This document shows positions 1 to 64,000 of a DNA stretch of 64,000 nucleotides, in pieces. A model generated the notes under the pieces. The model was not told where the DNA came from. It made no database searches and saw nothing but the letters and a program-made list of their open reading frames with translations. Position 1 is the first letter of the stretch. Every line of letters begins with the position of its first letter. The position numbers were made by a program, and so were the translations under genes. The DNA is from the human T2T-CHM13v2.0 reference genome, Homo sapiens, in assembly GCF_009914755.1 (NCBI RefSeq), contig NC_060931.1; one strand, written 5' to 3'.

Positions 1-54
1 ACTATCACATTTGAAATGCAAAGAGCAAAAATGGAATTCATTACCCTAAAGTAA

Positions 55-500
<446 letters not shown>

Positions 501-575
501 TGAACCCCTCAAAATGGCACACATTATGCTCTCGTAACCTAGTCAGTGCCCACGGCAGTGGTCTCAACCCTTTTA

Positions 576-764
<189 letters not shown>

Positions 765-984
765 CTATGTTCCAGGACAATGTAAGTGAGTTAGATATCA
801 ACTCTCCCTTGTTCAGAAATAGCACTAATACATAGGGATGGCCCCCAGTGACCCTTGGCCCCAACTGACTTTCCTTTGTCAATGAGGTTCTCTTTCTCAG
901 GAATCTGAAAACGTAAACAGACACATACAAAGACCAGAAACTGCAGGTAAAGATTCATTTCTAAACAGCGGTGCCCCCCACTAG

Positions 985-1131
985 GGAAACTTCTGGGGTG
1001 CTGGAAATTTCTACATCTTGATCTGGGTGGTGGCTACATGGATGTATACATATAAAATTTTAACTGAGCTATATGCTTAGATTAATGTACTTTACAGAAT
1101 CTATGTTATACCTTAAAAAAAAAAAAAAAAA
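985..1131 (+). mobile_element. old L1M 3'-end fragment
   Basis: GGTGCTGGAAAT..CTTGATCTGGGTGGTGG motif and A-tail. Confidence 0.6.
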
Positions 1132-2139
1132 GTGGTGTCCCCAGAGAAAAGACCCACAGCCTCCATCACCTAGGGCCCCAGAACTGCCCAGATTTTCACC
1201 CTCTTCCTGAGGCTTGCTCTTTGACAACTTTGATTCTGAAACCCTCTTTTTCCACTTAAATTGACCAAAATTCATTTCTCTTACTACAAACTAGAAGACT
1301 CACAGCAGACTAGTGAGAAAAGTCAAATTATCTCTCTTAATTAGCCATTTTTTCCTCTGTGTTGCTATTAAATCCAGGTTTCAATTAAAATCTTACTAAA
1401 GTCAGAAAAATCCCTCAAAATAGTAACACAAAAGCAAATACAGTAAAATTTACTAAGTTCAAAAAAAGACAACTACTTACTTCTCTCGATGGGATTAAAA
1501 AAATGTTGGAAGGAAATTTTGTTGTCCTAAAATTTCAACACAGTATAAAGATTCCTCATTTCCCCAACTATGTAAATCCTTCCAGGGGTAAGCAAAACAG
1601 TCCCTAATAAGTATCTGTAATTTTACTTCTCTTATATGCACTGAATAGCCCCATGAATGATTCTATTTCATGGATAACCCAGATAAAAAAGGTTTTCTGC
1701 AATAAAACATATCCTAGCTACATTATTTCTTTTAATTTGCCTTATCTAAGATAGACATAGTTTTCTCTCTTCCACCCCTTTATTTCCCTAAGTTCTTTAT
1801 TAAAAGGTGTATAAGGAATGGTATCCTTAGTACTGAGGTCACAGGCTTCTTCTTCACTGTGACATTTCTTCCTTCCTGTTAGACAGATCCTCCGCAAATA
1901 CAAAATCATTTATATGGCAGTTCCAAATAATACAATTTTTAAAACACATGGAAAGACATGCAGTTAGGTGAGAAAATGGGCTTCAGTATAGCATGTATAA
2001 ATTCATCTCTGTGAATCTTTATGATGTGGGCATGTAGTGTAGATGTTCTCTGAGTAGTGATTAAGGTTAATTTTTTTGACTTTTTGCTCATGTATTTCAT
2101 CAATTTCCTAGAATGAACACAAATTGTATAAGAAAACAA

Positions 2140-2433
2140 ATTTTTTTTTTTTTTTAAGACAGAGTCTTGCTCTGTCGCCCAGGCTGGAGTGCAGTGGCAC
2201 AATCCCAGCTCACTGCAACCTCCACCTCTGCGTTTTAAGTGATTCTCATGCCTCAGGCCTCCCGAGTAGCTGGGATTACAGGCACACACCACCATGCATG
2301 GCCAATTTTTGTATTTTTAGTAAAAATGGGGTTTCACCATGTTGGCCAGGCTGGTCTCGAATTGCCCTCAAGTGATCCATCTGCCTCAGCCTCCCACGGT
2401 GCTGAGATTACAGGCCTGAGCCACCGCACCCAA
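2140..2433 (-). mobile_element. AluS
   Basis: reverse Alu dimer. Confidence 0.92.
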
Positions 2434-2844
2434 GAAAATAATTCTAAAAGATTGTACAAGAAGATAAAATATATAACTCTAAAATCGGATGCAAATGACC
2501 CTAGTACACTGGTACTTAAGGACTAGAAGGCAGGCCTGAGGTATACTGAAGACATCCTGACCTCATAAAAGCAGCAATCTATTGCAGTCAGTAGAGCTAA
2601 AACACAACAGCAACACGAAATAAAGCCTATTGCCACCCCCACTCCCACCTAGTTTTCCTGGAAACAGATGAGATGCCTTACTTTATTCTGGACACTGCAT
2701 CAGAAGATAAGTTAGGCATAAAGACAGAAATCATTTGAGACAAGCAGTGTCAATCCTCTCCAGCACTCCCCCTAAAACAAAGGCCGGAAGCAAGATGTTT
2801 CTAACAGTTGAACTGATTTCTTCCAAATGATGCCAACCCAATTA

Positions 2845-3530
<686 letters not shown>

Positions 3531-4497
3531 TAGACAAAGGACATGCTAAGTATATGAAAAGATGTTCAAACTCACTCTTAATTAAAGAAAACATAGCACA
3601 AGAAATGAGATACTATTTTTCACCAACAGATTGCAAAATCAAAAAGACTGATGGAATCCAATGTGGTAAGGTTATGGGAAAAAGACATTTCCATATACTA
3701 CTATGACAGTGTAAACTTTCTGGAAATACTGTATAGGACATAGGAAACTTTGAGGAAAAAACATACACATACAATCACACACAAATTATAAAATACACTA
3801 CATTTTGAATGTGTATATGTGTGTGTATATGTGTGCATTTTGCTTATAAATGTATTAAAATATCTATAGATACACAAGAAACAAATAACCTTGGTTGTCT
3901 CTGGGGAAGTTCCCTAAGAAGCTGAGGATCTGGGTATAAGGGAGACTCACTGTTTGTTTTCAAGAACAGACATATAAGCTTATACATACAAAGAAAATAT
4001 CTGGAAGGATGCACAAGAAACAACAGTGATTACTTCAGGGAATTGTTAGGATTGGTGAGAAACTTCTACTTTGTGTATTACACTCTTCTGTGTTGTGTTT
4101 TAACTTTTTATCATTATCATTTATCTGTCCTATAAGTTTTTTAGGTGAAAGAATGGCATGAGACAGCTGACTGTGGGTTGTAGAATACAGGATCTCAGAG
4201 TCCCTTCAGTGTAGAAGCTTCTTTGATTCTAAGGTGTATACCATTCTCTCCTCACAGAAAAAGCTTATTTCCTCAGATTTCTTATATGGTCAAACCAACA
4301 TGTCAGACTTACTGAAATGGAATCAGAATAAAAACAGCTGAAATAAAAATCTCCACCCAGACAAATCAAAGAACCAGTTATTAGCCATTTCTCATTCTGT
4401 AATGACCTGCCTTCCTCAATAAACAAGTTGAATTTATTCTCAATAAAGGTAGCAATAAGGATTGGCTAAAGTTTTACAACATGTTCAAAGAGGTCCT

Positions 4498-4900
4498 TGT
4501 TATGGAATGCACTGTGTTCCCCCAAAATTCATACATTGAAGCCCTAACCCCAAATATAATTGTATTTGGAGACAGAGACTTTAGGGAGGTAACTGAGGCT
4601 AGCTAAATGAGGTCTTAAGGTTGGGCCCTAATCTGATAGGATTGCTGTGCTTATAAGAAAAGAGAGACCAGAGTTCACTGTTACTTGTTCTCTCTCTCCC
4701 CTCGTCAAGCCACAAAGAAAAGGCCATGCAAGCACATAGCGAGAAGGCAGCAGTCTGCAAGCTAGGAAGAGAGCTGCACCCAAAATGAATCAGCTGGCAC
4801 CTGGGACTTCTAGCCTCTAGAGCTGTGAGAAAATAAGTTTCTGCTGTTTAAGCCACCCAGTTTATGGTATTTTGTTATGTCAGTCCAAACTGACTAAACA
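4498..4900 (+). mobile_element. MaLR solo LTR (MLT1A/B-like)
   Basis: TGTTATGG..CCCCCAAAATTCATA..GAAGCCCTAACCCC start; TATGGTATTTTGTTAT..GACTAAACA end. Confidence 0.8.
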
Positions 4901-5309
4901 GTTCTTTATCCCCATCTCAACTCCAAGGAGTTGTTTAAAATCTAGCTTGATGTTGAGATGGTTATATCATCTGTTTCATCTATATTATCTGTATAAGATG
5001 CTGTTTACCTGGTTATTCTATCAAGTTGGACAATCCAGAGAGAGGTAGAACCTCAGCATTAAGCTAGGTTTTCAATTCCCTAAGAATCTTAACCCTCAAA
5101 CACCACTCCAAAACTCACTTAAAAAACAAAACAAACAAAAAGGAAACAACAAAAAAACCTTTGGAAGAAAGGAGTATAAAGGTTTCCTTTTCAGCATTTA
5201 AACATAAATTTGATAGAACACCTTAGAGTCCTATTTAAAAAGAGATCTAAGCAGAACTGATGCTCATTTCCGTAACTTCAGTAACTTTTTTAAAGTCTAA
5301 AGACATTTA

Positions 5310-5513
<204 letters not shown>

Positions 5514-5629
5514 TCAATTTCATTACACATGTCAATTCTGCAATGATGCAGGCAGAAAAAGGAGAATTTTTCCTCTCGGAGACAATCTTGAATCTTCCTC
5601 TGCTGTCTCAGAACAGGATGAGCTGCTTA

Positions 5630-5917
<288 letters not shown>

Positions 5918-6546
5918 TCATCGGTTTTACAGAATTTCGTATATTTTTCTTACTGCATATAACAGGAGAAAGTATAAAGAAAAGAAAAAGCAAAAACAGA
6001 AATAAACAAAACTCTCAACACCCAGATTCCTTTAGAGTTTGTCCCATTCATCAGTCTGAAGGTTCATCTGGCCCAGACTGAAAGAAGTGGCAACTGAGCC
6101 TCTCCAAGCAGTCTACCATTCGTACATCATAGCCAGCAAAATGCTCACTAGGGGGCAAAGCCAAGCCATGAACTTTAATCTCAGTGCGTTCTATTCTCTG
6201 AGACCCTGGTGGCTTACCAGCCAATTGTTTTCTAAATAAACCTCAAGTTTTAAGTTTCTCTATTCTTAATGTTCCATCACTCCTATTATGCACAGCCTGG
6301 AAACAACAGCAAGTAAAGGGGACAATGAACTCAGGCTCACTCACAGCCACTCCCAGGAAGGGGCTTAGACTCAAAAGAGCCTAGGTTTTGGGACCAGAGC
6401 ACCAAATGGTACAATATGAATTGACAAACAGACCTGGACTCACTTCTGAGCCAGCAGGAATTCAGAGTTTTCCCTGAAAGCCCAGTCTCATTCTTTTGGT
6501 TAATCTTCCACAATAGTCTTACTCTGATAAGCAGGTTCTCTTACAC

Positions 6547-6818
6547 TTTTTTTTTGAGACGAAGTCTCATTTTGTTGCCCAGGCTGGAGTGCAGTGGGGT
6601 GATCTCGGCTCACTGCAACCTCTGCCTCCCAGGTTCAAGAACCTGCCTCAGCCTCCCAAGCAGGTGGGATGACAGGCGCCCACCACCAAGCCCAGCTAAT
6701 TTTTGTATTTTTAGTAGAGATGGGGTTTTGCATGTTGGCCAGGCTGGTCTCAAACTCCTGACTGCAAGCAATCCACCCAAAGTGCTGGAATTACAGGCAA
6801 GAGCCACTGCACCCAGCC
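6547..6818 (-). mobile_element. Alu (internally deleted)
   Basis: reverse Alu. Confidence 0.9.
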
Positions 6819-6914
6819 TTTTTCTTACACTTTTATCATGAACACAGGAGTTGTTTCAATACTCTCACCCAGGTTATACAACGCCCCTACTCACCCAACA
6901 CTACCACATCTTAC

Positions 6915-6986
6915 CTATAGCAGAAACAGACTGTGTATCTTTATATTTATCCTTTGCCACGGCCCAATCCACAGCCACTGTCCGGC
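6915..6986 (-). CDS. RBM28: RBM28 coding exon 6 ([23 protein letters not shown])
   Basis: TGACAG acceptor, GTAAGA donor, 72 nt. Confidence 0.96.
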
Positions 6987-7346
6987 CTGTCAAGCAGAAA
7001 AGTGGCATCAGAAAGGCTCTCCTTTTAAAAACCCTACCTCTGTAAATGACCCCTAGTCATCACAGACAATAATGGAACCAGTGGAGACAAAGAAACTGCC
7101 AATTCAGGGAATGCTGGTCTTAAAATAAAGCTCCTAGTCACTGCCTACTCCTTTTAACCCTTAACCTTTTTATCAATGAACAGAAATTTTGCCTTTCTAC
7201 ATAGCCACCACACCTGGGATAAGATGGAGTAAAAAAATAAAGAATTAGAACTATGTTTCCAGTTAGACTATCAGGAATCAAAACAGGCATTCTGGAATCA
7301 TCTGCACCCTACCTGGAAGCTAGGACATCTCTACGGCAATAACTTC

Positions 7347-7647
7347 TTTTTTTTTTTTTTTTTGAGACACAGTCTCGCTCTGTCGCCCAGGCTGGAGTGC
7401 AGTGGTGCCATCTCAGTTCACTGCAACCTCCACCTCCAGGTTCAAGCGATTCTCCTGCCTCAGCCTCTTGAGTAGCTGGGATTACAAGCATGCACCACCA
7501 CACCTGGCTAATTTTTGTATTTTCAGTAGAGACGGGGTTTCGCCATGTTGACCAGGCTGGTCTTGAACTCCTGACCTCAGGTGATCCACCTGCCTCCTCG
7601 GCCTCCCAAAGTGCTAGGATTACAGGTGTGAGCCACCGCACCTGGCC
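7347..7647 (-). mobile_element. AluS with TSD GGCAATAACTTCTTT
   Basis: TSD at 7335-7349 and 7648-7662. Confidence 0.95.
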
Positions 7648-7986
7648 GGCAATAACTTCTTTAGGCACAGTACTTGATAAGTCAATATATAAATCACAGT
7701 CAGTTTAATAAATAGCCCACAGATGCTGAACAGTGATATAACCAAGGAGGAATCTAGATACCAACCTGCATCTATCAGCAATTATCTCAGGGACATTTTT
7801 CACTAGGGATTTAAAAGGACACTCTCACCAGATAAAAGAAAGAATACTGGCAAGGGTTCTTTCAAGTTTAACCCCAAGATCAAGTTCTAGAGTATTTCAC
7901 CTAAATAGCTACCGTATTAGCAATGAGACTCTTAATAATGCAAACATCTTTTGAAAATGCAGAAAGTGGGTTACTACACTAATTCA

Positions 7987-8184
<198 letters not shown>

Positions 8185-8512
8185 CTAAGAAGTAAATTAC
8201 TGCAATTCAGGCCCACAAGATGGCCCAAATTCTGCCAGCAGGTCAGGCCCTTCCCCAAAGCAATTGCTTACATCTTCTTACTGAGTATACTCTGACTTGG
8301 ACTTGGGGAGAGCAAAACACTTTCTCAAACTAACTCGCCTTCTAAAACTAATTCTGATCCAACAGAAAATATCATCAGGGGAATAAAACCATTATTTGGG
8401 TTTTCATTAGATGTGAAGCACTGTGCCAAATACTTCATATATATCATATATGTTTGTTCAAGGGTAATATGTTAACTAACGTAATCCACACCAAGTGAAG
8501 GTTTATTAGTAC

Positions 8513-8588
8513 CTGGTTTCCTAGGGATATTTACTTCCAGGACAGCTCCAAATTGAGCAAATACTGTCTTCAAGTCATCTTCTGAACA
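8513..8588 (-). CDS. RBM28: RBM28 coding exon 4 ([25 protein letters not shown])
   Basis: CTTCAG acceptor, GTACTA donor, 76 nt. Confidence 0.95.
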
Positions 8589-8980
8589 CTGAAGCCAAAA
8601 GTGAAGAAAGAAAAAGAGAAACACAATCACAGCAAATTAACATAAAACATCAACTACTAAATTCATTAATTATGAAAAACATGAATGTTTACTTTTTTTT
8701 ATTTTTGATACTAGGACATCAAATGTTTCTAAATAGAAGACATTTTACTTTGTACCTAAGAGGCAAAAACACAGACGTCTGAGAACTTTTTCTACCTTTT
8801 CTTTCTCAGTAGTAGTTTCCCCAAAAAGGAAAGCAGCTTCACACTTAGTGCCCTTATTACACAGGCCCACTTTCTGAATTCAACAGGGGTAAGGTTGATT
8901 CCCAGAAGGAATTAAGCCCAATTATACCATCTTGGTGAGGAGTTCTACTAATGATCACATCTTGGCTCTAAAAGCCTTCA

Positions 8981-9145
<165 letters not shown>

Positions 9146-9324
9146 TCACCCACTTCTACGCCAGAACATCACAGAAAAAAAAGCTACTGGCGACAGATGG
9201 CATTTACCACAGGGTTAAGTGTGGCAATAATACCAAGGAATACCAGATTTTTCCAAAGAACTAAAATGAGTATCACAATACACTGGATGATTTTGGAGAT
9301 CAAAAAGAAATGCAAAAAGCTTTA

Positions 9325-9648
<324 letters not shown>

Positions 9649-9952
9649 CTAAATGAGTAAATCCTCAAAGCCTAAGCTAGAGGATATACTGCCAACCCAT
9701 CTTGCTATCAGTTTGCCAAAAGTCTCAGGAGGGCGAGAAACAAGGGTGGTATCAGTGGTTCCCTCCCCACTTTGCTTAGGAACTGTTAGCCTTCCTCCTC
9801 TTTTAATTTAGTGTCTTTGCTGTTAGCTCCCCTTCTTCCCCCTTTCTTGATAATCCCAAGAAAACAGAGAATCCATGACATATGAGGCCCTCAAAGAACT
9901 CAACATCAAAAAGAACAAAACATCACCAAAGAAGGCAGGAAAGGTAAGTATA

Positions 9953-10378
9953 TGCTATGGTTTGAATGTGTCCCCCAAATTTCATGTGTTGGAAACTTAA
10001 TCCCCAATGTAGCAGTATTGAAAGGTGGAGTCTTTAAGAGGTGACTGGATCAGAGGACTCTGTCTTCAGGAATGGATTAATCAATTTATGGATTAATGGG
10101 TTAATAGATTAATGGGCTATCATGAGAGTGGAGCTGGGGGCTTTATAAGAAGAGGAAGAGAGACCTGAGCAAGCACATTAGCATGCTCAGCCCCCTCGCC
10201 ATGACACCCTGCACTGTCTGGGCATTTTGCAGAGTCCCCACCAACAAGAAGGCTCTCACCAGATACAGCCACTAAACTTTGGACTTCTCAGCCTCCAGAA
10301 CTTAAGAAATAAATTTTTCTTTACAAAGTACCTAGTTTCAGGTATTCTCTTATAAGCAACAGAAAATGAATTAAGACA
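9953..10378 (+). mobile_element. MST-family MaLR solo LTR
   Basis: TGCTATGGTTTGAATGTGTCCCCCAAA..TTAAGACA; GTATA/GTATG flanks. Confidence 0.85.
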
Positions 10379-11675
10379 GTATGGTAGCTTCAAAAATCAG
10401 AACACAATAATGCAGTTACTCCTCAAAATAGATCAGCAATAAATGCCTGAGGCCCAGACAAAAGAACCTCAAACAATAAATATTGCTCAGAGAGACTGCA
10501 GATGTTATGACCACTATTACCAACGCCTTAGCTGTCGATATCAAATTAAACCTTTCCAAAGCAGCTGTGCATTCTTGTCTCATTTTATCTTTAGAACACC
10601 TCAAAATAGGTAAAGCAAATATTATCACCCCTTCTTTCCAAGTAAGTAATTTGAGATGGAAGACAGTAAGTGAATTGGTTAATGTCACACAGGGTGTTAG
10701 TAGCTGAATTAACTCCTCCTCACCAGCCCCCATGTTCTTCCATAGGACTCCACAAAGAATAATATTAGGACCAAGGAGATGAAAACTACAAATATCAACT
10801 GTAACCCACCTTTGCCCTTTTTGGTTTAACATTTTGTATAGTAAAATTTTAAATAATTTATTGCATCAAAAAGGAAAAGGACAGATCAAGAAGTCTGCCT
10901 TTACCTGAAAAGGACACATAGTTCATATGCTCTGCTTCTCTTTCCACTGCATTTGAATCTCCTTCAGGGTATAAGCCCTTTGACACAGGACACTGATCTA
11001 CATAAACTGGTTAAAGCAACATAACATCAATTTTTCTCTTCTCTTGAACTCCTTATCATAAAAGCTGCCCACTCACCTTTCAGAAAATGAGCACAAGAAA
11101 ATTCATAGCCCTTCATGATCAGTACAACCAAAAGTAAAGCAGCTGAAATGTAAAAGAGTTTGACACCCAAATGAAAGGACATACAGTAAATACCACACAT
11201 TTTACATGTCTGCATAAAGCATGCTCACATACATTTAGAGTCCCTGACAACCCTGTGAAATTATTCCCATCTTAAAGAGGTGAAGTGACATGCACTGCTA
11301 TTGAGGAAGACTTCATTCCACATACCCTCCCTCCCGTTTCACTGAGTGCAGCACTCTTTCCAGTACATATCAGCTGTCTGGATAGGAAAGTGCATAGTTT
11401 TTTAAAAGGAAGTAAGAGATTTTTAAGGATTTAGACCAAGTACACAAGGTGTAAGGTAAGATTGCATGTAGCCTATATTCTGAGGACTCAAAGGAGAACT
11501 CCCATTCAATGGCCTATTCTTCCCTGGAATACAACCACCTGGGTACGGAATGCTACTTACACTGGAACCCAGTACATACATATATTCTTTATTTAAAACT
11601 TAAAAGTTTTACAAATACTTATCCTTTACCATATATGGACGTACTCCTATACTATTTAATTTTTTAAGAACTCTA

Positions 11676-11971
<296 letters not shown>

Positions 11972-12089
11972 CTCTAGTCATGACCCACTCAAGACCCACT
12001 AATAGGTAATAATCTGCAGTTTAATAAACATTACTGTACAGGACTTTCGGTCCCTATTTTAAGTACATAAGCTTTTGTCCTATTCTCCA

Positions 12090-12975
12090 ACAGTCTATTG
12101 GCAACACACCAGCCAGAGAGAGAATCTTTCAAAACGAATGCCAGATCACACTTACTGCTCTCTGCTTAAAATCAGTGGCTTCCTATCTCTGAGTAAAAGC
12201 CAAAGTCCTTGCAATGGTCTATAACATCCTACATGAGGCGGGCGGATCACCTGAGGTCTGGAGTTCCAGACAACCCTGGCCAACATAGCGAAACCCCGTC
12301 TCTACTAAAAATACAAAAATTAGCCAGGTGTAGTGACACTCGCCTGTAATCCCAGCTACTTGGGAGGCTGAGGCAGGAGAATGGGTTGAACCAGGAGGCA
12401 GAGGTTGCAGTGAGCGGAGATCGTGGCACTGCACTCCCGCCTGGGCGACAGAGCAAGACGCAGTCTTTAAAAAAAAAAAAAAATCTTACATGATCTGCTA
12501 CTCTAGATCTCATCTCCTAATTCTCTTCCCTTTACTCACTTCAATCCAGTCACCCTGTCCTCCTTACTACTCCTCCAATATACCAAAAACACCTCTGTTT
12601 CAGTACCTTTGAGCTTGCTGTTTTCTCTTCCTGAATTGTTCTTCCTCCGGAGAGGCATGTGTTCACTCTCTCACCTCAGTCCGTCCTTCTCTGGCCACCC
12701 TATCTATATTGCCACTCTTCACCCCCTCTCCCCACTATACACATGCACATAGACTTCCTAACCCCTTTCCCTGGCTTATTTTTCTCCTTAGCATTTGACA
12801 TCATTTTCACGGTTGGCTTGTTTATTGGCTCGTTTATTGGCTCTCTTCCCCACCTTGAAGACATAAAATCAAAGATTTTTTTGGTTTGGTGTTGTGCACT
12901 GCTGCATCCCCAGGACCTACAACACTTCCTGGCACACAGTAGGTATTAAGTATTTGCTGAATAAATGAATGAACA
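12090..12975 (+). mobile_element. L2 3' region interrupted by a 5'-truncated Alu (12236-12483)
   Basis: L2 tail GGCACACAGTAGG..GCTGAATAAATGAATGAA; Alu TSD ATCYTACATGA. Confidence 0.8.
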
Positions 12976-12999
12976 AGTGGATAGCATCCTGGCTAAGAT

Positions 13000-13200
13000 G
13001 TCCAGGTCTGAGGATCAAATCGGGGGTCCACTACTTAACAGCCGTACAAACTTAAAGTTACTAAATTCCCCTAAATCCCGGATTCCTGTCTGTAAAATGA
13101 CATTAAGACTCTCCATCCGGTAAGATTGCTGAGAAAATTAAATGAGATAACCTGTATCAAACTGATCACTGTACCTGCCAATCAGGTGACTCTCAATAAG
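13000..13200 (+). mobile_element. MIR
   Basis: CTGTAAAATG..GAGAAAATTAAATGAGATAA core. Confidence 0.65.
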
Positions 13201-13292
13201 TCTTACTGATGCTCTAGTTAACTATTTTCATTTTTAGCGCGCATAATCAACAGAAAGCGCTATAGAAACGTAAGGGAATGCTTTGCCCTTCA

Positions 13293-13850
<558 letters not shown>

Positions 13851-13867
13851 ATCAATAATTTCTACCC

Positions 13868-13929
13868 TAGTGTTACAGCTTTTTTAGAATTTGCCTAGCA
13901 GGCTTTCTGGTTTTTGCCGGAAGGCCTCC
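13868..13929 (+). pseudogene. U7 snRNA retrocopy (RNU7 pseudogene family)
   Basis: AGTGTTACAGCTTTTTTAGAATTTGCCTAGCAGGCTTTCTGGTTTTTGCCGGAAGGCC matches U7 over its full length; A-rich tail; 15-bp TSD AATAATTTCTACCCT at 13854-13868 and 13969-13983. Confidence 0.93.
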
Positions 13930-14409
13930 AAAAAGTAATTTTTTTTCTTAATATACAAAATAAAAATAAATAATTTCTACCCTGTTTAAAAATCTCACCT
14001 CCAGATCCTCCCCAAAGTTAGCAGGACAGGCAGAAGAAGTCGTTTTTGCCCCGGGCGTAACTCAGGATCTGATATACTGTGGGTGTTTGATATTTTCTGA
14101 AGTGCCTCCACAAATTCCCAGATTACGTGCATAAAACACAACCGGAACACTAACACGTAGACATAGATATATCATATACATCATTCGGACGATTCTCATT
14201 TTCGGAGAACACCAGCTGTCTGTCACCTCAGCCTCACAAACAAATTGTAGCTACTAAAATACACATAGACACAGATAGTACACAATTATTATTTCAATAA
14301 ATATATACTGAGCTCTAACTATGAGCCAAGCATTAGGGATAAAACTGGTGAGCAAAGAAATGACAGGGTCCCTGCCCTCATAGAGATTACAGTCTAATGG
14401 TGGAAACAG

Positions 14410-14695
14410 ATTTTTTTTTTTGACAGGGCCTCACTTTATCAACCAGGCCGGAGTGCACTGGCACGATCTCGGCTTACTGCAGCCTCGACCTCCCAGGTTC
14501 AAGCAGTCCTCCTGCCTCAGCCTCCTGAGTAGCTGGAACTACAGGTGCACCACCACACCCGGCTAATTTTTGTATTTTTTGCAGAGACAGGGTTTCACCA
14601 TGTTGCCCAGGCTGGTCTCAAACTCCTGAGCTCAATTAGCCCCCCTTAGCCTCCTAAAGTGCTAGGATTATAGGTGTGAACCACCACACCTGGCT
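14410..14695 (-). mobile_element. AluJ
   Basis: reverse Alu. Confidence 0.9.
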
Positions 14696-15034
14696 GGGAA
14701 GACTATTAGTCCAAAAATTCTTACAAATAAATCACAGCACACACACTGCAGGACCACATCAAACACACTCAAAGCAAACATAACATCCAACTTATACACA
14801 GAGACCTAGAACCCATGTCCTCCTAGAAACAGAAGATCTTTGTCTCAAGTCAGCTCATCAGACAGACCCAAAGCTGAGAGCTCTTAATTGGCTAGGAAAT
14901 CTGGGTGCTCCTGGTTCTGGAACACAGAGAGTGTTTGCCATGCCACTGGGCTCAGGACCTGAATAGGTGCAAGAGAGCTACACCTTGCAGAACAACTAGC
15001 TCAAAAAAAAGTACCCAAGGCCATTTTTTAAATA

Positions 15035-15325
15035 GTTTTTTTTTTAGCAGACTCTTGCTCTGTCACCCAACTTGGGGTGCAGTGGCACCATCATGGCTCA
15101 CTGCAGCCTTGATCTCCTGGGCTCAAGCAATACTGCCACCTCAGCCTCCTGAGAAGCTAGGACCACAAGTGTGTACCACCATGCCTGGCCAATTTATTTA
15201 TTTTTTTGTACAGACAGTTCTCCCTGTGTTGCCCAGGCTAGTCTTGAACTCCTGGGATAAACCAATCCTCCCACTACGGCCTCCCAAAGTGTTGGGATTA
15301 TAGGCGTGAGCCACTGAGCCCAGCC
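15035..15325 (-). mobile_element. AluJ
   Basis: reverse Alu. Confidence 0.88.
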
Positions 15326-15585
15326 AAATCATTACTTTTAAATGATAGTAACATGGCAGATAGAAAACTCAAAAACTTTACAGTTTTAGTACCTTTTATA
15401 AGGCACTATGGTGAAAATTAAGTTTCATGATCTCCTCAAGCCCCATTCACTTTCAATACATTTTGGATGGCTAGACGACTGGTTGATAGTGATGGGAGTG
15501 GAGATTAGGGGGACACTAAACATCACATTTATGGAGCTCTAGTTCGAAGTAAGTAATCTATGCTTAAAATAAAACTTCACGATTA

Positions 15586-17080
<1,495 letters not shown>

Positions 17081-17899
17081 AAATAAATTTAAAAATATTA
17101 CTCAGGAAAGGAAGCTTTGAAATACAAAACAGATTTTTAAGGTTGCTATGTTAATCCTATCCAGGAAAAAGAGAAACAAACAGATAAAGGCAATGGGATG
17201 GATCATGTAACAAAGTTGGTTTGGGACTCCACATCCTCCTCTTCCTTCTCCTTCCCTCCTGCCCACTCCTATCACCTTAGGAATTAAAATTCCACCCCCA
17301 AAGATTAAATTGTGAGCTTCAGAACCCCAGCTAAGGGGAAGCCTTCCTAGTCCTGGCTGCAGTCTGTACAAGGAAAACAATCCTGAGAAGATTGTTCCAA
17401 TATTCCTTTGTGAGACCCTCCACAAATGCTAAGTTTTAAATAGCTCTGATCCAAATCTTCCTTAATTTAGGACAAATCTAACTCTGTCTCTATGCCCATC
17501 AGGGGGCAGCAGCCACCCACAGTGCAGGGTTCTGTGCCCTTCTGGGAGGACAACAGTGCAGCTGACCCTTTCTACCCTCCCCACGGTTCAGACCTGGTTC
17601 CCCGATCTGTCTCTCAGCCCAATCCCCTCCAATCCATTTATATCAGGGCAGGCAATGGTTCTTTCCTCAGGAATATTTGCTCATCCATCTACCCAAGACA
17701 CATGCAGCAATCTTTATTAAATAGCAGGTGCTGTGCTACCCTGCATCACACCAGCAATGTGGCTTCCAGGGGAAATAAACTGCTGGCCTCCTCCTCATCC
17801 ATCACTGTGCAGGAGCCAGGAAAGGAAGTAAGAGAGGCCTGGGCTGTTCTCAGCCAGCCTCTTCCAGATCCCATCCCTCTAGCTCCACTCCCCCTGGCA

Positions 17900-18155
17900 A
17901 GCTAAACCTTCTTATAATACAGAATAGTTCTTGGCCTTAACACTTGTCACAACTATAATTAATTACTTGTGCTATTGTGATTATTTATGTCATTAGTTGT
18001 TTAACATCTGCCTTCCCCCAACAGGCTTTCAATTTCGTAAATTCATGGCTGGTGTCTACCTCGTTCACCTGTCTATTCCCAGCACCTAGTACGTCATAGG
18101 CATTCAGTAAATATTCTTTAAGAGATTGAATGAATGAATAAATGAATGAATGTGA
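17900..18155 (+). mobile_element. L2 3' end
   Basis: CCCAGCACCTAG..CATTCAGTAAATATT..(TGAA)n tail. Confidence 0.7.
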
Positions 18156-18458
18156 GTTTGTCTTTCAGTCCCCACAATACCAAGACTTGGAACTGAAGGG
18201 TGTAGGCATTAGGATCTACCTGGATTCTTCCTGGGAAACCCACTCTGGGTAAGGGATGAGGCATGAGACAAAAGGAAAGGATCCTCTAAACAAAATCTTG
18301 GCCTCTTTATGAAGTAAAAGGGCTGAGGTTATCCTTGCTGAGGAAAATCAAAGAAGTGTTGGAGCTGGTGAACACCGAGCTGTATTCCCTCAACTCCCTC
18401 CTGCCTCCCCCCAACTCCATTTAGAGCTGCCATACAGAAAAGGAGTGTATGTGCAGAA

Positions 18459-18460
18459 GT

Positions 18461-18506
<46 letters not shown>
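18459..18506. repeat. (GT)n(GA)n microsatellite
   Basis: direct. Confidence 0.95.
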
Positions 18507-18507
<1 letters not shown>

Positions 18508-20095
18508 CAATAGACAGGCCAACAGAGAGACTGGCTAGGGTATTCAGGGCTTGGACTGCTCTTTCGGGAAGTGTGTGCATGAACCCAAGGACCCTTGTTG
18601 GGGAGAGTGAGTGAGAGAGACAGGAGCTGGCAAGGACCAGTGTGAGGAAGAGATGGCATCGAGGAGCTGAGTGTGAGCAGAGGCAGATGAGAGGCAGATA
18701 GAAGAGTGAGTGGGAAAGAAAGGGAGCAGTTTCTCAGAGCAGCAACAATCCTTGCATGACACAAAGCAACTCTGATGCTGGGCCCACTGCAGCCACTATG
18801 ACACCAGTGAGAAATGCCTGTAATTAGGAGGTTGGCAGTTCTCTGGGCCTCAGCCCAGAGTGAGGATGCAGCAAGAATTTCTGAGCCAGGTGATGGAGGA
18901 GACGCAATCAAAACCATTCTAGTCCCATCCCTCCACCGCACCGGCACCACCTCCCTCCCATTTCTCCTCCCCACTATGATTCTCTCTCTCCTCCAAACAC
19001 AACTGATTCTCCTCCTCCATCTGAGGTCCCAGGCCCTGGACGCTCCTCTCAGCCAAGACAGATGTTCATCTGCAAGGAGAGTAGTGCTTGAATTCTTCCA
19101 CTCCTGCATTGGACCTGGTCTGGCCAAGGGCTCTACCCTCTCCTGGCTTCCCTGCCTGCTTCCCTCTTGGCTCCCAAGCCTCCCTTCCAGTCCCCAGGAG
19201 CTGATGGGCAAAGTTGGAAGAAAAAAATCACGAGGTTCCTGTGCTTCCACTTTGAGCCTAGTGTGTATGCTCCTGCAGGTCTCCCTGTGATATGCAGGAC
19301 AGCTGCCAAAACACTGTCAGATTTTTGTTTTCAAACCTAATCCACAACCCTGTTTTTGTGCTACTCGGAACCACTGCATTTTAGCCAAATGACAAACACA
19401 CACCACAGAGCGCAGAGCCAAATGCTCCAGGCAAGGGAGGGATTACAGAGTGCCTGGTGGTTGGATGTGTTTGTGGGTCTCTCACTGTGAACTTTGCTAC
19501 AGGAGCTGGCTGGGCTGGACAGGCTTTCTCCAGGGAGGATCTGCACCTATTAGAGATGAGAGTTCTTCAGGAGAAGGGGGAGGGGGTTGAAGAGCCCCTG
19601 TTGGTGGGTGAAAAGGTAGAAAGGTAGTTTCCTCTTTGTGGATCCCAAACTGTGGGAACATGGCAGGGAGGCTGCTGAGGATCCCAGCTCAAGGTGACCA
19701 GGACCTTTTACATGCGTCTCAATATTTCCATGAAGGACTTGACTCCTAACTAGTCCCCAGCCAATTGTCTACCAGGACCTGAAGCCAACTCCTAAGAATG
19801 CAGGCATTTCCACCAATGACAGTAGAGTTTCTGCCTCACCTCCCAGGGCGATGTCCCATCTCTGTGAAAAGCCACTTCCCAACGATTCAGAAGAGTCTTC
19901 AAGGGGCTGCTCCCAGTAACCCCACTCATCCCAGAAACAGGACAAGACTCGTTGGTCTTGTATGAAGGTCCCTGGGGTCTGGAATGGACCCACCCCACCC
20001 AAGAGCTGCTTCTCTTCCACTAGTGATGGAATCACTGGTGCTGTTGCTCAATTGAGTTTTCCCAAAAAAGTCAGACCTTGCTCCTCTGAAAATAT

Positions 20096-20101
20096 TTTAT
20101 T
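20096..20101 (-). terminator. PRRT4: PRRT4 distal poly(A) signal AATAAA
   Basis: TTTATT on + strand ~510 nt past the stop. Confidence 0.75.
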
Positions 20102-20337
20102 GATAAATTAAGAGCATTCCCCTCCCACCCAACTGCTATAAAGTCTCCTAGATGGGTCATGGACCCCTGTGGGTGTCACATGGAGGAAAGGGAGTCCCAT
20201 TCACACAGGGGTGGGATTCCTAGGCATGGCAGAGGTGGGTAGGGGGCCTGAGGCAGGTCCCAGGGTCCTCTGAGGACAGCCCCTCTCACTCAGCACCAGA
20301 GTGGGGAGTGGTGGTCAGGAGTGGAGCACCTTGGAGC

Positions 20338-20343
20338 TTTATT
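20338..20343 (-). terminator. PRRT4: PRRT4 proximal candidate poly(A) signal AATAAA
   Basis: TTTATT on + strand ~270 nt past the stop. Confidence 0.5.
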
Positions 20344-20611
20344 GCTGGTGAATGCCAAGGAAAATGGGACCCCTGCCAACCTAGATTTGCAGCTGAGGGC
20401 ATCAGCACCCAGGGCTCCAGAGAAGGTGGCACTGATTCCCAATCGATAGAGCCTGGCTGCTGACCCACCCACCCAGGGACCCCTGGATGGGGAAGGAATC
20501 TGGAGAGGTATCTGAGCCAGGGAGGATTGGGGAAGGATTACAGTGTGCAGGTCTCGGGCAGGGCAGGCGCCAGAAAGGGGCATATCGCAGGGTAGCAAGG
20601 TGGCCACCTCT

Positions 20612-22434
20612 TCACAGGTCTATGGTGTCGCTGCCCACGCTCAGCTCGTCGATCTGTCGGCAGGCGTCCAGGAACTGCTCCTGCAGCAAGGCCTCCTCGG
20701 CCTGCAGCTCAGAAGCAGGCTCTGGGGAGTCGCGAGAGGGTGGGGACAGGGCCTGGTAGGATCCTGAGGCCGGGAGGCTGGGGCTGCTTCCTGAGGGCCG
20801 CGGGGGACTGAGGACGCAGACCAGAGGGCAGCGCGGGGGCCTGTCGGGGCTGGAACACAGCAGCATGGACGAGCTGTCCCGCGAGAGTCCGCAGAACGAG
20901 CCAGATGAGACGCTGCTGCCTGCGGGCCAAGCCCCAGGGGAGGGGAGCTCCGGGGGCGCAGCGGGGCCAGAGGCCTCCCCTGATCTCTCACTGGCCCTGC
21001 CCCCGGTCCCCAGCGAGGCGGTGCGGTAGAGTCCGAGCCCAGGCAGAGCGTCCTCGAAGGCAGGGCCCTGGAAGAGGCCAGGCGCAAGCAGGGCCTCGCT
21101 GCAGAGGGCCTCCTCGATGCTGCGTCGCAGGTTGATTGGGGAGGGCGGGCGGAAGTCCACGGTGTAATCGCTGCAGGGAGAGGAAGCCGGGGACGGGGCC
21201 GGGTTGGCCGCCGCGCCTTCGAAGCCCCGGCAACCTCCGCCCTGGAGTAGGAGGTCTGGGCCTGGCCCTGCCAGCGCGCACAGCTGCAGCAGCTCCGCGT
21301 CCCCGCGAGCGATGGCGCTCCCCAGGGGCTCCTTGTCTGGGGGCCCAGTGACCCAGCCTCCCGGCAGCAGCGGAGCCGCGTGGCCCGGGGACAAGCGGAA
21401 GAGCTTGGCCCAGCAGCGCGGCGGCACGCGAGGACTGCAGAGCGCCGGGTAGAGGCCCAGCAGCGCCAACGGGAGCGCGACGCCCACCTCGCCCAGGCGC
21501 AGGCCTAGCTGGAAGGCCCACCAGGGCCAGGGCCCTTCCAGGCCGGATTGGCCGCCGTAGCCCAGGGCGTGCAGCACCTCATAGCCCTGCAGGGCTCCGC
21601 TCAGCAGCCCGAAGGTGCCCGCCACCGGGGCCGTGCGCGCCGCGCGCCGCCAGGACTCCCGAGGGGCGAAGGGGCTGCGCCCCTGCGGCAGGGGTGTGGC
21701 GCCCTTGAAGCCCGACCCTCCCAGGGGCGCCCCGGCCCGCCGCCGCCGCCCGCCCCAGCAGGAGAGCGCCAGCAGCAGCCCGGAAAGGAAAGCGGCGAGA
21801 AAGGCGTGCAGCCCGCGCGAGGCGAGCCGCAGGGGCCGCAGCGGGCGATGCGCGGCGCTCCCGAGGGCGGCGGCGGCCGCCAGCCCCAGCCCCAGGAGCA
21901 GCAGCGCAGCCAGGCCGGTGGGGCACCGCGGCGGGCGCGGCCGGGCCAGCAGCAGGCAGGCCAGCCCCAGGCCGGCAGCCAAGCAGGGCAGCGGAAGGTC
22001 CTGCAGCAGCAGCCAGGCGAGCGCGGGCAGTCGATCCCTGTGCCCATAGGCGTCGTAGAAGAGCGGGAAGGCCCGCGTGGTCCCGGCCGACAGCAGCAGC
22101 AGGTCCAGCAGCGCCAGGCAGGGGGCGCCGGGCGGGCAGCGCCAGGGCAAGAGGGCCAGAGCCAGCAGCGCCAGCAAGGCAACCAGGCCGAAGAGCGCGC
22201 CTACCCCGTACACGTGGGCCTCCCAGGCCAGCCCCCAGCGAGCCCTGGCCTCTGCCCAGTCGGCCTCCAGGGTCAGGAAAAAGAGGGGCCTCGGCGCCTC
22301 GGGAGGCTGCCCCTCGCGTTCAGGCAATTCTCCCACGCTGCAGGACCCTGGCCCACACTCTGGCTGCCCCGAAGGGTTCCCGAGGCTGGCGGGAGGAGAG
22401 AGGTCATCTGGGCCAGAGATGGGGACTGTGGGGT
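20612..22434 (-). CDS. PRRT4: PRRT4 last coding exon (multi-pass TM region and cytoplasmic tail ending DTIDL*)
   Basis: TTCTTTGCCCACAG acceptor, phase 1, 1823 nt to TGA; ORF 20612..22489; exon sum gives 899 aa. Confidence 0.96.
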
Positions 22435-24021
22435 CTGTGGGCAAAGAACGTTTGGCTTGAGGCAATGATGCAGCCCTCCCCTTACCCACCCCACAAGCAG
22501 TAGCCTGAATGCCAGTCAGAGTCCCCTACCGTATCCAGGACACACTTGTCTTACAGATGAGACTCACCCCACCTCTTGGCCTCTCACCTTTCCCTCCCCC
22601 GCGCCCCTATTCAATGTCTTCGCTGGAGTTTGAGCTGTCATCCTTCCCCTCTTCCTTCTCCTACTTCTCGCGCTCTGCCTCGGCCCCCCAGCTCCCTGCT
22701 TGGCTCGTTTGTGATTCTACTAAAGAGTTTTTCTTTGAAGTCACAGAACTTTACAACTGGAAGGAGCCTTAGACACCCCCTCCAGTTCAATCCCCCCACC
22801 AGAAAGGAAGCTTTATGAGAACGGGGATTTTTGTTTCTTTGCTCACATCTGAATCTCCATACTTAAATTAGTTTCTGTCACACAGTTGGAATTTAGCAGA
22901 TATTCATTGACTAAATGAATCCCTGTACTGCCGCATGCAGATACTGAAGCTCTTCTGAGAGGCAAAGTGACCTGCCCAAGGTCACAAATGGGCAGAGCTG
23001 CACCTAGAACCCAGGTCTGAACATCAGTCTGAGCCCCTTTCTGTGATTCCAAAGCCTCGTTCTAACATTAGTGTGCTTATCTCTTGTTCTGCACCCCTGA
23101 CTCCCAACCCCCAACTTAGTGCTAGGAGGAGCTTCCCTGCCCTTTTTCAACTACTCCCCCACCTTATCTCCATCTCAAGGAAAAGCCCACACATGTGCAT
23201 ACACACATACACGCACACACACACACACACGTACATCAGGGGAGAGGTAAGACAATGCTGTCTCAGCACTCTGAGGAAAACATCATTTCTCCTTATTCAT
23301 TGGCCTTCCTGCCTGCTACACCCCAACCCTTAGCCTATCCATGGCAGTGACCCCTATCCTGCGTCATCCACAAAGCCATTGGTCTAACTGTCTTAATATA
23401 GATGGCTCCATGCTTCTCCCCACACTGTACGGAAGGTGACATTGAGATGGACTCCCCCAGGTCTCAAAAGGTGCCCTTAGGAACTCCCAGGGAGAAACTC
23501 TTGGGGACATCATAGTGGGATAAAATGCCATCTAAGTAAGTGAGCCCCTCAGTTGCTCTGGGGTTTGCTATCTTGGGTCCCTAGCCCCATCCTGTGCTCC
23601 AATACCTTCCCATATCCCTTGGAAAAAGGGAAGTCACCTAAGAGAGGGTGAGGAGTAAGATCCTTAATTCTACTCTTCTGGAGCAAGAGAAGAGTTGGGT
23701 AGAGTTAGACTCAAGGATTCTCCCCAGGGCCAGGCAGCAAGGGAAGATGCTGGAAGCTGAACCTCTATCTGCCCTCACCTACAGATTCAGCAGGACCGCA
23801 GCCACAGGCAAGGGTAGAAGAAGAAAGGGTGGCGAAGGATGTGGACAGCCTGGCAGGGATGGATAGGTGGACCAAAGACAGATATGGAATGTGAGAGGAG
23901 GGTGCCTGATAATCACCCAACTGCCTGGCCCTGCCCTGGCCATGCCCTAGCTGGACAACACAGGAAGACCCCAGGAGCACCCCCAGCCACAGGCAGGGTC
24001 AGCTCATGCAGGGGACACTCA

Positions 24022-24582
<561 letters not shown>

Positions 24583-24934
24583 TCACATCCTCAAATCTGA
24601 AATGAGTAAGAGTACCTACTGCATAGGACTGTTGTGAGAAAAATGAGACAACGTGTGTAAAACTCTGGAAAACCTGGTGCATAATGATCCTTCAGTCAAG
24701 ATTGTGTCGTTATCATGATCATCAGCTAATGTTCATCACTGATCCATCATCTGTTTGTGTATGTGTCAGTGTGACTACCTCTGGTCTCAAACAGTTTCTT
24801 GATTCAATTAACTAAAGGCTGCGGTCTGTTTTCAAAGCCTTTCACAGTCCTAAACTTGCGTAGAAAGACAACGATTAGTCAAAGAGTGAACATCAACACA
24901 TTGTCTCACTTTATGAACTCTGTTTAACTAATAA

Positions 24935-25249
<315 letters not shown>

Positions 25250-25733
25250 AAATAATACTTTTCTGATGGCCTACCCACCCCTTAACACTAATAAAGACAC
25301 CAGCCATCAATTAAACGAGAAACTACTTAGCTGGGAATGGAGAGCTTGCTGATCAGGTGGCATAGGTCTGGCAATGGCAGGATCAAATGCACACACCACC
25401 TCACCCCTCATTCTTTGGTCCCTTCAGATGCCCTTGCCCAACCCACTTCCTCTGCAAAGTGATTGGGTTTGCTCCATCTCTCTTTGGCCTCTGTGGCCTC
25501 TGCAGAGGGGCAGGAAGACATGACCTAGGAGCCCACGGTCTGCCCCAGCCTGTCACCCCCTTACCACACCCTCTTTATTCACTGTACAGGTAAGTGCAGC
25601 TGTCAGAGGTTAGCTCCAATTCACCCTCTTCCATCTTTACTTCTCACCCATGGGCCACAGGAAACCTTATCTCTCATCTCTATACCTAAGCTCCATGGCA
25701 ACTACAGCAAATTTCAACATTCATAAGAATCCA

Positions 25734-26040
25734 GGCTGGGCTGGTGGCTCACGCCTGTAATCCCAGCACTTTGGGAGGCTGAGGTGGGCAGATCACAAGG
25801 TCAGGAGTTCCAGACCAGCCTGGCCAACATGGTGAAACCCGACTCTTACTAAAAATACAAAAATTAGCTGGGCATGGTGGCAGACACCTGTAGTCCCAGA
25901 TACTCAGGAGGCTGAGGCAGGAGAATCGCTTGAACCCGGAGGATGCAGTGAGCTGAGATCACACCACTGCACTCCAGCCTGGGTGACAGAGCAAGACTCT
26001 ATCTCAAAAAAATAAATAAATAAAAAATAAAATAAAATAA
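25734..26040 (+). mobile_element. AluS
   Basis: Alu dimer. Confidence 0.92.
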
Positions 26041-26961
26041 ATCCAGAAAAGGAATAAAAACCAGATAATAGGCAAAGTACAGGGGTGGCTCAAGTGTCAT
26101 AAAAGGAGTTCTGAATTAGAAACACTGATCCCATGCTCTGCATGCCCCACACTGGTCCAGGTGTGAATGGGGACAGGTGGAAAAAAAACCTGGCTTCTGC
26201 CTTTGTAGGGTCCTCTTGACCTCATCACCCATCTCCCCATTGGAGGCTTCTCCAGAAAGAGCCTTCAGTTTTCCCCAGAAGAGTCCAGAAGATAGTCATC
26301 TCTGTTCCTCCCTTCCCAGGATCTCTCTCCTGAGCAAGCCTCCTTTACTGGGAGGTCCCTTTCTGGCCCTGTGGGCCCTCTTGACCTCAGTGGCCAGGAG
26401 GAGAGGAGATATCAATGTGAATAACTGGTGAGGCAGGCGCTGGCTGGGGAGGGGTTGTGGGAGGGAACAGTTTGATTCATGGAAAAGTCAGGCCTGATTA
26501 TCCACCAGCTGCCCAGATCAAAGGGCTAGGAATCATGTCTCCACTCTGGATGCTGGAAGCTACAGCCCATTCAGTGGCCTGGCCCCATCCCTCTCCCCAC
26601 CCCCACCTCCAGGTTCATGGAGGGTGGTTACACTTTGTAGGGGTGACACTCAAAATGTCTAGCAACTGAGTTGGCACAGGTGCCAGCCAATCAGAACTGA
26701 CACCAGCCAGAGTGGTCAGGGAGTGGAGGGGAACCCTCTGTGGACTAAGCGAGGTGGGCACTGATTCACTGGTATGAAAGCTGCACACTGATTAACTTGA
26801 TAACTGTTCTGGTATGTATGGACTGAATACAGGCTCTGTCTGAGGTGAAGGGGACCTAAGGCAAGGAGGGCCTAGGAGTCAAAGGTTAGTTGCACTTAGG
26901 TTAGAAAGATTCTAGAGGCAACACAGAGAGACTCCCTTTGTATGGTAACTGCTTGATACAA

Positions 26962-26963
<2 letters not shown>

Positions 26964-27010
<47 letters not shown>

Positions 27011-27021
27011 CTCTCTCTCTC
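26964..27021. repeat. (CA)n(CT)n microsatellite
   Basis: direct. Confidence 0.95.
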
Positions 27022-27709
27022 TGCTGGCAAGAGCAAGGCCCATTGGCGTTCTCTCCAGGAGGCCTATAGCTCTCCTGGGTTTATTTAGAGGTGCAGTATC
27101 AGGGGCTGGGTTCCTGCAGCTACCAGGGAGGAGGGGGAATGAGGTGGGGCCGCCAGCCTGCCCGGCTGCACTGCCTCTGATACTGTCCAGACTCATTAAA
27201 CCTGCCTGGCCAGCGCTGTCACCAAGGCCGACAGACTGCCAGCCAGCATCCTTCCCCTGAGGCACAGAAACTGCCCCCTACCCCCAATCACATCCTGCCC
27301 CTGCTGCACGCTGGGCTGGACAGAGGCATAGCAGGCCCCTCACCCACCATCCAAGGGAGTGCAGTGACTGTGGCTGGAGTGAGCCAGAGAACCAGGTCAT
27401 GGGTTAAGTCTGGAGCTGGAAGAAGCTGGGGAGACCAGTGGTTTCCACTGCTGAGCCTAGTGAGGGGTGACTGAGAAGTTTCACAGCCACAGTAAACCTT
27501 TTGCAGAGCAAAGCTGGGCCTGAAAGCCCCTCAGTCCCTCTCCATGACTCCCTGCCTCATCCACCAGAACCTCTCCTCCAGCTCCTGTGCCCTCTGCTGT
27601 GTGGTTTGTGTTGTCCCACCACTGCCTGGGGCCAAGGCTGAGGTTTCTGAGAGGTAGGGTCTGGAAGTGGATTTGGGATGCAGTGGGGGACAGAAGCAAG
27701 GTTAATAGC

Positions 27710-27920
27710 TACTATTTAATGAGCCTCTACTTTGTGCCCAGCATCATGCTAAGAGCTTTGCAATAACTAGCAAGTACTATTATTAAACCCTGGGTCTATG
27801 AGAAAATTTAGGTTCAGAGAGGTTAAATAACGTGCCTAAAGTCACTAGCTAGTGAGTAAATAAATTGTGATTCAAAGCCAGGTCTCAAGATTCCCGAGCC
27901 TGTGGTCTTTCCTCGTACCA
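27710..27920 (-). mobile_element. MIR
   Basis: GGTTCAGAGAGGTTAAATAACGTGCCTAAAGTCAC core. Confidence 0.7.
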
Positions 27921-28434
27921 CCAGCTTGTCCGTGTGCATGTTCTGAAAGGCTTTCTTGAACGAAGGTGGCATCTGCCTGCTCAAGGTCTCCTCCTCAGTG
28001 TCTTCCCAATGAGAAACCCAGCTCTTCCCATATCTGACAGCATGTCATGTCAGATCAGATGGCAAAGGAAAGAGCCCCAAGGTTGGTGGGGAGTCAGGTC
28101 AGGCAGACTGGAGTGGAGGGTGGGGTTAGTGCCAGGGCTGTGGAAATCATGAAGAAGTTCCTGTGTCTGTTTGTCCCTGATACATCTGTCTACATCCTGC
28201 TCTGCCTCTCATTGCAAAACACTCAGGGGACCATTACTTAACTCTGTGTGGGACTTTCTCCAGCAATACTTTCTCTCAGACCATTCATATATATCTCCAC
28301 GGTGATGATGAAGAGAATGATGATTATGATTATGATGACAATGAAATAAAAGGGTCCCAGAACACTGATGAGTGACTAGCATGTAGTAAGTGCTCAATAA
28401 ATAATTGTCAAGTTCAAATGAATTGGATACTTAC

Positions 28435-28554
28435 CTAATGATGTTGTTGCAATCGAGGCAAAACTTAGGGAAGCAGCTGGGTCCAGAGGACTTGGGCTGG
28501 AGAGCTTCCTCTCCAGGGAGTATGGGGGCAGGGACAGAGTGGTACCAAGGAACC
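28435..28554 (-). CDS. PRRT4: PRRT4 coding exon 3 (GFLGTTLSLPPYSLERKLSSPSPLDPAASLSFASIATTSL)
   Basis: CCCTTTGCAG acceptor, GTAAGT donor, 120 nt, phase 1-1. Confidence 0.93.
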
Positions 28555-28902
28555 CTGCAAAGGGAGCACATGGGGCTCAAGTGCCACCCCACCAACCAGC
28601 CTTGCCTCTGGGAGTTTGGAGAAAATTATGTCCTTCCCCAGAGTTTGTCCTAAGGAAGTCACTGTCCCAGGAATTGTAGCCACATGCTAAGCTCATGTAC
28701 ACCATGAGCTAAGCTACAAAGAGCAAACCAGATTCAGTATGGCAAAGAGAATACTCCTTCCGTGGAAGTAGTAGCCCATATCCTAGGGCCTGGAAGAAGC
28801 AATGCAAGAAAGTAAAAAAAGAAAGGTACTTGTTAGGCTCCTAGCACAGCGCTTGGCACGTAGAGTGTTCCACAATAGTTTATTGCAATGAAATAAACTC
28901 AC

Positions 28903-29007
28903 CCAGAGAACCCGAAACTCCAGAGGCAGAGCTTGTGGATGTAGTTTCACCTGGGGGGCTCAGGCCGGAGAAGTTCCGGAGTGGGGACAGAGTAGTGCCA
29001 AAGAATC
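28903..29007 (-). CDS. PRRT4: PRRT4 coding exon 2 (GFFGTTLSPLRNFSGLSPPGETTSTSSASGVSGSL)
   Basis: TTTTGCAG acceptor, GTGAGT donor, 105 nt, phase 1-1. Confidence 0.94.
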
Positions 29008-29093
29008 CTGCAAAAGAAGCCCAGGCTGAAGCTGCCTCCTACCTGCCAGGGGTGCCCAGCAGGGGCTTTCCTTGGGATGGGGTGGTTACTCAC

Positions 29094-29745
29094 CAAAGGG
29101 TCCCAGGCGCCCAGCAATCTCTGCCAGGCTGGCCCGCAGGCTGGGCAGCAGGGGCAGCGTTCGATGCCCAAGCGTGGGGGCTGCACCTGCTCTCAGTGCC
29201 ATGTCAAACTTCAGCTCCAGCTCGCTCTGGTGGGGCCTGGGAGCACTGGATGGAAGTGCTGTCACCATCAGAGCAGTGTCCCAGGTCACAGTGCTCCTCC
29301 TGGGCTGATAGGGGGCAGTGGGCCCATCGCTGGGCCCAGAGCGCCGGGATGTGGACTCCGGAAGCAGGGAGGAGGCCCGGGGCTTTGAGCCACCTTCGGT
29401 GGAGCCCCACTCAGTGAGAGAGTTCCCTGAGGAGCCCACCAGCAATTCCCAAAGGGGGTCAGTCCTCAGCCCACTGGCCACCTCTTCCCCTGGCTCCTGG
29501 CCTGGCCCAAGAGAGAGTGGCTGGGTCTCTGTGACTGGGCTCCCCCAGACAGCAGCAGGTCCCCGAAGATGGAATTTGAAGTTAAGTCCCAGGTTGAGAG
29601 ACAGCATAGAGGCCTCACTTTGAGGTACGGGTGTCAAAGTGGTGGCAGGGGCACCTGGGATGGAGGGGGTGGGCTGGGGGCCCACAGTAGCAGCAAACAG
29701 GACGCAGCAGAACAGTCCCAGCCCTAGACAGCCATGCCTGGCCAT
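29094..29745 (-). CDS. PRRT4: PRRT4 first coding exon (signal peptide MARHGCLGLGLFCCVLFAATVG plus Pro/Ser/Thr-rich ectodomain); exon begins at 29817
   Basis: GCCATGG Kozak, GTGAGT donor, CTCTCTCCAG acceptor 72 nt upstream of the ATG; ORF 29086..29745. Confidence 0.96.
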
Positions 29746-30727
29746 GGCCCCACCTGGCTTCGGGTGGCCTTGGTGGGCAGGGACTCAGTTATTCAGCAGC
29801 TTTTGAGGAGGAAGGTCCTGGAGAGAGGAGAGGCCCTGTGAGCCCTGGCTGTGGCCCCCCTCTTCCCTTTCCCAGGATCGGATGTCCCAGAGAGAGGCTT
29901 CTGATCTCAGAGAAGCAGGTAGTGTGGGCAGGATGCAAAGTGTCCTGTCCATGGCTCTGGCTCTTCTTGCCGGGCCCTTCCTGTACCTTCAGGCCCCAGC
30001 ACAAATCCCTGCCTGGGGGTTCCTCCTTCCCCCTCTGCTCATGCAGAAGCTGGGGTCTGACTGCAACCAGGGGCCCTCATCCTTAACTAGTAGCAAAAGG
30101 GATGGACTTGGGCTTCCAGACATGGATTCCTCTCTTCCTTCCCTCTGCTGAGCCTCAAGTCTTTACGCAGGCTTACCGTTTGCCAAGCACCCTTCTGGGC
30201 ATATAACTGTGAACAAGCAAGCCCTTCCGATGTCTTGACCTATTCCAACCCCCACCTCCCGCCCCAGCCAGAAGTGCTGGCGCCCTCACTCTCAGACCCC
30301 AGGGGGCACAGGGCCTCGGGAGGGGTAAAGCCAGAGCTGAGTGATCTGGCCCAGTCAGAAGGCCGCCCAGGCTCTGGCCAGAGAAGCAAGGTTCCCAATC
30401 TGGCAGAAGCACCCTCCCTCCCGCCCCTCCCGTTTCCTGGGGCTGGGCCTGTTCCCTTCCCTAGGACCCTTGAAGTATTCGGGGGAGGGGCAGCTTGGCG
30501 ATCTCCGGCTTCCTGGAGGAGAACGCCAGGCAGGCAAGCTGGGCGAACTGCAGGCAGCTGCGGCGGACTCCTACCCCCTCCCCAGAACTCTCTCCTCTGT
30601 GCGCACACATCTGGTGGGGGAAGGGAGGGTGAGCCAGGGACACACATGCACCCGGCACCCTTACATCACACACATAGCCACATCTAGCGCCCGTGACACA
30701 CTCACCCGTCACATACCCCCCTGCCCC

Positions 30728-30821
30728 TGCACGCGCGCGCGCACACACACACACACACTCCGTCCTGCCGAGCCACTCTCCTCCCTGCATGGGTTCAAAC
30801 CCAAGCTCTGTGAGCCCCCGG

Positions 30822-30892
<71 letters not shown>
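30728..30892. repeat. (CG)n(CA)n and (TC)n(CA)n microsatellites in the PRRT4 5' intron
   Basis: direct. Confidence 0.93.
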
Positions 30893-30894
<2 letters not shown>

Positions 30895-30989
30895 CATGTA
30901 CTGTACAGAGATGCACACCCCCTACACACATTCACACACACAGACATGCCACACACCGCCATCCCCCCACACTCGTACACGCCCACCAC

Positions 30990-31800
30990 CCCTCGCAGGC
31001 ACACATGCACACACGCGCGCGCACACGCACACACACCCCCAGCCCGGACCGGCCGACCTGCTCCCCGGGGTCTCTCCCGCAGGCAGGTCTCCTCGCCGAG
31101 TCTCCGAAAAGGGGCGGTCGTGGCGGCCCTGGCGCCCAGCTGGGCAACGCTTCGTGGTATCTCACCGCTTCTCTCTGTTGTGCCCAGCGCCCCGACTGAA
31201 GATCCGGACCTCCAGCCCCCGGCGGCCCCTCGCCTAGTCCAGAGACCGCAGCCTCGCCGCCCCGCTGCCCCTGAGCCGCCCCCGGCCCAGCCCCGGCCCG
31301 CAGCGCTCTCACCAGGCGGGCGGCCAGGCCCCGCGCTCCGCACTCCGCACTCCGCGCTCCCTCCCAGCGGCGCCGCCTCCTGGCTCCGAGCCTCGCTCCC
31401 CGGCGAAGCCGCCCGCGCCGGGGCTCCGCGGCAGCCGGCTCTGACGGCCCTCCCGTCCGCCCGCCCTCGCTCCCGCGCCCTCTCTCCTCCTCCTCCTCCT
31501 CCTCCTCCCACCCAGCCCGCCACCCGCGGTCCCCCCACACCCGGGCGGGCAGGCAGGCGCTCACAGCAGCGCGGAGCCGCGGCCACCTCGGTGCCGGGCG
31601 CCTCCACGCGCGCTCATTCACCCAGCGCTGTCAATCAGCCGCGGCGGGCGCCTCGCTGTGAGCCTGGCGAGAGCAATCACACACTCCCAGGGCGGCCCAG
31701 CACACACATCCACACGCGCGCCAGGAAACACACTCGCAGGTCAGAGGGCGCGCGCACACACGCGCACACATGGCAGCCTGCCCCAGGATGGCACCCCGGG
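30990..31800 (-). promoter_or_regulatory. PRRT4: PRRT4 CpG-island promoter and non-coding first exon (candidate donor CTG|GTGAGA at 31313/31312)
   Basis: Very high GC/CpG upstream of the first coding exon, (GGA)n at ~31483-31508; exact TSS cannot be determined. Confidence 0.75.
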
Positions 31801-32226
31801 CAATAGGAGTCCCACCGTTTGCTAAGTAGAAGTACAATGGACAATTCTACTTCCTTTATCTCATGAGTCCTCACCGCAACCCTGTGTATGTCGCCACTTT
31901 GCAGACAATTAAATGAAGACACAGAAAATTACCGAATTTGCCCAAGATTGCACAGCTTGGTAGAAACTCGAACCGTCTCCCTGCCGGCCCTCTCCACCAC
32001 CTGGTGGTTTTCAACAGTTGCACTGCTACACAGCAGTGCCTCCAACACTTCACCGGTGAACTGCCAAATGCCAATCCCTGTGTGACATGTCTTTTCGCTA
32101 AAACTGATCTCTCAAAAATACTGTTTCAGAGATGTCTGCCAGAAAGAATGGTGAGCTAAGCTGCTTGTGAGAAGTGGATTACAACTGGTTTCTAGTAAGA
32201 GGTGTGAGGAGAACAGTAAAATCAAA

Positions 32227-32615
<389 letters not shown>

Positions 32616-33539
32616 TCAGGCAAAAGCTGACACAGGTTGAAGATGACCAAGAAAACCGAGCAGTCACTATGTATACTTCATGGAACCTGTTAAGTTGTAG
32701 TAGTGACTAACTGAAGTACTACTGACTCATTCATGTGGTTTTGAGTCTCTAAATCCCTTCATGTTTTCTTCAAACAATGATAGTAATTTAAAAGTATCAG
32801 AACATGAAACACTTCTGTCTCCCTGCACCATTTAAAACTTTCCCTCAAAATCTAAACATCCAACTGTGTGCCAAGAATGATGGTGGATGCTTTATAAGAG
32901 TCTCCTTACTTATTCGTCATCACGAGCCACAGAGACAGAAAAATTATTGTCACCATGTTATAGCCTTTTATATGACCCTGAATTCCCTTTCCATCTATAT
33001 CCCTTCTCTTCTTCTCTTGAAGGTTGTGGCAGTTGCAGGGTGTGGGGCGGCGGGGGGCGGGTGCTGGTGTTGCTTAAAGAGTTACCTAGGGCAGATTCTG
33101 TCTCAGTAATTGAGAGCTAGCTTAGCACTTTGTGGATATGGTCCATGCCTATTTGATAAGTGAATAATGATGAATGGTTCTGGGGTCCATATGGGCAATG
33201 GGTTGCTTTTCAGAAAGGCATCTTCCTTATCACAGAGCCCCGCCAATTCATGTAAAATCAAATCAGGCCACCAACTGAACTACTCTCAGGGCCATCAACG
33301 ATAAAGTCTGGGATTTATTCCAGGTCCCTTAACAAAGCATTGCAAAGGACATCTCCAGATGCGCCCCCAGGGGTTATCATAACCTGCCCCCACCCCCAAG
33401 TCCATTAGGGGCTGCCCGGAGGCTGCAAACTGGGATTCAGCCTCTAATTTTCTCTCATATGCTTAATAAAAGTTATCCTACTGGAGACATTTTCTTTGAA
33501 TCCTCCTCATAGAAAAGCCCATTTCCTGCTAATCATGTT

Positions 33540-36500
33540 CACTTAAAGACTTCTAAGTGGAAAGACAGAAATAAACATATCCCAGTACATTAAGATAGCA
33601 ATCCTCCATGACCCAGTGGGCTTATTCCCAGGAATAATTTTTAAAATATATTGAAAAAGGAAGTAAGGGTTCTGGGTTAAGATGGTAATTGAATGTATAT
33701 TCAATTACCTCCCAAAACCCCACTAAAACTCCAGTAAAGAGATTTTCAAATCAAGAGATAAACCTACAAGGATGCAAAGACCAGGAAAGGAGACAATAGC
33801 AATAGTATTTTTGAGACAGGATGGCAGGCAGTCATGGGGTTACTGACTTACCAGCCCCGAGGAAAAAAACATCCCAAACTGGCAGTGGGGAAAACCAAGA
33901 GCCAACTTGATTTACATTGCAAGGCTCTCAGAAGGCACAGAAACTGGCATTCCAAGGTATCTCCAGAACTACGGGAAAGGTTGCTAAAGTAGGGACTGAG
34001 CTGAAATACAGTTAGGTCCCTAGACCTCTTCCCTAACTCCAAACCACTGGGCAACAGTCTTTCTCATATCGCAAGAGTCTGGAGGATTTTCCTCTGAGGA
34101 AGGTAAGATTGAAGGTATCTGGACTGGGGAAACTTCCGGCACAGTTGTGAACAGATAAGCCAGACTGAAAATGCTGAAAATGAGGGGATTAAGTGACCAA
34201 GTCATATTGAATGCTGAATACAGAAACCCTGAGCCTTCTCCCAGAACTGGTTCCCAAAGTCGTAGGAGCAGGACATTTGCTTCCAGGCTGGAGACTAGAA
34301 GATTCTATACTGGGGCATTTTACCAGCCTAAGAGGAAAGATCTAAAGATTCTGACATGGGGGTTCTCCAAAAACAACCTAGTTAGATCACCCTACTGTAG
34401 CAAACCCAACATGTGAGCTTGGAGTTTCCCACCAACCTCCTACCCCCATCCCTCAACCTTAATCATGACCAAAGATTACCAGACATGCAGGACATTTTCT
34501 AACACAGAAGTGAGAGACAAAACAATCAGAAAAAGTAACTTAGAGAAACAAGTTATACAAAGAGAAGAGGGCACCAATAAGATCATTGTTAATATCCTCA
34601 GAGATGTGAGAAGATACTGTATCTATGAAACAAGGATAAGATGCTATAGAAAGGAACGTTCAGAGAACAGTAACAGTCTTGGAAAATAAAATAATGACAG
34701 CATAAGCCAGGCACAGTGGCCCCATGCCTGTAATCCCAGCTACTCAGGAGGCTGAGACAGCAAGACGTCTTAAGCCCAGGAGTTCAAGACCAGCCTGGAC
34801 AACATAGCAAGACCATCTCAAAAAAAAAAAAAAAAAAAAAAAAAGATCATGACAGCAGAAATAAAAACCCTCAATAGAAAGATTAGAAGATAAAGTTGAT
34901 TAAATCTCCCGAGGAAGTAAAGTAAACATACTAAAAGATAGAAAATATAGGAGAGAAAAGATAAGAGCATTAAAAGATAATTCCAGGAATTCAGCATCAA
35001 CATAAATGTTCTAAAAAGAAAAAAAGGGCTAGGTGCAGTGGCTCATGTCTGTAATCCCAGAATTTTGGGGGACCGAGGCGGGAGGATCACTTGAGCCTGG
35101 GAGTTCAAAACCAGCCTGGGCAACATAGTGAGACCTGGTCTTTCTAAGAAATTTTTAAAAATTTGCCGGGCCTCGTGGCACATGCCTGTAATCCCAGCTA
35201 CTTGGAAGACTGAGGTGAGGATTAATTGAGTCTGGGAGGTGAAGGTTGTAGTGACCCATGATCACACCACTCCACTCTAGCCTAGGGGACAAAGGGAGAC
35301 CCTGCCAAAAAAAGAAAGAAAGAGGGAAGGAAGGAAGGAAGGAAGGAAGGAAGGAAGGAAGGAAGGAAGGAAGGAAGGAAGGAAGGAAGGAAAAAAAGAA
35401 ACAAAGAAACAAAGGAAAGAAAGAAAGAGTCCTGCATCAAGTTGATCATTGACACTTCGAATGCATTTGTGGCTCTGGGTTCCTCCCAGGGCTATTAAAA
35501 AAATGAAAAATGATGAAAGAAAACAAACTGAAAAAAATAAAGAACCAGAGGAAAATGGAAGAGAGAAAATAATCAATTATCGAATATGAAGAAATTTTCT
35601 AGAACAGAAGGACACAAGTTGCTAGACCATAAAATGGTCCACCAAGTCCCCAACACTGTAGATTAAAATAAACCCACACCAAGACAAATTAAAGAGAAGA
35701 GTCTAGAAATTTCCAGATAGAAAGACAAAAACATAACATACAAAGACTCAATTATCATAAATGTTTTGAATTTCTCAACAGCAACACTGGAAGTAAAAAG
35801 CAATACCTTCAAAATTTTGAAGAAAATGCTTTCAACTGAGAATTTATACCCATTCAAACTATTAATCAAGTAAGAAGTTAGAATACAGGTATTTACATTC
35901 TCAGATGTATGAAATTTCAAAAGGTTTGCCTCCCATGCACAGTACCTGAAAAAGCTACCGGAGAAAGTGCTCCACCAAAACCAGAGAGTCAAACAGGAAA
36001 GTAGAAAGCACAGGGTGCAAGAAATAGAGACCCGCCACAGGGTAGAAACAAAGGGAGGCCCTGGGAAGACACTGGAGGGGGATCCCAAGATAGCAGCTGT
36101 GCACCACATGCAAAGGGATCCCAGTTCAGATTGGAACAGTGTTACTAACTCAGGAGACAGGCACACTGGCAGCTATCACCACCAAGACCACTGCTGTCAG
36201 TGTACCATTTTTGGAACCTGACTCAGATCAGAATGTCTGGTGAGTCTGGCCCTGATACTGAATTGTACTAGCCTTAACTTGACCAAGTGCTATAGAGCTC
36301 ATGTTCTTGCCACACCCTGCTGCCTGATCAGGAAGTTTGCACTTGACCTGCCCATGAAAGAAGGAGATGGAAGTGAGCTCCCAGGCAGAAAGCACAGAGC
36401 AGCCAGCTGCCCCTGACCGTATTCCACCCAGATGTCCAAGGTCTGGCTGATGCTACAGCCCGGCCACATGCCCTCATTGCAAGGAGTCCTGTGCTTCCCA

Positions 36501-36790
36501 GGACTGTAGATTAAAATAATCCTGGGAGTCTTCATCTAGTATAAAATTGTCCTTTCCTTTCATATTAGGATTATGTTTGCTTCCCAATATTGTTTAGGAA
36601 TATACACATATATGGTAAAGACCATAGACAAAAGGAAGGGAAGGATTAACCTAAAAGTCAAGAGAGTCATTGCCTGGGGTAAAGAAGACAAGGAGGGAGT
36701 GGTTTTGACTCAGGAGGGGAACCCAAGGGGCTTCTAAGATACCAGTGATGTTTTATTTCTTAATCTATGAGACAGATACATGGATGTTCA
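33540..36790 (+). mobile_element. degraded old L1M fragments, interrupted by a FLAM (34705-34843) and an Alu with (GGAA)n (35027-35430)
   Basis: A-rich L1 ORF1-like and 3'-like segments; boundaries uncertain. Confidence 0.55.
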
Positions 36791-36792
36791 TT

Positions 36793-37131
36793 TCCCTCCC
36801 TCCCTCCCTTCTTTCCTTCCTTCTTTCCTTCCTTCCTTCTTTCCTTCCTTCCTTCTTTCCTTCCTTCCTTCTTTCCTTCCTTTCTTCTTTCTTTCTTTCT
36901 TTCTCTCTTTCTTTCTTCCTTTCTCTCTTTCTTTCTTCTTTTCCCTTCTCTCTTCCTTCCTTCCTCTCTTTCTTTCTTTTATTGAGACAGAGTCTTGCTC
37001 TGTCACCTAGGCTGGAAGGCAGTGGCACAATCACAGCTCACTGAAGCACCAACCTCCTGGGCTCATGCTGACCCTCCCACCTCAGCCTTGCAAAGTTCTG
37101 GAATCACAGTCATGAGCCACCAAGTCCAGCC
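36793..37131 (-). repeat. (CTTC)n/(CTTT)n tract forming the tail of a monomeric Alu (FRAM-like, 36983-37131)
   Basis: direct. Confidence 0.9.
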
Positions 37132-37159
37132 CATTTTCTTATCTTTTTTAAGCATACCC

Positions 37160-40988
<3,829 letters not shown>

Positions 40989-40990
40989 AG

Positions 40991-42071
<1,081 letters not shown>

Positions 42072-42195
42072 TTATTTCGTGAAACAGTTAGAAAACTATT
42101 AGAAAAAAATGTGATTAGATTAAAGCTAAATATCCCATATAACAAATATTCCATATAAATATTCCATATAAACAAAGTGCATTAAAGACAAATAA

Positions 42196-42533
<338 letters not shown>

Positions 42534-42707
42534 GAAAAGAACTTTTGTGAAGAAAACCATACAACTTTATTGAGAGAGATAAAAGAGGCTTCAATAAATG
42601 GAGAAACAACTCTTATTTATGGATAGAGGCCCTCAAAATTTTATAAAGTTATTCTCTCCAACTTGATTTCTATTTTTAGTACTATTTCAATTAAAATATC
42701 AATATAT

Positions 42708-43024
42708 GCCAGGAGCGGTGGCTCACACCTGTAATCGCAGCACTTTGGGAGGCCGAGGTAGGCGGATCACTTGAGGTCAGGAGTTGGAAACCAGCTTGGC
42801 CAACATCGTGAAACCCCATCTCCACTAAAAATACAAAATTTAGCCAGGCGTGGTGGCCTGTAATCTCTGTAATCCCAGCTACTCGGGAGGCTGAGGTAGG
42901 AGAATCACTTGAACCTGGGGGCAGAGGTTGTAGTGAGCCGAGATCGCACCACTGCACTCTGCACTCCAGCCTAGGTGACAGAGTGAGACTCCGTCTCAAA
43001 TAAAATAAAATAAGATAAAATAAA
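42708..43024 (+). mobile_element. AluS with small internal duplications
   Basis: Alu dimer. Confidence 0.9.
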
Positions 43025-43502
43025 TTATCAACATATTTTTAAAGTTTGAAATAATTATTTTAAAGCTCCTTGGTGAGAATAATGGGGGAAAATAAACCCT
43101 TTTGAAAAAGAAGAGTAGCAAGTGGGATGTATGGCAGAAACTTGCTCCTTTGGACGGTTTGTATATATTCATTTCGTTAAACTATACTTACAAAGCTACA
43201 ATGATTCTGTGATAAATGAACAAACAAACAAACAAAAACTGTGATGCTGGCATAAGAATCCAGGAAGGTCAAAGCAATGGGAAGCAGCACTAATCAAGTT
43301 CCCACCCCATTTCCCTGCTCTTCCCAGCAGAGTTGTCTGCATGTATTGTCTCCACATTCTCACCCCGTACTCCAGTCTGGCATCCATCTTACTGCTTTAC
43401 CGAATAGCTCTTGCCAAGTCATTCTGACTTTTAGGCTGCTGTGTCCAGTGGAGCTGGGTCTTCTTCCTTGACATTGTTGAAACAGTAGATCTCACTGATC
43501 AC

Positions 43503-44008
43503 TGTATTTGTCAAGGTTCTCTAGAGAAACAGAACCAAAAGGATATATGTAGGTATGTAGGAAGAGATTTATTATGACAGATTGGCTTATGCAATTAGGG
43601 AAGCTGAGAAGTCCCACAATCTGCTGTCTGTAGGCTGAAGGCCCAGGAAAGCTGGTGGTATAGTTCTAGTCCAAACCTGAAGGCTGAGAACTGGGGGAAC
43701 CAATGGTGTAAGTCCTGGTTCAAGCCTGGAGAAACAGGAGCACCAACATCCAAGGGTATGAGGAGATGGATGCCCAGCTCAAGCAGAGAGAAAATTCATC
43801 TTTCCTCTGACTTTTTGTTCTCTTCAACCTCTCAAACAATTGGATGATGGCTATTCCCATTGGTGAGGGTAAACTCTACTCAGTCTTCTGATTCAACTGC
43901 TAATCTCTTCCTGAAATACCCTCACAGACACACCCAGAAATAATATTTTACCAGCTATCTGGGCACCCTTGAGCCCAGTCAAGTTGATACATAAAATTAA
44001 CCATCACA
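43503..44008 (-). mobile_element. MLT2 (ERVL) solo LTR inside an L2 remnant
   Basis: GGTTCTCTAGAGAAACAGAACC..CCCAGTCAAGTTGATACATAAAATTAACCATCACA; ATCAC/ATCAT flanks. Confidence 0.85.
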
Positions 44009-44326
44009 ATCATTTACTCTTTCTTCTTGAAGACTCACTGTCTTGCCTTCAGAGACACTGCATTTTCTTGGCTCTCCTCCTTTGCTGCTCTGCCTCCTCC
44101 ATCTATAGTTTTCCCTAGGTAATCTCATCTATCTAGGAAATGCCAACTCCGACCTCTAAACCACAGACTAATCTTATCTAACCACCTACCTGACATCTCT
44201 ACCTGGCTATCTAAGAGATACTTCAAACTTGTCATGTTCAAAATAGAACTATTTTTTCTCAACCATTTCTTACCAAAACAACAACAGCAATAGTCAATCT
44301 CTCTACCAAAAGACATTTTCCTTTCA

Positions 44327-48383
<4,057 letters not shown>

Positions 48384-49158
48384 ATAGATTACATTGTAAT
48401 CACAATTTAAAGAGTGATATTTAGAATCAATACCAAACAAATCACCCAGGTGTATATCTCAACACCCTGAACAGCTCTGTCATCTAAGAGCCCTGTCATC
48501 TTTCTGGGTCCCAGACTCTGATCTCCCTCACCCCCTCCCAGTGGCCCTGGCTAACATCTTTCCAACAGCCACTTCCTCGTCTGGCCTCTCTGAGCTCAGC
48601 AGTTTGCACTCTCTCCCTCTTTCAACCACACTCTGAGGCTTTCTGTCCTTCTCTAGGGGCAGAGAGTGAGGCTACATTTTAGGGATACTCCTGCAGCTGA
48701 ATCCCTTCTGGGAGGGGACAGTGGACCAGTAACAGCACGGGACTCAGGCACCAACCACCTGAGAGTAGAGTTTGTTTTGAGTCTGGGAGTCAGAGCGAAG
48801 GGAAGGCAGAGGGGAAGGACCACGGCAGGGATGTCAAGAAAAGACAGGCCTGGAATGAGGACACGACAGGTCTGGAATGAGGGCACCTCAGCCCAGCTCT
48901 CTGGGGCTGCCCCCTCCCAGGCAGGCCAGAACACCTTTCCCAGCACCCACAGGGCCAGGTCCCGCTCTCTCCCAAGAGAAATGAAGAAAACTGGAGGTGA
49001 ACAAGAAGCAGAGTGGTGAGGGGGGCGGCTTGAGGAATAGAGCCTGGAACCCAGGAGCCCTCCTGGCTCTGGTCCCTGGCCTTCTCCCCTCCTGCCCTGT
49101 ATTCTAGGACTGGAGAATGGGAACAGGCCAGCAGAGGGGCCCTCCAGTGGGTACCTGA

Positions 49159-49517
<359 letters not shown>

Positions 49518-49689
49518 TAGGTAGGGCAAGGGTCAGGGAAGTCTGCTGCACACATTACTTTGTAATGACAAAAAACAAGTCTTTTCATCTTTGGATAAGG
49601 ATGACTGCTCCCAAGGCCTGCTTTGCTGGTCTCTATCTCCTTCTTTCTTCAGCCCTTAGGCTTAACTCAATCTTACTGTTTCCCAATGT

Positions 49690-49840
49690 AACAGATTTCT
49701 CATTTGCAAAATTGGGATAATAATTGTCTCTCCCTCCTAGAGTTACTGCCACCATTAAATGAATCAATATACACAGAGTGCTTTAAACAGTGCCCGGCAC
49801 ATAGAAATGCTGTCTGAGTGTTTGCTACTATTCTTACTAC
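49690..49840 (+). mobile_element. MIR
   Basis: TTTCTCATTTGCAAAATTGGGATAATAAT..GTGCCCGGCACATAG. Confidence 0.75.
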
Positions 49841-51062
49841 AGGACTAGGATTCCAAGGAGTGAAAGATGAAGCCGCTGGGTGCAGCGGAGGGGGTGGAGA
49901 AATCTGGGTCAGTGAACAGGAGAGACTGGTAGTGGGGGACACCAGGACAGGGCCGGGGGCAAGGAAGAGATGCAAGCGGCCAGGAGAGGAGTCTTACCAG
50001 TGGCTGGGCCACAAGGTGTACTCTCACCAGCAGGTAAAGAGGTGAGGGGGCTGGCAGCTGGGAGGAGCTATGCACCATCTGCAAGACTGATCTATTTTGT
50101 AGGGCAAAGTAGGCCCCAGGGCCGACTGTCCTTGTTCTCCTGTCACTGTGAAAAGGCACACAACTTGCCCACTTAGAGCAGAGTCCCCCACTCCTGCCCC
50201 TCCCACCCTGCCAAAGACCCCTGGACCACCCAAGCACAGGGTAAGGGGGATGGGGTGGTAGGTCAATGTCAGCACTGGGGGCTTGGATCCAAGCCCCTTC
50301 TCCTGCACCAACACCAAAGTAGGAACAAACCTCAGTGAGGCTTTGGCTTTTGACAGCCTGAAGGCTTTCCACAGGTGCCAGGCGAACTCAGCTGTTTCTT
50401 GCATCAGAAGAGTGGAGACCTCCTGCCTGTGACCCCCTCCCCTCCCAGGTCATGATCCCTCAGGTCCTCAGAGAACAGAGGAGCAGCTGAGGGGCCTGTG
50501 GCAGGGGGAGGACCACAACAAAGCCACCAGGTCAGCACCCACATAAGGCCTAGTCAGGGTGTCGATGCATAAAGGAAGACACCTTATGCTCCCTCTGGAG
50601 CCCCAGTACAGGCCCCCAGCTCACCTCTGCAGGCCTCTCCACTCCCTGCAGCCAAGAGCTGGGAAGGAACCTCATGGCAATCTCTGGCTCCTCCTCTCAG
50701 CCCTCCTCCCTGTCTCCTCTGAGATCTGAGGCCTTCGTGATGTAAGTGGCAGGACTGCTAAATGGCAATGTTGGTGCTGGGGCCACTTAACTCCCTGACC
50801 TGTGAGAGAGCCTGTCTGGGCAGGGAGGCTGGGGGCAGGGGCTGGTGGGGGACATGCTCTGTGCCTGGGGCTGCTGGGGGAGAAGAGAGGAGCCCTTCCG
50901 AAGCCCTCCATTCCTTTTCTCTCTCCCCTGGCCCCCCGGCCCTCTCCTGGGTATTGGGTGGGCTGCTGGATATCTGGAGTGCAGGCTATGCGTGCAAACA
51001 GCTTGTGGTCTGCATGTTTCTGCGCTCCCCACCCCACCACAAGCCGAGCCCTGATCATGTGG

Positions 51063-51076
51063 CCTGTAGGGGGCGC
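51063..51076 (+). promoter_or_regulatory. CTCF motif (forward)
   Basis: TGGCCTGTAGGGGGCGCTA versus consensus TGGCCACCAGGGGGCGCTA. Confidence 0.65.
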
Positions 51077-51723
51077 TAGTGGAACCCTTTCTGAGACCTG
51101 CCTAGGAATGAGGGCTTGGGTGAAGGGGACACACCCGAAATACTAGTGCCTCCAGCTATTGGGGCAGATTGCTCAAAACACACTTCCTGTTTTACAAGGT
51201 GTAATAAGTCATTCATCGAACTCCACCCCAAATTCTGAAATCCTAATAAAGTGTCTGGATCAGCCTTCCCTGGCAATGGAGAGAGCTGTGTTCCAGTTCT
51301 GCATTGGCACAGCTGCGAAGGCCGCTCCACCCTCCTTCTTCCAGGCGGGGTCACTGCTGGTTGATAGGCGAGTGAAGTCATGTCTTTGAGGGCCAAGGGC
51401 AGGAAAAGCTGGGAGGGCAGAGACCACAGAGACGCAGGGCTGGCAGAAGCATGGAAGGTGACGAGGAAGCCCAGCGGAGGAGTGCTCACTTCATCCCGGC
51501 GCCCTGAGCAAGGCCATTCCCGGCCCCCGAGGGACCAGACCCTGCCAGGGAAAGGAGAGTGGGCAGCAACTCCCCCCACCCCCCGCCAGGCCCTCACAGC
51601 CAGTGCCAGGGGGTGAAGCTGGTGGGGGGAAAGTGGAGAATGACATATTGTGGGAGCTCCAAAGACACAAATCATTGAACGAATGCAGAGGAGAAAGGGA
51701 CAGAAGTAGGCCCAGGTCCTCTA

Positions 51724-52300
<577 letters not shown>

Positions 52301-53089
52301 GACAGCAGGGTTGCACTGCCATCCCCACCCATGTCCCTGCACATATTCAGCTGCCTTGGTGACCTGCCTTGGCTTAAGGTGGCCCAGAAAGTTCCCCTGC
52401 CTTCTGGCCAGACAGATCTGAGTGGGTCCTTCTGGAATGCACAACAGGTGCGGAGTGGGGGCAGCATGGAGCAGCCTCTCATCTCACTCCCTCTCCACCG
52501 TCCCCCGCCTCATCCCCTGGTGCTGAGTGAGCCCTGGTGACAGGCAGGCTCAGAGAAGGGAGCCCAGGAAAGGGAGGATCAGGGGCAGCCCAGAACGGGG
52601 TTATCTTGATCCTTGGAGGTGGAGCTTCCGCTGAAAATCTGGTGGAAGTTCTGCTCCCTCTGCCAGAAAAATGGACAGACACACAATGTTGCAAATATGG
52701 CAGGGGAATCATAGATCCTCCAGAGCCCACTTGTCCCACAGCCCACAAAATCCTCTGTTTCCTTCTACTCTGATGGTGCCTGAGTGCCTCCTCCTCCACT
52801 CCCCATGCCAGGGCTCCTCTGCCTCAGGGAGCTTGTAGGCCAGACCAAGATGCAAACCCAAGGGAAGCAAGCCAAAGCAGAGGGTCCATGGGGGAGCTCC
52901 AGGAGGGAGGGGTTTATTTCCAATCTGGGAGGCAACCTAGAGATTGCAACAAGGCCACAGGCTTTGGAGTCACCTAGGCTTGTCATCTGTACTGTGGGGA
53001 TCCATGCTGCCCACAAGGATAGCATGAGATCATGGTAACGTGTTCAGAACTACTTCCTCTAGTTAGGGAAGAGGTCGCCATCCTAGCTA

Positions 53090-53540
53090 GGTGTGACCCC
53101 CACAAAGATGTCCATAATGCAGGACCTGTGAATGTGTTACCTTACATGCCAAAAGGAACTCTGCAGGTGTGATTAAGTTGAAGGTTTTGAGATGAGGAGA
53201 TTATCAGAGTTTATCAGGTGGGCCCAATATAACCACAAGGGTCTTTATAAGGGAGACAAGAGTGTCAGAGTCAGTGCAGGTGTGAAAATGGAAGCAGGGT
53301 AGAAAGACAGGGAAATTTAAAGATGTTATGTAGCTGGTTCTGAAGATGGAGGAAGGGACAGCCGCTAGAAGTCAGCAAAGGCAAGGAAATGGGTTCTCCC
53401 CTAGAGCCTCCAGGAGGAATGCAGCCCGGAGGACCCACTGTAGACTTCTGGCCTCCAGAACAGTAAGATTGTACATTTCTGTTGCTTTCAGCTGCTAAAT
53501 GTATAGTGATTTGTTACAGCAGCCAAAGGAAACTAATACA
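53090..53540 (+). mobile_element. MLT1 solo LTR
   Basis: CCTGTGAATGTGTTACCTTACATG..TTTGTTACAGCAGCC..GGAAACTAATACA. Confidence 0.82.
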
Positions 53541-54062
53541 CTGGGCCTTGTCAGGTAGAAGCCAGAGCCTGCTGTGGGGCAGCTGTGGGGCAGGAGGGAG
53601 GTCAGAGGGGAATTTTGCAGAAGGGCAGGGCAAGGGCTGAGCCTGCAATGAGAGGGAGGAGGGGCCAGGCCCTGAGTGCTCAGCCTATGACCTCAGCCTT
53701 GGCCAGCTGAAGCTGCCCTGGCACCCGGATGCCTGTCAGCCTGGGCTTATATGCCTGACTGGACCAGAAAGAGATCCCTGTGTAGCCAGTCCTGAGGCAA
53801 GGGTGGGGGTGTGACAAAGAAGTTTGATGCCAGAGAGGGAGTCCAATCAGCCCCAGGGCTGCAGAGCACACAAGGGGAGGGAGGAGGTTGGTGGGGCTGG
53901 CACGGGGCCCTGTCGCCCAGGGCCCCCTGCCAGCTCAGTCCTTCTCTACCTCTCTCCTACTGACAGGAAGAACCTCCACCCCACTCTTCTCTTTCCTTTC
54001 TCCATCCCCAGGCTATTCTGCCCTACCCCGGGAGAGTGGGAGGGGCAGGGACTTTGGGGCTA

Positions 54063-55115
<1,053 letters not shown>

Positions 55116-55129
55116 CAGGCTCTATGCAT

Positions 55130-56150
<1,021 letters not shown>

Positions 56151-56160
56151 TGGCAGGGAG

Positions 56161-56682
56161 TGTGATGTTAATTATATGTGTCAACTTGACTGGGCCACAG
56201 AGTGCCCAGGTATTTGTTTAAATATATTTCTGAGTGTGTCTGGGAGGGTGTTTCTGGATGAGATTTACATTTGAATCAGCTGATTGAATAAAGCAGACAC
56301 CCCTCCCCAATGTGGGTGGCCCTCATCCAATCCATTGAAGGCTTGAATAGAACAAAAAAGGCTGAGTAAGAGAAAATCTGCTCTTTCTGCCTGTCTTCAA
56401 GCCGGGACATCAGTCTTCTCCTGCCTTTGGACTCTGGACTTACACCATCAGCTCTACTGGTTCTCAGGCCTTTGGACTCGAACTGGAACTACACCATTGG
56501 CTCTCCTGGGTCTCCAGCTTGGCAACTGCAGGTCTTGGGACTTGTCAGCCTCCACAATGATGTGAGCCAATTCTTTATAACAGTCTGTCTCTCTCTCTGT
56601 CTCTCCACAAACACATGCATTTTTTTTTTAGAAAAATATTGTATGATTTGTTCTGTTTCTCTGGAGAACCCAGACTACTACA
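56161..56682 (+). mobile_element. MLT2 (ERVL) solo LTR with perfect 5-bp TSD GGGAG
   Basis: TGTGATG..TGTGTCAACTTGACTGGGCCAC ... CTGGAGAACCCAGACTACTACA; GGGAG at 56156-56160 and 56683-56687. Confidence 0.9.
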
Positions 56683-57617
56683 GGGAGTCCGAAATTCAGC
56701 ATTGGTTATGGTCAGTGTGAGATGTGGAGTAGGCAGGGAGAGGAGAGCTCAAGGGAGTAGAGAGTAGGTAATTGAACTGGATTTGAATCCTCCAAATCTG
56801 TCCCTTGACCTACTTGAAGTCGGTTTTCTCCTCTGCACAGTCCCTGGAATGGAATCCTTTCCTGCATCTCCTCTCCCCAGGTAGTCCTGGATTCCAGCTT
56901 TGTGTCCTCCTTGGCAAGCTCCCCTGTCCTGAAACTGCAGAGGGGCCACATGACCTCCACAGTCTGAACTGCTATTCCCTGTCCCTCTGTGGTCCTTTGC
57001 CAGGAGAAGCCCCCACCACGAGGTCAGGGGAGACCCTGAGCAGAGGAGTCTCCCCCCACCAGGCCAAGCAAGGAAAGAGCTCAGCTGGAAGGGGCTGGAT
57101 TCATTCTCGCCTCTCTCCAGCCACTCCTGCAGCTCCTGGCTTCCTCGCAAGCCTCTCCATCAGCGCCCTCACAGGGCTTGGACACTTCACAGCTGCTGGG
57201 AGAAAGAATGGAATGGACCCAAGGACATCCAGGCAGGCCCAGGCCCTACCTGCTGGCGACTCGGGCAAGTCACTTTCTCTCTCCGAGTCTCGTTGTCCCA
57301 TTCATCATAAAGGAACAGGCATTACTGCTATAGGGTTGCTGAGGATAAGATGCACCTTGTACAGCATAGTAATGAACGGCGGCAGAAAACAGGTCTTTTA
57401 GGCTCCTCTCCCCACCTAGCCAGCCTCTTTCCTTTCTCGGAGATGAGATTAGTTTACCCGCAAGCCCCGCCTGTCCTTTGGAAGCCAAATTTTACTACGG
57501 ATGCAGGCAACCAGGGAATGGTTGCCAAGGGCCGGACTTTGAAAGGAAGGGCTGCTTGTTGCCTAGGAAACTGCCCCACTCCGGGTTCCCTGGGGTCCCA
57601 ACGGTCGATGGGTCTTG

Positions 57618-57631
57618 GCGCCATCTGCCGG
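57618..57631 (-). promoter_or_regulatory. CTCF motif (reverse) in a locally CpG-enriched patch
   Basis: CCGGCAGATGGCGC on - strand fits CCRSYAGRKGGCRS. Confidence 0.6.
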
Positions 57632-59341
57632 ACACAGTACCACACTGCTTCTGAAGCTCCTAGACCCGGAGTCCCACAGCCTGTAGCAGGGAACACTCCT
57701 CTTCCCCTGCCCATTCTCCCCCACGACATCTCCACATAAAAGCTCTTTGCTCCTTTTGCCGCCAGGCTTTCCCAGAGATTAGAGGCATGGGAAGGAGTTG
57801 AAGTACTGTGGAGGGTGGGAGCGATGTCTTTCTCTACACAGAAAGAAAGAGGACAGGGAAGCAGGACTCCTGGTAGCCTGAGGTCCAAGAAAGTCTCTCC
57901 CTTAATTGCTTTCCTGAGGCTTGCCATCCACTTGGAAACTTTGTTTCCCACTATCTGCCTTTCCACAGGGAGGGAGGCATGGAAATGAAGAGGTTAAAGT
58001 TGAGGTAGGAGAGTGACATGTCGGTCACCGCAAGGTCCTGGTGCAACATCCCCTCCTGGGGAACCACTCAACTCCCACTGCTCCTAGACCGGAGTCCCCT
58101 TTTCTTCTCTGGGAGAACCTTCCTACCCACCTGACAGTTGCCAGGTGAACCCCTTGGAGCCTCAGATCGTCCTGCCCACTGGCAGAAGAGGGAGAAGCAG
58201 AAAGGTGCCTACTATGAGACTAGGATTCCTGAGTTCAATACCCACCCAAGGCAGACCCTGGGCTTGGCCACCCTGAGATCAGCCTGCCCTGAAAGGTGAA
58301 GGGGGAAGTGAAATATCTGAGGTTGGGATGCCTGGGGGTGGGGGTGTGCCTCTTTCCCTTTTAGGATCACAAGTAGAGAAACTGAGGCACAGAGTGAGCA
58401 AAAGGCTGCTCTTTACCTGTTCCAGGCTAATACCACATCTTGCTATCCAGATGTCCCCTCTCCAATTCTAGCTGGGCTGGGGTGGGGATGGGGGGCAAAG
58501 TTGACTTGGAAGCTGACACCCTGGCCCTCAGCCCAGAAGCTGATGTTGTCAATGGGCTTAAGAGCAGGTGGAGCAGGAGGCTGGGGACCAGGTCTCCTGG
58601 GTCCCTAAACCCACCTGTTTTCCCTCCTGAGCTGAGCCAGAAGGGTAAGCAAGGAGGAGGCTGGTGATGATGATGCCTGCACCCTGCAAGTGAGAAGCCA
58701 TGCCCTGAGGACAATAGATGTGAGAGGTGGGGCTGGGTGCTCTGGCCTAGAAGAGGCTGCATGTGGCTGGAGGCTCCAACCTGGCCGCTGCCCTCTGTCC
58801 AGGTTCCCTGCCTCCAAACTCTCCTCAGCAGGAAGCAGGAGGGCTTCAGGGGTAAGGTGAGGTGGGCAGGGTTGGCCCCCCAACCTCCTGATTAGCTGAG
58901 TCTGAGTGTCAGGCTATAGTGGGGTCAAAGAGGCTGAGGTTGGAATGTGACCCTTACAAGCCAGAAGGGATCCTGAAAGAATAAAAAGCTCCAAGGAAGG
59001 GGAGAGGGAGGAGCTACCTCCCCCAACCCACCACGTCCCAATGGCTGGGTCCTTCCTCTCCAGCCCTGACTCCAGATGTGAGGAGAGAGGTGGAAGGAGA
59101 GACTGAGGGGAGCTGAGTGCCTCACAGCTGGGGCACTGCCCCTGCCTCCCCTCCACACTGACTGCCACTTCCTGACTGGCACTGGAGCCACAGAAGCTGA
59201 AAGGAGCCTCAGAGGGCTAGTCCAGTCCCCCTGAATGATTGGGTCATGCCATCTGAGGGCCCTGTTCGCAGTCCTTGGAGCCTGGGAGACAGTGAGGCCA
59301 GAGGTGAGGGCCACCCACTCCTCCTCCTCTTGGTCCCCCAG

Positions 59342-59796
59342 GGGGCACCAGAGATGGCCCCACTGCTACCCCCTGTGAGAGTAACTTGACTCTCCTGCTC
59401 CACATGCCTGCACTGAAGCCCAGGCCTCCCAGTCCCCTGGCTCTACCTGCTGCTCCTGTTCCTGCCCTGGCTGGGGGCGAAGCCAGCTGCCTAGGCTAAG
59501 TCCCTGCAGCTCCACCTGGCCTGCAGCTTTGACGCGCTGGCTGGGAGAGTGCACTGAGCCATTTCTTTTGCAGTGGCCTGGTGCAGGCTGCCTGAATGCT
59601 AATGTTGCTGCAAGGACCCTGGGGCACTGGCTGGTTGCACGCTGGCAGTGCACCCTCTCCCTGGGTGGCTACACCTTTGCGCAGATGCCGCTGCCCATGA
59701 GCTGGAACCTGGGTCACCACAGCAGCGTGGTTCAGCGCCTGTGGGGCCACATCTTCCACAATCTGGTGGTGAGCAGCCTGGATCACATGGTGCTGG
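59342..59796 (+). pseudogene. Disabled TMEM53-like/DUF829 gene, first coding exon (ATG 59354)
   Basis: Acceptor CTCCTCTTGGTCCCCCAG; Kozak GAGATGG; translation MAPLLPPVRVT*LSCSTCLH*SPGLPVPWLYLLLLFLPWLGAKPAA*AKSLQLHLACSFDALA/ESALSHFFCSGLVQAA*MLMLLQGP/GALAGCTLAVH/LSLGGYTFAQM...QRLWGHIFHNLVVSSLDHMVLG; donor G|GTGTGT, phase 1. Confidence 0.85.
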
Positions 59797-60106
59797 GTGT
59801 GTGCCAGGGAGGGGTGAGGGGGTACCTGTGCTGCACAGACCTGGCTGGACCTCAGGGGGGCAGGTAGTACTGCTGACCAAGGCATCTCTGATCTGCATTT
59901 CTCCCAAATGTGGCTCTGGGCTGCCTCTGAATATCCACCTGCTGTGGCCTTCCTACCCAGAGTGTCTCTCCCTTTGTCCCACTTAAGCCTCCTGCACTGT
60001 GGCTGAATTTGCATCTCACAGTAAGTGTGTTTCCTGAGTCCAGACTTACATGCGTTTATTACCCAGGCAAGGGGAGGGCCCATAGGACACAGTAAGACTC
60101 ATTTAC

Positions 60107-60388
60107 TCATGCCTGTAATCCCAGCACTTTGGGAGGCCGAGGCGGGCGGATCACCTGAGGTCCGGAGTTCAAGACCAGCCTAGCCAACATGGTGAAACCC
60201 TATCTCCACTAAAAATACAAAAATTAGCTGGGCGTGGTGGTGGGCACCTGTAGTCTCAGCTACTCCGGAGGCTGAGCCAGGAGAATCGCTTGAACCCGGG
60301 AGGTGAAGGTTGCAATGAACCTAGATTGTGCCACTGCCCTCCAGCCTGGGTGACAGAGGGAGATTCTATCTCAAAAAAAAAAAAAAAA
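60107..60388 (+). mobile_element. AluS in the pseudogene intron, TSD AAGACTCATTTACT
   Basis: TSD at 60093-60106 and 60387-60400. Confidence 0.93.
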
Positions 60389-61653
60389 GACTCATTTACT
60401 GAGCACCTGTAACCTTCCTCGTTCGTTCTCACATAATCCTTGCAATGAAGCCTGGAGGTGGGTGCTATGTCATCTGCTTTTCTTAGGACGCGTACTGTGG
60501 CAAGTCTCAGACCATATAACTAGATGCATGGAATTCCTCTAAAACAGTAATTCTCTAACTTTAGAACGTATCAGAATTGAGCGGCTGAGTAGCAACCCAG
60601 AGGCTCAGACCCCATCCTACTATGGCAAGCCTAGGACTTGTTATTAGCTCTCCAGGTGATTCTGACATGCACCAAACTTGCAGAGCCACTGTGCTAAAAC
60701 CTCCTCTAGAAGGGCCATACTAATGCTACCATACCTTAAGGTGGAGATCACTGACTTACAAGGTAATTCATCCATTGGTCAGCTCTATTAACCAACTAGG
60801 TTTAGTTCAAAACGGAACTTCTCCCTTTGAACCACTCACGCTCTTGATTCAGAGTGACTTGGCATTTATCTGAAAACCCTTAGATCTTTCCCATCTCAAC
60901 AGCTGGTCAAGGTGCTTCCTGCATGACTTTTGTAAACCAATGCACAAGACAAACCATGAAACAAGACAAACCATGAAACCATGTTTTGATCCATCCCCTC
61001 TCATCTTCAACCATCCCCTGGGACCTGGGCATTGTCCTCCCTCCCCGCTGGGTCACCTCTGACTCAGGTGCTCATCAAGGCCAGATTCCAGGGCACAAGG
61101 CCTCCCAGGACTGTCAATGACCCATTCACTTTGCAAGAACTCCTGGAGCAGATGTTGAACCAGCTCTGAGCCCACCTGATAGTCCTGCTGTCCAGCTCTT
61201 TCCTTTTTGTCCCTAGAAGCACAAAGCTAAAAAATGATGCAGTGAAAGGCTGGCCCCTGAGCAAGTAGCTCTTTGGCAGAAGGGGCCTGGGAGAAGGCAG
61301 GTATTAGCATGGCATGGCAGCAGGGAGCTGAGGGGCCCCTCCCTTAGCCATAGGAGTGTATCCAGATCTTCTCCTTGGTCTGCTCATTCCCGCCACCTGA
61401 GCATCCCCTGGCCATCTTCCGTGCCTCTGCCCACTTGAGTGGTATCTGTACCTTCGATGGACAGCTTTGTGCCCACTGCCCAACAACAGAGGCACAGGAA
61501 GGCAATGTGAATGTTCCAAAACCCCTCAACTCTAGGGGTATTCAGCAGCCCACGTGACAGTACTGTCTCCACCAGCCGGGGTTGAGGCTGGGAGGCAGGT
61601 CCTGAGCCACATACAAACAGTGGGAGCTGACCCACTCTGCTTTGTACCTACAG

Positions 61654-61988
61654 GTGTGTTTCGGCAGATGAGACCACAGGCGCTGGCCATGCTGTACTTC
61701 CACCTGTGCCCTGGCTGCACCATGTGGCATGATGAGGCTGCGGAGGGCGTTTTCCGGCAGCTGGGTGTGAGGCCCCGATGCTGGAATTCTACAGCCATGA
61801 TGACCCCTCAACAATGCTGCCTGGCTGCAGGAGTTGCTGAGTGGCTTGCAGTAGGTGAAGCCTGGGAGACCTCCTGACATGGGGCCCACCTGCACCAGCA
61901 CACCCCCACCCCACCCCCAGTACCTCAACACCCTCAAACCTTCCTGGGGAGGCAGGGCCTGGTGCCATACCCCCCAGCCCAACTCTGA
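61654..61988 (+). pseudogene. Disabled TMEM53-like/DUF829 gene, last coding exon
   Basis: CTGAC branch point, polypyrimidine tract and CAG acceptor, phase 1; GVFRQMRPQALAMLYFHLCPGCT...VFRQLGVR/APMLEFYSHDDP/NAAWLQELLSGLQ*/AWETS*HGAHLHQH/QYLNTL/QTFLGRQGLVPYPPAQL*. Confidence 0.85.
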
Positions 61989-62039
61989 TGGGGCTCCAGC
62001 CACCCAATGGACAGGGCATACAGACAGGATAGTGGAGGC

Positions 62040-62759
62040 GTTGAGACCTGCTTGATTTATTCCAAGTATTTAATACACAATGACGCAACTGTGATCCCAA
62101 GTGTGCAAAGTTAAAGCCTTCGACTGCAGCTGAGGAGAAGGGAGGAATGGTTCACCTGGGGACGGTGGTGAGTCAGGAATGACAGGCAGGCGGCCATGAC
62201 CAGGGCAGTCTCCTACCCATGGCCAGGGACAGGGGAGCGGCCTGAGGAGCAGGACCCAAGGGTAGCCCAGGGCCGGGGAAGGGGGCAGAGACCTCCCCTT
62301 GGCCTAGGTCAGGAGCTCAGAAGTGCCACATGGCTGAGGGGCAGCGGCCCGGGAAGGGCCAGAGGCAGGGCCAGGAGAGCACCATTTCCTGGGAGGCTAG
62401 GGGCAGGGAGGTGCCCTACAGGAGAAGCCAGGAGGGGCCGCCTGCCCCTGGGGTGGGGGCCAGGCTGGAGCAGGCTGCAGCAAGAAAGACCTGAGGCAGG
62501 CGCAGGGCCTGAGAGCCTGGCTGGCTGGGCTCGGAGGGGGGCTCCCAGGGCAGCCTGGCCCCGGGAGCAGTCCTGACTCTGCAGGGGATGCCGAGTGAGG
62601 GGCAGCAGTCCCCTCAGGACCTCCCCTCCTCTCTGCCTGGAAAGGAGCTGGAGAACCCGTAGTGCAAATCTGTGGACCACTCAGTTATGGAGGGAGGCTG
62701 TGCCCAAAAGTGGACACTGGGGTGCATCCCCTCCACCACCTCGGCCTCCACCGCTGTCC
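62040..62759 (-). other. IMPDH1: IMPDH1 3' UTR
   Basis: Between the stop codon and tandem poly(A) signals. Confidence 0.85.
62056..62074 (-). terminator. IMPDH1: IMPDH1 poly(A) signals ATTAAA (62069-62074) and AATAAA (62056-62061)
   Basis: TTTAAT and TTTATT on + strand. Confidence 0.88.
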
Positions 62760-62781
62760 TCAGTACAGCCGCTTTTCGTAA
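62681..62781 (-). CDS. IMPDH1: IMPDH1 last exon, retinal-isoform frame (F)TKSGCTEDSGGGRGGGGDAPQCPLLGTASLHN*
   Basis: Frame reached when the 17-nt exon 13b is included; matches the known retinal IMPDH1(546/595) C-terminal extension. Confidence 0.92.
62760..62781 (-). CDS. IMPDH1: IMPDH1 last exon, canonical frame (S)YEKRLY*
   Basis: CTTGTCCCCACAG acceptor; SYEKRLY is the IMPDH1 C-terminus; upstream exons lie beyond the window end. Confidence 0.96.
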
Positions 62782-63474
62782 CTGTGGGGACAAGGCAAGA
62801 GGGGGAACAAGAGTGGGTGTGTGGACCCTGCTCCTTCCCAAAACCCTTTCCCCAGGGCCCCCAGATGTAGGAGAGAACAGAGAGCTGAGAAGCCCTGAGA
62901 TCTCAGCCGTACGGCGCAGGAGGAGGGCCTGGAGCAGGCCCTAGGCCTCTGTCCTCCCCCAGGCCAGCATTCCCTGAAGAACCATGCTGGGTGCAGAGAT
63001 GGCCATGCTCCTTTGGGCCATCGCCACATCTGAGTGGATGTCCTCAGTGCCCAGGGTGGAGGGACAGCTCAGGCAGGCATGGCCCATCCTCATGGAGCAA
63101 ACTCCAACCTGGAGCCGAACCTCTGCTGCCCATGTCCGCACCCAGCCCCAGCCCTGCAGGCACAGTGGCCTAGGCTGCTTGTGGTCACTGGGTCCAGTCT
63201 AAAATGGGGCAGCCTTAGGCCTGAGGTCACGGGCATCTCTCTGCAGCCAGAAAGGGATATGTGTTTCAGCTGGATGAGGGGACACTGCTGGTTTCCTCCA
63301 TCATGGTGTTGGAGTTAGGGGGCCGGGGGGGCCCAAACCCAGGGTCCACATCTCATGGTTACACCCCAGCACCCTCCTACCCCCACCCAATACCCACCCC
63401 CACCTCCAGCCCAGGTCCCACCCAGACTGCCCCTGCTCTACTCTACGCTTGGCCCGGGCAGCGCGGTTACTTAC

Positions 63475-63491
63475 ACGGCAGAAAGGTATAG
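63475..63491 (-). CDS. IMPDH1: IMPDH1 retina-specific microexon 13b (CTATACCTTTCTGCCGT; YTFLP)
   Basis: TCTAAC branch point at 63523-63528, CCCTTCCGTAG acceptor, GTAAGT donor, exactly 17 nt. Confidence 0.93.
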
Positions 63492-64000
63492 CTACGGAAG
63501 GGTGGGGCGGAAAGAGACACAGGTTAGACGCCCGCTGATACCTGGGGACAGGGCTCCTGACCAGGGTGGGGCACATGCCTGCAACTACTGCTGCCAACGA
63601 GCACTGCCCCCGCCCACGGTTGCCCCAGCGCTGGCCCTGGCGTCCATCTCTCTGCCCTTGTACCCGCCAGAGGGGTCACACCCGCATCTTCTGCCTGGCT
63701 GCCTGGTGCCACCACAGCCCCTGCCACCAGCCACCAAGCTTCCTGAGCAAGCAAGGGCTGGGAGTCCAGGTGCAGTGACTGGCCACACCTCCTGTGCCCT
63801 GCTCGGGAGAGGCCCGAGGGGAGGGGAGGGCCTGCTTGCATGGGGACTAAAGGACAAGGAACAGGGGGCTGGGCCCCCGAAGAGAGGGTGAGGGGCCATC
63901 CTGCAGCAGCATCTGTCCCTGCTGCAGGTGGTCCATGGGGTCCCTGGAACCTCAGCTTGACCTCAGAACCCTGGCCCCACCTGCCCAACCCACTGCCTCC

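What the first reader, a model, noticed from the sequence alone, without database searches (positions are those of the whole stretch)
59342..61988. Hidden lost gene: intron-containing TMEM53-like (DUF829) candidate unitary pseudogene between PRRT4 and IMPDH1
Seen in the sequence: joining frames across stops and frameshifts gives one coherent protein, starting from a Kozak ATG (59354) behind a strong acceptor. Motifs in order: LLLLFLPWLGAKP (LPWLG 59462-59476), AKSLQLHLACSFDALA/ES, VH/LSLGGYTFAQM (SLGGYTF 59658-59678), QRLWGHIFHNLVVSSLDHMVLG, an intron, then MLYF, APMLEFYSHDDP, LQELL, WETS*HGAHLHQH, QYLNTL/TFL. The intron (59797-61653; G|GTGTGT ... CTGAC..TTTGTACCTACAG|GT) is phase 1 at both ends. 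Family knowledge, recalled rather than searched: this motif order (WLG..KY..Y, H.FS.GG, G.I.DS, P.L..YS..D, W..S.H..H...P..Y) is the TMEM53/DUF829 signature. It resembles the second, TMEM53-like paralog of fish and invertebrates more than human TMEM53 itself. Inference: the retained intron argues against a retrocopy and for an ancestral vertebrate gene that died in place. I cannot check whether it is already annotated.
Basis: partly seen in the sequence, partly recalled or inferred. Interest (0 to 1): 0.92.

Follow-up and report, generated by a model that had tools for sequence, protein, structure and literature searches.

The report
Human fossil of lost peroxisomal enzyme
Between PRRT4 and IMPDH1 the human genome holds the broken two-exon remnant of a gene that is intact in fish, turtles, shrews, camels, deer and the colugo, where it likely makes a peroxisomal ester-cutting enzyme; the annotation given lists only a long non-coding RNA there.

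Summary
Confirmed, and taken further. Window 59354-59796 plus 61654-61988 aligns end to end with intact DUF829 proteins of colugo (162/252 identical), camel, deer, tenrec, mole, hedgehog and shrew, and with turtle, amphibian and fish proteins (zebrafish si:dkey-5i3.5). It carries five stops and at least four frameshifts, and is the only copy found in the human genome. The intron sits at the same codon in fish, turtle and mammals. The fish gene lies head-to-head with PRRT4, as here. In a tree the human row is sister to colugo, far from TMEM53. This is a unitary pseudogene, likely dead since early primate evolution.

89 of 94 complete orthologs end in a peroxisomal targeting signal (0 of 119 TMEM53). 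The orthologs lack TMEM53's hydrophobic segment. They fold as an alpha/beta-hydrolase with invariant Ser-Asp-His. The lost product was therefore likely a soluble peroxisomal esterase or thioesterase; this is untested. lncRNA LOC107986845 still uses the old exon-2 acceptor.

A 2015 paper says the fish gene 'does not exist in human'. I found no report of the remnant. GENCODE could not be checked.

The parts
59325..59341 (+). Pyrimidine tract and AG acceptor in front of the old first coding exon
   Evidence: Sequence. Mole and hedgehog models that read through this spot also show P-Q a few codons before the Met, consistent with a conserved CAG acceptor (inference).
59342..59796 (+). Old coding exon 1 (ATG 59354; residues 1-153 of the ortholog). 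Stops at 59387, 59414, 59492, 59593; frameshifts near 59544, 59617, 59654; an ambiguous compensating pair near 59432/59449; short in-frame deletions near 59371 and 59574
   Evidence: exon score 354 against chance of about 40
59658..59660 (+). Codon of the predicted nucleophile Ser (S106 of colugo), still TCC
   Evidence: invariant in 94 of 94 complete orthologs; follows strand 100-105 in the model
59797..61653 (+). Phase-1 intron at the ancestral position; holds an Alu-like insert near 60105-60390 (family recalled) and a RefSeq enhancer at 61124-61625
   Evidence: 23 of 29 incomplete ortholog models diverge right after the same MAxG codon, among them named tree shrew, turtle and loach proteins. 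TMEM53 has no intron here.
61654..61988 (+). Old coding exon 2 (residues 153-273). 7-codon deletion near 61685, frameshift near 61774, further less certain frameshifts near 61812, 61841, 61917, 61937, stop at 61875, ends AQL-TGA
   Evidence: exon score 210
61802..61804 (+). Codon of the predicted catalytic Asp (D209 of colugo), still GAC
   Evidence: 94 of 94
61878..61880 (+). Codon of the predicted catalytic His (H241 of colugo), still CAT, directly behind a premature stop
   Evidence: 94 of 94
61977..61988 (+). Relic of the C-terminal peroxisomal signal position (AQL, then stop); orthologs end ARL/SRL/AKL/SKL/AKM
56436..62100 (+). lncRNA LOC107986845 (NR_148338.1): exons 56436-56561, 56881-57264, 61654-62100. 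It skips old exon 1, uses the old exon-2 acceptor exactly, and overlaps the IMPDH1 last exon antisense by 71 bases
   Evidence: Annotation table supplied with the finding; junctions read

Best explanation
The locus is a broken, two-exon, single-copy remnant (unitary pseudogene) of the vertebrate gene called si:dkey-5i3.5 in zebrafish, whose intact orthologs likely encode a soluble peroxisomal serine hydrolase and which likely died early in primate evolution. Shown here: orthology, ancestral intron, lesions, single copy, conserved C-terminal tripeptide, invariant Ser/Asp/His. Predicted: alpha/beta-hydrolase fold. Inferred working of the intact gene: the protein is made in the cytosol, its C-terminal SKL-type signal is bound by PEX5 and carries it into the peroxisomal matrix, and the Ser-Asp-His triad hydrolyses an acyl ester or thioester. 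I think a fatty-acyl lipid ester or an acyl-CoA is most likely, under a helical lid. Long fish and amphibian isoforms may also go to mitochondria through an Arg-rich, acid-poor N-terminal extension. Inferred fate in humans: constraint was lost after the split from colugo and before the catarrhine ancestor, probably at or before the simian ancestor. The sequence then decayed neutrally. An upstream repeat-borne first exon now splices onto the surviving exon-2 acceptor to give the lncRNA. Odds by step: pseudogene of this gene 0.97; peroxisomal 0.85; active hydrolase 0.8; acyl-CoA or lipid ester substrate 0.5; loss older than Old World monkeys plus apes 0.85.
For: Homology: phmmer with the window's own 50 residues finds DUF829 proteins at 65-68% identity. 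Full-length alignment to colugo, camel, deer and shrew. The read-through scores E 5.7e-52 against a profile of non-mammal orthologs only and E 0.001 against a TMEM53 profile. Tree: inside placental mammals 100/100, sister to colugo 85/87, end branch 0.38 against 0.078. Single copy: protein search gives three local pieces (E<=5.5e-9) and two strays at E 0.06-0.09; DNA of each exon matches only itself. Intron position is shared. Synteny: 9 of 10 fish copies in Morini 2015 S6 Table lie head-to-head with PRRT4, the tenth is on a scaffold without it; the human order follows from one inversion of that pair. PTS1: 89 of 94 against 0 of 119. Top 19-residue hydropathy 1.2-1.5 in 8 orthologs against 2.7-3.1 in 3 TMEM53. 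Model pLDDT 91, pTM 0.90; best folds are esterases, Z 19.9, rmsd 3.2 over 236 residues. Decay: 32 of 141 columns invariant in 8 other mammals are changed in human against 9 of 147 in colugo and 0-12 in leave-one-out; 29 of 32 need one base, 21 a transition; CpG o/e 0.19 against 0.58 in the PRRT4 CDS. Simulation fits 0.07-0.13 substitutions per site with CpG decay and excludes 0.05 or less.
Against: No direct Pfam hit on any single frame. Synteny in mammals could not be read; it rests on fish tables from one paper. Sister-to-colugo support is below the starred level. I found no report of localisation or activity for any member of this subfamily. Kamoshita 2022 scores the zebrafish PTS1 only as 'twilight zone', with WoLF PSORT favouring extracellular or mitochondrial. 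Camel and the human relic end AQL, which is not canonical. No solved structure is a significant sequence relative (best E 0.1), and the many hydrolase folds rank close together, so the substrate is a guess. Triad geometry was not measured. The triad is also invariant in TMEM53, whose cited roles are not catalytic. Dating uses a simple simulation and recalled primate branch lengths; subtracting about 5 background changes brings 0.05 to the edge of the range. Colugo itself has a raised count (9 of 147).
Confidence: 0.8

Rival explanations
1. The remnant is real, but the intact protein is not a peroxisomal hydrolase: it would be an acyltransferase, a non-catalytic binder like the roles reported for TMEM53, or mainly mitochondrial.
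For: The review PMC11878206 (passages) cites only SMAD-blocking and antiviral roles for TMEM53 and groups an acyltransferase with the family. WoLF PSORT favours mitochondria for the long zebrafish isoform. Several long fish and amphibian isoforms have Arg/Lys-rich, acid-free N-termini.
Against: A canonical PTS1 in 89 of 94 sequences from chimaera to colugo, in six spellings (AKM, AKL, ARL, SKM, SKL, SRL), points to selection on the signal. Ser, Asp and His are invariant in 94 of 94. Colugo, camel and Suncus models start at the Met that matches 59354, without the extension.
Confidence: 0.15
2. The locus is a duplicated or retroposed pseudogene of TMEM53 or of another living human gene.
For: Same Pfam family; the read-through has a faint score against a TMEM53 profile (E 0.001).
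Against: TMEM53 proteins score 29-40, at shuffle level, against 478-570 for mammal orthologs. A TMEM53 profile finds nothing in the window. The intron matches the fish-type gene, while TMEM53 carries this stretch in one exon. No other human locus matches.
Confidence: 0.01
3. The human locus still makes a useful product from the remnant, either the 91-residue ORF of the lncRNA that enters the old exon-2 frame or the RNA itself acting on IMPDH1.
For: The lncRNA is a curated RefSeq transcript. Its exon 2-3 junction is in frame with the old protein and gives a 91-aa ORF. It overlaps the IMPDH1 3' end antisense by 71 bases.
Against: The ORF lacks the nucleophile, runs through frameshifts, ends before the His and has no targeting signal. 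The amount and kind of change fit neutral decay. One paper in the library names the lncRNA, once (search listing only).
Confidence: 0.08
4. The gene was lost recently, in apes or only in humans.
For: GC3 is still 0.74 and all three triad codons survive. No primate genome other than human could be read.
Against: At 0.02-0.03 substitutions per site the simulation gives at most 19 changed columns (97.5th percentile); 32 are seen. There are five stops and about a dozen indels. No primate protein is named among the hits, although lemur and tarsier TMEM53 are in the same database.
Confidence: 0.04

Closest known systems
Zebrafish si:dkey-5i3.5 and its orthologs (NCBI names: TMEM53-A-like, TMEM53-B-like, uncharacterized)
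   Same: Same protein end to end, same intron position, head-to-head with PRRT4. [quoted passage not shown] Kamoshita 2022 (PMC8919083; text searched, one supplementary row read) lists it with PTS1 AKM and no human ortholog.
   Different: The human copy is broken. Neither paper reports a human remnant or mammalian orthologs, and the Kamoshita main text does not mention the gene.
TMEM53 (PF05705, DUF829)
   Same: Same Pfam family, alpha/beta-hydrolase fold, same invariant Ser/Asp/His.
   Different: About 23% identical to the colugo protein; has a strongly hydrophobic segment and no PTS1; different exon structure and chromosome; separate clade.
Human unitary pseudogenes (class as defined in Zhang 2010, PMC2864566, passages read; GULO and UOX as examples are recalled)
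   Same: Unprocessed, in ancestral position, disabled, no functional counterpart in the genome.
   Different: That catalogue starts from mouse proteins; no rodent ortholog is named, which would explain a miss (inference). Not found by name or place in the supplements of Mudge 2019, Hezroni 2017 or Wen 2023.
lncRNAs that are fossils of protein-coding genes (Hezroni 2017, PMC5577775; title seen and supplements searched)
   Same: An annotated lncRNA on the same strand reuses a splice acceptor and exon of a dead gene.
   Different: None of my six search terms occurs in its four supplements; an entry under an Ensembl id alone would have been missed.
Peroxisomal alpha/beta-hydrolases: yeast Lpx1, fungal acyl-CoA hydrolase MpaH (7dbi), Arabidopsis UP5 At5g44250
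   Same: Same fold class and compartment. MpaH matches the model at Z 17.3, rmsd 3.5 over 233 residues. UP5 is in the plant peroxisome proteome with SRL (passages).
   Different: Works-like comparison only: 12% identity to MpaH, ranked among many esterases. That UP5 is a DUF829 protein is recalled and appears in neither passage.

Membership tests
Unitary pseudogene | Coding sequence disabled | tested here: met
   5 stops; 4 frameshifts seen in all four pairwise alignments, up to 10 in the profile alignment
Unitary pseudogene | No functional copy in the same genome | tested here: met
   the search scores only its best candidates
Unitary pseudogene | Unprocessed: ancestral intron kept | tested here: met
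   23 of 29 incomplete ortholog models break at the same codon
Unitary pseudogene | Intact ortholog in other species | tested here: met
   Seven named mammals full length, plus turtles, lizard, newt, frog, lungfish, chimaera, fish
Unitary pseudogene | Conserved synteny, fish | tested here: met
   Head-to-head with PRRT4 in 9 of 10 fish copies, from a published table
Unitary pseudogene | Conserved synteny, mammals | not testable with these tools
   No vertebrate genome other than human is held
DUF829 / PF05705 | Pfam hit over cut-off on the human sequence itself | tested here: inconclusive
   0 of 8 single-frame pieces; the joined read-through was not scanned against Pfam
DUF829 / PF05705 | Pfam hit on the orthologs | tested here: met
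   36.8-41.5 bits against cut-off 25 for three relatives; all 120 listed carry PF05705
TMEM53 proper | Groups with TMEM53 in a tree and has its hydrophobic segment | tested here: not met
PTS1 peroxisomal matrix protein (intact orthologs) | C-terminal [SAC][KRH][LM] | tested here: met
   89 of 94 complete sequences; 26 of 120 dropped as incomplete
PTS1 peroxisomal matrix protein (intact orthologs) | PEX5-dependent import shown | not testable with these tools
   Needs cell imaging or proteomics
Alpha/beta serine hydrolase (intact orthologs) | Fold | tested here: met
   Predicted model; Foldseek E 5e-10, Z 19.9
Alpha/beta serine hydrolase (intact orthologs) | Ser, Asp, His in order, each at the end of a strand | tested here: met
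   S106, D209, H241 invariant 94 of 94, following strands 100-105, 201-206, 231-236
Alpha/beta serine hydrolase (intact orthologs) | Triad geometry and catalytic activity | not testable with these tools

The most novel reading that the evidence does not exclude
Vertebrates have an unrecognised peroxisomal lipid-ester or acyl-CoA hydrolase, conserved from chimaera to colugo and partly dual-targeted to mitochondria in fish and amphibians. It was lost several times independently in mammals, including early primates and apparently rodents, so both humans and mice lack a peroxisomal activity that zebrafish, shrews and ruminants keep. The human relic is unannotated and survives as the last exon of a repeat-initiated lncRNA.
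Probability: 0.4. Interest if true: 0.72.

Novelty: new member of a known kind. Interest (0 to 1): 0.58.

Why it matters
It adds an ancient gene to the list of genes lost on the human lineage, one that mouse-based catalogues would likely miss, and it reclassifies an 'uncharacterized lncRNA' as a transcribed unitary pseudogene. It also gives a first functional handle on a misnamed subfamily: databases call these proteins transmembrane protein 53-like, yet they look like soluble peroxisomal hydrolases. That marks a likely difference in peroxisomal lipid metabolism between humans and the zebrafish used to model it, testable by a zebrafish knock-out with lipidomics.

Tried and rejected
Pfam on single frames of the window: nothing. 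PF05705 over the human genome: only TMEM53. A profile of canonical TMEM53 and tblastn with six TMEM53 proteins against the window: nothing. Word-index search with the 50-residue piece: only the window's own ORF. N-terminal extensions of 11 long orthologs against window 50001-59345: scores 31-54 against controls 28-48, no upstream coding exon found. PDB sequence search with the family profile: best E 0.1. Atlas searches: DUF829 clusters, then generic hydrolases under 0.92, no substrate clue. P0124, P0128 and P0130 are chance hits (repeats, an ice-binding protein) and were dropped. Not in print as far as searched: TMEM53+pseudogene (4 papers, listings only); unitary pseudogene+IMPDH1 (0); four-term search (0); LOC107986845 (1, listing); dkey-5i3.5 (1); DUF829+peroxisom (1); TMEM53+paralog+peroxisom (2, one searched); supplements of PMC6886504 (9 files, file 1 unread; hg38 positions recalled), PMC5577775 and PMC10195156. 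The library lacks most subscription journals and no GENCODE, Ensembl or TOGA track was available, so prior annotation there is open. A PEX5 complex prediction was not run, as a textbook pair would pass by likeness.
Full report
Observation. The link appeared with an index-free search using the window's own 50 residues 59649-59798. It returned 10 proteins: the window's own ORF, six relatives and three chance hits. Three relatives are DUF829 over the cut-off.

Orthologs. A search with one of them gave 207 proteins, 120 listed, all marked PF05705. Named mammals are Suncus, Sorex (C-terminus cut short), mole, hedgehog, camel, deer, tenrec, colugo and tree shrew (exon 1 only). Beyond them come turtles, a lizard, a newt, a frog, lungfish, chimaera and many fish, several named si:dkey-5i3.5. 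A frameshift-aware alignment of the two exons covers colugo residues 1-272 with 162 of 252 identical, and camel 1-273 with 168 of 248. The colugo score is 570, against at most 58 in 300 shuffles and at most 52 in 65 other window chunks. Other mammals score 478-566, non-mammals 185-282, TMEM53 29-40. In a tree of 32 rows the human read-through sits inside placental mammals (100/100), sister to colugo (85/87, below the starred level), on a branch of 0.38 against 0.078, and far from the TMEM53 clade.

Lesions. There are five stops (59387, 59414, 59492, 59593, 61875). Four frameshifts appear in all four pairwise alignments (near 59544, 59617, 59654, 61774). Up to six more are alignment-dependent, and there are several in-frame indels, including seven codons near 61685.

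Unitary, not a copy. A protein search of the human genome gives three pieces of this locus and two strays at E 0.06 and 0.09. The DNA of each exon matches only itself. Of 29 incomplete ortholog models, 23 leave the family sequence right after the same MAxG codon, among them named tree shrew, turtle and loach proteins, so the intron is ancestral. TMEM53 carries the same stretch in one exon. Mammalian models read G-E-C there and human reads G-V-C, which implies one change in the donor (inference). Morini 2015 (PMC4422726; passages, S3 rows and S6 Table read) places the fish gene in the leptin region and states it 'does not exist in human'. In S6, 9 of 10 fish copies lie head-to-head with PRRT4 and the tenth is on a scaffold without it. 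Gar has RBM28(-), gene(-), PRRT4(+); human has RBM28(-), PRRT4(-), remnant(+), which is one inversion of the pair. IMPDH1 is not in that table, and synteny in mammals could not be read.

Date. At columns invariant in eight other mammals, human differs at 32 of 141, colugo at 9 of 147, and the eight themselves at 0-12 in leave-one-out. 29 of the 32 need one base change and 21 a transition. CpG is depleted, 0.19 against 0.58 in the PRRT4 coding sequence. Neutral simulation with tenfold CpG decay fits 0.07-0.13 substitutions per site; 0.05 gives at most 26 changes and 0.03 at most 19. Without CpG decay the fit is about 0.11-0.18. Against recalled branch lengths (about 0.03 to the catarrhine, 0.055 to the simian and 0.12 to the primate ancestor) the gene died before the catarrhine ancestor, probably at or before the simian one, and after the colugo split. 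Subtracting about five background changes brings the simian ancestor to the edge of the range.

Other losses. No primate, rodent, lagomorph, carnivore, bat, horse, marsupial, monotreme, bird, crocodile or snake is named among the 120 listed hits. Mammals score 204 bits or more and the list runs down to 128, so an annotated therian ortholog among the 611 candidates should show, unless hidden in a 90% cluster (camel has 11 members, deer 37) or outside 109-349 residues. Birds could be among the 87 unlisted. Four unnamed relatives look decayed or cut short. P0123, P0126 and P0129 read straight through the site of the human frameshift near 59654, and P0125 breaks at a different place, which suggests independent losses.

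What the protein did. 94 of 120 subfamily sequences are complete; 89 end in a canonical PTS1 (AKM 56, AKL 12, ARL 10, SKM 6, SKL 4, SRL 1) and five do not (AQL, DIM, EKM, SKI, ENM). Of 119 complete TMEM53, none does. The human relic ends AQL, like camel. Peak hydropathy is 1.2-1.5 in eight orthologs and 2.7-3.1 in three TMEM53, so this subfamily looks soluble. The colugo model (pLDDT 91, pTM 0.90, 99 sequences) matches alpha/beta-hydrolases, mostly esterases, at Foldseek E 5e-10 and Z 19.9; the peroxisomal acyl-CoA hydrolase MpaH ranks 12th at Z 17.3. S106, D209 and H241 follow strands and are invariant in 94 of 94; all three codons survive in human. A 2024 review suggests DUF829 proteins may be esterases or lipases (PMC11878206, passages). 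Kamoshita 2022 lists the zebrafish protein in a supplementary table with PTS1 AKM, rated 'twilight zone', no transmembrane domain and no human ortholog, with WoLF PSORT favouring extracellular or mitochondrial; the main text does not name it. Several long fish and amphibian isoforms begin with Arg/Lys-rich, acid-free stretches, so dual targeting is possible. I commit to a PEX5-imported matrix serine hydrolase of acyl esters or thioesters. The import, the activity and the substrate are all inferred.

Today's transcript. LOC107986845 exon 3 starts at 61654, the old acceptor, and runs to 62100, overlapping the last IMPDH1 exon antisense by 71 bases. Its first exon lies in a repeat with at least 40 genome matches at 73-100% identity, itself included (LTR family recalled, not tested). 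Its exon 2 ends in a GC donor. The splice is in frame with the old protein and yields a 91-residue ORF without nucleophile, His or targeting signal. I read this as a transcribed relic with no evidence of function.

Known or new. The class is known: a transcribed unitary pseudogene. The supplied RefSeq table shows only the lncRNA. Ten library searches and the supplements of three catalogues (PMC6886504, PMC5577775, PMC10195156; term searches only) show no report of the remnant or of the subfamily's conserved PTS1 (66-68, 72). Zhang 2010 starts from mouse proteins (passages). GENCODE, Ensembl and TOGA could not be consulted, one supplement of PMC6886504 was unreadable, and entries under database ids alone would be missed.

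Noticed in passing
window 56200-56680: The first exon of lncRNA LOC107986845 (56436-56561) lies inside an interspersed repeat with at least 40 genome matches; it looks like an old ERVL-type LTR (recalled), so the lncRNA start may be repeat-derived. The stretch is not among the longest masked stretches listed in the supplied table.
   Followed up: partly
window 57264-57266 and 61654-61877: lncRNA exon 2 ends in a GC donor and splices in frame with the old exon 2, giving a 91-aa ORF.
   Followed up: partly
window 62030-62100: lncRNA 3' end overlaps the IMPDH1 last exon antisense by 71 bases; the only polyA-like hexamer found on the + strand in 61901-62300 is AATACA at 62072.
   Followed up: no
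window 60105-60390: Alu-like insert with A-tail inside the old intron (family recalled); RefSeq enhancer 61124-61625 ends just before the exon-2 acceptor.
   Followed up: no
P0144, P0152, P0156, P0160, P0163, P0166, P0193, P0201, P0235: Long fish and amphibian isoforms carry N-terminal extensions rich in Arg/Lys with 0-1 acidic residues in the first 35, like mitochondrial presequences, while keeping the PTS1.
   Followed up: partly
P0123, P0125, P0126, P0129: Unnamed mammal-like relatives with their own frameshift, deletion, truncation or loss of conserved residues, suggesting other independent decays of this gene.
   Followed up: partly
P0002-P0121: Many mammalian TMEM53 proteins end in Cys-x-x-Cys or similar (VHC, VQC, VRC most common), which resembles a prenylation-type motif (recalled); not examined.
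   Followed up: no
P0143: The colugo ortholog is intact but differs at 9 of 147 otherwise invariant columns, more than mole, camel or deer; constraint may already be relaxed.
   Followed up: partly
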